A DNA stretch of 63,935 nucleotides, filler included, from Reticulomyxa filosa (lineage: Eukaryota; Protista; Foraminifera), in NCBI GenBank assembly GCA_000512085.1. It is 14 parts of 14 records of this genome, joined end to end, with 100 filler letters (N's around TTAATTAATTAA, not from the genome) between each part and the next. Parts side by side here need not be neighbours in the genome. Positions count along the whole stretch, not along the records: positions 43,112 to 52,225 come from ASPP01023946.1; 13 more parts are not named here. The stretch is one strand, 5' to 3'. The notes beneath the pieces are model-generated. The model had not been told where the DNA came from, ran no database searches, and worked only from the letters and a program-made list of their open reading frames with translations. Numbering within the stretch: the stretch's first letter is position 1; the number at the start of each line of letters is the position of its first letter. The position numbers were made by a program, and so were the translations under genes. This document shows, one piece after another, positions 1 to 63,935 of the stretch.

Positions 1-1937
1 ACAAAAGGGAAAAATAAGAAAAAAGATAAAAAAAAGAGACAAAAGTGAAAAAGAAGAAAAAAAATTGTAAGTTCTTAGAAAACGCTCAATCATGAAAATC
101 GAGCAAATTACAAAAAAGGGATAATCGTTCAATACAAGTGGTCCATTTCGTGGAGGAGTTTTGCGAAACTCCGTCAAGGTATCGTCAAGCAAGAAGACGA
201 ACAGTGTGATGACGATGAATAGAAGAAGATAACCCAGAAGCAGCATCGAGTTGTACATACGTGCCCCAGTGAAAGCGCAGAACGAGTGTGGAAATTTATA
301 TAATTTGTAACCCGAAGTATTGTAAAGAAGTCGGTCGCCGTCAAAGTCAGCACAAGTATATGAAAATAATTGTAGACTCGCAAATCGCCAAAGAGTGCGC
401 CCAAGATCGATCTGCCTGCTCCAAAAGACAAGTGAAGATCAATTGTTATGGAAATTGCACTAATTTTATAAGAAAAAAAAACAATAGAAACAGGTAGTAT
501 GCGTGCGAACATTCGCAATCTTGGAGTTTGGATCGTGCATATGCCGATAGAAGAAGTGAATGCGCCCAAGAATGAAAAAAAAATAATAAGAATGATACAC
601 AATCACTAGTTAGATCGTCAATTGCAACGTTGGATATACTGGAAAATTCGCTCAAACTATATACTTGATGATATCATCGCTCTTGCAATGAGAGACAAAG
701 TTCATAAGCTCTAACGGATAAGATATTCACAGTTCAATCCGGACAATCGAGCTCTTGGCCTCCAAACGACGAAAGCAAGCCTACCAAGAATAAAAAAAAG
801 AAAGAAAATAATAAGCGCAAAGTAGAAGTGATACCGGTATTGTGGTGTCGCAAAGGTGGTAGAGAAAAATTAGGAAAAAAGTGGAAGGCAATGAAGTTGC
901 TAAAAAATTTCCACTCTCACGATCGAGAAAACACCACATCGGGAGAATCGCTCCATGTGAGAGTAGTTCAATTTAGTCACGGAGTTGGCGCGAAAGTCCG
1001 TCAACACATAGGCAATCAAGAAGAAAAGATGATTAGTAGGATGTGATGAAGAACATTGAAATCATCACGCTGGACCTTAAAAAAAAAAAGGAAGTTTACC
1101 AGATTTGCTTAGTTCGGTTATTGGTCCATCACGTCCGCGAGTGGCGATTTTACGTTTCCAGACATGAGTCGAACTTCAATCTATCGGTTCCAACGAACAA
1201 GGTTGTTATAAAAATAAAACTATTCGTGTATAGACTGGTTGTGTGCGTGCGCATATTCGCAGCTTTTGGTTTCGAATCGTGTGTGCTGCTGATGGAAGGA
1301 ATGGATCTCGCAAGTGGCATAAGTATTGACGATCGAAGAAAAGGCAGAGAGATGGCTGTTCGCATTTTCTGACTCAATCACCGTAAGAGTCTCGGGCCTT
1401 GCATTATTCGGCAAAAGATAATCGGCCTTGTCCGGCAGTCTCTGGATCGAATTGGACTACGAATGACGTGTTGAATGCGATAATACTTTGCTCATTTTTC
1501 TCCAAATACTGGGAAAATTCAACGAATTCAAAGATTGCCAATTTTTATTTTCTTAAGTTGGATTCGAGTCGACGTGAGTTTTAAATCGTGAATCAAATAG
1601 TAATCAAAAATCGTTGAACCATTGCATTCAATAACGGCAAGGAATGAATACAGCCAATAATGAAGAAGAACACGAATTGTAACTTCCCTCCATCATCGAA
1701 TCGACAAGCCAAATGTTATCGAATTGATACGTATGGTGATGGACGCAGAAATTTCAAAAAACGATCATTATCCGACGTATCCCTCATCACAGGGAGATGA
1801 CGAAGGCATTGGAATAGTTGAAAGAAATTGTCTCAGTTCAATCAAGGACAATCTTTATTATTGGTAAGCTTGCTTCGTTCGTAGTCAGGCAGCATCAACA
1901 TCCAGAAAGAAAGACTTGAACATACTGCGCAAAAAAA

Positions 1938-2037
1938 NNNNNNNNNNNNNNNNNNNNNNNNNNNNNNNNNNNNNNNNNNNNTTAATTAATTAANNNNNNN
2001 NNNNNNNNNNNNNNNNNNNNNNNNNNNNNNNNNNNNN
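1938..2037. other. Artificial contig linker N44-TTAATTAATTAA-N44
   Basis: Fixed 100-nt spacer with a six-frame stop cassette; identical in 13 places. Confidence 0.98.
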
Positions 2038-2214
2038 CACACACAAAAAAAAAATTAACTTCAATCCGGCGCTCATCATTTCTTCGTGGGTCCAATTAAC
2101 GACAGGTGCTTCTACGTACATTGCTTCTTCCCAGGCCATCAGTCTCTTATACAATAGATAGGCCACCACAACCAACAATGCCACAAAGGCAAATATATAT
2201 GCAGAAAAAGACAT
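2038..2214 (-). CDS. First exon of a hypothetical N-terminally membrane-anchored protein (truncated by contig end)
   Basis: ATG at 2214; hydrophobic helix YIFAFVALLVVVAYLLY followed by KR; GT donor-like site after GLK; head-to-head with the MFS gene. Confidence 0.45.
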
Positions 2215-2480
2215 GGATCAGAAATGTGGATTGATCTGTTGGAAGGTAGTTAATTAAGTCAAACGCTGAAACCTCCTTTTTTTGTTTAAGTGAAGTACAA
2301 TTAAAGGGTGTCAGTAAAAAACCTTTTCCAGGTTAAAAAATCACGATTATATAACAAAACACAATGTTGTAGTTAGTTTAAAAAGACGACAATTACAAAC
2401 TTTGCAATTTCAACTTCGACGTTTGGATAAGTGAGGTGGTCACGTCTGAGATTTATTTTGAAAATGGATATTGATCTCCA

Positions 2481-4646
2481 ATGGGAGAACCAGAACTACA
2501 GCGCTACTACATTTTAGTGGCATTTTGTTTGCTCAGTGGACTTCAAGGTCTTGTTTGGTTTACATTTAGTTCAGTTCCAGACAAAGTGTGGACTACTATG
2601 GTCTCTCAAAGTCGGCATCAGGTACCATCAACCCGACGGTCGATTTACTTCTCAATTGGTTACTATTTTTTTTTTTTGTTGCTGTTGATTGTTATTGACC
2701 GCCGATGACAATGACAGTATTTATTATTTTGTAAAGAAAAATGTGTTTATTTGTTTCTGTGGTCAAACAAACAGGGGCCCAATTTTTTTCATTCCCACAG
2801 CCCCATTTGCGGCATACTTATTGTCAATCCCATACAAAGGCCTAAAATATACAGTCCGCTTGGGCATTACTTTGGTATTTTTAGGGGCACTCATTCGCAC
2901 CATCCCCACTTTTTTAAGCGAGTCCTTCGTCCAGCAATGGTTTAACATTGACTATCACAGAAATAGTGACTTATGGCACACCTTAATTTTTTTACACATT
3001 GGGCAAATGTTAAACGCAATCGCCGGGCCAATGGTCCGAAGTTTTTTGTTTGTTTGGCTCCCTCCTTATAGTGAATGCTAAAAAAAAACAAAAACAAAAA
3101 AACACGCAAAAAAGCAGAGAGTGAAGAAAAAAAAAAAAAAGTATACGTAGAGGTTTCCAAAAAGGGGTACGCAAAATCGGAGTAGGAGGAGAGTAAACGA
3201 GGAGGGGGAAAAAAAAAAAAATCACTCTTCAATCTTTTTTTATTATTTATAATGGAATGTTCTAAAATAATGCCAAAAAAAAAAAAAAAAAATGAACAAA
3301 TAAAGGTGATGGGACCACCAACAAAATTAAGCGCGATTTGGTTTCCAGAAAGTCAAAGAGGACTTGCTACAGGGTTTGCGGCATCAATGAATATAGGTGG
3401 CAATGCTGTTGGATTTGTGTTGGGACCGCTGTTGGTACCTCGCGGAGAGAATTTTGGATTATTGTTGTATGTGACATTATTAATGGTGGGGGTAGTGTTT
3501 GTGATGATTTGGTGTTACTTCCCAGCGAGGCCACAAGTAATGCCAAACAAAGCCGCACATAAAGCACTATTGAGTTTCTCTCGTATCAATAATGATGACT
3601 GGCTGCACGCACAATCACTGAATGACGACTCGGTCAGGCGTCAACCCCCTCCACCGCCTGCACGACAATCAAAACAAGGACTGCTAAATCAAAAACTCAC
3701 CACTAGCGATAATATGACGGCCTATCACTCGTTGGGGTCAGGAAGTGCCCCTGATATGTCGCTAGACTCATACAGCCACGACGAGCCCGTTTTTAAACGC
3801 AGCAGTTTGAAACATCACTTTCAAACTTTTGCATTGGAAATAAAAGAGCTCATCACACAGGTACCGGCTTTGTTGCTCATTCTTGCTGGAGGTGTGCTTG
3901 CATGTGCGAACTTACTACCGCATAGTTCCCTCCTTTTCCCCTTCTTTTTTTTGAACATGTAAAAAAAAAAAAAAACGAAATCATGCAAACTAAAAATTTT
4001 TTTGCTTGTTAACATGCCCCCCCCCTCTTTTCCTTCCTCCCCTCTTCACGTGCGCAACATAGGAATTGAAAGTGGTATAAACTCTTGTTGGGGAGCAGTA
4101 ATGCAAGACATGTTACATCCAATTGGCTTGTCTGATAATTTGATCGGATATTTGGGCTTGGCAGTGTCAGTGTCCAGTTTGTGCGGAGGTATGATCATTG
4201 GCCCTATCAGTGATCAATGGTTCCGGAGAAAATTGAAAAAGTTGTTGATAATACTATTCTTTGCCGCTATTACTTCATTTGCCATCACCTTTATCACTAT
4301 ACCTTCTCCGTGGTGGACTTATGGAGAACCAATCGAAAAGTTACAAGGCGACGGGCAAAGAGATAGTCGATTTGGTATCGTTCTTGTATGTGTCGTGTTG
4401 ATCGGATTTTTCAGTGGAGGAATCGTTCCCGTTTTTTTTGAAATAGTCGCTGAACTTAGTTATCCCGTCAGCGAGGGTACCAGTGGCATGTGCTTGGTGT
4501 TTGTCAATAATATCGCCTCACTTATGATCATTGGCATTGGCAGTTGGTTGAACACCAAGTATGAAACTATTGTATCACTTTGTATCTTGGTTGTGTGTCT
4601 TTTGGTCAGTATTTCTGTCAAAGAAGTGTACAAAAGAGATAGCTGA
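2481..4646 (+). CDS. MFS transporter, SLC49 family (DIRC2/SLC49A4-FLVCR-like); 4 exons; apparent 1-nt frameshift near 2585
   Basis: Motifs QGLVWFTF, LLLNW|GPIFF, LGALIRTIP, HIGQMLNAIAGP, LSAIWFPESQRGLATG, ELSYPVSEGTS resemble DIRC2. Inferred GT-AG introns 2659-2774, 3034-3305 and 3892-4062 keep frame. Confidence 0.88.
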
Positions 4647-4911
4647 CCTGTCCACTGATTCATATTGTCGCTTTTTTTTATCAAATCTTCGCGGAAATAT
4701 TTTTTTCAAAATTTAACAAGAGTTATTTTTTCATACTTTGACAACAAAAAGTTTTATCTTTTTTTTGTTGCATGAAGAGACATTTCGAGCGAGGGGGAAT
4801 CCAGTTTTTGTTTCTCGTCTCAATTTTTCATGTCATTAAATTTATGGAAGCAAGACCAAAAATAAAATAAAAAAGTAAGCAAATGCAAAAAAAAAAGCAC
4901 CGGCAACAACC

Positions 4912-6129
4912 TCACAAAACATGTCTGTTGTGTGCCGATGTAACTTGGACAATTTGTCCATATACCGAGTGATGAATTGGGTCAATACGGTCTAAATATT
5001 CTTGCCTTTCAATTTGGATGGTCAAATCATCAGCGCGTATGTTCAATTTACTGGACAACAAAGCACTAACTTGTCGCAGTATGTCTTGGTCAGTGAGTGA
5101 AGGGCGGTCTTTGAGTTTGGTCTGTGGCAACACACCATTTCCCATTTCATTGTCTTTGTCATGGAGGGACTTGTGTTCGTCACTTTCGGCCAAGTCATTA
5201 TGATCATTGATTTTTTTGGAAACGCTATTTCCAACAGTCGCATCCTCGTTGAGATTTCCTTTAATATAGCTATTTGTACCCAATGGTGACTTTTCGGCAA
5301 TTTGTATATGAATGGTTCCGATCGTTCTTCCCGGCTCACATTCCCAAAAATGTGCCAATCGGAAGCCAACTATCCCTGGAATGGTGCCCAACATACCTGC
5401 CAATTCATTGCGTTGCAAAGTGTGAACAATATTGGAAGGGGTCCGATCAAGCAACACCTTGCTAGTAGAAGTCAGTAGCGGATACACGTTGAAAAAAATC
5501 AACGCAGAAATGAACAGCGAGCATATCGCATCGGCCATTGTCCATTCGAACACATAAATGATCGCAGACGATGTGATCACGCCGACGCTACCCAATGTAT
5601 CTGCCATCACATGCATGAACAATGCGCGTACATTGTCGTCACGCTGCTGCGAGTGCGTGCAGCTATCGTCCGCGTCTTCTGCATTGTGCAAATGAGAACT
5701 GCCATGGGAGTGTGTATGAGAATGGGAATGCGAATGAGAATGTGAATGGGAGTGAGAATGGCCATGGCCACTCAAGCTGTATTTTTATCACAAAACAAAT
5801 AACAATCAAGTTAAAAAAAAAAAAATGAACATTTAAACATTTATTTACATATACATAAATATATACATATGTAAATGTGTATGTATATTTATGAATGACG
5901 AATGAACTGTGCATCGTGAAAAAAATACAGCCCCACAAGATTGACAAGCAATCCCATGACGGACACTACTAATACTTTTTCACTATGAATTTCAGGTGGG
6001 TGCAGAATCCTTTCAAATGCTTCGATGAACACGGAAATGGCAATGTACACTAAAAAGATTGCATTAATAAACCCCGACAATACTTTGATTCGTCCGTGTC
6101 CGTAAGTATAACTCAACTTGCTTTCCTCT
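4912..6129 (-). CDS. Cation diffusion facilitator zinc transporter (ZnT5/ZnT7/Msc2-like), 5'-truncated
   Basis: YTYGHGRIKVLSGFINAIFL, EAFERILHPPEI, GLLVNLVG, His-rich loop, NVRALFMHVMADTLGSVGVI (HxxxD metal site), ADAICS, HFW...GTIHIQ, LTIQIE. Confidence 0.92.
5703..5772 (-). repeat. (His-Ser)n coding repeat, the His-rich loop of the CDF transporter
   Basis: GHGHSHSHSHSHSHSHSHTHSHG. Confidence 0.9.
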
Positions 6130-6185
6130 CTGACAAACGATAAAAAAAAAAAAAAAAAAAGGGGGTTTTTTTTTTTTTTTTTTTT

Positions 6186-6285
6186 NNNNNNNNNNNNNNN
6201 NNNNNNNNNNNNNNNNNNNNNNNNNNNNNTTAATTAATTAANNNNNNNNNNNNNNNNNNNNNNNNNNNNNNNNNNNNNNNNNNNN
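6186..6285. other. Artificial contig linker
   Basis: N44-TTAATTAATTAA-N44. Confidence 0.98.
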
Positions 6286-6799
6286 CAGTTGAGTACTAAT
6301 ACGGACGACACGTTGGGAGTAAAGGCCCTTTGGGGGGTATATTTTGTTTACGTTCGGTATGTTTTGGGGGGAGCTAGGCATACGTAAATGAAAGAAATAA
6401 TATGGTGATATTGGATTGTAGATTTGAAGTGCTAAACACAATCGAATTGGAAGAAAAAATAAGTGAAATCAATGGATAGTGGTGACAGCAGTATATGTGA
6501 ACTTATGTCGAGTGTTTGACCATAAAGCAAGTCTGAATGTATAGTAGAGAAAAAAGGCGATATAGTCGTTATTTCAATAAGGGCAATGGTGGGTACTTGC
6601 GAAGTTGAATGAAATAATACTGTGTCTAGTGAAGGACCTAATCGATAAATATCACGAAGAGCTGGATGGAACAGTCAAGGACGACATAAATATTCGAGGT
6701 TATCGAATCAAATCGGAATGTGCACACACAAACCCAAAATATGCAAGCTACAACAACAATTGAACAGCAAGCAAACGCACATAAAAAACAACAGAATTG

Positions 6800-8450
6800 A
6801 AACGATTGAAATCAAAGCGACATCCTCATTTTGGTGAATTGCAATCATCGACTCGTTCCAGTATTTGCACGTGTTGAAGTTGAAAGCAGGATGGTCCAAT
6901 TCTTCATATCCTTCCAATGATGTCCAAGTCCTCAATCGGAACATTGATGCAACGAACGTTCCTATTTGGAGAAGGCGATCTTTTATATCCATGTCAATGA
7001 TGCATGACATTCAAAAAGTGAGTCCATATGACAGCTATGATTATAGTGTTGACAATGATGGCAATAATGATAATAATAATACCAATGATAATGATAACAA
7101 AACCAAATCAAAAGAAGAAGAAACATTGTATTTGTGAATGTAGTCTTGGGAAAGTCAAAAATCTGCAGTTGTGAATTGTAAATTGTACCGAACATGCTGT
7201 TAAGTGATATTAATTGCATTACAGCAAAAAGGTGCAATTCATATTTGAGTTTTCGAACGATACATGTTTGAATACCATCAAAATAATAACAATAATAATA
7301 ACGACAATTTGGAAAAAAAACATCAATTATTTTTATTTCTGATGTATCGAAATATTATAGAAGACCCGATACGTAGGTTTTTGCATATGTCGAACGTGAT
7401 CCGCGACATCTCTTCGTTCAAGTGGTCGTTTGCAATTGAAGACTGGATGGACTCGCTATGTCGATGACTTGGACGAGCTGGGGAACGTTGGTGTGCACTT
7501 TCTGTCGAACTTGATATCGTTGAACTGCAGCAAGTCGGCAATGATCAAGTTTGTGCAACTTGAGCCCTGGATAATGAATCGTCTTAGTCAAACGGTGAAT
7601 TCGCGGAGCATGTATTTTTCTTCGACTCCAAAATCAGTTTGTCTCAAAGACTACCAATGGTTCCTCGTTTCGTCAATATTGTCTCCAGTGTGTATCAAGT
7701 GATATGCGTTCTTTAACTGCAGAGTACTGTTCAATTTCAATATCGAAATGAACACACTGCAAACGGTCTGCGATCAAATATTGGGTGGGTGTTTGCCAAA
7801 CGATACCATCTTGGCATTTCAAAGACATCCGTTCTTGCAATTCTATGTGTTGCAACACAGTGTCAGAACGTCCATTTGGCCATGTTCGATTATGGACGAA
7901 TATTAGATTCACACATGTAATGACCCCACTAAACTTGTCTATTCCCTTTTTTTTCTTCTTCTTCATCCTCTTCTTCGAAGATCTTGAATTTTGCTTGAGA
8001 TGACTGTGTTTGTCGTTGCATTTGCATCTTCACCAATGCCAATCGCACAAGCAATCCAATCACCATCGCGCATGTTCCATTAGCTTGCACATATACTAGT
8101 CCCATCGAGTGTGGTTTCAGCTCTGGGAGTCGTCTCTTTCGTTGTTGGATTCAGATAAGCCTATTTGCAGCATGTTTATCACTTTGCATGATTAGAAGAA
8201 ACAAGACCACAAAGACAAAGATAAAGACAAACAATGTAATATAGTCATTGTTATTCAAGAAAGCAGTTGGTTTGCTTCAAGTCCATTTAATCAGCCGACA
8301 CCTATCATTCAACATCTCCATTCAGCTGACATCCACTGGCCATGGCACTGATGTTGCTACTGATACTACTTTCTATCATCATTCGCAAGACTCTTTCTTT
8401 TTGCGCTTCCAGCACATGCGCAGTCACTATAAATTATTTCAGTAGCAAAA
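6800..8450 (+). pseudogene. Degenerate coding-like sequence of unknown family
   Basis: GC content above the flanks; chains of short + strand ORFs with Asn-rich runs, broken by stops and frame changes; no recognisable motif. Confidence 0.3.
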
Positions 8451-9298
8451 TCTCTGCAATTGATGAAATTCCGAGTAATATCGTATACATATATACACAC
8501 TTTGCCCATTTTTTCGCAACCATAATTGATCCTTTCTCAATCTTAATGATGCAAATAAAACAGTAATATGTCGACAAATTTTTTTTTTACATCCACATTC
8601 ACTTACCTTGTGCATTCTATCCTTGGATTACAAAAGTAAAAAAATGAAAAAGTACACTTAACAAAAAATTTATCACAACTTACTTGAACTTGAAAAAAGA
8701 CACGTCTAAAACAAAAAATACCTTTTGCCTTGGATCCATCAACCAATGTTAAGCGCCATGATACAACAAATAAGTATTGACTTAAGAACTTCAACAAAAA
8801 AATCTATAAATATGTTTTATGATGATAAAAGTTCTTTTTTTAGTTTGAACTTTATTTAAAAAAGCAAAGAAAAAATCCTACATACTTTTTTCTTCAAGAA
8901 AAAGTGTCATGAGACAAAAAAGAAAACATTCAAAATAATTTTCTTATTCTCTGCAGACAATTCTTATTAGAAAAAAAAAGATATTTGACATATTGTAAAG
9001 TATTTTTTTTGACGTTTGTTGTCACTGATACGTTAATTCTAATTTGGAAACAAATTTTACTTGCAGAAATTCGGAATATTACAAATAATATATGCTATGA
9101 AAACGAACTTTTCTTTTGCTAAAGGGCTTTTAATTAAAGTTTTGGTTTGTGCGATGTTTGTGGAGATGCCGTATTTGATTTATAAGCGTGAATGGTCATT
9201 GATATATTTTTGAACATGGACAACTCGACTGCTTGGAAATTGTTATGGATACTGACTTGGACATTGCAACGGACGGACCATTGGATATTGTAATTGAT

Positions 9299-9398
9299 NN
9301 NNNNNNNNNNNNNNNNNNNNNNNNNNNNNNNNNNNNNNNNNNTTAATTAATTAANNNNNNNNNNNNNNNNNNNNNNNNNNNNNNNNNNNNNNNNNNNN
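9299..9398. other. Artificial contig linker
   Basis: N44-TTAATTAATTAA-N44. Confidence 0.98.
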
Positions 9399-9432
<34 letters not shown>

Positions 9433-9434
<2 letters not shown>

Positions 9435-10569
9435 TGCATTTGGCATATCCAAGAAAGTTCAAACGTGGCTCAACACATAATAATCCTAAAAAAAATCATT
9501 CAAAGCTATCCTCTAAAAAAGACATGGCTCGGCGCAATGATAACGCAGTCCACTTTAATTGAAAAACTAGACAAAGACTTTGCAATTTTGGATCACTTCT
9601 TTCAAGACTTGGATACGTTTAAAGAAATGGCCACCTCGCTTTGGGATCCTGCGCATCACGATATAGTTTATATTGTCTATTTATGCCAATGTATTTTCTC
9701 TTTAAAATGTGTACTCTATCTCTTTCCCTCTCTCTCTCTCTCTCTCCACAAAAAAAAAAAAACACAAAACAAACAGAGTTTAGTTAAAAAGAAAAACGGA
9801 CCAGTGCAAACACTACGCTTGAGTGGATCTTACTTTGGATACTTGGACCAATTGAAAATTCGCTTGGACTTTTTGTTATATTTGCTGACGCACTCCACAT
9901 TGAGACTGACACGCGAGCAATACACCAAACTATGGCTCCTTTTCGTAAACAAAGCCATATGCGATGAGGAAATCGACTTGTTTTGTCTCTGGTTATTGCA
10001 AGGATCCATTCCGCCGCAGCAACCATCTTCTCGTAATCTTTCGTATTTGAAGCTGTATCATTCCCAAGATCGAAAATTCCTTTTCCATCAATGCATTTGT
10101 CAACTGCCACCTGCAAATCTGTCCGAGGTTAATTGTTTACATATATAATATTATATATATATATATATATAATATTATATATGTAAGCGAGTGTTTAAAA
10201 TAGGCAGGATATCTGCTGGTAGTATCGTTTTTCTGCTCAACGAATAAACGCAAAGGATGCTTGACAATTGAAGGAAGCAAAAAACAGACATGGCTATCTT
10301 CTTTGGAAAGAAGAATAACAATTGGACAGGGAGGGACGAGAAAAAAATACAAGGAGTTGGCATCGAATTTTGTGTCCTTTTCGCCCACTCAAAATAGCAT
10401 TAAAACGTTGGAACAATACCTCACTTATTTCGATGACGAAGACGAGGATGAAGCCAATGACGATATGCCAAAGTATTTAATCCATCCCGATCAGCACTAC
10501 GTGCATCCCAAATCTTTGCAAGTTGTCGATTATAGCGAATTGGAAGGGATACCTTATTTTTGGTAAAAT

Positions 10570-10602
<33 letters not shown>

Positions 10603-11178
10603 AATGTTTATGTAATATAAAATGTAAAGGAGATTGGTACGTGAAGCACACTCAACAGTAGTGGGAAATCAGGCAAGTGAATTGTTGAATGCCTTACATT
10701 TCAACTTTTCGTCGCGTTCGAGATCAAAGTCCGAGATTCGGCGCAATTACGTGCGCAAATGTTTAGATTACTTGTCGGAAGATTTGACAAAGCGAAAAGA
10801 AAGTGAGGGCACGTCAATGAGAGTCGAGCGTGTGATCCGTTTGTTGCGATCGTTTTTGGAGGGCTTTATTGCGGAAAAGAACATTGGCAATGCAGAGGAC
10901 GTCGTGGAATTGGAAATAAAGCCGCACAAGTTCTTTCGATTGGCAAGTTATAATATCACCGTTGCAAAGACTCAAACGTTGAGAAACCTGCACAACACAT
11001 ATTCGGTCGATTGCATAAAATCCACAGCGGTTTGAACAAACAAGACATTATCCTCAAGTGGGATCAGCAATTTATTTTGCCAAATAACGACCAAGTTCTG
11101 CTCTCTCAGATTGATTGGGCCAAGTCTCGCACGGTGCAAATTTTCGTTGAGCATCATCCGTTTAGCCGAAATTTCGAC
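9433..11178 (+). CDS. Internal fragment of a USP34/USP24/USP9-type ubiquitin-specific protease (helical N-terminal region leading into a Ubl-like segment)
   Basis: ILDHFFQDL, YLDQLKIRLDFL, LRLTREQYTKLW, ICQLPPANLS, ELEGIPYFW, YVRKCLDYL and RVERVIRLLRSFLEGF parallel the USP34/USP24 N-terminus in order; catalytic domain not in this contig; frameshift near 10995. Confidence 0.75.
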
Positions 11179-11278
11179 NNNNNNNNNNNNNNNNNNNNNN
11201 NNNNNNNNNNNNNNNNNNNNNNTTAATTAATTAANNNNNNNNNNNNNNNNNNNNNNNNNNNNNNNNNNNNNNNNNNNN
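11179..11278. other. Artificial contig linker
   Basis: N44-TTAATTAATTAA-N44. Confidence 0.98.
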
Positions 11279-11316
<38 letters not shown>

Positions 11317-11344
11317 TGGAAGAGGAGAGAAAGGAGGAGGGTGC

Positions 11345-12269
11345 TCACTCTGAGTGGGTATCAGTGTGTATTTTGTCGCCTAACCCTCGTTGATGAACAA
11401 AAATAGTATTCCCAAAGACAGTGCTGTTGGGAACATAAATACGCTCGATGACGGTGGAAGACGATCTAGGATCAAGCACGTCAATTTGCAAATGTCGCAA
11501 AGTCATTTGCTTGACAACGCCTTTGTAAATCCCTCCCATGTGAGCTCCCCCAATGGTGACTAAGTCATCGTACCGGAACGTGCCTTCAATGGCCAAAATG
11601 ATTCCAGCTACGTAGTTGTACGCTACGTCCTTCAAACCAAAACCCAGTGCGGCACCTGCAAATGAAAATCCTGCCACAAATGGGGTCGTGTCAAACCCTA
11701 AAGCACGCAGCAGTGTTACCCCGATAAAGGCGTATACTCCTACTGATATTGTCGAGGATATTATGGCTAAAAGTCCTTTGTCTTGAACAGCACCTATTAT
11801 TATTATTATTATTATTGTTATTATTATTATACAAACTTTAAGCAAACTTTTTAATCTTTGTTTTCATACTCTTTTCTCCCCTTTTTTCTTTTAAATTACC
11901 AGAAAATTCCAGGCCTTCTCGAATCCATCTTCCAATATTAAATTTTTTGATTAAAGTGTTCAAATATGTCTTCTTCACTTTTACTTCGAGTGGAGGGACT
12001 ATCTGTTCCCAATGCTCTGTCCTCTCGTACCCTGGATCTTCTTTTGCTTTTGTCTTTGCTGGTTCACGCTCCTCACTTTTTGGACCGCTGCTGTTGAAGT
12101 GACGCATCTGCTGTGACAACACACATTGACTAATTCTCCCTATTTGCGCGTCTTGTCGTCCATGAAGACGCGCCCAGCGTGCTAATTGTCTTTGTGATGA
12201 CAATACATCCACACTAATACTACGCCCGCCCTTGAAGGGCATCAATGATAGTCGTTGAAATGTGCTCAT
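11345..12269 (-). CDS. MscS-family mechanosensitive channel with a probable mitochondrial presequence; 2 exons
   Basis: LGFDTTPFVAGFSFAGAALGFGLKDVAYNYVAGI (TM2-TM3), FRYDDLVTIG, GVVKQMTLR, IYVPNS; Arg/Ser-rich, acid-poor N-terminus ending RHFNS. Confidence 0.88.
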
Positions 12270-13009
12270 ATTAGAAGAACTTTATCGGTTTTTTTGAAAA
12301 GGGCATTTCCGATTGAAGTTCAGTTCCAGACACACAAAAAAAGAGAAAATGAGGGGAGAGGTTTTGTGTTTTGCACAAACAAAAAACTTGAAATTCGTTG
12401 AAATAGACAAAAAGAAAGAGCATAGTTTTCATAACTCCAACAAAAAATAGTACTGAATCAAAGCAGCCACTAATAAAACAGATAATACTGCGCAAGTGCG
12501 TATCATTTTTGAATGAAAAAAAAAGGGGAATGTTGAAGTGGACTGTCATGACCCACGTGCAACTCTTGAACCAGAGGATAGTCAGTATACTACATTAGTA
12601 TATATTTTAAAAATTACAAAAAATCCATTTCACTCTTCCCATGAGGCTCCAAACTTTATCTTTTTTAACAATCGTAATGTGGTGTCGAATATAAAATCCC
12701 CCCATCGAAACATTTCTAACAAAACGAAAATGTCCAAAGCTTTACTTTGTGCAAAAAGTGGTGCAACTTAATCTATGGAAATGCAGAGATATAAAAAAAA
12801 AATAGTCTGGATGATATTGGAGCGTGTGACGAAGAGAGAGTATAGCAAGGTACTTGGCACATTTTTTGAAGGGAAAAAAAAGCAAATTAAAAAATAATTT
12901 GTGGCCACCAAGGACATGGTGCACGATGAAGCTCTCTAAATTCTTCAGATTTAATGCACTCACTAAAATTATCAAAAATTAAAATGAACAAAAAAATTCA
13001 AAAAAAAAG

Positions 13010-13044
<35 letters not shown>

Positions 13045-13052
13045 AATTTTTT

Positions 13053-13152
13053 NNNNNNNNNNNNNNNNNNNNNNNNNNNNNNNNNNNNNNNNNNNNTTAA
13101 TTAATTAANNNNNNNNNNNNNNNNNNNNNNNNNNNNNNNNNNNNNNNNNNNN
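13053..13152. other. Artificial contig linker
   Basis: N44-TTAATTAATTAA-N44. Confidence 0.98.
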
Positions 13153-13361
13153 TTTTTTTTTTTTTTTTGCTCAAGGAAGTTTTGATTTCTTCTTTCTATT
13201 TCCAAAAAAAAAAAATTGTGTTCCTTGAATGTTGAACACCGATAAAACGGAGGTCGGGGGTCAGTGTCAGAACTGTCAGCTGCGTAACTGTGTGTTGGTT
13301 CTGAATGTGATGTAAATACTTGTTGCTTTTCTTTTGGATTATAAAGTGTTTGCTGTGACAT
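13153..13361 (-). CDS. Possible first exon of an unknown protein (truncated)
   Basis: ATG-initiated hydrophilic ORF MSQQTLYNPKEK...PPFYR running into intron-like homopolymers at the contig end. Confidence 0.35.
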
Positions 13362-13933
13362 CCAGATAGAAAAAAAATTTAAAGATGCAAAGGCGATTAT
13401 TATAATACCAAAAAAAAATATTTTTTTTAGGTTACTCTCCCGACGACAATTTTCAACAATGTTTATTGGATGCAGCCGTTGCTTTGAAATACCCGATTTT
13501 TAAATTTTTTTTTCATTAATTTATTTGCTTATATTAATTCTTGTATTTTATGAAAACTGTAATACGTGTTTTCATAACAAATATTGCCCAATTTGAGTTG
13601 TAGTATTGAATAGGACTAGATTCTACGCATTGATAAATACAAAACAAAGAAAGAATTAGCCGACTATTTAATAATTGCAACTTTTTCATCAAAAGTCTGA
13701 TTGTATTGATGTTGTGTACAGGTAAAACTTTTTTAAAAATTGCAACTCAGAAATGGCCGCGATTGAACATAAGCTCGAATGAGAACAATTGATCAATATT
13801 TGAAAGAGAAATAACAGAATAAAACATATTGCCCATTTTTATTGCAACAAAATGGATATTTTGGTATGAAAATTTACCCGCACATTTTGTAAGGTTATAA
13901 ATTTGATTTGAAAAGAAATGTGTTTGTGATTTC

Positions 13934-14302
13934 CTACCAATTTGCTCTGTGCCAATCAGGAACCAAGTCCTCTTTCAACATTTGTCTCAGAGCAACTGTT
14001 GACACTCGCATCCATCTGTTGTGAACTTTGTTCTTGCCCGTAATGTTGCATCGTGCATTGAATCTGGAAAGGCACGAGTCTCTTGTGTTCAATTTCTTCA
14101 GTGTTGTAAGGTTGCTTTTTCGCAGGAGACGATAATGTACCTCGCTCATCTTCAACTGTTTTTTCTTCATTTCTGGATTTGTATATCTCAAATTTTGCAA
14201 GTACGGGTGATAAATAAAAAATTTTTGTACTGTTTTGTCAATTTCTTTTCTTCTGAGATTTCTTGCAACTTCTCGGGAGCGAAATACCTTTTGAAAAAAC
14301 AT
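13934..14302 (-). CDS. MRPS14: Mitochondrial ribosomal protein uS14 (nucleus-encoded, intronless)
   Basis: RDSCLSRFNARCNITGK...RVSTVALRQM...LVPDWHRANW matches the zinc-free S14 signature (RxSxxxRxxNRCxxTGR...G.xKASW). Confidence 0.82.
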   Translation of the reverse strand: MFFQKVFRSREVARNLRRKEIDKTVQKFFIYHPYLQNLRYTNPEMKKKQLKMSEVHYRLLRKSNLTTLKKLNTRDSCLSRFNARCNITGKNKVHNRWMRVSTVALRQMLKEDLVPDWHRANW

Positions 14303-14889
14303 GACTTATCAATGATGGAGAATTGCTTTTTCAGAAAGACGATTCAATAGACTCGGCTTTTTTAATGTTTGTCTATCCTTGAGGATGATAGAACAAAAGG
14401 GGGGAGAAAGCGGACCAACTTTTTGCAAGTTTTTGGCCAGTTGCCGTTCATTTTTTCCTTTTCAACATTTTGTCTTGTTTGTTGTTATCAATTTACTTTC
14501 TTTTTATTGAAATTTATTTTTGGAATTAAGTTCCTTTCGTATTCACTTAACCACATTCACTGCCTTGCAGTCTATTCTTTACCAAGTTATATCAAAAAAA
14601 GAAAAAGATTTCTTAAGAGTTTAGCTGGAAACTTGACAAGTGGAAGCTTTTTTACCTTTTGCAAAGCGTGTATATATTGTTTTTTCCCTAAGATAAGTTT
14701 AGCTGCAATAGCTGAAACAATCTGAGATTAGTTTCCAATCTTTTTTAAACCCAATTGATGGACAAATTGTAAACCCTTTTTGGTAAAAATTTATTTGCAA
14801 AATAAGTTCGTGAAACCAAAGACAACAACAAAATCATAATAAAAAAATTTACAAAAAAAAAACGAAAAACGTTGTAACGTATTCGTATT

Positions 14890-15570
14890 TTAAGTGGAAA
14901 AAGCAGTTTTGTCCAATCCAGACTTTTCAGTGAAAGGATTGCAAAAAAACTTTTCAGCGTTAAAATGTTTGTAATTATCAACAAAAGATTGAAAATCGTT
15001 GGAAGAAATATTTTTCCAAATGGAATCATTAACTGCAAACCACAACCCCCAGTGAACAATTGATTGATATTTTTCGCCTAACATCAAATCGAATGCTTCA
15101 GCATACGTATCATGTGCACCAGCAGTGTCTCCAACCAAATTGTGCCATATTTTCGAATAAGTTTTATTGAAATCCAGCAAAGGCATTTCAATCCACGCGC
15201 ACGGCACTTTTTGATAAGCAGAGCAAATGGTACCATTGGAAAGTTTGGAAAAGCGCAAAGCGTAAGGTGAAGTAATATAATGTCCTTTGTGTTCCCTCAG
15301 GTGATTGAATAAGCTCCCAAGATCTTTGACTGCAGAGACGCTAAGCTGATCGTTGAATCCCACGCCAATAGCATTGGTAGGCATATAATTGGCTGTACCA
15401 AAATCTAGAGCCTCAATTCCACTCATTGGTAATGGATCATGGCACGACTCTTCCAAAGCGATGCACAGCACAAATGCCATTAAGTTTTTTAATGCTTTTT
15501 TTTTTGAACATAGCACCGAAAAAGCAGACGAGGCAAACACTAAACAATAATCGCCTCGTGCTTGACCTGC
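14890..15570 (-). CDS. C-terminal part of an FAD-linked oxidase, ALO/L-gulonolactone oxidase-like (5'-truncated)
   Basis: PYALRF, WIEMP, HWGL (cf. HWGK) and FNAEKFFCNPF (cf. DPxGxFxNxF) fit the ALO C-terminal domain. Confidence 0.65.
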   Translation of the reverse strand, partial: AGQARGDYCLVFASSAFSVLCSKKKALKNLMAFVLCIALEESCHDPLPMSGIEALDFGTANYMPTNAIGVGFNDQLSVSAVKDLGSLFNHLREHKGHYITSPYALRFSKLSNGTICSAYQKVPCAWIEMPLLDFNKTYSKIWHNLVGDTAGAHDTYAEAFDLMLGEKYQSIVHWGLWFAVNDSIWKNISSNDFQSFVDNYKHFNAEKFFCNPFTEKSGLDKTAFST

Positions 15571-15670
15571 NNNNNNNNNNNNNNNNNNNNNNNNNNNNNN
15601 NNNNNNNNNNNNNNTTAATTAATTAANNNNNNNNNNNNNNNNNNNNNNNNNNNNNNNNNNNNNNNNNNNN
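15571..15670. other. Artificial contig linker
   Basis: N44-TTAATTAATTAA-N44. Confidence 0.98.
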
Positions 15671-15799
15671 TCTCCTCACTGTTCCTACAGTGCATTGAAT
15701 CAAATATGAAATAAGAGAAGTGATTATATTGCTAAAATCAATTGTCATGATCAAAATTTTGTGCGAAGTAATGTATGATTAACTTGCGTTATTTGATTA

Positions 15800-15875
15800 G
15801 AGCTTTAGAATTGGATAAATTCCTCAATTATGGAAGAAAGCCAATATTGTTCCAATTCCAAAACCAGATAGACTG
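15800..15875 (+). mobile_element. Small non-LTR retrotransposon RT remnant
   Basis: Translates FRIG*IPQLWKKANIVPIPKPDR, the conserved GxxPxxWKxAxIVPIPKP LINE RT motif. Confidence 0.75.
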
Positions 15876-16085
15876 CCAATAAAAATTTGTGTTCAAATTA
15901 TTTGAAAACATCACATCTGTTTCAAAGGTTTTGCTAAATTTTTATGCTTATCAGAACTAGTGAATAGAGAGAGAAATATTTGGAACTCTTTTTGAACCAA
16001 ACAGCATTCAACATTAATTGAAACATAAAAGATGATCAAACAACATACTTTCCGTGTTCACAGTTTGTGGGTTATTATTATTTTC

Positions 16086-17925
16086 CTAAGATTTGTAAAT
16101 TTGGTCTAAAGTTGTTTGAGTTGGAGGCAATGTGGTGGTAATATTTCTTCCTCTGCGTAATCTTTCAGAGTTCACATTGTTTTGATCATTGCCGTTGGAC
16201 AGAATACTTGTGCTCTGAACAGGCAATGAGGCGCGAAAGTCTGGATAATTGAATAGACTTCCAACATTGGTTTCGTTTGAATTTTTATTGTCAGTTTTAA
16301 TCTTGGGAGCATTGAAAGATGGAATTGAAGCGATCACTGGAGATGCTGTTGTATCAGTTGAATTCTTTTTTGTTCCTGATAAGAAGAGGGAAGAGAGTGA
16401 AAAAACACAGTAACAAACATGATATCAGTGGTTGATTAGTGTCAGGTCTCTGAAATAGCGAAGTGCTTGGCCTTGGAGCACCAAGTGTATCAGTGTTGGT
16501 CCGATTGGCAACCTGAATGAGTGATTGTTGCATTTGTTGCATTGCAGTGGCAATTTGTTGGCGCTGTTGCTGTTGGCTTTGCAACATTTGTTGCAAATAT
16601 TGTGGATACATCGGATTATTGAACGGCTGTGTTTTGTATATTGTGTGTTTCGTTCATTCTGTATCCTTGATGTTATAGTATATACTTGTAAATCAACTTT
16701 TACCGATAGAAAAGGTGTGTGAGCTTGGAATTGAGGTGTTGAAGTAGGTCTGGTCTGTTGATTGCCACAGCTGAGTTGAAAGTAAGAAAGTGGTTGAGGT
16801 GGTTGTTGTGACTGTTGTTGTGGTTGTGGTTGTAATGATTGCAGTGGTTGAAAACTGTATGGTGTGCAAACGGAATAACCTAAAGCAGTAGCTGCGGGCA
16901 TTCCCATTTGACTGTTACACAAAGACCATTGCATAACAGATTGATTTAGTTGATTGGCCGATTGGTTGAATGTATTGACGGCATTTGCCAATTTGTCAAT
17001 CGATTCAATCAATCCATTGAAATTCGTTTTGTCACCATTGTCGTCCGTTTGCTTGTGCTTTTGCTTTTTGTTTGGATTGTTTCTGGATTTTGCGTTGTCT
17101 TTTTTTTGAACACTGCTCTGACTGAATGTATCGGAAGGAGGATTTACTTGTGTTGTCAACGGGATAGATTCGGATTGAAAGGGTCGATCATTGGATATTT
17201 CTGTGTTAAGTTCCTCTTTTTTTTTGTCTGCATTTGTTTCGTTCTTTTTTTCCTTGTTGTCATTATCCACATTACACGCCAGTTCTTTTTGCTATTTATT
17301 GAAAATATTACGTTTGAATGCTCGTGTGCATACATACAATTGAGAGAACACGGATAGATAAATGAAAGTGAATCATTGCAAAGTTTACCTGTTCGAAGGA
17401 CACCTCGGTGTCCCAAAGATCTCTTTGTCTCTCTTTTTCAAAGTCGTAGGCATGGACTTGTTCCTGTTGTTTTTGTTGATATTGACAAATCGATTTCATC
17501 AAAGCATCATTGTTTTCCTTCAAAGGTGTAACTGTTGTATCAGCCTCAACTTGCTTCAGTGAACTCTCAATTGACGCAATTTCAACCTCCACTGAATCTC
17601 TCGACGATTGCTTTGTGTTTTTCAAATCTAATTCCAATTCTTTTTCTTCTTGATTGTACTTTTCGATTTCTTCATCTTGTTTATCGTTGTGATCAGTATC
17701 ATTATCCTTTGCGTATGCGATGCATTTCAATCGCTCAAATGACCTCATCATATCCTGAGCTGCGCTTTCATCAACACCGCACACATTCATCACATTTTGC
17801 ACTGGTGGTCTTTTGTCTAACGCCTTGCTTTCATCTTCGTCGTAATTGTATAATGCCACCAATTGCCTGTAATGATCACTGTATCTCCAATTGTTTTTCG
17901 CCTTTTGTTCGTCCTCCTTCTTCAT
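16086..17925 (-). CDS. Hypothetical spliced protein, coiled-coil N-half and Q/P/S/N-rich C-half
   Basis: Four ORFs join in frame through GT-AG introns (SFEQ|QKELAC, PFLS|PFNNPMYP, then the TKKNSTD exon); start uncertain because a further open stretch lies at ~18100-18320. Confidence 0.6.
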
Positions 17926-19233
17926 TCGTCATTTATCAACAAACATGTGTTTAGCAAAGGACATCAAACAATACTCTCCACTCCTTTCCTCCCTCTTTGC
18001 CACGTATACAAAAACATAGATTCGCACAGTAGGCAAATCACTCAAAGGAAAACAGAGAAAAGATCTTTGTTCAAAATATGTCAAAAAAAAAAAACTGGAT
18101 TCAAATTGAACCAAGATTCAGGAACAACAATTTTTCTGACTTCAGTTGGCGACATATCCAAAATGCCAATCTTGGGACCTTGTTGAGCTTGGTATCTCGA
18201 TAATAGATGCGCTTGATCATACCCCAACACTTCCAACTGAAGAGTAATGACGTCATTGCCATGGCCTTGTTTTTCGACACGTTGATCAAATACACATCGT
18301 AGTTCGTCAATATTCTTTATGTCATGACGACGGCCATTGTCGCCCTGCCGACATTGTTTTGTTACGAAAATACAATCATTCGGATGCTTCTTTTTTATTT
18401 TTTATTTTTCTTAACTTTGAAAGATAATCGAATAATTGATGTCAATTTTAGCCCCGTTTTTTCCTTCAGTTTTTTAAGAAACTCTTTCCATTGCTTTCAT
18501 TTTTGATTTGTGCGTGTGTTTTTCGTCTTTCGTTCATTTGTCCTTTACGGGCAGTTTTCTTGCCAGTTGGAAAAAAAGAACTTCTCAACTTCAATATTTG
18601 CAGCGTCTTTTATCCCCATTTTCGATTAAGAACAAATATAAATATTTTTCACAATTATAATTAAATAACCAGCTAACTCGAAAACTTCTTCTGATATGCA
18701 CCACTCGAAGATTCACCTGATCCAAAAATTAATCTACGTTGGTAAATTCCTTTGTTCCGTCAAGCGGACGTGACAAGGTAAACAATTAAAATGATAATAA
18801 CAATTTTTATTGAGACGTTACAATTTTAGTTTTAAAGAAAAACTTCAAAGTTTTATTGACAGTGTATAATTTTGTAGTTGGTCTGTTCCTTTTTGGAATA
18901 TACAAGTTTCATTTGTTTTTTTATGTCATTTACTTTTGAATAAGTTATTGTATATTTTTCTGCTCAGGTCATTGTTTGTGCTACTTATCAACTTAGTTCA
19001 TATGTTCGACTGAACATAAAAGTGATCAAGTTAGATATGCTTCATCGTTGTTGATGATATTAATTGTATGCTTTGATTCATTGAAGCGTTAATAATTCGT
19101 TGTTTTTTAGTTAGCAAGTGCGTTCTTGTATTGCTGGAACTATTTATGTACCGGTTTCAATATCAGTTTTCTTCGTAAGCTGTTTTAAAAAATAATTCTT
19201 TAGCCTTTCATCGTCACTTATTAGTCTGAACCG

Positions 19234-19952
19234 ATGTTGCAATTAAAAAAGTTGTGTTTCAACAATGTATATCCTCTAAAACAAGCATTACGCATATATC
19301 CACGTCAGTTGGCGACAACAATTTATTTCAAAAGCGTACGAAATGTCAGTGAATCAAAACCTGTTCCAAGGAAGAGCAGAAAGGTAGTGTACTCTTCAGA
19401 AGAATAAACTTCAACCCCATTTTTTCTTTGCTTTCCCTTCCCTGTTCCTGTTATATGAGCCATCAAATCATTTTGTGGGTCGGGTCAATAAAATTGGGAA
19501 AAAAGTTTACAAGAGGGGAGTATTTAATGGATCACAAAGTATCCAGACCAATAAAAGACGAAAAAATGACAAATGAAGAATTCAAAAAGATGTCACGTGC
19601 ATTGTTGGACCACATATACGAAGGGATCAAGAATTTGCCAGAAGTAAATGGTTCAGAAAATGTATCCATTGAATACTATCGAAATAATACTAAGACAGAT
19701 AAAAATGAGGATTCACATGTTGTGAAAGATGAAAAGATTATGAATATAAATGTCACAGAAATTGGCAGTTATCAAATTATTATAAATGATACAAAAAAAG
19801 AAATTCACATGTTCAGTCCCATTAGCTTCACTCACCACTACATTTGGGATGAGTCACTTGAGCAATGGCGAAGTAAACTTGATGGGCACTATCTCCTTGA
19901 ATTACTTGCAAGAGAATTAAACGATCATTGCCAAGGATTTATCAATTGGTAA
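19234..19952 (+). CDS. Divergent frataxin/CyaY-like mitochondrial protein
   Basis: Basic presequence MLQLKKLCF...RNVS; MTNEEFKKMSRALLDHI helix; GSYQI, FSPIS, W.S..DGHYLLELLAREL fit the frataxin fold. Confidence 0.75.
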
Positions 19953-20919
19953 AAAACACTATTCTTTTAATCCAAAATAAAAATAGTTGGTTCTTTTAGC
20001 AATTTTGTTTTTATTAACAAAACTGTTTAATACAGCAAACATCAAGAAACTTTCATTCAAATCTATTTTCTTATTTACTAGTCAAAGATATCAGAACCCA
20101 TACAAAGCTATATTTAACAAATCCGTATGCAAATTCTTTTTCTGCTATTACTCTTTAAGCTAAATGGTAAGCAAAAGCGAACTAGAGGAAAAGTATTGCC
20201 ATTTCAAACACACCTTTTATTTTAATGTTTGAAACTTATTGCAGATCCGGAATCAATCATAGTTGCACAATAAAGTACGCCTGCGTTCTGTAAAAAGCAT
20301 CAAAAAATTATTTTTTGTTAGAGAAAAAGCCGTAAAAAAGACGAAAAAAGCGTCAAAATATAAAGTTCAAGTTTTGCAATCCCTAATTGTGGTTTATTAT
20401 TCCTATCACCCGTTAAATATTTAAATCCTTATTGTTTGGTATCTTTTGGTTCTTCTTTATTCTTTTACTCTTTTTCTTTATATTTTTTCCCAGGAAATTT
20501 CCAATCTGAAGCGTCTTCGGTTAAGTGTGATTCTGCACTCAAATGTGACCCAGGTTTTAACAAATGAATCCTTTTTCCTTTTCTTTTTTTTATTTATTTA
20601 TATGTGGTGTCATCATTACTTTTCTTGGAGGGAAAGGTGTGCAAAAAAAAAAAAAGAAAAAAGTATTTTTTTGGCCGTCAAGCAAATGAATGACATTGGG
20701 TTGTGTTTGCAATTCCGTGAATGTAAGGAAATATTTTTTATTTGATGATTTTTTTTTAAAATGGAAAAGTACAAAAATAGGTTGTCTTTGTGTTCCCAAG
20801 CAAAAAAAAATTTTTCATTTGGATAGACGAAAAATCGAACAAAAAACAAAAAACAAAAAACAAAAAACAAAAAAAAAAAATAATTTTATTTTTGTTTGTT
20901 TGTTTTGAGATAAATAGAA

Positions 20920-22582
20920 ATGTCTGGAGAAGGGAATAATAGCGGAAGCGTGCCTAAATTGTCGAACGAAGTAACAGTGAGTGAGATGAAAGTGGAGCAA
21001 CAAATAAAACAAGAGGAGCCGTTACAACAAACAACAACATCAACTGCAACAGTGACGACAACCACAGAAGGTACAGCGAATGGCAGTGACAATCAAAGCA
21101 ATGACACGACGACAGTTGTGCCAACCGACGGCAATGGCTATGGTCCAGTTCGTGGAACTGATCACACTGTCCGACAATCACGCTTTAACCCAATGGGTAG
21201 TATCTCCACTCCGTCAACTGATACGATATCACAAGTTTTGAATTGAATGACGTTGATCAACACTACAATATAACGACCGTCATACATACGTGCATATCCA
21301 ACCCACGTCTTCTTTGTATTTTTTTGTCTTTTTATTGATTGGAACGTGTGATGATCAATACTGTAAATATTGCAACTGTTTGAATGTTTGCATATGTCAC
21401 AAAACACAATGTCAGGATCAAAAGGGATAAAGCCTGAAACGAACGCAGGTGTACTCGGACCACCAAACGCAATGGGAATGCCGGTGCCGATGCCAATGCC
21501 GATGTCTATGCCAATGCCGGTTCCCATGCCAATGCCAATGCCAATGTCAATGCCAATGTCAATGTCAATGTCAATGGGCGTACCTGTCGGTCCGATGATG
21601 GGAAGCATCCCCGGTCTTGGAATGCCCCCTGGCAATGTACCTGTTGCAAGACCAGGCACAAATGGGACTGTCACGGGCACTGCAGGCACAGCGACATTGC
21701 CCGTCGCAGCAACGACGACCACGATGAACACAGTGTCTGTCTCACAGATCAATAAATATTCGTCTTGGCCTCCAGTCGAATCCGAACAATACACTATGTA
21801 TCATCCAATGGGATGGCCTGTTGATCCTGAATATCCCTATCACTTGAACAATTTCCTCATTCCAAACACGACTCCAAAGATTGTCCCTCCTTCACCTTTG
21901 TCGACAATGACCGGCACCACTCCGTCCAGTATTCCAAATCCACTGAGTGTCGCTGCCGCTGTCGCATCCACTACTCCAAATCCTTTGATTAATCCTGCTT
22001 TAGGTGTCACTTTTTGCTTATATGATAGATATATTACATATATATTTACATATACACATATATTTATATACATATACATATACATTTATTTATTTATTTA
22101 TCATTTGTTGACATCAAACGTAAGCAAAAATTTGTTTTGATTTAGGCATGATGAATCCTTTAGTAAATCCATTCATAAATCCGGCAATGAATCCATTGCT
22201 CAATCCATTGACAAATGTTCCTTCAGGAATTCCTGATGGAAAACAGCACGCATTGTTTGTCTTTCATTTGCCTGAAGATATTGATGATCATGGATTGCTT
22301 CAGCTATTTGCGCCTTATGGAGGAATCCGCGCAAATGTCATGAGGCACGACACCGGCCGATCTCGAGGATTTGGGTTTGTTCATTTCAACAATCGAAACG
22401 ATGCTTTAATTGCCATTGAGATGATGAATGGACATCAGATTGGACGAAAGAGACTCAGAGTTTCGTTCAAAAAGGATATTGGAGAAGGATTCAATCTAAA
22501 TGGTGAAGAAAGTCCACAGGATACAAAAGAGGATGATAATTCCAACAAAGAAAGAGAACCAAAGATTGATTCGTCTATGTGA
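20920..22582 (+). CDS. RNA-binding protein with a C-terminal CELF/ELAV RRM3-like domain and a low-complexity N-terminus
   Basis: RNP2 LFVFHL, RNP1 RGFGFVHF, AIEMMNGHQIGRKRLRVSFK; three exon blocks. Confidence 0.85.
21475..21576 (+). repeat. (CCAATG/TCAATG)n hexamer repeat encoding (Pro/Ser-Met)n
   Basis: MGMPVPMPMPMSMPMPVPMPMPMPMSMPMSMSMSM. Confidence 0.9.
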
Positions 22583-22970
22583 CGAAACACAATAATGTGC
22601 TCCAATTTGGGTTTGTTCATTTTTGTGTTAATTTTCTCAAACGTAAAAATACGACGTTTCAACTGTGGCAAACATCTTTCTTTGTCAAACCACGAAAATA
22701 CATGTTTCAACTTCTCACTCCAAGCCTCAATTACTTATTCGTTGTTTTAAACAATTACAAGAACAATAAGGTTAGCCATTTTTCTTATTAGAAACTAGAT
22801 TACAAAAAAGTGGTTTTTAATGCACAAAATGCGTACGTTTTCTTTTAAATTTTGCGTGTATATGCAAAGGATTGTCGAGCTCAATAAGTCTTATTGCTGG
22901 TGTTGGTCACGCTCGAACGACTTCACTGAAACTTTTTCTTTATGCTGAACAATTGGGACATAGACTAAAA

Positions 22971-25189
22971 ATGAGAAATCATGCAATCTTTAAAAATTGG
23001 TTTTCAAGGCCACAATTGCGCCAAGCGTGTCAACTGGCACCAATTGCCTATGAAAGTAGATTATTTGCTACAACGCAAAACAAGACCACAAAAGAAGTAA
23101 AATACAACAAGTACAGTTCAGCGATAACCGAAAACGAGGCATGTGGAGGTGCGCAAGCATTTTTGTATGCAACCGGATTAACGAAAGAGAACATCGAATG
23201 GCCACAGATAGGGATTGTGGCAATGGATTGGGAAGGGAATCCATGCAATATGCATTTGGACAAGCTACAAAACAAAGTGAAACAGGGAATGTTGAAGCAG
23301 AATGCAAAAAAAAAAGAGACTTTGAAGCTAACGCCAAGGATATTTCATACCATCGGAGTATCGGATGTATTGACACAAAACAACGTTGGAATGAGATATT
23401 CATTGCCATCAAGAGATTTAATTGCGGACTCCATTGAAATGCACACACAAGCGTTAAATAATCTTATCTCTACTTTGTCCGTATTCTCTTTTCGTTTCAA
23501 AACACAAAAGTGACAATATACATGCGAAAGATCGTGGTATGACGGATTGATCTGCATTGCCGGCTGCGATAAAAATATGCCTGGATGCGTGATGGCATTG
23601 TGTCGACTGAATCGACCTGGATTGATGATCTATGGCGGACATATCCAACCCGGCAAGACAACCATGAAACAATATGGTGGTGAAAATATTGACATTGACA
23701 GCGGTTTCATGTACGAGTCGTATGGACATTATTTGGAAGGCCGTATCACGTGGGCTGAGCGTCAAGACATTGTTTGCCACGCTTGTCCAGGTTTTTTTTA
23801 TTTCTTCGCTTGTCTATATAATAATGCTGTAAGCATTTAACACAACAATGAAAAGGGCCCGGATCTTGTGGTGGTATGTACACTGCCAATACAATGGCTT
23901 GTGCAATTGAGGCATTGGGCCTGTCGCCACTTTATAGCAGCAGCAGTGGCGCAGAAAGTACAGAAAAAGCGTCTGAATGTCTGAAGGATTGCAATACAAT
24001 TATTCGACAATTAATTGCCAAAGATATCAAACCTTTGGACATTGTCACTAAAAAATCATTAGAAAATGCCACGGCTGTAATTATGGCGTTGGGTGGATCG
24101 ACTAATTTTACTTTGCATATTCTGGCCATTGCCAAAAGTGCTGGTATCGATTTCACTCTAAATGACATTCAAAGAATTAGTGACCAGACTCCTTATTTGG
24201 CAAATTTCCGACCTTTGGGCAAATATTTTATGAGTTATTTATCAAAAGTTTGTTTTATTTTTTTAAACCTTTTTACTTCTTTGTTTGGTCTTCATCTTTT
24301 TGATTTTTCATTTGCACAAAAAATAATGAACAATAGGTCGGAGGGACGCCAGCTGTAATGAAATATTTGTTAGAAAAGAAACTATTACATGGAGATTGCT
24401 TGACAATCTATGGTACGAGTTTAGAAGAGCTATTATCTAAAATAGACAGTCGTATCTTATTTGATAATCCTTCTGGACTTTCGGACGTCATTTTTCCAAT
24501 TGAACGTGCTGTTATGAATCATGGGCCAATGGCTGTTTGGTATGGAAATATTGCCACACGTGGCGCTGTTACAAAGTGGTCCGATAAATATGGTTATTTA
24601 TTTTTTTTGTTTTTTTTGTACTTTTGCGAAAGTATACTTTGATTCACAACGATAAACTCATATTATTTCGTTTGGCTGCAAAGGTGAGAGATATTTCAAA
24701 GGAAAGGCATTATGCTTTGATGGCGAAAGCGATTTCATGAAGGCCGTGTTGCAAGACAAATTATTGGAGAAACTGGAAAAAGACGAAAATCCTCATGTTT
24801 GTATAATTCGCTATGAAGGACCCAAAGGGGCCCCTGGAATGCCAGAACTACATACGCCTGCTTCTGTCATTACAGGCGCAAATTTACAACATAAAGTTGC
24901 TTTGATCACTGATGGTAGATTCAGTGGTGCGTCTTGTGGCTTTATTATTGGCCACATTACACCAGAAGCATTTGAAGGTGGAAATATCTCATTAATACAA
25001 AATGGTGACACCATCGAATTAAATGGTGACAAAAAACGATTAGATGTATTAAATGTCGATGATCAAGAATGGCAAAAAAGGAAACAGCAGTGGAAAAAAC
25101 CTGAGCTGAAATATCGTACGGGCGTCTTGTACAAATATGTCCAACTGGTTCAAGATGCCAGCACTGGTTGCATTACTGACTCAGCATAA
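22971..25189 (+). CDS. ILV3: Dihydroxy-acid dehydratase (IlvD/Ilv3 family), mitochondrial; 5 exons
   Basis: [83 protein letters not shown]; introns include 23791-23855 and 24248-24336. Confidence 0.95.
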
Positions 25190-25849
25190 GAGAGAAAATA
25201 TTAGCAATGGTATTTGTATTTGGTGATGGTTTAATTTCTTAAAACAAGCCACGAAACTGGCATTGTGAATTAACTTTAATTAACTATTTTACATTTTAAA
25301 ACTACTGCCGCTATGTCTTGCTCAGTTTGCAAAAAAGTATTATGGCACCGCAAGCAGTGTTGTCCATGAAACAACAATTCAAGTCAGACTACAAAAAAAT
25401 AACAAAAAAAGAAGATGAGTGAGATTTTTGTTTGGAGTTTATGTCGATGTGCACTGGTTCATCTTGAAATTTTCCATTTACAAAAAAAATGCATAAAATG
25501 CCACCTTATAAGATGATCGACTTTCTCAATGAAAAACAAGCATTCAACTAATTTTTTAAAACGATTTACTTAAAAAATAGAATGCGATGGTTTCATGACG
25601 CAAATGCAAGTGATAATCATTTTACAGCCGTTATCTTAGCTTTGAAAAATTGTTGATGAAATACTTTCATTATTTTATTGAAATCTTGGATACTGACAAC
25701 TTTTTCAAAGCATTTTGTAAAAGTTGTTTTTGCTAGAGTATTTATTTAATAATTTGTTTTTTATATTTTGAAAATATTTTTAAAAATTGATAAATCATGA
25801 AAAAAATCAAACATTGTGGTGTGTCTACTGTAGAGACCTACACTAAATG

Positions 25850-28348
25850 TAATACGAAAAGATTTTACTCGAATTGAGAGTGGCTTTCAGTAAAACAAAA
25901 CACAGACTACCAGTTCCAATATTTATATAATCAATATTGGAGCGAGACAGGAAGGTCAGGAATTCTTTGCAGACGAGACCCCACTCAACCAAGAGATTGA
26001 TGTTCCAACACCCGTACAAATTTGACATGTTGGGATATTAGTCATGTTGGGTTGAAGTTTCATGTCCAGGTCAAAATAAACCGTTGTTATTTTGCAGTGT
26101 CTATCGCAACATTCAAAATACATTGCAGTCACTGGAGAAGATCAATTTCCTTTTAATACCAACGCATTCCACCTGTGTTACTTCCAAAAAGAAGTGTTAG
26201 CTGCCAGGCAAATATCAGAACACATCATAATCGGAGGGGACTGGAATGCACATCATCCAGCTTGGTTGGATAAAAATATTGATGAAATGGGAGAAGCAAT
26301 TCTTGAATTTATCACATCGAACGATTTGCACATCTTAAATTCATTTCCATTTGATTGCACATATCAAAACAATAACGCATCATCCTGCATTGATATTACA
26401 TTATGTTCCTCATCATTGGTGGGACTTTGCAGTAATTGGAGGACAGTGATGATGAATTGGATGTACACTCTGATCATCTTCCAATCACATTCAATATTCT
26501 TGCACAATGAGAATTACTCCTGAAACTATCGTAGTCTATTCATAAATCATTTAATAAAAAAGGATTGACATACTCAACAATGTTGGACATCTCAGCAGCG
26601 TATGACAGTGTTTGGCGTGATGGACTACGTTCCAAAATGAGGCACGAATTTAACCTGCATGGAAGACTATACTGGTGTATTGACAGTTTTCTATCAGACC
26701 GATTCGGACAGGTCGTCCTGAATGGAGTGAGTTCCTCAATGTACGAATTTAGCACAGGAGTACTTCAGGGATCGTCATTGTCCCCTTTATTGTTCCTGTT
26801 GTACATTAATGATCTCACAAAGGAAGTCCATTAACCGATTCAATGTGGCATGTTTGCAGATGATGTGGCATTGTGGACATCTATTTATACGTCAAATATG
26901 GACGAAATGAGCAACCAAATACAGCAACTACAAAGTAGTCTTGATGGAATATCTTCATGGCTTCCAGATGGAAGATGCTGATGTCACCAGACAAATCACA
27001 GTGTATCAAGCTTCGTCAAAAGAACAAGCGAAAGTATCCACCATTATCACTCCATCTTGTGGATGCAAAAATTCCAGAAACAAATCAAGTCAAGTATTTG
27101 GGATTAATAATGGACTCCCAATTGAATTATCGTGATCACATTAACTATGTTTACGGCAAGGCAGCAAGGAAACTTGGTTATTTGACATTCCTTTGTTCCT
27201 ACAAAGGAATCAGACCCAGTTTGAGTGTCTACAATCTATTGTACAAGACAATTATTCGGCCAAATTTGGAGTATGCATGTGCATTCTGGAATGGCGCAGC
27301 TGAAAACACAAGAAAATATTGGAAAGAATCCAAAGAATTGCGATGTGCAGGATACTGGGTGTCATGCAAATCACTGCTTATGATACAGTAAATATTATCG
27401 CGCAAATGCCTTATTTGGAATTGAGAAGGCAAGAAGAAGAATTGAAGTTATTTCAAAGATGTAAAATATTCTCAGATAGGTTTCCAAATCACAATCTGAG
27501 CCAAGCATACCAATTGTGGAAAAGAGATCACGATGTCCAACCTGGAAAACGTTTCTGTTGGCTGGGAAAACTTTCATCTCTATCACTGGCTCGAATTAAT
27601 ATTTCATCAGCTGAATTGGAAGGATTTGACATTACTCTCAAGTCGGGGCAAACACACATTTGTACTTCAACACATGTGTCCGTTACCCCACATTCAACAA
27701 AGTCTCCATTTCAAAGATGGAGTGTGCCAACACCAAGTCAAATATTGGCTTCATTGGACGAAAATTGCGTCGTAGTATTTGCAGATGCCAGCACAATGCC
27801 CAACCCTGGTATTGGATGGGTTGGGTTGTTTATACAAGACCAATCACTTTCGAATTGGCTTGAATTTGAAATTCCGATTCAAGGAATTACCACAAGTATT
27901 GGCTCCGAAATTCAGGCCATAAAAATTGCACTGGAATATGTGGCGAAGAATTACCAATAAAGAAACGAAAGAGTGATAATTTTGAGTGATTGCAAATTTG
28001 CAGTTAACGCAATATGCAACAAATGGGATGCAGAAATGTACAAAATGCAAGTGAAACAGTGCCAAACGATGATGGCTCAAATGAGAAATGACGATGTGCC
28101 GGAGATCTACTGGGTCCCAGGACATTCAGGAATTCCAGGCAATGAAAGAGCGTATCAAGTGGCAAAGCGTGCAAGAGGAAGTGCTGAAAGAAAACACCTG
28201 AAATTTGCAGGAGACCTGACAAGGGTGCACCTTTTCTAATTGTGCATGGTTTGAATCCTTATTTTACATCATTGTGGAATAGACATTGGACAAACGAAGG
28301 CAATGAACATCCTCACAAGCATCCCAAAAAGTACCTATGTAACCTCGT
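25850..28348 (+). mobile_element. Decayed non-LTR (LINE) retrotransposon: APE endonuclease, RT and RNase H
   Basis: APE: IIGGDWNAHHPAW, SCIDITL. RT: LDISAAYDSVW, GVLQGSSLSPLLFLLYINDL, FADD, KYLG, LYKTIIRPNLEYA. RNase H: FADAS, EIQAI, ILSDC, WVPGHSGIPGNERA. Multiple stops and frameshifts. Confidence 0.95.
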
Positions 28349-28448
28349 NNNNNNNNNNNNNNNNNNNNNNNNNNNNNNNNNNNNNNNNNNNNTTAATTAA
28401 TTAANNNNNNNNNNNNNNNNNNNNNNNNNNNNNNNNNNNNNNNNNNNN
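28349..28448. other. Artificial contig linker
   Basis: N44-TTAATTAATTAA-N44. Confidence 0.98.
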
Positions 28449-28937
28449 TTTTTTAAAAAGTATCTACGTGACTTGAATATTCCTAAAATGAAAACAAAAG
28501 ATTTCATCAAACAAAAAAAAAAGTTATTAAAAAATCAATTTCATATTTAAAAACTACAAGATTTGTACATATTTTTTAAAAAAAAATTAAGTCTAAATGT
28601 TGATTTTTCATGGAGAAAATCAATTATCATCATATTATATCGTTTTATGCGTTCAGTTTTCTTTTCAACATACTGTATTTATAATTTGCTCATTTCACTT
28701 TTTATGTTGTTTAATGTCATTTTAATGAATAAACTCAAAATGGAATTTATAAGATTACATTTTATCGTTTAGTTACATACTATATTAAAAGTCTTTTTGA
28801 AGTAACATTTTGTTTTTGTGTTTATGATTACATTATCATATTTGTATAAGGTGTACAACTTTGAGCTTGAAAAAATCCTTTTTTGCATTGATCATGAAAT
28901 TAAATTTCTTTTTTTTTATAGCGTTGAGTTGTCGCAT

Positions 28938-30868
28938 TCATGACTGCATTTCCTCTAAATTTCTCACGGTTGGTGTACGCGATTGTGTGGCATTTTGTTG
29001 AATTGCAATGTGATGAGGGAGTTGAAATTCCACACAATACATATATTTATTTGCTGAAACATTTCTCACAAATCGAATATTTCTTTTTAAATTTGGTGTT
29101 TCGCCTAAAAACTTTTTCAGTCTATCATCAATACTTTCTTCAAATGCATTGGAAGGTGCAAAACAATAACAATGAATTACAGGTAAGCCATATATTTCGA
29201 CTTCTTTTTCAGTATAACTTCCAGCAAACATATCTTTTTTTAAAAAAAAGAATATATTTTTAGTTTGACAAAAGAGCAATGAAAAAAAAGAAAAGAAAAA
29301 AGAAAAAAAGATACAAACCTAAAAATTGAAGTGCTGACGCTGGTAAATTCATGATAACATGATCAACAAATCTATTTTTTGAGTTATCAATGCTCTTCCA
29401 ATCAAACAGATTATTTGCACATTTCTTCTTATTGTTATTATTATCATTCTTTTGTTCTTCATCATTGTTTATATTAGTTTTTTTAGATTTTTTGTTATTG
29501 CTTTTTTGAATAATGTTTACATTTGCTTTTTGTCTTTCTTCAATTTTATCATGAATCGTTTGTGCAATGAAAGATTTCTTAAGACATACGAATTCATTCC
29601 AAAATTGGCGCGCATCCATATTTCCACATTGAATGATATTATCTTCACATTTATTAAGTGTAATATTTTGTTGCAAGTAGTGGAATGAATCAGGATTGAG
29701 ATCATTGCATAACGCAAAGCAATGTCTATTTTTAATCGAAGGAATAACAAATGGACCAACTCCTGCCATCAAATCCACAATACATGAACCAGGTGTAAAT
29801 TCATTACACAATCTCTCGTGTTCAGTGCCCAATCGAGAATTCCAATATACTTTGCTAAAATCAATACGAAATTGGCATTCATTTTCTTTCTAAAAGGTAT
29901 TTATGTATACATATACATTTATATATTTATATATTTATATATTTATTTATATATTTATTTATTTATTTATTTGTAACTACAATAGTAATCATTGAAGGAT
30001 CACCAGCTAATATTTCCATTGGAAATACTCGATATTTATTCGAAGTTGGAGCAGTCTTGTTTACAATTGTTTTTACATTTTCAAGTTTCTGAATTTATAA
30101 TTTTGTAATTTTGTAATTTTGTAATTTTTAATTTTGTGTTTAAAAGATTTTTCAAATAAAACTTAACATCTAAAAACACTTGTCCAATGATTAATTTGTA
30201 TGGTAATTGTTCGTCTCTCAGATTAAAATGAGCAATGTGTCCAATCAATTCGTAACTGGTTGGGATTATTATATTCTTGGGCAATAATTTACTCAATACA
30301 TCGTGGACACTTAAATCATCATAGGTTAATCTCAAAGATTGATCCGTTATTAATTCAATTTTGTGTTGTGTCATTATTTCTTTTATTGTCTCAGGAATAT
30401 CTTTCATTTTTTAGATTATATATGTATATATACTTATTTATTTATTTATTTATTAAAAAATAAAATACATTATTACCATTCAGACTTTGAATAGATTCTT
30501 TCAATAGTAATAATTTATGCGTTTTTGCATTATTCAAATCTTTTTGAAAAGGCTGTTTTCGTTTGTGTTGCAAAGAATAACTTTTTATTATTTATTTTCA
30601 TATAATTTGTTCAAACACACAAACATTAATTTTTATTGTTTATTGTTGATTATTTCATATCCCATTTTTAAAGTCCTCCCCCCCTCTTTTCCTCTCATTC
30701 AGTTTCATACTCTTTTAACACTGGAACCAATTCGTTGATTGACCGAACAGGGATTCGAAACGCCACTAGAGGCAGTCCGAGACGCTCCTTATCTTTTTCT
30801 GACAAGGGAGGATTGACAGATTCCGTAGAGTCAACATTTTTCACCTCATCCTTATTATTCTCTGACAT
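28938..30868 (-). CDS. TRM5: tRNA (guanine37-N1)-methyltransferase Trm5, multi-exon
   Basis: IPTSYELIGHIAHFNLR, DFSKVYWNSRLGTEHERL, DLMAGVGPF, NDLNP, VIMNLP, IHCYCF, VRNVSANKYMYCVEF. Confidence 0.95.
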
Positions 30869-31017
30869 TTTTGTTAGCGAGAGTTTCAATTTGCTTGTTC
30901 CTTTTTTCACTACACAAAAAATTAACTACATCAACAATCATGTTCCAAAATACATTTAAAAAGAGGTGTGTCCAAGAAGAACTGAATAAAACAGTCTAGC
31001 TTTTGAGTGTAGTGCTG

Positions 31018-31117
31018 NNNNNNNNNNNNNNNNNNNNNNNNNNNNNNNNNNNNNNNNNNNNTTAATTAATTAANNNNNNNNNNNNNNNNNNNNNNNNNNN
31101 NNNNNNNNNNNNNNNNN
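31018..31117. other. Artificial contig linker
   Basis: N44-TTAATTAATTAA-N44. Confidence 0.98.
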
Positions 31118-31499
31118 GGACCTGGTAGTACTCAACGAGTTCTACAAAAGTGGGTTTTGGTAAGCTAGAATGTTTACCAAAAGAAAAGAATGCAGCAACA
31201 AAAGATTCAGTAGAAGATAAAAATAAAATTTTTGGTTTTATATTGAAATTGTTTGTACAGCGTTTGGCGCTATAATCATGTCGCTTTCGGTTAGCAGGGA
31301 GATATGTTTGTGCGAGTAAGATTTAGAAAGGGACATGAACTGAAGCATATCTGTTGAAATTGCTTGGACCACTCATTAGTAGACGATTCGTCAATATATT
31401 TTGTTGTCGATTAGACATATTGTTAGTGAAAGTTAAGTCAGACCGTCATCGTCGTTATCATCATTTCACTAGTCAAAAACAGGTTTGGACGAAAAGCAT

Positions 31500-32950
31500 T
31501 GGCGTCGACTAATGGTAATTGTGTCCGTCTGTGATTGCCCATTGTCGCGATCATCTTCATTAAGGGATCTTGGCAAAGTCTACATGCTCTACTATGCACA
31601 GCTCTCGCTGACAATATGATAGTTCATGTTCACTTGCATTTGCACTTTCGACTTTTCAACAATCACTCTTATTTGTATCATCCTGATCGCTTGTTTGCCC
31701 AATTCAATCATATTGTTGCGATAAAGATTGATTAAACACGTTGTAAATTGCGTAAACATCCAATATTTATGTCCTGACGTTACTTGTACGACATTCACAT
31801 GTATCGCCTTGCTGCTAAACGTACTTAACCTTGCTTGGTCCTTCAATTTTGATGTTAACATTTCAATACCAATGTCTCCCACTCCGATTGTAAGATCTCA
31901 TTGATTGAATGACTTGCAAGTCAACTGCATCACAAGTTGTAAGCAACACATTGATATTATCATATTTGAGTTAGTCCAAAAGAAAGAAGACAATAAAATC
32001 AATAACTGGAAAGAAGAACATTGCTTATGCACAAGTTGCAGTACATATAATCTGATGATCAACGACGTAAACGATTACACCGTCAACTGTTGCGTTTTTC
32101 TGGTGCCGACAAGGGGGGAACATCGTTGCCGTTGGTGGTTTCCCCAATGTGTTGTTATTACTGCTAGTGTTAATACTATTCGCATTAGTATTGACATTAC
32201 TGCTAGCATTAGTGTTGATTGTGTATTCGTATTGTTGTTATTTGCCGTGTTTTTTTAGGGCGTCTTTGTTTCAATTTAGCTTGGCAGAATGCTCACTTTC
32301 TTGCTTGTAATATTCTGCAACATAGTCGATCTCATCTGTCCACAGATACGCCTCATTCGACTATTCGCTGTTGTGTTCCGTTATTTTGTCCTCACTGTTC
32401 GTCTTCTCTTCATTGTTCCGATTTCGATGAATATCACGAACAAATAAACTCAAATTTTTTTGTTTGTTTGTACTTTAAATTTTTTTTTTGAATTGAACAA
32501 AAATTTACTGTCGTACGTAACCATTGATCAGAGTATTGGTCGTTTGATCGATTTGTAATTTTGCTATCGGACTTTTTTTTAGTGTTACTGCTGTTTGCCT
32601 CTTTTTTGAGACTGGATTGTAATTATAATTGGATTTGTCTGTGCCAATTGCAGTCGTCTTGGTCAGATATGAAATTAAAGCCAAAATAGGAGATAAAATT
32701 GTATGTTTATCTTCAAATCCGATTCTAGCACATTACGTAGATGTGCGTATATCGGTGTTGTTGACGCGGGCGTGAGCGCGGGCACGGATATGGTGATATG
32801 TGTTTTCTCCAATTTGGACTTGATAAGAGTGCCATTTTCTCATCTTTATTTGGTGTCACCGGAAAGCTTTGTTGATTGGTCAATGATGTCGTCAATGTAT
32901 TGTGTGTAGTCAACAAGCAATAAATTCTATTTATAATTATATATGCACAT
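31500..32950 (-). pseudogene. Degenerate spliced gene remnant of unknown family, directly downstream of the ubiquitin repeats
   Basis: Protein-like frame EAYLWTDEIDYVAEYYKQESE and an Asn/Thr-rich run, interrupted by TAG/TGA/TAA; intron-like AT tracts. Confidence 0.35.
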
Positions 32951-32999
32951 ATATGTATATGTATACACGTATACACAATCATTTTCAACCGGTCATGTA

Positions 33000-33472
<473 letters not shown>

Positions 33473-34743
33473 CGCTATTATCTTTTCTTTCAACTAAAAT
33501 GATAAAAAAAAGTGCAAATAGACTTTTTTTTTGGAAGAATCTTCACCTCTTGGTCCCTTTGCTTTTGATGAAGTGCTTTAAATTATCAATCAAAATTCTA
33601 ATAAGAATTCATTTGCAATTTGTCGTAAAGTCAACACAATTTCAAATATACTCAATTCTTATTATTATGTATAATTTTAAGGAAGAAAGTTGCACCTGAA
33701 ATGTCAACTTTTGAGATATTACAGTAGTAATGTTTGAAATGTATTTTAAAAATTGTAATTTCGTTGGAAAAAGTGAAGACTATTTCAGTCATTAAAATTG
33801 ACACAATTTACTTTATTTTCTTTTTTTTTGTAAACTTCAGTGATGGACAATAACTTAAATTTTTTTTATATAAAAAACTCATTACTTTGCCAAGTTTACC
33901 TTGTATAACATTTTAATATAAGTCAATCTGCATTGAAAATTCAAAATATTTTGGTTTTTAATAAAAGTGTAAAAAAATTATGTTGTAATAGTTTTTTGGC
34001 ATTGCGAGAACATTGATCATGTTGAAATAAAGATTTCTTTTTTAAAACCAAAAAGAAAGTATTTTAGTTGCAATTGCCTTTGTCAGCTAATAGAAGCCAA
34101 AGTGAAAGTACAGTTATTGATAAACTGTCGCTACCTTTGCTAACTGTTCACTCGGCCACTAATGAATTATTATCTATTAAAGACAACAAACAAAAGGAAC
34201 ATACTTTGCACACGAATGCATTGTCGTCTGCTAATTATAACAAACAAACAAAATGACCTCGACCACGAATAAATTATTGCCTGTAAACAAAAAAAACAAC
34301 TGATTGATCACGGTCACATGCAAAATGATACTTCGAACACGAGCGCCTTGTCATCACATTCGCAAAATAATGTTGTATGTGTTCATGATAGTGTCCTTTT
34401 AATATGTAATTGTGGCAAACAACCACATATCAATAATGAACGATAAATTATTAGCGCAAATTCACATGAAAGAATCGAATTCTGTAACAAAATAGACTTT
34501 AAATACAAATATGGTGGATATATTTATGTTGCAGTTAAATTAGATTGTTCAATCACAAGACTTGAATGTACAAAACAACTCCAAGCACTTGGTCTTCCTG
34601 AACAAGTGTAAATGCATTCTAACTCCAAAATGATAATTATGAAGAAATACAATGATAATATTTCTGAAACTATAAAAGCGTTCAGGATACAAAAGGAACT
34701 TTATCCGAGATGTGGAAAAAACCTATGATTCAAAGTCATTTTA

Positions 34744-36384
34744 ATGATTGCCTACATATCCCTCCCCGCCACTAGCAAGAACTTGGTGAGCTATGTCAAC
34801 CTAGCAAAAAATATCCGCAATAAGCCTATTGTGAACATAGACCTCCTCCCAAAGCAAGGAAACTCTGGATTTGAAGGTGAACAAATTAATCAATTGAAAG
34901 CCGATTTATGTGGTTCCAATGACAAGGCCATTTGTGAATATATATATTTTATACATATATAATAAATATAAACAAAGAGCAACTTGTGTGGACGTGAAAT
35001 GCAGATCTTACTGTTACAAGAGAAAAGACAGTCAAAAGTTCAGTTTTAAAAAGTTTTAATTATGGATTTAAATCAGACACCACATTCGTACGTGTTTTCT
35101 ATCTTTTTTTTTGTTATTATGAAACAAGTTTTGGCAACCAAGGTACAGGATACCATGTTGTTGCATCCGGTTATGCAATTCAAAACGGACGGTCTTAGTC
35201 TTTAGGGTGATGAAGATTCTTATGACACCAATGACAATGATAGCAATAACAAGAATAGTAATGATAAACAAGAACAAACTCCAGGTCGTGCTAACGTTAA
35301 CCACTATTACTGAAAGCAATAACGAAGGCAAAAAGCCCACACAACACTCGCAAAAAAAACTAATGACAAAACGAACACGTAAACCAGTACAGGAAAAACA
35401 AAGAGCAAGCAAAAAAAGAAAGATGAGGTCAAGTCGTCGACAATCGAACTTAGTCTACAAGTCCAAGACATTGACAACGTGTTCAGAGAATCCAAAGTCT
35501 ACTTTGAGTACATCATATTCAAAGACATGCTGAAACGAAACGAGTACAAGCAATTGAATGATGTCATCTTTAAAGTGCAAATTCACTATGTTCGACGGAC
35601 GGAGGTTCGTTTCTCATATATATGTACATATACATATATGTTTATGTACTTTTTCTTTCTGTCTTCTTTTGTAACAAAAACAAAACAAAAGCTAAAATGC
35701 TACTAGTAATTCGGAAAAAAAGTCAATCACTCGAAACAAGAAAGAGCTGTTGAATACCTTGTACATGGATTTGCTTGCTGGTACATACTCTTTTCCTCTT
35801 TTTTATTTTGTAATATTTTAGGAAATTTATAAAATATATATGTATGTCCCTACAGCAAACGCTTCAAGAAGGAATGCAATGCTTTGTGAATCAGGTGTAT
35901 ACTTCTTTGGCAAAACATTTGTGGGTTCCTTTCTTGTCTTTCTTAAAATTTTGTGTATACATAAGTATACGTTGACGTGACATTGTTTTTTTCATCTCTT
36001 CTTCTTGTTCTTGCTAACATGAAACTACGATGCTGCACGAGGTATCGGATCATTTTTTTTTGTTTTTTTTTTAGGATGCATCGAAGATATTCAACACAGC
36101 ATTCAAAAATTTATGTTTTAATGCTTGAATGTCTGAATGTTTGCAAAGCGAATATTATCACCAATGCAGTATGGATGAATCGTAATGCGGTCAACAAGGA
36201 ACAAGCCACATTTACATCCGCTTTTGTCAATAACAACCTTCAAATTGACAATATGATGCAAGCACAGCAAATGCAAGAAAGAGAACAAAATGTAAGACAC
36301 CAGTCCAGTAAATCCAAAAAAAAGGCAAGTGCACGCCAAAGAGATGACGACTTTTCCGCCGCGATGTACGACGCATTAGACTAA
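34744..36384 (+). CDS. Hypothetical multi-exon gene, possibly degenerate
   Basis: Protein-like blocks (DIDNVFRESKVYFEYIIFKD; MHRRYS...AAMYDALD*) separated by GT-AG AT-rich introns; some frame breaks. Confidence 0.35.
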
Positions 36385-37321
36385 ATCTACGAAGTATCTG
36401 ATTAGATAATGTATTTTTTGTTGTCTCGATTCAACAATGACACTTCCTATTTTGTTTGTGGATGGCAATAGTTCAAGTATCTTTTCATTAAACAGTCTAA
36501 AATTATCCACTTTGAATGGTTGCTTTTTGTTCGAAGAGTTTTCAGAACATTCAAAAATTAAATTTTTTTCTGACATAATTTAGGCATTCGAAAATTTTCT
36601 TTTTTAAAGAACAACCCAATTCTTTCATTTCATTGTTTGTCGGTGTGTGTGCTCCAATACATTATCTTTCGTTTTGAGGAACTAGTGTTAATACAATCTA
36701 CAGCACATGTTCGAAATTTTATTTTTTGCAAGATATTATTTTTTCTTTGGGCAGAAATTTTTTGAATTACGTTCCACAAAAACAACAAGTTAAGATTGTC
36801 GGCGTTAAAAAACACCTGATTTTTGCTTTGTTGCTTTTATTTCGGCATTTGTTGTCGTTTTTTCGGCAATTGATTTATTTTGATTTGTGCAACCACAGTT
36901 TCTGGAGTGGTGATGAAACCCCATCACCCAACTCCCAGGACTAGCAAAGATTTTTCTTTTGTTCTTTTATTTAAACAATCAATTCAAATTTTTTTTTTAA
37001 CAAAAGTTGTAAGTGTGATTTCATTGGTCGGTTATAAAGTGATTTTTTTTTAAGTTCGCAAATGTGTTTTATTTCCAAAAGTTTTTTCTGTTTGCGAAGT
37101 ACCACATACAAAAAATTATTATCCTGGTTTAAAAAAATTTGCATCTTATTGAAAGAAAATTTTGTTTTGGATGAATAATTAAAAATTATTGCGACGTGCA
37201 ATTGTGAACGAATTTGCTAAAAAAAAAAAGCAAAGAAACTCGTAAGGATTGTTCAAAATGTGGTCTCTCTTAAAGGCATGACAGAGTTATTTTGCACTCA
37301 ATAAACTGTTTCTTTTCTCAA

Positions 37322-38901
37322 CTATTTCGGTAGTCTTTTGAAAATGTGGAATTTCGAGCTGCAAAGGTGGAACGGAAGTCCTCGAACATTGGTAACAAAA
37401 TAGCCAGGATGCCATTGAGAATAAAAATTCATTGAAGAATGCCACTTTAATTGTGGGACACTGTAAACGGCTTTGTGTATTTTCCACGTGTAAAATTGGT
37501 CGTGATTGATCTTTAATTTAGACCAGTACGTGTCACTAACGGAGCACATCTTCTTGACGCTGCTTGCACGAACATGAGGAGAGGCGACACAATCTAAATC
37601 GTTCACATGTAAGGAAATCATTATTTTACCTGTGTCAGGATTCAAATATCTCCAAGAACTACGCAAGAAATTTGTGACCAGTTGTTGGTTTACCTTTTTC
37701 CATCGATGATCTCCATCTTCGGGCTCTACCTTTTATTTTCAAGACAATTGTACTTTGACTTACAACTCGGAGCCAGAAAAAAAAAAAGATAAAATATGTG
37801 CATATGCAAATATTCGCTATTGTAAAACATGAACTCTGCTTTGAAACTACATTTTCTCTTGTTTTTTTTAAAAAAAAATATCATACTTGTGGGAAATTGA
37901 AAATGATCCGATCAAAAAAATCGAAATACGAAGACTGCGAAGATTGAGAGTGAGACGGAGTAAGATTCGGACTTGTAATGTTATGTCCAGACGAAAGGAA
38001 GTGCCTCTGAAACTGTGTATCCTGTTTCAAGGATTGAAAGAAGTGATCCAAGTTGGTGGCATCAACGTCACAAGCAAAGTTTACATCGGTCAGGTTATAA
38101 AGCGCTGCGCATGTGTGCATGTCATTAACGATTTGTGCGATATCGTGCTGAGCATACTTTTGCACCAAGACATCGACCGTGGGTTGATAGCACGTGGAAA
38201 ACAAGGTTAATTTGTGATTGCATATAAACGGCCACATAAACATAAGACTCCTAGAAAATGAAAAGTTGCCATCTCCAACCACCAAGATACGTGTGGCCTC
38301 TCCATTGAGGCTGTTACTATGGACAGGATACAATTGACGAAGGTACGAAAGTTGTTGTTCAGACAAGTATACGTCTGCTGCCGTGCGTGTGTGATCGCCA
38401 ATGGCTATGGCATCGCCGGCGGCAACAGTAAGGGAACGTATACGTTGCAAAGATTGACGTATGTACGTACACGAAAGGTCATTCGCATGTGCAGCGACAA
38501 ATGACGTAGTGCGAACCTCAAGCAAGTGTGGGTCAATCCCACAAATAATGCGACAGAGGTCATTTGGATTGGAAACAACCCACTCATTCAAAACAACTCG
38601 TTTTGTCTCAAAGTTTAAAGTGAAGCAGCCAGTGCAAATCTGTTGCAATTTTTTGGCCTGCGTGACTGAGCACAGATGCAAAGAAAAGTGAAAAATTTTT
38701 AAAATCGGCTCAATTTCGGCACGACGTTCACCAACAACAAAACTTTTGTCAAAACAATAGCTTAAGGTCAGCCAACTGTGCAACCAATGATAAAGTCCAC
38801 TCCCAATAAAATAGTGCAAAAACAAATTGATTTCCTTGTTGCAAACAAACACTGCCGCTTTTCCAAATTCTTCACTTTGCTCTGTCCATTTTTCATACCC
38901 C

Positions 38902-38932
<31 letters not shown>

Positions 38933-39556
38933 GGGACGTCCATAAACGGTATTGACCTTCCACATAATCCAAAATCAATCGCAATGTCGTTCGCTTCGTT
39001 TTGATACTGGTCTCATCTCCTCGATTTGGTAAAAAATTGTGGTCCATTACTTTGTTTATAAATAGCGTTGGAGACGCTGCTAACAGCTGCTGCAACAGAT
39101 TGTACGACCTGCTTCGCCATGCAGCGTCGGCACTTTGGCACTGTACGTATAACCTTAACATATTTGGTTGTGTCAGCAATGATGTCACAGTCAAGTTTTT
39201 TCGGCTTGTGGCATCCAACCCTTTTAATCCACGGCTTGGTTTAGTAAGGATTCCTTTCCCACGTTTGTTACCACTTCCTGCAGGTGTTAAGGGACACTTG
39301 TTTTTTTTTAAATTACAAAAAGTGTACTTTTAGCAGGGTGTAAAAAAAAAAAAACACAAATATTCTTTTTTCAAAAAAAAGAAAATGTCACTCAGTTAAC
39401 TGTCCACAAAATAAATTGGTCCAACAGCTTTTGATTGTTTGGAGAAAGGTCTGGTTGTCCAAATTCCTCAAGACATTTCTCTACATCTTTTCGAGGTGTT
39501 AGACTTTCATGGTCACCGCTGTCCTTAAGCAGCTTTTCCGCAAATTCGTTCATCAT
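37322..39556 (-). CDS. BMT5/FDXACB1-type (DUF2431) rRNA uridine-N3 methyltransferase-domain protein with a long N-terminal extension
   Basis: RILVVGDGNFSFSRSL, CDVDATNL, FDRIIFNFPQV, NQQLVTNFLRS, GKIMISLH, QFYTWKI, HPGY. Confidence 0.88.
38901..38932 (-). repeat. (CAA)n poly-Gln coding microsatellite
   Basis: (tgt)n run on the + strand; poly-Q in the 37881..39218 ORF. Confidence 0.9.
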
Positions 39557-39803
39557 CTATTTATCAGTACACTTTCGAAAAGCTCGTTCTTTACTTTTAC
39601 TCGTGGAACCCCGAACAGAAATTGTGAAAACATAAGGGGAAGTAAAAAAAAAAATGATATAATAAGCGTCGGACTAGTTAAAAAGACTACAAAGTGAAGG
39701 GGATACCTTTTATTATGATTTGTTTGGATTTGATCATAACGCGAGGTTTTCGAAGAGCCAATAAAAGGGAAAGTGATAAAACCACCAAAAAAAAAAAAAA
39801 GTG

Positions 39804-41581
39804 ATGTCTTCATCTTCGCGAAGTCCATCAGCATCGACTACCTCAAAGCATGAGGTGCATGAAGAGATAAAAGAAAATGATGAGATAATAGCAATGTTGG
39901 AAGAGAATTTAATATTGAGTGATGAAGAATTGCAAGAGGACATCCTGACTGACGACGAAGAGAAAGAAGAGCCAAAAGAGGGTAAAAGTGAGAAAAAGAA
40001 GGAGCTGCCTTTGCCATCGCCAAGATCGCAGCTGCGACGTCGTTCGACATTGATCAAGAAGGAAGCGTTTGCAATCGACGGATCAAAGAAAAAGGCAAGT
40101 AGGCAGTTGTTAATACTGGACGACGACAACAGCAACAGCAATAAGGAAGTGAAATCAAATGAGAAAGAGAAAGAAAAGACGAAAGAGAAAGAAGAAGAGG
40201 AGGAGGAGGAGGAGACGAATGGAAATAGCACCAATAAAAATGAGTTGAAACGTAAGGCGATAGTGGACGAGATAATAAGCACAGAAAAGAATTACGTGGA
40301 AGGTTTGCGATGTTTGCAAAACGAGTTTGTGGATGTGTTTTTCAAGGAAGGTATGATCGACCCCAAGTTCAAACATATAATCGAAAGCAACCTGCCTTCG
40401 TTGGTATCGTTCCACGGCCTGTTCTACGAGGAAATGGAATCGAACCGAGATAACATTAGCCACGTGTTTTGCAAGCCCGAAACGGCGGCGTGCTTGAAAT
40501 TGTATATTCAATACGTCTCCAACTATGGCAGCGCCTTGGATGTGTTCGCCTCTCCGACTTTGCGCAACAAAAAAACTTGCAGAAATATCTGAACAAACAA
40601 CGCAAGCAACACAAGGTCTTTGCCAACTTGTACGTGCTGCCCATACAACGCTGTCCGCGATATCTCCTGCTTTTGCAAGAACTCATCTCACACACACCGC
40701 CCACTCACAAAAGCTACGCCGAACTTCTCACCGCTTGCGACAAAATCAATGAAATTTGCACACTCATCAATGAGCGAAAACGCGAACTCGAAAACATGAA
40801 CACTTGTTTGTCCATTTCCACCAAACTTAAAGATCTCAATATTACTCTTATCGAACCCAATCGCAAATTTCTTGTACGGTTTTTTTTTTTTTTTTTTTTA
40901 AAAAAAAATATATATATATATTATTGTATAATTTATATAAATATATATATATATTTATATATGTATATGTGGCATACATTACATAGATTGGGTCTTTTTC
41001 AACGGACCTTTGCCGGAAACGAAATCGAAATCGAAGCTAAAAAAACATCCGCTGCGACTTGTTTTTGTCTTTTCCGATTTGGTGATTTTGGCAAATGAAA
41101 AGTGGAAAGTGAAAAAAATCGTGGAAATGAGAACGATTGATGTACGACTTGGAAAACATGAAAGAGAAGTCCTTTTATGTGCTATCACCGGCCGAAAGCC
41201 TGAAGTTTTGAGGTTTTCGGTTTTTTTTTTGTTTTGTTTTATTTTGTTTTTTTTTCACATACGCATACACCTCCCTTTTTTTTTTTTTGTAAAGTGTTGC
41301 TTTTTGATTGGGTCCTCTCCCACGAATTTGAATGTGTCCATAGCTCTCATAACAAAGATGATGTCAAAGAGTTTATCACGTTGATCAACAAAAATCGTGA
41401 AAAATATCACGACGACAGAGCACGCCCTTCTCGAAGTGGAAATGCAATGTTGAAAGAATTGGCTGGGCTGCAGAGCACTTCTCCTTCTTCGAAGGAACAC
41501 GGTGGAAATCAACTATTAGTAAAAATGAAAAAATCCAGTGATAGATCCACTCTATCCGTCTTTGACAAGGTCAAACAGTAA
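39804..41581 (+). CDS. Dbl-family RhoGEF (DH-PH) with an acidic N-terminus; apparent frameshift in an A7 run at 40569-40575
   Basis: RKAIVDEIISTEKNYVEGL, LKLYIQYVSNY, LPIQRCPRYLLLLQELISHTP, INERKR, PH motif FVFSDLVILA. Confidence 0.93.
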
Positions 41582-42359
41582 ATCGATTTATAATGGCTTT
41601 TTTTTTCTCTTCTTTTTCATTTTGTGCGGATCACCCTTTTTTTTCTTTTTTTTTTCTTGTGTAAAAAAAAAAAAGAAATAACATTGTTTTTTTCAATAAG
41701 AACATCCTTAAAACCGATTTTTACGTTTGCTTTTTTTTTTGTTTCCTTTTTTTTTTTGATCTGTTTCTTTTGATGTTAATTCATTGATTTGTTGCTTGGA
41801 CTATGATATTGCCTTGAAGACGATGTGTGTATCCAAACCAAGGCAATATTTGTGAATTTATGTAATCTCTGGAAGCTTTTGTTTTGTCAACTGTGATACA
41901 CCAACTTTCCAAATACATCATATTTTTGAAATCTTGTTTAATATTTTTGTTTTTATCTTTCAGTTTTTATTGCAGTAATACCCCCATAGAACAGACCCAA
42001 AATTTTTTGAAATTGGTTGTACAATTCTAAAAATCTGGCATCTTACAATGCTCCTTGATTTGTATAATATTTGAAATTAAAGACGCCAATTATTTTGGGA
42101 GATTTTAACTCTTTATTGTTCTCAAAATGAATTTTCTATAAATTGAGCAGACGATTTGTTTAAGAACTAAAGCGAGCAAGTGAAAACTAATCTTCAGCAC
42201 AAACAAAAAATAATTATATGTCAAAGATACAATAAATAAAAACGAAATTTGAAATATCTTTCCAAATAATAATAAACAGCCAAAAAAAAACGAATGTTAA
42301 AAATTAAAAGAGATAAAACAGTTTGAAAATTGTGTTTTCCGATATCATCACATATACAA

Positions 42360-42394
42360 ACAATCAATAAAAAAGGGTCTTTTTTATTGATTGT
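42360..42394. other. Perfect 16-bp inverted repeat with a 3-nt loop
   Basis: ACAATCAATAAAAAAG-GGT-CTTTTTTATTGATTGT. Confidence 0.8.
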
Positions 42395-42483
42395 CGAGGC
42401 AGGAAAAAATTAGTATTCTTATTTTGTTTTTGGATTTTTTTTTCTACATACAAAATCAGTAGCACAACGTTAATTTAAAAAAA

Positions 42484-43011
42484 TTAAATATTTGCATGAT
42501 CCAACGCCACATGTGCAATCAATTCTATTCCATTATCGAAAGATTGTCCACACCCTTCGCACTTTTGTATCCAAACGTTAGCCTGGCTCGCTTCGTTTTC
42601 ACTCGTGCGTACGGTGTGAGTACTATCTTGTGCACAGGAGGAATCAGATGAAGGCGAACTTGAGACATGAGGACTGCAAGAGACTTGATTGTGAATGGCA
42701 TTGCTATTTGGCCACATACTCTGTTTCAAATGCTTGCCAACGACATGCTTGTTCAAATAGAATAGCTTTGAATATTTTTTGTTGCAATAGGGACAGAAAT
42801 AACATTTTTTGGTGGTGACAGTGGATGGAATCGATAAGATATCATTTAACATTTGTTCGTCAATGTTGTCATGTATCTTGGAAAGGCGTGAGTTTGTTGT
42901 GTGGTTACTTATGCTTTCATATTGTTCAAATCCAAGGTTAGTATGGTAGTTAAGATTTGGCGGATTGACATAGCTCATGTGTTTTTGGGATTGACCATTA
43001 TCCGTGTAATT
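42484..43011 (-). CDS. C2H2 zinc-finger protein, 3' part (likely 5'-truncated)
   Basis: CPYCNKKYSKLFYLNKHVVGKH and CEGCGQSFDNGIELIAHVALDH. Confidence 0.8.
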   Translation of the reverse strand, partial: NYTDNGQSQKHMSYVNPPNLNYHTNLGFEQYESISNHTTNSRLSKIHDNIDEQMLNDILSIPSTVTTKKCYFCPYCNKKYSKLFYLNKHVVGKHLKQSMWPNSNAIHNQVSCSPHVSSSPSSDSSCAQDSTHTVRTSENEASQANVWIQKCEGCGQSFDNGIELIAHVALDHANI

Positions 43012-43111
43012 NNNNNNNNNNNNNNNNNNNNNNNNNNNNNNNNNNNNNNNNNNNNTTAATTAATTAANNNNNNNNNNNNNNNNNNNNNNNNNNNNNNNNN
43101 NNNNNNNNNNN
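43012..43111. other. Artificial contig linker
   Basis: N44-TTAATTAATTAA-N44. Confidence 0.98.
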
Positions 43112-46100
43112 CATTATTCATATTTGTTCAGCAACAAATACTTTACCTCAATGATTGGATCCAAGCAATTTACAATGGATTGCATTGTGTGGAATCAACT
43201 CTGCCAATATGCATTTCACTACGCAAATGCCAAAGACAAGCACAACTTCAGTTGTTTCTTTGTCAGTTGTTTGTTGAGGTCGATCGATCATATGTTTCAT
43301 ACCTTTGGCTTCATTCATCGTCTTCATCGGCCCGTTATTCGAACTTTGCTGGTCGTCTTTTCTTCTGATTTTTTCAAACTCCAGGTTTTGTTTTTCCATT
43401 GTTATATTTTATAATAATGTCTGTATTGCATTAATCACATACTAACAAAAATAATAACAATAACAATAATAACAAGCTACTCCAAAGTAATGTATTTGAC
43501 AATATGAATGTGACTTCTCTTTTGCCGAAATCATTGGAAGGCTCCCAATTTGAATGGGACTCTTTTTTTGGTGCGTTTCTGAAGTTTACATTTATGCCGT
43601 TTATCAACTCTTTGCAAGAATTTGGGCCATCACTGTCGCATTTGAGGCATCCCAACGCGGTTCAATTGTCTCCCTTTCATAGAAATAGCAACATCCGCGC
43701 CACAATGGCCTCACCAATATCGGGTTTGTGGCCATCCTTCCATTTCGCCCCACATAACGCCATGAGATCCCATTCCATGGCCCAACTGTCTCATCGATCG
43801 CGGAGTCGATTGTTCGATCCATTTTTCACGCAAACCTTTCGATCTCAGTTTTTTTTTTTTTTTTTTTTTGTCTATTGTTTCTTCAAAGGGGTTTGTTTTT
43901 GTCATCGTTGCTGTTTTGCAAAGACGTAATTTCTTGGCGTGTTTACATACACAACATGAAAAGGGAGTTGGAAAGCAAAGAAAATGACATTGTTGGGATG
44001 CACGATCAATTGGAAGATGAAGAAGAGAACAATGAGGATAAGGAGGACGGGGATAACGATGATAATGGCAATGGTAATAATAATAGCAATGACAATGGCA
44101 ATAATAATAGCAATGACAATGGCAATAACAATGGTAATGACAATGACAACAAAAATGAATGGGATTGGTGTGGTGATTACGATGGTGAAAATGACGACGA
44201 GAATGAGGAAGAGGAGGACGAAAGTGGTTGTCCACGATCGTTCTTTTATGCAATCGAAGAATACAAGCATTATCTCGAAATGAGCAAACACAAAATCATT
44301 GACTTGTGGCGATTCGATCGCAACGACAGAGATTTGTTAACAACAGGCATTTCCAAGCATTGCGCGTCGCGGACAAGATTCCAAATGTATCTAATCAGCC
44401 AGTTTTACTTTGCTGGGGACGAGTCAATGGATATCAGTGTAACACAAAGTTCACTGGATGCGCGCCACGCCAATGCTTGCAAAAATGTATGGAAAACTAT
44501 CCTTCACACGTGGGTTGCTGCTGTTATTCAAAGTTTTGTGCGTTTTGAGTTTTGCTTGACTTATTATGTGTGTATCATTTTAGGAGTATTGTCTGTGCGA
44601 TTCACATTGTAGGAAACTTGAGTCGAACCCAGTTCCACAACCGTCTAGCAAACAGCGTTCATGAAATTAGCGATGGATTTGGCATTAACTTGGTCAACGT
44701 GTGTTGCGATATATTTCTGAAAATGATTGACGCAGTTTTGTGTGTGTGTGTATGTGTGGTTAATACCACGAGTATCCCCTCCTCTCTCTCCTCCTCCTTC
44801 CCCGAGCAATATGTGTCATGTGTCGACTGTTTAGGAAAATCTATCTCGCATTGATCCCTATTACTTTGTGTTCCCGCAGTACAATCGATTGCAGTTGCGA
44901 GACGAAGCTCGACTCGCAACCACCTACCAAGACATTACAATAATGTCGCGCAGTGATGAGTCGTTGCTACGTGATTGGACAGCCTATCGTAAAAGCAACT
45001 ACCTTCATCATGGCGTGCTTACGGACACAATTATATCTAATGTGCAGCATCAGCACAGAAGGCCATTGGTCAATATTTACAATCAACAGCAGCAGCAACA
45101 ACAACAACAACAACAACAACAACGTGTGAATGATGAACCATTGTCATGGCTGCCAAATGGAAAAGAGTATGCTTTCCATTTCTTACAATTGACAAGTCCA
45201 TCCCATTTTCAAATCATTTGCAATCGTTGCAAGAAATCGAAACAATCTTTTATTCATGTGTGTTTGTGTGATACTGATGACGACAACAAAACAACAAAAA
45301 TTGAAATGAATAAAATAAAATAAAATAAAAAAAATAAAAAGGGGATCCGTTATAAATGCACTTGCTGTAACGATTTTGATTTATGTGAAGAGTGCGAAGA
45401 GACAATGTATCTGGAATCGATTGGAATGGCAACTCCCATTGTGCACAAGTATATGGAATATCAATATAATAAAACGCCTCCCTCTTTGGCCCGCGTTAAT
45501 TGCTGTTACAATCAATGTCCGTTCCAACAATTGACCATTCAAGAGGTGATCCGACATATCCAAGAGATCCATTTTGACGATTCTAGAATTGTCTTGTGTC
45601 CGGTTTGTCAGATCGACGATGCCCCGCAGCAACATTTGCTTTCACAACCCGAGTTTTGTCCATGTCCCATTCATCCTTGCAAAACAACACACAATCACGT
45701 GATATACATTACAGTTTGATCAAGCATTTGGTCGACTGTCATCACTATGAGCACAATCATGCCACTCACGTCATGGTAAAGCTGCCATTGAACGTGATGC
45801 GATTCGGCCAAAAAGTGAAGCTCGGAGTGCTCCCAGTGGAATTGGATCACTCCTCGGACGCGCTTGTGGTGCAGTATTACCAAACCGCGCTCGAGCAAAC
45901 CCATCACAATCATGTCTCCTGCGTCCCATTGTGGCAATGGTACAAGCAACACGTTGTGCATCAAGATTTCAAGTGCTATGGTTGCGGAATGCAACCCATT
46001 CGAGGCATTCGTTTCACTTGTCTCAATTGTACTACCAATGCCAATATCAATATCAACAACATCGATACCAGTACCAATGACCCTTGCAGGTACAAAGTAA

Positions 46101-49100
46101 TCCAATATATATATGTATATATATCTGTAAAAATATTATTATAATTAATAATTAATAATTAATAATTAATAATAATAATAATAATACTTTGATTACAATT
46201 TGCAAATACAAAGTGGGAAAATAGACAACGATGCATCGTTTGTTGAATCTTTGGACAATGGGTTTCATTTGTGCTATGAATGTGAAATGAAGCACGTGAA
46301 GGGAATCACATGCAAGGACTTGTCATCGATAATGCATGACCCTCGCCACACGATGGTTGTCATACGCAAACCCATTTGCAAAGTGACATGGACAGACGAA
46401 GAGGACAAGCGTGACGTCCATAGCACCCGCAGCAGCAGAAGTGACTTGAGTCGATCGCAATTGCTGGACCAGTCCTCCTCTTTGTCCACACTTGTAGATC
46501 CAGGCAATGTGTTCTGGACCAGAGAGGAAGAGGACGGACGTGTACGTACTGCATCCATTCCACTACGTCCAATTGAGTTCCCGTTGCGTATGGGCTCGCA
46601 TGGTCCGCCTTCGGAAGACATGGCCCTCCGAGAGCAATGGTTGCATCAACAACATCAATCGCATCAACAACAACAACAACAACAACAAGAGATTAAATCT
46701 CCTATCGATGTTCACGAACACAAACAAGATGAAACCTCTTCCGCTGTTCCCTCAATTACAACGCAAGCACAACAACGACATCTGTTTCAACAAGATCGAC
46801 TCCTGTATTCTCATCTTATCTCCACCACTCCAGGATTTGACTTTCGATCTGAATGGTTTTTCCTCACCCTTTGCGTAGTTTATTACAGCTTGGCTCCCAT
46901 TGCTTTGCGATACACAGTTACGTTTTGGAATACATTACATTGTATTAATATTGTATTGTCTGTTTTTGATTTTTTTTTTTTGTAAAAAAAAAAGTGCAAT
47001 TGGGACCAAATGAATAGCTTTTACGCAAAGAGATTCAATCGCAAATGCAATTGTTGAACGGGTCAAGGGCAGATGATGAGTTACTGAAACAAATGCTGTT
47101 AAACAATTTACATCGACGCATTGGCTATGAGGCGGAATTGTGGAACCCACAAATCATCAACCGAGTTTGGGCCATATTTTCACTATTTAGCAAGTGGTTC
47201 ATTCTAAACTTGAAACGCAGATACGCAACCAAATTGGAAGTGCGTAAAAAACACATTCGAGAAAAGCAACTTCAATTGGTAGCCGATGGAGTACATTTGC
47301 CTAATTCCAATACCAATGCTAATGTCAATGTCAATGTCAATGTCAATGTCAATGTCAATATCAATGTCAATGTTGATACCACGGCAAATACAAATACAAG
47401 TACAAATGCAAGTACAAATGCAAGTGCAGATGAATATCAAAGATTAGAGGAAATGTATCAACAATTAACAGTGGAGGAAAACAATTTCATAAACAATTTG
47501 CCATCCAATTTGCCGCCGACGTTGGCGAGTCTGCCCGAGTTTATGGTGCTATTCGTCGCTCAGTACACTGCATTCATTGTCACGCACGAAGAATTGATCC
47601 AAAAAAAACAAACCAGTTCACCACAAATGGATCCCTTGCCAATGTTACAGCTTTTTGTCGTCTTGTTTCGTCAGCCATTGCTCATCAAGAATCCACACGT
47701 GCTTGCACAAGTTTATTTTGTTTTCATTTGTATCGTGCACAAATACACACGCATAAAAAAAAAATAAAAAACATTAGATATTGGAACATTTTTGCGAATG
47801 GACCACAATGCGCAAAAAAAAACACGCGGCATTTCGGCGAAGTTGGCTGCTTTCAACGTATATGACAGACTTTATGATCGGCTCGCTGTTGCATTTACAT
47901 GTGTCAATGGACAAACGAACAGCGCTGAAGCCGGTGAAAGTGCCCGTACGAAATAATGTCTGTCGATTGTTGCTATTGTTTTTGGACAAAGATCACTTGG
48001 AAGGTAATCCTTACAATGAATGTAGCAACCACATTTTGCGAAATATTTACAATGACCCTTTGGCATCCAGAGCACGTGTCGCCTTCGTGTCACACCTCAT
48101 GGATGACTTGACGTATATGTTTGACCAAACCTTGCATTTGCTCCATAGTACCATCCATTGTTATCAAGAGTATTTATTTATTGGAGAAATCCACCGCGAC
48201 AATCAACACAAGAAGCTATATTTGTATCAGCAGATTTTGCACGATGATCGCAGATGCAACACGTTTGTCCATTTAGTATTGAACTTGCTGCGAACCTTGG
48301 AATTGTGTGCGAGTTTGGAGTTCTTTCGAACTGATTGTTTGTTGAAAACCGAAGTGAGTAATCAAACTGCACAATTTTTGGTTTTCTATATGAACAAGAT
48401 TTACAAGTGTATTGAGACATTTGACAATTTGATTTCTGGTTAACTTTTTAATATTATTCATTGTTTTTATTTATTTATTTATTACTATTTTTTTTTTTTT
48501 TTTTTTTAAATGTTAAAAAAAAAAATTAAAAAAAATAGGTCACGTTCTTCAGTCGAAGAAACGCAAAGAATCAAATCAGAATGACATGGAATCGAAGGAC
48601 GACGAAAAGAAATACGAAGATTTTTCGCATCCCTCGAATGGCAATCTCAGCGTGAACAATAGTGGTTATATCGGCAGTCGAAATCGACGCTCCAGAACGA
48701 TATTCGAATTTGGAGGGCGTCGGTTCGATGTGAGTTTGGAGTGTGTGGATCACATGTACGAAGTGTTCTTGCACAAACACTACGAAACGACCAATCGCTT
48801 TTTGGCATTATTGACATTGACATTTTTCCATTTGAGCGATAGTCGCGTATTTCTAAAGTCGATTGCAAAGTGTGACCTCTTCCATCTGTCGTCTTTCGAA
48901 CATCTGTCGCTTCATGTGTTGCAATGGTATTTGTTTCAGTTCCGGGATTGCTGGAATGACACATACATCAGTCATAGAGATACCACGCCCGACACAGATA
49001 CTACGACTCAAGAATTGCAGCAAGACTCGAGTGACATTCAAAGAGTGATGGTGGAAAGCGAACACAGTTATGGAAATGAAATGAGCATTGGCAACGATCG

Positions 49101-49880
49101 CAGAAGGGCACATGACGACTTCCGACAATCGTTGCAGCGCGAATATAGTTCCAATTCCAATATGCGATCTGATGTCCGTATGACCACTATGACAACAGAG
49201 GAAAGCTCTGCTCGTCAAAACGAAAACAAAAAAGATGTTGAAAACCGGTGGACGTCCATGTTTCTGCCTAAGCGGCAAAACAAAATGAACAAATTTCCTA
49301 TACGTGAGGGTCTCTCCGAAGAGGAAAGATTGCAAAAAGAACAAAATATTAGGTACTTTTCTTTGTTTTCTTTTTTTTTTTCCCATTGTTGAGTTTATTT
49401 ATTGCAAAAAAAAAAAAAAAAAGAATACGTTATCGAACCGGAGCAGCACAGCGCATGAAAAAGTTTATTAAGTCCTCAAAATCCGGCTCGAAAAATGATA
49501 GCACAACAGAAGCTGGATTGTCGTCCATTATTGCCGAGAGACTAAAGAGCTTATGGCTGAATTTGCATTGTGCAATCGAAGAGCATCGACACGAAATCCA
49601 AAATTTGGACACTTTGGAAATACCTTTACGCTTTTTAGATCCATTAATGCATACGTTAATGGACGACCCCGTTTTGTTACCCTCTTCACAGGTCAATCTT
49701 GATCGAACCACTGTTATGCGTCATCTCCTGTCCAATCCCTTTGATCCTTTCACTCGTGCTCCACTTACAGAGCAAAGCTTAATTGACAATGTTCAGTTAA
49801 AAAGAGAAATCGTCGAGTTCAAAAAACGCCATATTAAGGCAAATATTTCGGGATCAGATGACGGGTTGGAGTTAGATTAA
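43112..49880 (+). CDS. Ufd2/UBE4-type U-box ubiquitin E4 ligase with an inserted ZZ, Di19-type C2H2 and second ZZ module (5'-truncated, many exons)
   Basis: U-box IPLRFLDPLMHTLMDDPVLLPSSQVNLDRTTVMRHLLSNPFDPFTRAPL; Ufd2P-core motifs FDFRSEWFFLTL, LPEFMV, IKNPHVLAQI, FVSHLMDDLTYMFDQTL; ZZ1 CNRC...GIRYKCTCCNDFDLCEEC; HIQEIH...VLCPVC...LIKHLVDCH; ZZ2 CYGCGMQPIRGIRFTCLNC...LCYEC...HDPRHTM. Confidence 0.88.
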
Positions 49881-50537
49881 AATCAAAATTGTTATTAAAT
49901 AAAATACAATACAATAAAAAACTTGTCAGAGTGTTTTTTTATTATTATTAATATTATTTTTAAAAGGATTGAATCCCTTAGTTGTCAACTTAATTAGTAC
50001 TCGTTCCCAAAAGCGATTGTATTCTATTTGTTTGGAAGAGTTACCAGGCCCAAATAATTTTTGCTTGTTGTGTGCTTGCCTTGTTTGCTACTCTCATTAT
50101 TATCCAGCCGTAATGGATTGCACAGATTTGATTGTTTTTTTTTAATGTTTTCCTGAAATGTTGTCTTCTTTTGGTTCGTGAAGCAAAATAAAACATACAA
50201 AAATTAGTAATCAGAAGTTTATAGAAAAAGTACTATTTTAACTTGCAAACACAACTGCGTATTATTTCATTGAAAAAAACATTATATGCGAGTCAACGCA
50301 ATTAAATGCCTTAAAAGCACTAATTGTAACACTTTTCAAGTTTAAGATTTTATTTGATAAATTTGCAAATGCTACCAGATAAATGGATCTATCGCTTAGA
50401 TTGAATAAGGAAGCAAAGATAAGAAAAATATCATGTTTCAAAGCATGAAACAGATTACGAAATAGAGGAGAAAAAAAGGAACAAATACGTCAAGAATTTG
50501 TTTAATTTAACAAAAAATAAAAAAAAAAGAGTCGCTT

Positions 50538-51454
50538 TCACAACTCTTCTTTGTGAAGTTTAGATGTGTCAACAAGCTGAAAAGCAAAGTCAAAACGTGG
50601 CCCTGTTTCAACTCCGGTATCACATGAAAATCCCTCAGCCAATACTTGATCAAGTTTCTGGTTTACTTCAGAAGAAAATGGTGCAATGCATCCTGGACAT
50701 TTGATATTCATTATTGTAACTTTGTGATTCGTTTGGATTGTTTCAGTGTTTTCCCAATCGTTGAAAGCCCATTTATCACTTTGCAATCTTATTTCCTGTC
50801 ATTAATTTGTATTTATATTTGTATTTGTATGATTTGGTGAATCAAGACAAGCACTAAAAAGCATAACCTGCAAACCACTATCATTGATATCGTGATAAGA
50901 TATTTTGTTGCAATCTGGTAACAACAGCAATTCATGATCTCTTCCATTTTTCCAAAACGCTGTCGTTGATAGACATTTATGCTTGAATGGAGCGAACGCA
51001 CTCTCCAGTTGTATATATGTATCATATGTTAACCATGTGGTTTCTGTTGGCTTATCTACGAATTTGTCACATTCTAACATTGAGTTATCGCAACAGTGCA
51101 AAATCCATTTGGATTGCTCCATATATTTTGGATCATCACATTTGGTAAGGTATATGCGTATCCCATTATCTAAATTCATATGCACATAATCATCATTGTC
51201 ATATACATGCTTGGAAGACAATGAGATTCCCTTTTCTACTTCATCATTTTTGTCGATGGCTGTTAGACATCTATTGGATGATAGGTGTCTCACTTGTACG
51301 ATTGGGTTGTTGCAAGGGATTTGCCGTGCGTCCTTGATCGAATTGTCTATATTTGCTTGTGATCTGAGGTGTCTCAAGTTTCCATACCCAAAACTTTCCA
51401 CCTGGGGCAAAATCGACACGATTACATAAAAACTAAAAAGATTACGCTCTTCAT
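50538..51454 (-). CDS. Secreted Cys-rich protein, ricin-B (beta-trefoil) lectin-like; 2 exons
   Basis: Signal peptide MKSVIFLVF[+1 T]YVIVSILPQVES; repeats VRHLSSNRCLT...LTKC...QSKW and IQLES...KCLS...LPDC. Confidence 0.55.
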
Positions 51455-51655
51455 TGTTTCGTTTTGCAAAAATAGTTTTTTTTAAATGTTTCCTTGGAGT
51501 TTTTAGCTTTTGTCGTTTGACCATTAAACATTTTTGGGCGAGTTTTACTATAATACAAAATTTGCATTGTATTTGATCTTTTTTTTCCCCAACCTCTTCG
51601 TTCACAAGTCAAAGGGGGCTTGCACTGACATTGCCAATAACAAAAAATCCTCGAA

Positions 51656-52113
51656 ATGTCACAATCTGAGTCTCCGCTCAATTCTCTGTTATTTGAGAGT
51701 TTATCTTCGTTTATTTCGCGAACAACGAAATTGTTAGAAATAGAGAAGAAAGATGACATAGCGTTAGTTCAAGAAGCGCAAGAAACTTTGACTTACAAGC
51801 AACTGAGTGAGCAAGGGATATGTCTTCGGCATGTGCAATGCATAAACATCCGAACAGGTTTATATGGCCGAACGATGTGCGATTTTGAAGTGAAGACAGA
51901 GCATAAATTCGGAGTCGGTGATTTGATACAGGTCATGGAATTGACAGGAAGCAATCATCCAAGTGCAGGAAGTGACCCGACAAAGAACGACACAAACAGC
52001 ACGGCCATTGTCTCAAAAAACAGTAGCACGACATTGCAAATTGTGTTTGAAGAGCCACCAAATGCACTGCAATTGGGTCATCGTTACACATTGATGTTGC
52101 TGATTGATACAAT
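51656..52113 (+). CDS. IGHMBP2: IGHMBP2/SMUBP-2 (Hcs1) SF1 helicase, first exon only
   Basis: FISRTTKLLEIEK..., KQLSEQGICL, RTGLYGRT, HKFGVGDLI match the IGHMBP2 N-terminus; contig ends in an intron. Confidence 0.85.
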
Positions 52114-52225
52114 GTAAAGACCATAACTTCAAAAACAACAACAAAAAAAAAAAAAAAAAAAATACGTATACTTTTTTTTTTTTTTTTTTTTTTTTTATAA
52201 ATTTAAAAAAAAAAAAAAAAAAAAA

Positions 52226-52325
52226 NNNNNNNNNNNNNNNNNNNNNNNNNNNNNNNNNNNNNNNNNNNNTTAATTAATTAANNNNNNNNNNNNNNNNNNN
52301 NNNNNNNNNNNNNNNNNNNNNNNNN
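52226..52325. other. Artificial contig linker
   Basis: N44-TTAATTAATTAA-N44. Confidence 0.98.
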
Positions 52326-52910
52326 CTTATCGTGAAGTCTTTCGCCATTCCACAGGACTGCTTTGCCAAGCCTTGACCGATAATGTCCAGTTGCTGTCTT
52401 ATGTGGCCAGTCAAGATGACATTGTTCGAAGATTGGTCAAACCTTTGACCGAAGACTTATACGACACTTTAATTGTTTGTTTTTTCTTTTTAAAAAAAAG
52501 GGAGAGGGAGTGTTTGTGAGTTTTTTTCCCAAAATGTCCCCTCTACTTCTTTTAATCTTTTTTTGAAATTCTCTTCTCTCACTATCGCAGCTTCGCAATG
52601 TACTGGAAGTAGTGAAACAGTTATTGCAGTACGAAAATCCCCAAGTAGCTGTGTATGAAGACTGTGACACTGACATTACCAAAATCAAAAATATATGGAA
52701 ACTTGGGCCTCAACATCAAGCTATCGAGGTAAATGTGTTACTTTCTTCGTTTCTGTTTGTTTCACTATCACTACTGCTTCTTGTCATTAATTTATCTTTG
52801 TTGTTTGATCACACATACGTACAATACAAACAAGGTGAAGTTTACAAGATCTCAACAAGTCGAAAAAGTTTGCACTGAGTGTTTGGAATTGTTGCAAAAG
52901 CGTTTTTAAT
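52326..52910 (+). CDS. 3' exons of an unknown helical (ARM/HEAT-like?) protein
   Basis: YREVFRHSTGLLCQAL...IVRRL|LRNVLEVVKQLL...QAIE|VKFTRSQQVEKVCTECLELL joined by phase-0 GT-AG introns. Confidence 0.45.
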
Positions 52911-53354
52911 TGTAAGATGAAAGAAGAAAAACAATAAAAAATAAAATAAAGACTAAGCGAATGCCATACAAAAGAGAAGTTGGCTTTGCCATTTGGGAAT
53001 AAAGTCAACACAGATTTTGTTGTGTACTGAATGACAAATCGATGTTTTTTGTGTATAGAACGAAACATAACGAAGGCATAAAGTTTTTTATAACGCAAAA
53101 AAAATCAGCACTAGCATTAACAATTGCGGCTCTTGTCAACTCTACAAATATTTCAAATTTCTGTCCTTTGATAGAAATCAATTTCATTCTCCTGCACATT
53201 AACACAATAAATGGAGACATTCCACTATTTGTGAAAAGCTTCTATTGAAGTTCTGTTGGTTACTTACCGTTAACTTAAAAAAAAGGGCAAAACTCGCTTA
53301 ACTTTTCTAAAAGAATTTTCTCAAATCATTTTATCGTGAAACAACTCTACAACT

Positions 53355-53877
53355 ATGGTAATTTCTTTTTGCATTTTTCTTTGATTCAAACCAACATCTT
53401 AACTGCTTTTACAGGCCCAGGACTCACGTAAAGACTCACACAAAGACTCGTCAGTGAAGATAATTAAAAACAAAAACGATTGGGCTGCTTTCAAGGCAAC
53501 AAAAACAAAATTAGTATGCAATTTTTATGTATTTTGTTTCAATTTTTTTACTAGTTGACTTTTTTTGAACGCCGAAGGTTGCTATCGATTTTTTCGCTGA
53601 CTGGTGTGCCCCTTGCAAAACAATGGGCCCTATTTTTAATGATTTAAGCACAGAGGCCAGTTATAAAGATATTGTTTTTGTCAAAGTCGATATCGATGGG
53701 TTCAAACCCAAGGATACTGATGATAACCCAGTGAAAGAATTTGATATCCAAGGCGTTCCATCGTTTGTTTTCCTGAAAAATGGAACAGAAGTGCAGGATA
53801 CTCGAGTTGTCGGTGCTGGCGAAAAAAACGAAGAAAAGTTAAAAAAAAATCTTTCCTACCTCGCTGCTGGAAAGTAA
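53355..53877 (+). CDS. Thioredoxin (WCAPC); 3 exons, first coding exon is ATG only
   Basis: VAIDFFADWCAPCKTMGP, FVKVDID, IQGVPSFVFLKNG, VVGA. Confidence 0.93.
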
Positions 53878-54456
53878 ATTTTTCCGTTTTTTGTTAAGAA
53901 TTTTTTTGGGAAAACACTTTTTGATTTCCTTTACGCGGACAATGGTCCATTTTTCAATCAGTTCAATCAGATAATTGATTTTTATTTTCTTTTGAAATTT
54001 AGAAGCTGCTAACGCTAAATAAATGTTTCTATTGTTGACCATCAATCTTTTTTATTGATTTTAAAAATAAAAAGGAAGTGTTTGGTGCAAGAAAGAAAAA
54101 TTCTGTCTTCTCAGAGGTACCGTATAAATAACCATCAAATACAGCATATTTGAAAATTTACATATAATATCTAGAATCCAAAAAAATTGATTTTTAATAA
54201 AAATGTAGAAAATCAGTTGAATTTGCCAATATGTGTAAATATTGTCAAAAAAAAATTTGAAGAAATATTGATTTTTCATGAATAAACACACATGTGTTCA
54301 TTTTTGTGGGTTTTTTTTTAGCTGTAGGTGTATAATCTGTTTTTGTATTTTCTGTTTTCATTATCAATAGATTTTTAATTAAGTTCACGTCTGGAAAATT
54401 TGAAGGGAAACTCAATACTTTTGTGGGATTTGTGAGAAGACTAAGTGTAATACGAA

Positions 54457-54556
54457 NNNNNNNNNNNNNNNNNNNNNNNNNNNNNNNNNNNNNNNNNNNN
54501 TTAATTAATTAANNNNNNNNNNNNNNNNNNNNNNNNNNNNNNNNNNNNNNNNNNNN
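54457..54556. other. Artificial contig linker
   Basis: N44-TTAATTAATTAA-N44. Confidence 0.98.
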
Positions 54557-55260
54557 ACTTTCATCTGCAACCACCATGTGTCACTGTCTTTTTCGGCATA
54601 TCGAGCTGCCCAAATACGCTGCAGGTCCTCACCACTTTGGATTCTTTTCTCTTGGCTTTCGTCTTCAAAGTGCACATCATCGGACACATCGCCGACCGCT
54701 TGCTTCAAATCTTCAAAGTGTTGCTTCCAATCCTCTTTTTCCATTTCACCACGAAAATTCGGATTATTCGAATTTTTTGGACACCATGTTATTCTCTTGT
54801 CATCTTTCGTTATTCCCAAGCATCTCTTTTTTTTAAAAAAAAAAAAAAGAAATTGAAACAATGAAATTTATATTTAACAATTTACGCAAAAAAAAAAAAA
54901 AAAAAAAAAGATCTTACTCAAACCATTTGTAGTGTATAAAATTCAGCATTTTTATCCTTAATTAGCAAATTCCAAAAATCAAAAAATTCATCGTCATTAT
55001 CAATATCGTTGTCAATGTTGTTTTTATTTATCAAAAGAAATCTGGATGTAGTCGTCAAATGAAGTACTTTTTTGATCGTATTCAACAGTTCTTCCCAGTT
55101 TCTCTCTTTCATTGCCTCTAGCATTCTTCCATCGTTACGCAGGCCGGTTGCTTTAAATATTGCTTTTTCATTTCCGTTGGACTCAATTACAATGTACTTA
55201 GTCTTTATATGTTTGTGTCCGTATACGTTTTTCCTGTTACTCCAGTTTCGTTTTGTAAGG
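54557..55260 (-). CDS. Hypothetical protein with two exon-sized ~85-aa repeats (PB1/ubiquitin-fold-like?), truncated
   Basis: Unit 1 MKERNWEELLNTIK...IDNDDEFFDFW...TLQM; unit 2 MEKEDWKQHFEDLK...IQSGEDLQRIW...WLQM. Confidence 0.45.
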
Positions 55261-55792
55261 TGTGTTTTAACTTAGCTTAAAAAGAGAGGGAAATAGACAC
55301 ACCATTTTGCCAAGTTTGTCTAGAGAAGGGCTGCAAGAAACGACAATTCAAAGATTCAAAAACGGAAAAAAGAAAAACAACTTGCCAAATTTTTTTGGAA
55401 CGAATCCCACCGGGAAAGTTTTTTACACAAAACAGGAAACAGCCTGAGTCCAATTAATTTTTTCATTTTTGTACAAAACAGAAAAGGTGTTATTATACCA
55501 TCAATTATAGGCTTGCTTGTGTTTAACAAGAGTACTTCGTTGTCATAACCACAATTTAAATATAAAACATAAGTCGATTTTTTTTTTGTTTTGTCTTTCT
55601 TTTTGAATGCTGTAGGGAGGCCTGTCAACTGTAAAGGAAAGTTTGCCCTGAACTGGCGAATCCCTTTTTCCCAAAAACTTTCTTACTTTTTTCACCAACC
55701 TTTACTCTTACATACTGGATCACAAAATACTATATGCTGTCAGTTTTTAGTAAGTGCCTAGTATCTGAGTTGTATTTTAATATTTTTCTCAA

Positions 55793-56577
55793 TTAATTGC
55801 ACCAGCCAAAGCAATTATTAAGTTGTGTGAGTTTCTCCTTTTTTGGACAGCGATTTAAAGTTAATTTTATTTCGTTTTTTAAATCCATTCTTCGATACTC
55901 TTTGTCTTTACATAAATCTTTAAGACAAGGGAGCATAATTTCTTTACCAATTCCTTTGGCTCTGAAGTTTTTTTGAGTTCTGGGTTCTATTTTGCCACTC
56001 CATTGGTTTAATATTGCTCTCAAATCTTCAGCTTCTTTAAATCCGAAACTATTCAAAAGTGGAGCGAACAACTCTAAATGATGACATCATTTTTACCATT
56101 TCAGCGCATTGTTTGATATGTGCGTTTTGCCTTGCTGATGCAATTTGAAAAGCAATCGTTTGTTGAATTGTTTCCTTTTGAATTTGCACCACTTGCTTTA
56201 CTTCTTCCTTTGCCACGCCTGTTTTTTTTACTGCTTCTGCAATTGATGTTACAGATGCGCTCAATTTTTGTTCGTTTATCTTTATTTGCATATTTGTCAG
56301 ACGCTTTTGCTTCTTCCAACTCTTTTTTCATTGCTTCAGTTTTTGGTCTGCAGCGGTTTCAAATCTTTTTTTAATTCTCCTTTACTATTTACTTCTACTC
56401 GACAGCCGTTTGGTGACCTGTCTTGAAAAGAATTCTTTTTAAAAACTTTCCTTTGTCCTTAGTTCGAAAAAGATGCCTTGTAGTAACCCGTTTGTAATTT
56501 GCAGAACAGAAACTGCAGTATTTTTGAACAGTTCGAAAACTCCGTTTCCTTAAAATAATATCAGCTGATTTTTTCAT
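55793..56577 (-). pseudogene. Frameshifted intronless coiled-coil ORF remnant of unknown origin
   Basis: ORFs 56101..56331, 56049..56291 and 55793..56071 join after single-base corrections; upstream frame contains stops. Confidence 0.4.
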
Positions 56578-57131
56578 TTTAAATGTTATGAATATTCGGT
56601 GCTATTTTATATCTGTTCCCTATGTCAAGAAGTAGGCTTTGTCTACAGCGACAAAATACTTGAGCGCTATTGCTGGAAATCCTTCACTATGTGGATATAC
56701 GTTTTGATAATATATTTCATAACATTACTTTTTGCCATTCATGCTTTTTTTCCTAAAACATCACTGTTTTTACTTCTGATCTTTGGAAATTTATACCATC
56801 TCTCTACTAAAACATACGGAACTTCTTTTTATGTGAATTAAAGAGCAACATTACGCAAATTCAAGAGCACATAAACTTCTCATATGTAAACATTTTTATT
56901 GGCACACGCATGTGAGGTTTCCTCCCGCGTCAACAATAATGAATTGTCGAATTTTTTAAGAAATCCAAAATGAAATGTTCAAAGTCGACAACAAAGTGAA
57001 AAACAGATTGTCAGCAAAATTATGGATAATTTATCGAGTTAAAAACAAGTCATAAAACACGATTTAAGCCACATTTTCCTTTGTCAAAAAATTGTTCAAC
57101 TTTTTAATAGAATTCACAAGATTTTTGGAGC

Positions 57132-59425
<2,294 letters not shown>

Positions 59426-59838
59426 TGACAAGAACAACACACACGTCACTCTCCCTCCCTTATTTGTTTCCTTTGATTGTGTTTCTAGCTCCCTTGTGTA
59501 TACGTATATCTACGGAAATGCGTATTTCCGTCATTTTTTTTTTTTTTTTTTTTTTTGGTTGGATGGTTTTTGTTTCTTACTAAGGCTTTTGAGGGATAAA
59601 ACAAAACAAAACAAAAATAAAATGAAACAAAATAAAAAACAACACATGAAAACACAAAGCAAAAGAATTCCTTTTGTTTTGTTTTAATTGATTTACACAA
59701 CACCTCGAAAGATGAATTTCGAGGCTTTGAAATAACTGCATCCAAAGACTTTTTTTTTTTTGGTCTCCCTTTTTTTTTTTTTTATATCCCCCTCTCCTCC
59801 TTTTAAAAGGAGAAGGACGAAAATATCTACTCCCCCCC

Positions 59839-59938
59839 NNNNNNNNNNNNNNNNNNNNNNNNNNNNNNNNNNNNNNNNNNNNTTAATTAATTAANNNNNN
59901 NNNNNNNNNNNNNNNNNNNNNNNNNNNNNNNNNNNNNN
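59839..59938. other. Artificial contig linker
   Basis: N44-TTAATTAATTAA-N44. Confidence 0.98.
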
Positions 59939-61689
59939 TCCAATATTGGTTGTTATTCATATCTAATTCTTTTTTGTTGCTGCCATATTCGTCCATGAAC
60001 TTTTTCAATCAATTTTGCATGGCCTTTTTTTGGTCCCCTTTTTTTTTTTTTTTTAAAGTGGAAAGACACAATATTGAATTGTGAATGTATATAGGTAGAT
60101 ACCAGCAAAAAAAGAACTTTATGCTTCTTTGGCCAATCAAGGTTTTTCTTTTGTTTAAAAAAGACACCATCCTTTCGATTGAATAATGGGTTGTCTTTGA
60201 ATTAGAAATCAAATTTCGATTTCCAGTGGATCCATACTGTTTGCCTCGTGAAGTGGCACCGAAACTTAGAGCTTCTCATGTTAGTTGTACTTTCAAGTCC
60301 ACATCTGCGACATCTATCTTCACAAAGATGTTCTTTTTATCTTGGCCCATAAAAAATTCCGAGTCAATGATTTTGCTATTGCCATTTCCCTTTTTTTCAA
60401 ATTCTAGTTTCCCCCTGAAAGAAAAATTCTTTATGATCACAAAAGGACAAGAATACGAGTTATCGTGCAAAAATGTAAAAAAAAGTTGAACTATTTTTTT
60501 AATCTTTTTTAAATTTTATTAAAGTTTTTTGCACAACTTAAATAAGTGCAAATTTCATTACGTACTAAAATTAAAAAAAAACTAAGATCATGATACCTTC
60601 TGTTCATTTCAAGAACAAATTGATGTTATCATGTCGTTTTGAGAATATTGTCAAATCATGAACAGAGATCTTCTTGCACAAAAGGATATACATTTGCTAA
60701 CGAAAACACAAACACGTCTTCTTCCAAAGCATTGAAATTGCCAACAAGCAAGCGCACAGACATCAAAACGAGCGCTTCTGATTGGATGGAACAAATTATT
60801 GTCACTGAAACAAATACCAACAGCTCCATGGTATACATACGCATATATGCTATTGTGAAGAGTTTGTATCAATGCCATCTTGGAACATCTTCGCTTTAAT
60901 GCATACAACAACTCGAGGTATATACAAATGTTTTTTTTTAACATACAGAGCGACTGCGAGTGGACAAGCTCGTTTGGCAAACAGCTCCTCATTTCCTTAT
61001 TATATTCCTATCGGTTCAATATTCGTCGTGACCCGCTGCAATATCACACTTTCTCCCCGATTGGGTCTATCTGCCTTCACAAGAAAACGACATCAAATGG
61101 CAGTCCTGTTAAAACGCGCGGGAAGAAAATAAACATATTTACAAGGGATCGGAGTTGTGCAAGGTATCTTTTTTGGAGAATTTTCACATTTTGTTGCTTT
61201 TCTATAAAAAGGCAACCAATCAATTTTTTTTGAGATTATTCCTTTTCTCACTCAATCAAAAAAAAAAAAAATAAAGTGTAAAACGATTGCAACGCACACA
61301 ATACACAAACACACAAAACTCAACAGTGCTAGGACGTTCGACTGAGCGCAACAACGCTGACCTGATGATGCAATTTTGTGCGTTGAACATAACGAGCGAT
61401 GATCAGTAAGCATTTTTGCATACCTGGCAGCTCTGAACACTTGCTGGATATTCACTAGTCGTCCTTTTTTTATTTAACTTTTTTTAGTTTTTTTGATTGA
61501 AGATTATGGTTAATCTTGTAAGTGGAAAGAGTTTTGAAATGAGAAAAAAGCTCCATTCTTTTTCTGCATTGAGCTATTGTTAATGTACATAGAACAAATT
61601 CAGCATTTCTATAAATCATTTGAGATCCATTTAAAGTTTTATAAATATATTCGTTGCCACAAAATTTATTTGTTCTTCTATCTTAAAGT

Positions 61690-62629
61690 GGATTTATTAC
61701 CGATTTGATGTCCTTTGTTTCAATGTGCCCGGCAAGAGAGGGACAAACGGATGAGAAAAAACTGAGTGGAAGACTCTTAGACTCCAACAGCAACATGAAC
61801 TCATCGTTGATATATGGAATTGTATTGATGGTACTGTATGTATTAAATACGGTCGTGGTGGCATCAAACGTGAATACAAGAAATTCAAACGGAAACGGAC
61901 AAACACATTTGAAAAATCACAATATGGTCATATTAATGATATCATGGGGTATATTGATCAATCAATATTTCAACGACGTGGGGAAACCGAAAAAGTGGAA
62001 GTGTACGCAATGTGCAAAGGTCTACAACATAACAACTATACCGGTGGTGCAAATTTCAAATAAGGAGTCGATGCACTTAGAAAACGAACGTATACGTCTT
62101 CTACAAAGCAATTCTATGATCAATACAATGCAGCCCAAGAAGAATTCATATACCAAAATGATGGCCACGAATATGTCCAAATCAACTTTGAGTATATCAT
62201 TGGCAGCTTATGGATCAACATTCAAATTATTAATGTGCAGGTACATAACAGTGATGAAAGATTTAATAGAAAAAAAATATTCAGAAAAAAAAAGGGAGGT
62301 TTACGTATATCAAGAGATAGTAAGTGTGAGTGAGGAGTGATTGTATATATTATTGATTTTATTAAAATAGATTTTAAAAAAACAAAACAAAAACAGTAAC
62401 AAATTGGAGAATTGTGAATTAGATGTGATTGCAAGCACAACACAGTCGAATGACCAGTGCAAATTGTGCAAACGGTCACGAGCGAGTATAGGACAGGCGA
62501 CATTTTTTGCAGTCAAATATATATACCAAGTTAGCGCGAACGTAGAAATCAGTCACCAATTCTATACATCGTCGCAAAAATTGTGCCAACGTATCGATGC
62601 CAAATACAATCCATATCCAATTGCACATC
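61690..62629 (+). pseudogene. Unknown gene or pseudogene with two overlapping long + frames
   Basis: Listed ORF 61705..62340 overlaps a second frame (QQHELIVDIWNCIDG...FYDQYNAAQEEFIYQ...) broken only by one TGA and one TAA. Confidence 0.35.
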
Positions 62630-62729
62630 NNNNNNNNNNNNNNNNNNNNNNNNNNNNNNNNNNNNNNNNNNNNTTAATTAATTAANNNNNNNNNNNNNNN
62701 NNNNNNNNNNNNNNNNNNNNNNNNNNNNN
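62630..62729. other. Artificial contig linker
   Basis: N44-TTAATTAATTAA-N44. Confidence 0.98.
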
Positions 62730-63181
62730 ACAAACAGGTAGTTGATGAAATTGAAAAGTATTGTTATCTTCATTATATTCAATTAATAATCCTGTCTTTT
62801 TACAAAACAATAACATTTCATTATTTTTCTTATTTTTTGTCATTTCTTCATCATTTTCTGACTTTGATACAAAACAATGATATTCAATATAATCATTAGT
62901 TGGTAAAGTATCATGTTTAATAAATTGAAATGTATTTAAATCATACACACTAATGTTATTTGGGCTATGAGTGATAAACAATAAATGATTGCTTCTTCCA
63001 CCAATCACTGCACACATCACAGTATAATCGTCTTCACCTCTTCCGATCTATAGCACACGTTGAGACAGGTAAAGTGGAATGCGCAACTCCTTCAAACTTT
63101 GAAATGGAGTTGAAGTAATAATATTTTGATTTTATTCAATTTGTCTTTCAGGAGTTTATGTGTTTCAGTTTAATTAGACAT
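62730..63181 (-). pseudogene. Kelch-like beta-propeller family remnant (resembles the expanded Reticulomyxa family)
   Basis: STPFQSLKEL...SQRVL* jumps to IGRGEDDY..AVIGGRSNHLLFITH..ISVYDLNTFQFIKHDTLP..YHCFV..MLLFCKKTGLLIEYNEDNNTFQFHQLPVC; early stop MSN*. Confidence 0.7.
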
Positions 63182-63935
63182 GTTGTTAATGTTGATGAAT
63201 TTTTTTAAGTAGTTAAATTTTTTTTAAAAGTGGGACGTGACCCTTTTAAAGAAAGATATTTTACATGACAATAAAATAGAATTTATTGGGATTGAAATTT
63301 GCAACGTTTAAAACGTGAATTGATTTTTTTTTATAAGGAAGAAAAAGATGTTAAATCTGCTTCCTACTTGTTATTCAGTAACTTAAACAAAATACAAATC
63401 GCAAGAACTAAAAAAATGCTGTGTTACAGCAAATTCCGAAAAAGATCAAATCTTATTTTTATCAAATACGACAAAAAGGAATGATAACATAAAAAGCGGA
63501 AATGGAAAACAGCTGCTTTTTTTCATATTTTTAAACATACATGTTCGAGTTACTTTCATTCCTCAATTTCATTATATACAAAATAACAAGTTAATGAAGA
63601 CAGTTTTTAGTTTAATATCATTATCCATCTTTTTTTATAAAATTATTTCAAGGGATAAATAAATAATTTTTTTGATCACTTTTACAGAATCGAGGGGAAA
63701 AGAAAAATATTGAAAAAAAGAAGTTGTTAAGTGCTTAGAGATTATTTTTGCATTGTAAAGCTGCAACTATTTGTGAAATTCGTTTTAGGAGAAATTTTTT
63801 CTTTTTTACAGTCGACTGCGTCACATCAATTGTTCCATTTGAATAAATTTTTTAAAGTGGGACTTGTAAGAAAAATACATGCAGTAGGCTGCAAAGAAAA
63901 CTGAACGCCTAAAACGATATCTTATGATGATAATT

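What the first reader, a model, noticed from the sequence alone, without database searches (positions are those of the whole stretch)
43112..49880. Ufd2-type E4 ligase with a built-in KCMF1-like ZZ/Di19 module: candidate single-chain degron-reading chain elongator
Seen: one + strand spliced frame carries Ufd2-like N-terminal helices, then ZZ1 (from ~45204), a Di19-type zinc domain (C..C..HIQEIH..CPVC..HLVDCH, ~45500-45745) and ZZ2 (~45958-46366). It then resumes the Ufd2P core (FDFRSEWFFLTL, LPEFMV, IKNPH, FVSHLMDD) and ends in a canonical U-box. Known: yeast Ufd2 and human UBE4A/B have no zinc fingers. ZZ plus Di19-type zinc is the hallmark of KCMF1, the substrate-receptor partner of the E4-like ligase UBR4, and ZZ domains such as those of p62 and KCMF1 read N-terminal degrons. 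Inference: this lineage may have fused a KCMF1-like reader into a U-box E4, convergently building a UBR4-KCMF1-like quality-control ligase. ZZ1 keeps the acidic DFD but has N where p62 has the CxxC Asp. ZZ2 lacks these acids and may be structural.
Basis: partly seen in the sequence, partly recalled or inferred. Interest (0 to 1): 0.8.

Follow-up and report, generated by a model that had tools for sequence, protein, structure and literature searches.

The report
Ufd2 E4 ligase with KCMF1-like insert
A foraminiferan (Reticulomyxa filosa) gene encodes a ubiquitin-chain-extending enzyme of the Ufd2 type with a zinc-finger substrate-reading module built into it, a module that in animals sits on a separate protein (KCMF1); the combination is real, shared by a small group of protists, and I found no description of it.

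Summary
The piece is a 9,114-bp Reticulomyxa filosa contig. On the + strand, 43956-49880 reads as one gene: 10 exons, 9 GT-AG introns, 1,711 codons, no internal stop.

- **Domains.** It encodes a Ufd2/UBE4 core and a C-terminal U-box (E 4.9e-24). A zinc module sits inside the core.
- **What the module resembles.** Its best match among solved structures is the ZZ-DZB substrate receptor of KCMF1, by sequence (E 3.5e-12) and by Foldseek.
- **Relatives.** The same insertion lies at the same core position (Pfam profile 155/156 to 162/163) in Nonionella stella transcripts, two R. filosa paralogues and several environmental eukaryotes. One of these is an uninterrupted 1,328-aa ORF, so this is not a gene-merging artefact.
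- **Conservation.** All zinc ligands are kept, and so is the Asp pair KCMF1 needs for N-degron binding.
- **Refinement.** The Di19 fingers appear nested inside ZZ1, whose His pair follows them.
- **Canonical Ufd2.** None of 115 full-length canonical Ufd2 proteins listed has ZZ or Di19.
- **Literature.** No paper in the searched library describes the architecture.

Degron-gated chain extension is inferred, not shown. RNA evidence could not be obtained. I rate it a new variant of a known kind, of moderate to good interest.

The parts
43956..49880 (+). Whole gene: 10 exons, 9 GT-AG introns, 1,711 codons plus stop. Ufd2-type E4 with an inserted zinc module and a C-terminal U-box.
   Evidence: Frame and phase check, no internal stop. 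Collinear matches to the family profile and to paralogues and orthologues.
43956..44532 (+). Exon 1: putative start ATG, acidic D/N/G-rich low-complexity stretch, beginning of the Ufd2 core (NVWKTIL at 44484-44504).
   Evidence: tblastn of paralogue P0002 residues 32-134 onto 44223-44534. No Pfam hit on its own. The start codon is not verified.
44613..44734 (+). Exon 2: Ufd2 core helix with SDGFGINL (44669-44692).
   Evidence: P0002 residues 132-174 match 44606-44734. Aligns with the S-x-DGF-x-LN core motif of relatives.
44835..45257 (+). Exon 3: core motif SRIDPYY...ARLATTY (44844-44927), the last core segment before the insertion. Then a poly-Q linker and the first CxxC of ZZ1 (HFQIICNRC, 45204-45230).
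   Evidence: (family profile E 2.9e-5).
45342..45652 (+). Exon 4: rest of the ZZ1 N-part (GIRYKC..NDFDLCEEC, 45342-45395), Di19 finger 1 (VNCCYNQC..HIQEIH, 45495-45572) and the CPVC of finger 2 (45597-45608).
   Evidence: Pfam zf-Di19 E 1.8e-4. Family profile E 2.1e-22. 100% identical to ETO09696.1.
45715..46089 (+). Exon 5: His pair of Di19 finger 2 (KHLVDCH, 45722-45742), the proposed ZZ1 C-terminal His strand (EHNHATHVMVKL, 45749-45784), a linker, and the ZZ2 N-half (VVHQDFKCYGC..FTCLNC, 45953-46030).
   Evidence: Pfam ZZ E 0.012. Family profile E 8.9e-17. Invariant ligands. Tail test. The 3' end could instead be 46070, as in the NCBI model.
46214..46916 (+). Exon 6: ZZ2 C-half (FHLCYEC..HDPRHTMVVIRK, 46263-46370), a roughly 150-aa low-complexity linker with poly-Q, then the Ufd2 core resumes at GFDFRSEWFFLTL (46833-46871).
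   Evidence: The NCBI model P0001 spans it.
47018..47710 (+). Exon 7: Ufd2 core (LPEFMV 47531-47548, IKNPH 47684-47698) with an N/V microsatellite-coded insert.
   Evidence: Pfam Ufd2P_core E 1.7e-9, profile positions 223-354. P0003 match.
47778..48438 (+). Exon 8: Ufd2 core (FVSHLMDD, 48084-48107).
   Evidence: Pfam Ufd2P_core E 0.016, profile positions 403-542. P0003 is 55% identical over 221 aa.
48539..49352 (+). Exon 9: presumed distal part of the Ufd2 core, very divergent.
   Evidence: Only an open frame of 270 codons with in-phase GT-AG borders. No significant profile match.
49424..49880 (+). Exon 10: linker and U-box (about 49620-49832), stop at 49878-49880.
   Evidence: Pfam U-box E 4.9e-24. 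Family profile E 5.7e-32. tblastn of P0136 and P0152.

Best explanation
This is one Reticulomyxa filosa gene for a Ufd2/UBE4-type U-box ubiquitin-chain elongation factor (E4).

Its helical core is interrupted at a fixed point by a four-zinc module homologous to the ZZ-DZB substrate receptor of KCMF1, followed by a second two-zinc ZZ. The point lies between Pfam Ufd2P_core positions 155/156 and 162/163, roughly residue 370 of yeast Ufd2.

**Proposed mechanism.** The ZZ1 pocket captures the free N-terminus (an N-degron or neo-N-terminus) of a substrate. The pocket keeps the D-x-D pair that KCMF1 needs for N-degron binding. The module is held on flexible linkers looping out of an otherwise intact Ufd2 solenoid. 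The U-box at the other end recruits a charged E2 and extends or branches the ubiquitin chain. Substrate filtering and chain elongation would then sit in one polypeptide.

**Shown:** gene structure, domain identities, insertion point, conservation of ligands and pocket residues, and existence of the same architecture in relatives.

**Inferred:** peptide binding, E4 activity and the biological role.

My confidence is about 0.9 that the single-chain architecture is real. It is about 0.5 that it works as an N-terminus-reading E4.
For: - **One gene.** The 10-exon frame is consistent. Exons match a profile of non-Reticulomyxa relatives in collinear order. Paralogue models bridge N-terminus to zinc module (P0002) and zinc module to core (P0003).
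- **No splicing needed in a relative.** P0152 is an uninterrupted 1,328-aa ORF with the order Ufd2P_core, ZZ, Di19, Ufd2P_core, U-box. The Nonionella transcripts P0136 and P0151 carry all four domains.
- **Same insertion point.** The core breaks at profile 155/156 and resumes at 162/163 in three members.
- **True Ufd2.**
  - Core plus U-box of P0136 hits plant, fungal and amoebozoan E4 proteins at about 1e-60.
  - The AF2 model of P0136 has pLDDT 76, about 90 across most of the C-terminal core and mostly 80-90 in the N flank, and low in the module.
  - That model aligns to yeast Ufd2p at Z 28 over about 620 residues spanning both sides of the insert.
- **KCMF1-like.**
  - The best PDB sequence hits are KCMF1 ZZ-DZB entries 9jni and 9upz, E 3.5e-12, collinear over ZZ and both C2H2 fingers.
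  - The top four Foldseek hits are all KCMF1.
- **Conservation.** 16 invariant zinc ligands and an invariant D-x-D. These are also present in the window.
- **Functional precedent.** KCMF1 Asp29/Asp31 are required for N-degron substrate binding (PMC12286842). ZZ-DZB is the substrate receptor of the UBR4 E4 (PMC7618180).
- **Shared substrates.** In human cells UBR4-KCMF1 and UBE4B act on the same UFD substrates (PMC12552062).
Against:
- The joined protein was neither searched nor folded, by rule.
- Exon 9 and the start codon rest on ORF logic only.
- The R. filosa copy is very divergent. Its core scores only E 1e-9 against 1e-84 in Nonionella, and its paralogue sits on an extreme long branch.
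- ZZ1 has Asn where most relatives, KCMF1 and, from memory, p62 have Asp in the first CxxC, so this paralogue may bind differently or weakly.
- The module models have low confidence (pLDDT 53.6). Pocket geometry and the position of the module relative to the U-box are therefore unknown.
- ZZ domains also bind histone or SUMO N-termini, and the KCMF1 ZZ was reported to support ubiquitylation itself.
Confidence: 0.6

Rival explanations
1. The ZZ module is a second, RING-like catalytic or E2-recruiting unit rather than a reader. The protein would then be a two-headed ligase: the ZZ primes substrates with the first ubiquitin and the U-box elongates.
For: The KCMF1 ZZ domain was reported to be structurally RING-like and required for KCMF1 ubiquitylation activity with UBE2D3 and UBE2A (PMC12286842). 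The module is KCMF1-like.
Against: [quoted passage not shown] The residues conserved here (D-x-D) are the peptide-pocket residues.
Confidence: 0.15
2. The module is a docking or regulatory element. It might tether the E4 to a partner or scaffold, bind ubiquitin, SUMO or histone N-termini, or autoinhibit the U-box. It would not select N-degrons for quality control.
For: Other ZZ domains bind histone H3 and SUMO1 tails (HERC2 and ZZZ3 among the hits). The KCMF1 ZZ surface also contacts UBR4. ZZ2 lacks the acidic pocket. The window copy has Asn for Asp in the first CxxC.
Against: All these ligands are still free N-termini read by the same pocket. D-x-D is invariant across the family. No UBR4-binding C-terminal helix region was seen after the module, though I did not test this formally.
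Confidence: 0.2
3. Gene-model artefact or decaying copy. The zinc-finger exons and the Ufd2/U-box exons would belong to different transcripts, or this R. filosa paralogue is a pseudogene.
For: There is no transcript evidence for this locus. The NCBI model RFI_27680 covers only 454 aa of it. The core is strongly diverged with low-complexity inserts.
Against: 1,711 codons stay open across 9 in-phase GT-AG introns. Exons are collinear with the family profile. All zinc ligands and a high-scoring U-box are retained. The same architecture occurs in an uninterrupted ORF and in transcripts of relatives.
Confidence: 0.05

Closest known systems
Ufd2 / UBE4A / UBE4B (U-box E4 chain elongation factors; yeast Ufd2p structures 2QIZ, 2QJ0, 3M62, 9KHS)
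   Same: Ufd2P_core plus a C-terminal U-box. The orthologue model superposes on yeast Ufd2p at Z 28 over about 620 residues. Core and U-box hit canonical E4 proteins at about 1e-60.
   Different: A 300-600-aa zinc module is inserted inside the core between profile positions 155/156 and 162/163. The 118 other listed hits all carry only Ufd2P_core and U-box in the precomputed Pfam column; two of them (P0161, P0185) proved to be N-terminally cut members of the fused family that still carry part of the module, one (P0162) is a 585-aa fragment starting after the insertion point, and the 115 full-length canonical ones have no ZZ or Di19. The R. filosa N-terminal region is short and divergent. I could not assess whether it keeps the yeast K29-chain-binding loops (residues 51-55 and 105-110; PMC5303827).
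KCMF1 ZZ-DZB substrate receptor of the UBR4/SIFI E4 complex (PDB 9JNI, 9UPZ, 9HXW, 9D9Z)
   Same: ZZ with the D-x-D pocket, plus two C2H2 (Di19/DZB) fingers. It is the best sequence (E 3.5e-12) and Foldseek matches among solved structures. Both are attached to an E4-type ligase.
   Different: - Here the module is covalently embedded in a U-box E4 rather than a separate subunit bound to UBR4 through a C-terminal helix.
- The Di19 fingers appear to be nested inside ZZ1, with the His pair after them. In KCMF1 the ZZ is contiguous and the fingers follow.
- A second ZZ is added.
- An invariant Arg follows the first CxxC where KCMF1 has Leu.
Arabidopsis UBR4/BIG with an internal ZZ and a ZZ-less DI19 cofactor
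   Same: This is a precedent for moving the ZZ reader from the cofactor into the E4 polypeptide itself (PMC7618180).
   Different: That is a different E4 scaffold (UBR4 hemi-RING against Ufd2 U-box). In plants the Di19 part stays on a separate protein; here both parts are in the ligase.
p62/SQSTM1, PRT1 and HERC2 ZZ domains (readers of free N-termini)
   Same: ZZ fold and acidic pocket. They appear as weaker hits.
   Different: They have no Di19 fingers and no E4 context. The window's ZZ1 has Asn at the position of the first-CxxC Asp.

Membership tests
Ufd2/UBE4 E4 ligases | Ufd2P_core helical domain (Pfam PF10408) | tested here: met
   Window exons: E 1.7e-9 (37.1 bits, cutoff 20.4) and 0.016. 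Relatives with the same insert: 2.5e-84, 2.2e-86 and 1.5e-85.
Ufd2/UBE4 E4 ligases | C-terminal U-box | tested here: met
   Window 49386-49880: PF04564, E 4.9e-24, 84.7 bits, profile positions 1-71 of 73.
Ufd2/UBE4 E4 ligases | Ufd2p three-dimensional fold | tested here: inconclusive
   Met for the orthologue P0136: Z 28.4, 622 residues aligned to 2QJ0. The window's own joined protein was not folded, by rule.
Ufd2/UBE4 E4 ligases | Extension or branching of pre-formed ubiquitin chains with an E2 | not testable with these tools
   Needs a biochemical assay.
KCMF1 | ZZ domain with the Asp pair of the N-degron pocket (KCMF1 D29/D31) | tested here: met
   NDFDLC at 45369-45395. D-x-D is invariant in the family. 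The ZZ Pfam hits of relatives score 34.8-62.8 bits. The functional role of D29/D31 is from PMC12286842.
KCMF1 | Two C2H2 fingers of the Di19/DZB type next to the ZZ | tested here: met
   zf-Di19 E 1.8e-4 on the split exon. P0017 scores 32.9 and P0146 32.0 bits, above the 27.5 cutoff. Collinear alignment to KCMF1 9JNI over both fingers.
KCMF1 | Contiguous ZZ (with its own C-terminal His pair) followed by the fingers | tested here: not met
   ZZ1 Pfam matches stop at profile position 35-39 of 45. No His pair follows the third CxxC. The invariant pair H120/H125 lies after the fingers. Placing that tail after the ZZ1 N-part raises the score against a 329-domain ZZ profile by 5.6-14.4 bits over the native continuation in 7 of 7 members.
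KCMF1 | Free-standing cofactor with a C-terminal helix that plugs into UBR4 | not tested
   The module is embedded in Ufd2. After ZZ2 comes a low-complexity linker and then the core. I ran no search for the helix.
p62-type Arg/N-degron ZZ readers | Acidic triad: Asp in the first CxxC plus D-x-D | tested here: not met
   The window has C-N-R-C (45204-45230), so only D-x-D is kept. Most relatives have C-D-x-C. The p62 residue numbering is from memory.

The most novel reading that the evidence does not exclude
Foraminifera and some uncultured relatives evolved a single-chain, degron-gated E4. A KCMF1-type receptor, rebuilt as a topologically new domain with the C2H2 fingers nested inside a ZZ, was spliced into the Ufd2 solenoid. 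One roughly 1,200-1,700-aa protein would then do what the 1.3-MDa UBR4-KCMF1-calmodulin complex does, possibly in place of it.
Probability: 0.3. Interest if true: 0.7.

Novelty: new variant of a known kind. Interest (0 to 1): 0.55.

Why it matters
Structures published in 2025 showed that the giant E4 UBR4 uses the ZZ-DZB of KCMF1 as a substrate filter before extending chains.

A natural fusion of that same receptor type into the other, unrelated E4 scaffold (Ufd2 with a U-box) would have three consequences.
- It would suggest that "second-signal reader plus chain elongator" is a general design that evolution has assembled more than once.
- It links KCMF1-type reading to Ufd2 function in the manner of a gene-fusion (Rosetta-stone) clue. 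This fits human data that both act on UFD substrates.
- It offers a compact, single-polypeptide system for studying how an N-terminal degron gates E4 activity.

The apparent nesting of the fingers inside the ZZ is also a small structural novelty for zinc-finger domains.

Tried and rejected

There is no transcript evidence.

- The joined 1,711-aa model was not searched or folded. I worked exon by exon and with database relatives.

**Searches with limited yield**
- The word-index search with the zinc module of P0136 found only P0136, P0151 and P0152.
- The same search with the family alignment added only unrelated ZZ proteins and one canonical Ufd2. It even missed members of the query alignment, so its blanks mean little.
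- The metagenome scan first failed for lack of conserved stretches. With a tighter alignment it found only two loci with the full module.

**Structure**
- AF2 of the isolated module gave pLDDT 53.6. That is too weak to prove the nested topology or the pocket geometry.

**Taxon of the environmental relatives**
- An atlas search with the neighbouring ribosomal L1 gene was uninformative.
- DNA for the P0185 contig was not available.

**Placement of R. filosa**
- It was unresolved in the Ufd2 tree because the branch is extremely long.

**Literature**
- I did not find the paper behind the Ufd2/Ubc4/K29-diUb structures in the library. The position of the insertion relative to the acceptor-ubiquitin site is therefore not established.

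**Rejected readings**
- Two adjacent genes, and chance zinc-finger-like motifs.
Full report
**Source and setting**

The piece 43112-52225 is a whole 9,114-bp contig of Reticulomyxa filosa, a naked freshwater foraminiferan in the Rhizaria.
- Exon 45342-45650 is 100% identical to ETO09696.1 (RFI_27680, "hypothetical protein", 454 aa). The only contig carrying that protein is 9,114 bp long.
- That deposited model covers only part of the locus and reads through an intron at its end.

Yes.
- Pfam, run exon by exon, gives:
  - U-box, E 4.9e-24
  - Ufd2P_core, E 1.7e-9 and 0.016
  - zf-Di19, E 1.8e-4
  - ZZ, E 0.012. The two zinc hits are weak because introns cut those domains.
- I built a model by hand from splice signals and frame continuity, then checked it by script.
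  - Exons: 43956-44532, 44613-44734, 44835-45257, 45342-45652, 45715-46089, 46214-46916, 47018-47710, 47778-48438, 48539-49352 and 49424-49880.
  - It has nine GT-AG introns of 62-124 nt. Seven have 7-24% G+C, against 42% for the exons.
  - Phases are consistent: 1,711 codons and no internal stop.
- All searches used single exons by reference, or database relatives.

**Is it one gene?**

Four lines of evidence, none of which uses the joined model, say it is.
1. A profile built only from non-Reticulomyxa relatives matches exons 3, 4, 5, 6, 7, 8 and 10 in strictly collinear order. E-values run down to 2e-22 for the zinc exons and 6e-32 for the U-box exon.
2. Two other R. filosa loci bridge the parts.
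   - RFI_23381 (P0002) runs from the N-terminal exons into ZZ1 and Di19.
   - RFI_13303 (P0003) runs from ZZ1 through ZZ2 into the Ufd2 core.
   - They are 44-68% identical to the window, block by block, and differ from each other in their overlap. R. filosa therefore has at least three paralogues.
3. P0152, on a 31-kb environmental eukaryotic contig, is a single uninterrupted 1,328-aa ORF. Its order is Ufd2P_core, ZZ, zf-Di19, Ufd2P_core, U-box.
4. Two transcript-derived proteins of the foraminiferan Nonionella stella (P0136 and P0151, from EukProt) carry the same four domains.

Exon 9 and the start codon rest on ORF logic alone.

**Where the module sits**

- In P0152, in P0151/P0136 and in P0098, the Ufd2P_core match stops at profile position 155/156 and resumes at 162/163. 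The insertion point is therefore the same in all three.
- In the window, the flanking landmarks are SRIDPYY...ARLATTY (44844-44927) before the module and GFDFRSEWFFLTL (46833-46871) after it.
- An AlphaFold2 model of P0136, made with a 45-sequence alignment, has mean pLDDT 76.
  - The segment before the insert is mostly 80-90, and most of the core and U-box is about 90 or more.
  - Residues 118-417, the module, are low.
- The model aligns to yeast Ufd2p (2QJ0, 2QIZ, 3M62, 9KHS) at Z 27-28 over about 620 residues. Model residues 1-938 correspond to yeast 257-955.
- The solenoid is therefore intact and the module loops out at about yeast residue 370.
- I could not establish where that loop lies relative to the U-box or to the acceptor-ubiquitin site.

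**What the module is**

- Among all solved structures, the best sequence matches to the module of P0136 are the KCMF1 ZZ-DZB constructs 9JNI and 9UPZ. E is 3.5e-12, collinear across the ZZ and both C2H2 fingers. Full-length KCMF1 chains follow. HERC2, MIB1, p62, PRT1 and BIG ZZ domains are much weaker.
- The four best Foldseek hits of the low-confidence module model are also KCMF1.
- A clean alignment of six non-Reticulomyxa modules shows 16 invariant zinc ligands, plus invariant D29 and D31 (alignment numbering) in R-D-[YF]-D-L-C.
- KCMF1 Asp29/Asp31 are the residues whose mutation abolishes N-degron substrate binding (PMC12286842).
- ZZ-DZB is the substrate receptor of the UBR4 E4 complex (PMC7618180).
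- ZZ2 keeps its eight ligands, lacks the acidic pocket, and carries a lineage-specific loop.

**A refinement: the fingers look nested inside ZZ1**

- ZZ1 has its three CxxC pairs, but no His pair follows them. Pfam ZZ matches stop at profile position 35-39 of 45.
- Instead, an invariant H-[DN]-x-x-x-H-x-x-x-K strand follows the Di19 fingers. In the window this is EHNHATHVMVKL at 45749-45784. It closely resembles the C-terminal strand of ZZ2.
- The ligand count fits exactly: six Cys plus these two His for two zincs, and C2H2 twice for the fingers.
- I tested this in a script against a profile of 329 canonical ZZ domains. Placing this tail directly after the ZZ1 N-part raised the score by 5.6-14.4 bits over the equally long native continuation, in 7 of 7 members.
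- Both AF2 models place that segment in a β-strand, but confidence there is low.
- I therefore propose the topology ZZ1[Di19], linker, ZZ2. In KCMF1, by contrast, a complete ZZ is followed by the fingers. This remains a hypothesis.

**How widespread is it?**

- The exhaustive phmmer search of 1.84 billion cluster representatives with exon 4 gave 339 hits. Of the 150 listed, only nine proteins matched across both the ZZ part and the finger part.
  - Eight of them are family members: three R. filosa proteins, Nonionella, and four environmental sequences.
  - The ninth, P0148, is a ZZ-Di19-ZZ-Di19-RING protein.
  - The other hits listed share only the 20-residue ZZ core.
- A search with the core and U-box of P0136 listed 120 proteins.
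  - Apart from the two Nonionella proteins, all carry only Ufd2P_core and U-box in the precomputed Pfam column.
  - Two of these, P0161 and P0185, turned out to be N-terminally cut members that still show the end of the module.
  - A third, P0162, is a 585-aa fragment that begins just before the FFLT motif, after the insertion point, so it says nothing about the module.
  - That leaves 115 full-length canonical Ufd2 proteins with no ZZ or Di19 hit.
- In a tree of the core, P0136, P0152, P0098, P0161 and P0185 form one group with 88/81 support. That group contains only insert-bearing proteins. The R. filosa paralogue is too long-branched to place.
- The JGI metagenome scan found only two loci with the full module.
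- The two named sources are both Foraminifera. The environmental members have 43-66% G+C and are of unknown taxon.
- The Nonionella sequences come from a transcriptome, so contamination cannot be formally excluded.
- Full-text searches found no paper that combines Ufd2 or Ufd2P_core with ZZ, KCMF1-type fingers or foraminifera in this sense.

**Mechanism**

- The most likely working is an E4 with a built-in reader. ZZ1 binds a free N-terminus of the substrate, the U-box recruits the charged E2, and chains are extended or branched as in Ufd2 (PMC5303827).
- This parallels UBR4-KCMF1. It also parallels the plant case, where the ZZ has moved into UBR4 itself.
- In human cells, knock-down of UBR4, KCMF1 or UBE4B each stabilises the same UFD reporters (PMC12552062). 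The fusion thus joins two functions that already meet in one pathway.
- The family-invariant Arg after the first CxxC, where KCMF1 has Leu, hints at a different specificity. This is inference.
- Rival readings are listed separately: the ZZ as a RING-like priming ligase, a docking or regulatory role, or an artefact or pseudogene.
- I could not test whether R. filosa also has UBR4, a free KCMF1 or an insert-less UFD2. The idea that the fusion replaces UBR4-KCMF1 is therefore open.

**Verdict**

- The architectural interpretation is supported.
- The functional interpretation is plausible but untested.
- It is a new variant of known kinds: a Ufd2 E4 joined to a KCMF1-type reader. It is conserved in a small protist clade and, as far as I could find, undescribed.

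Noticed in passing
window 51656-52117 (+): Start of a separate gene: the ORF matches the 1B domain of SMUBP-2/HCS1-type helicases (PF21138, E 9.8e-18). It is cut by the contig end.
   Followed up: partly
window 50802-51605 (-): A 267-aa ORF on the minus strand between the two + strand genes has no Pfam match. Whether it is coding is unknown.
   Followed up: partly
window 46071-46224 versus 46090-46213: There are two in-frame GT-AG intron choices in the ZZ2 loop, differing by 10 codons. The NCBI model RFI_27680 uses the longer intron. RNA data would be needed to decide.
   Followed up: partly
window 45405-46985 (NCBI model RFI_27680 = P0001): The deposited protein starts at an internal Met in exon 4 and ends by reading into intron 6. 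Public annotation therefore shows neither the Ufd2 core nor the U-box of this gene. The paralogue models P0002 and P0003 also contain intron read-through or skipped segments.
   Followed up: yes
P0148 (Logan assembly, 332 aa): A protein with two ZZ-Di19 units followed by a RING-H2 finger. This is another case of a KCMF1-type module joined directly to a ligase domain, here with complete, non-nested ZZ domains.
   Followed up: partly
L001:7029-7967 and the contig of P0185: In two environmental contigs, the insert-bearing Ufd2 gene is followed by a Ribosomal_L1 gene on the opposite strand. The conserved neighbourhood suggests these two organisms are related.
   Followed up: no
window 47320-47420 and 44040-44140: Microsatellite-like repeats are translated in frame inside the coding exons: an N-V repeat and a D/N/G repeat. 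Several poly-Q runs are present too. Long poly-T and poly-A tracts flank the gene and fill some introns.
   Followed up: no
L005-L008 (metagenome contigs, 19-25% G+C): Very AT-rich environmental contigs encode only the ZZ N-part (about 33-39 residues, 50-55% identical). They are not members of the fused family as far as can be seen.
   Followed up: no
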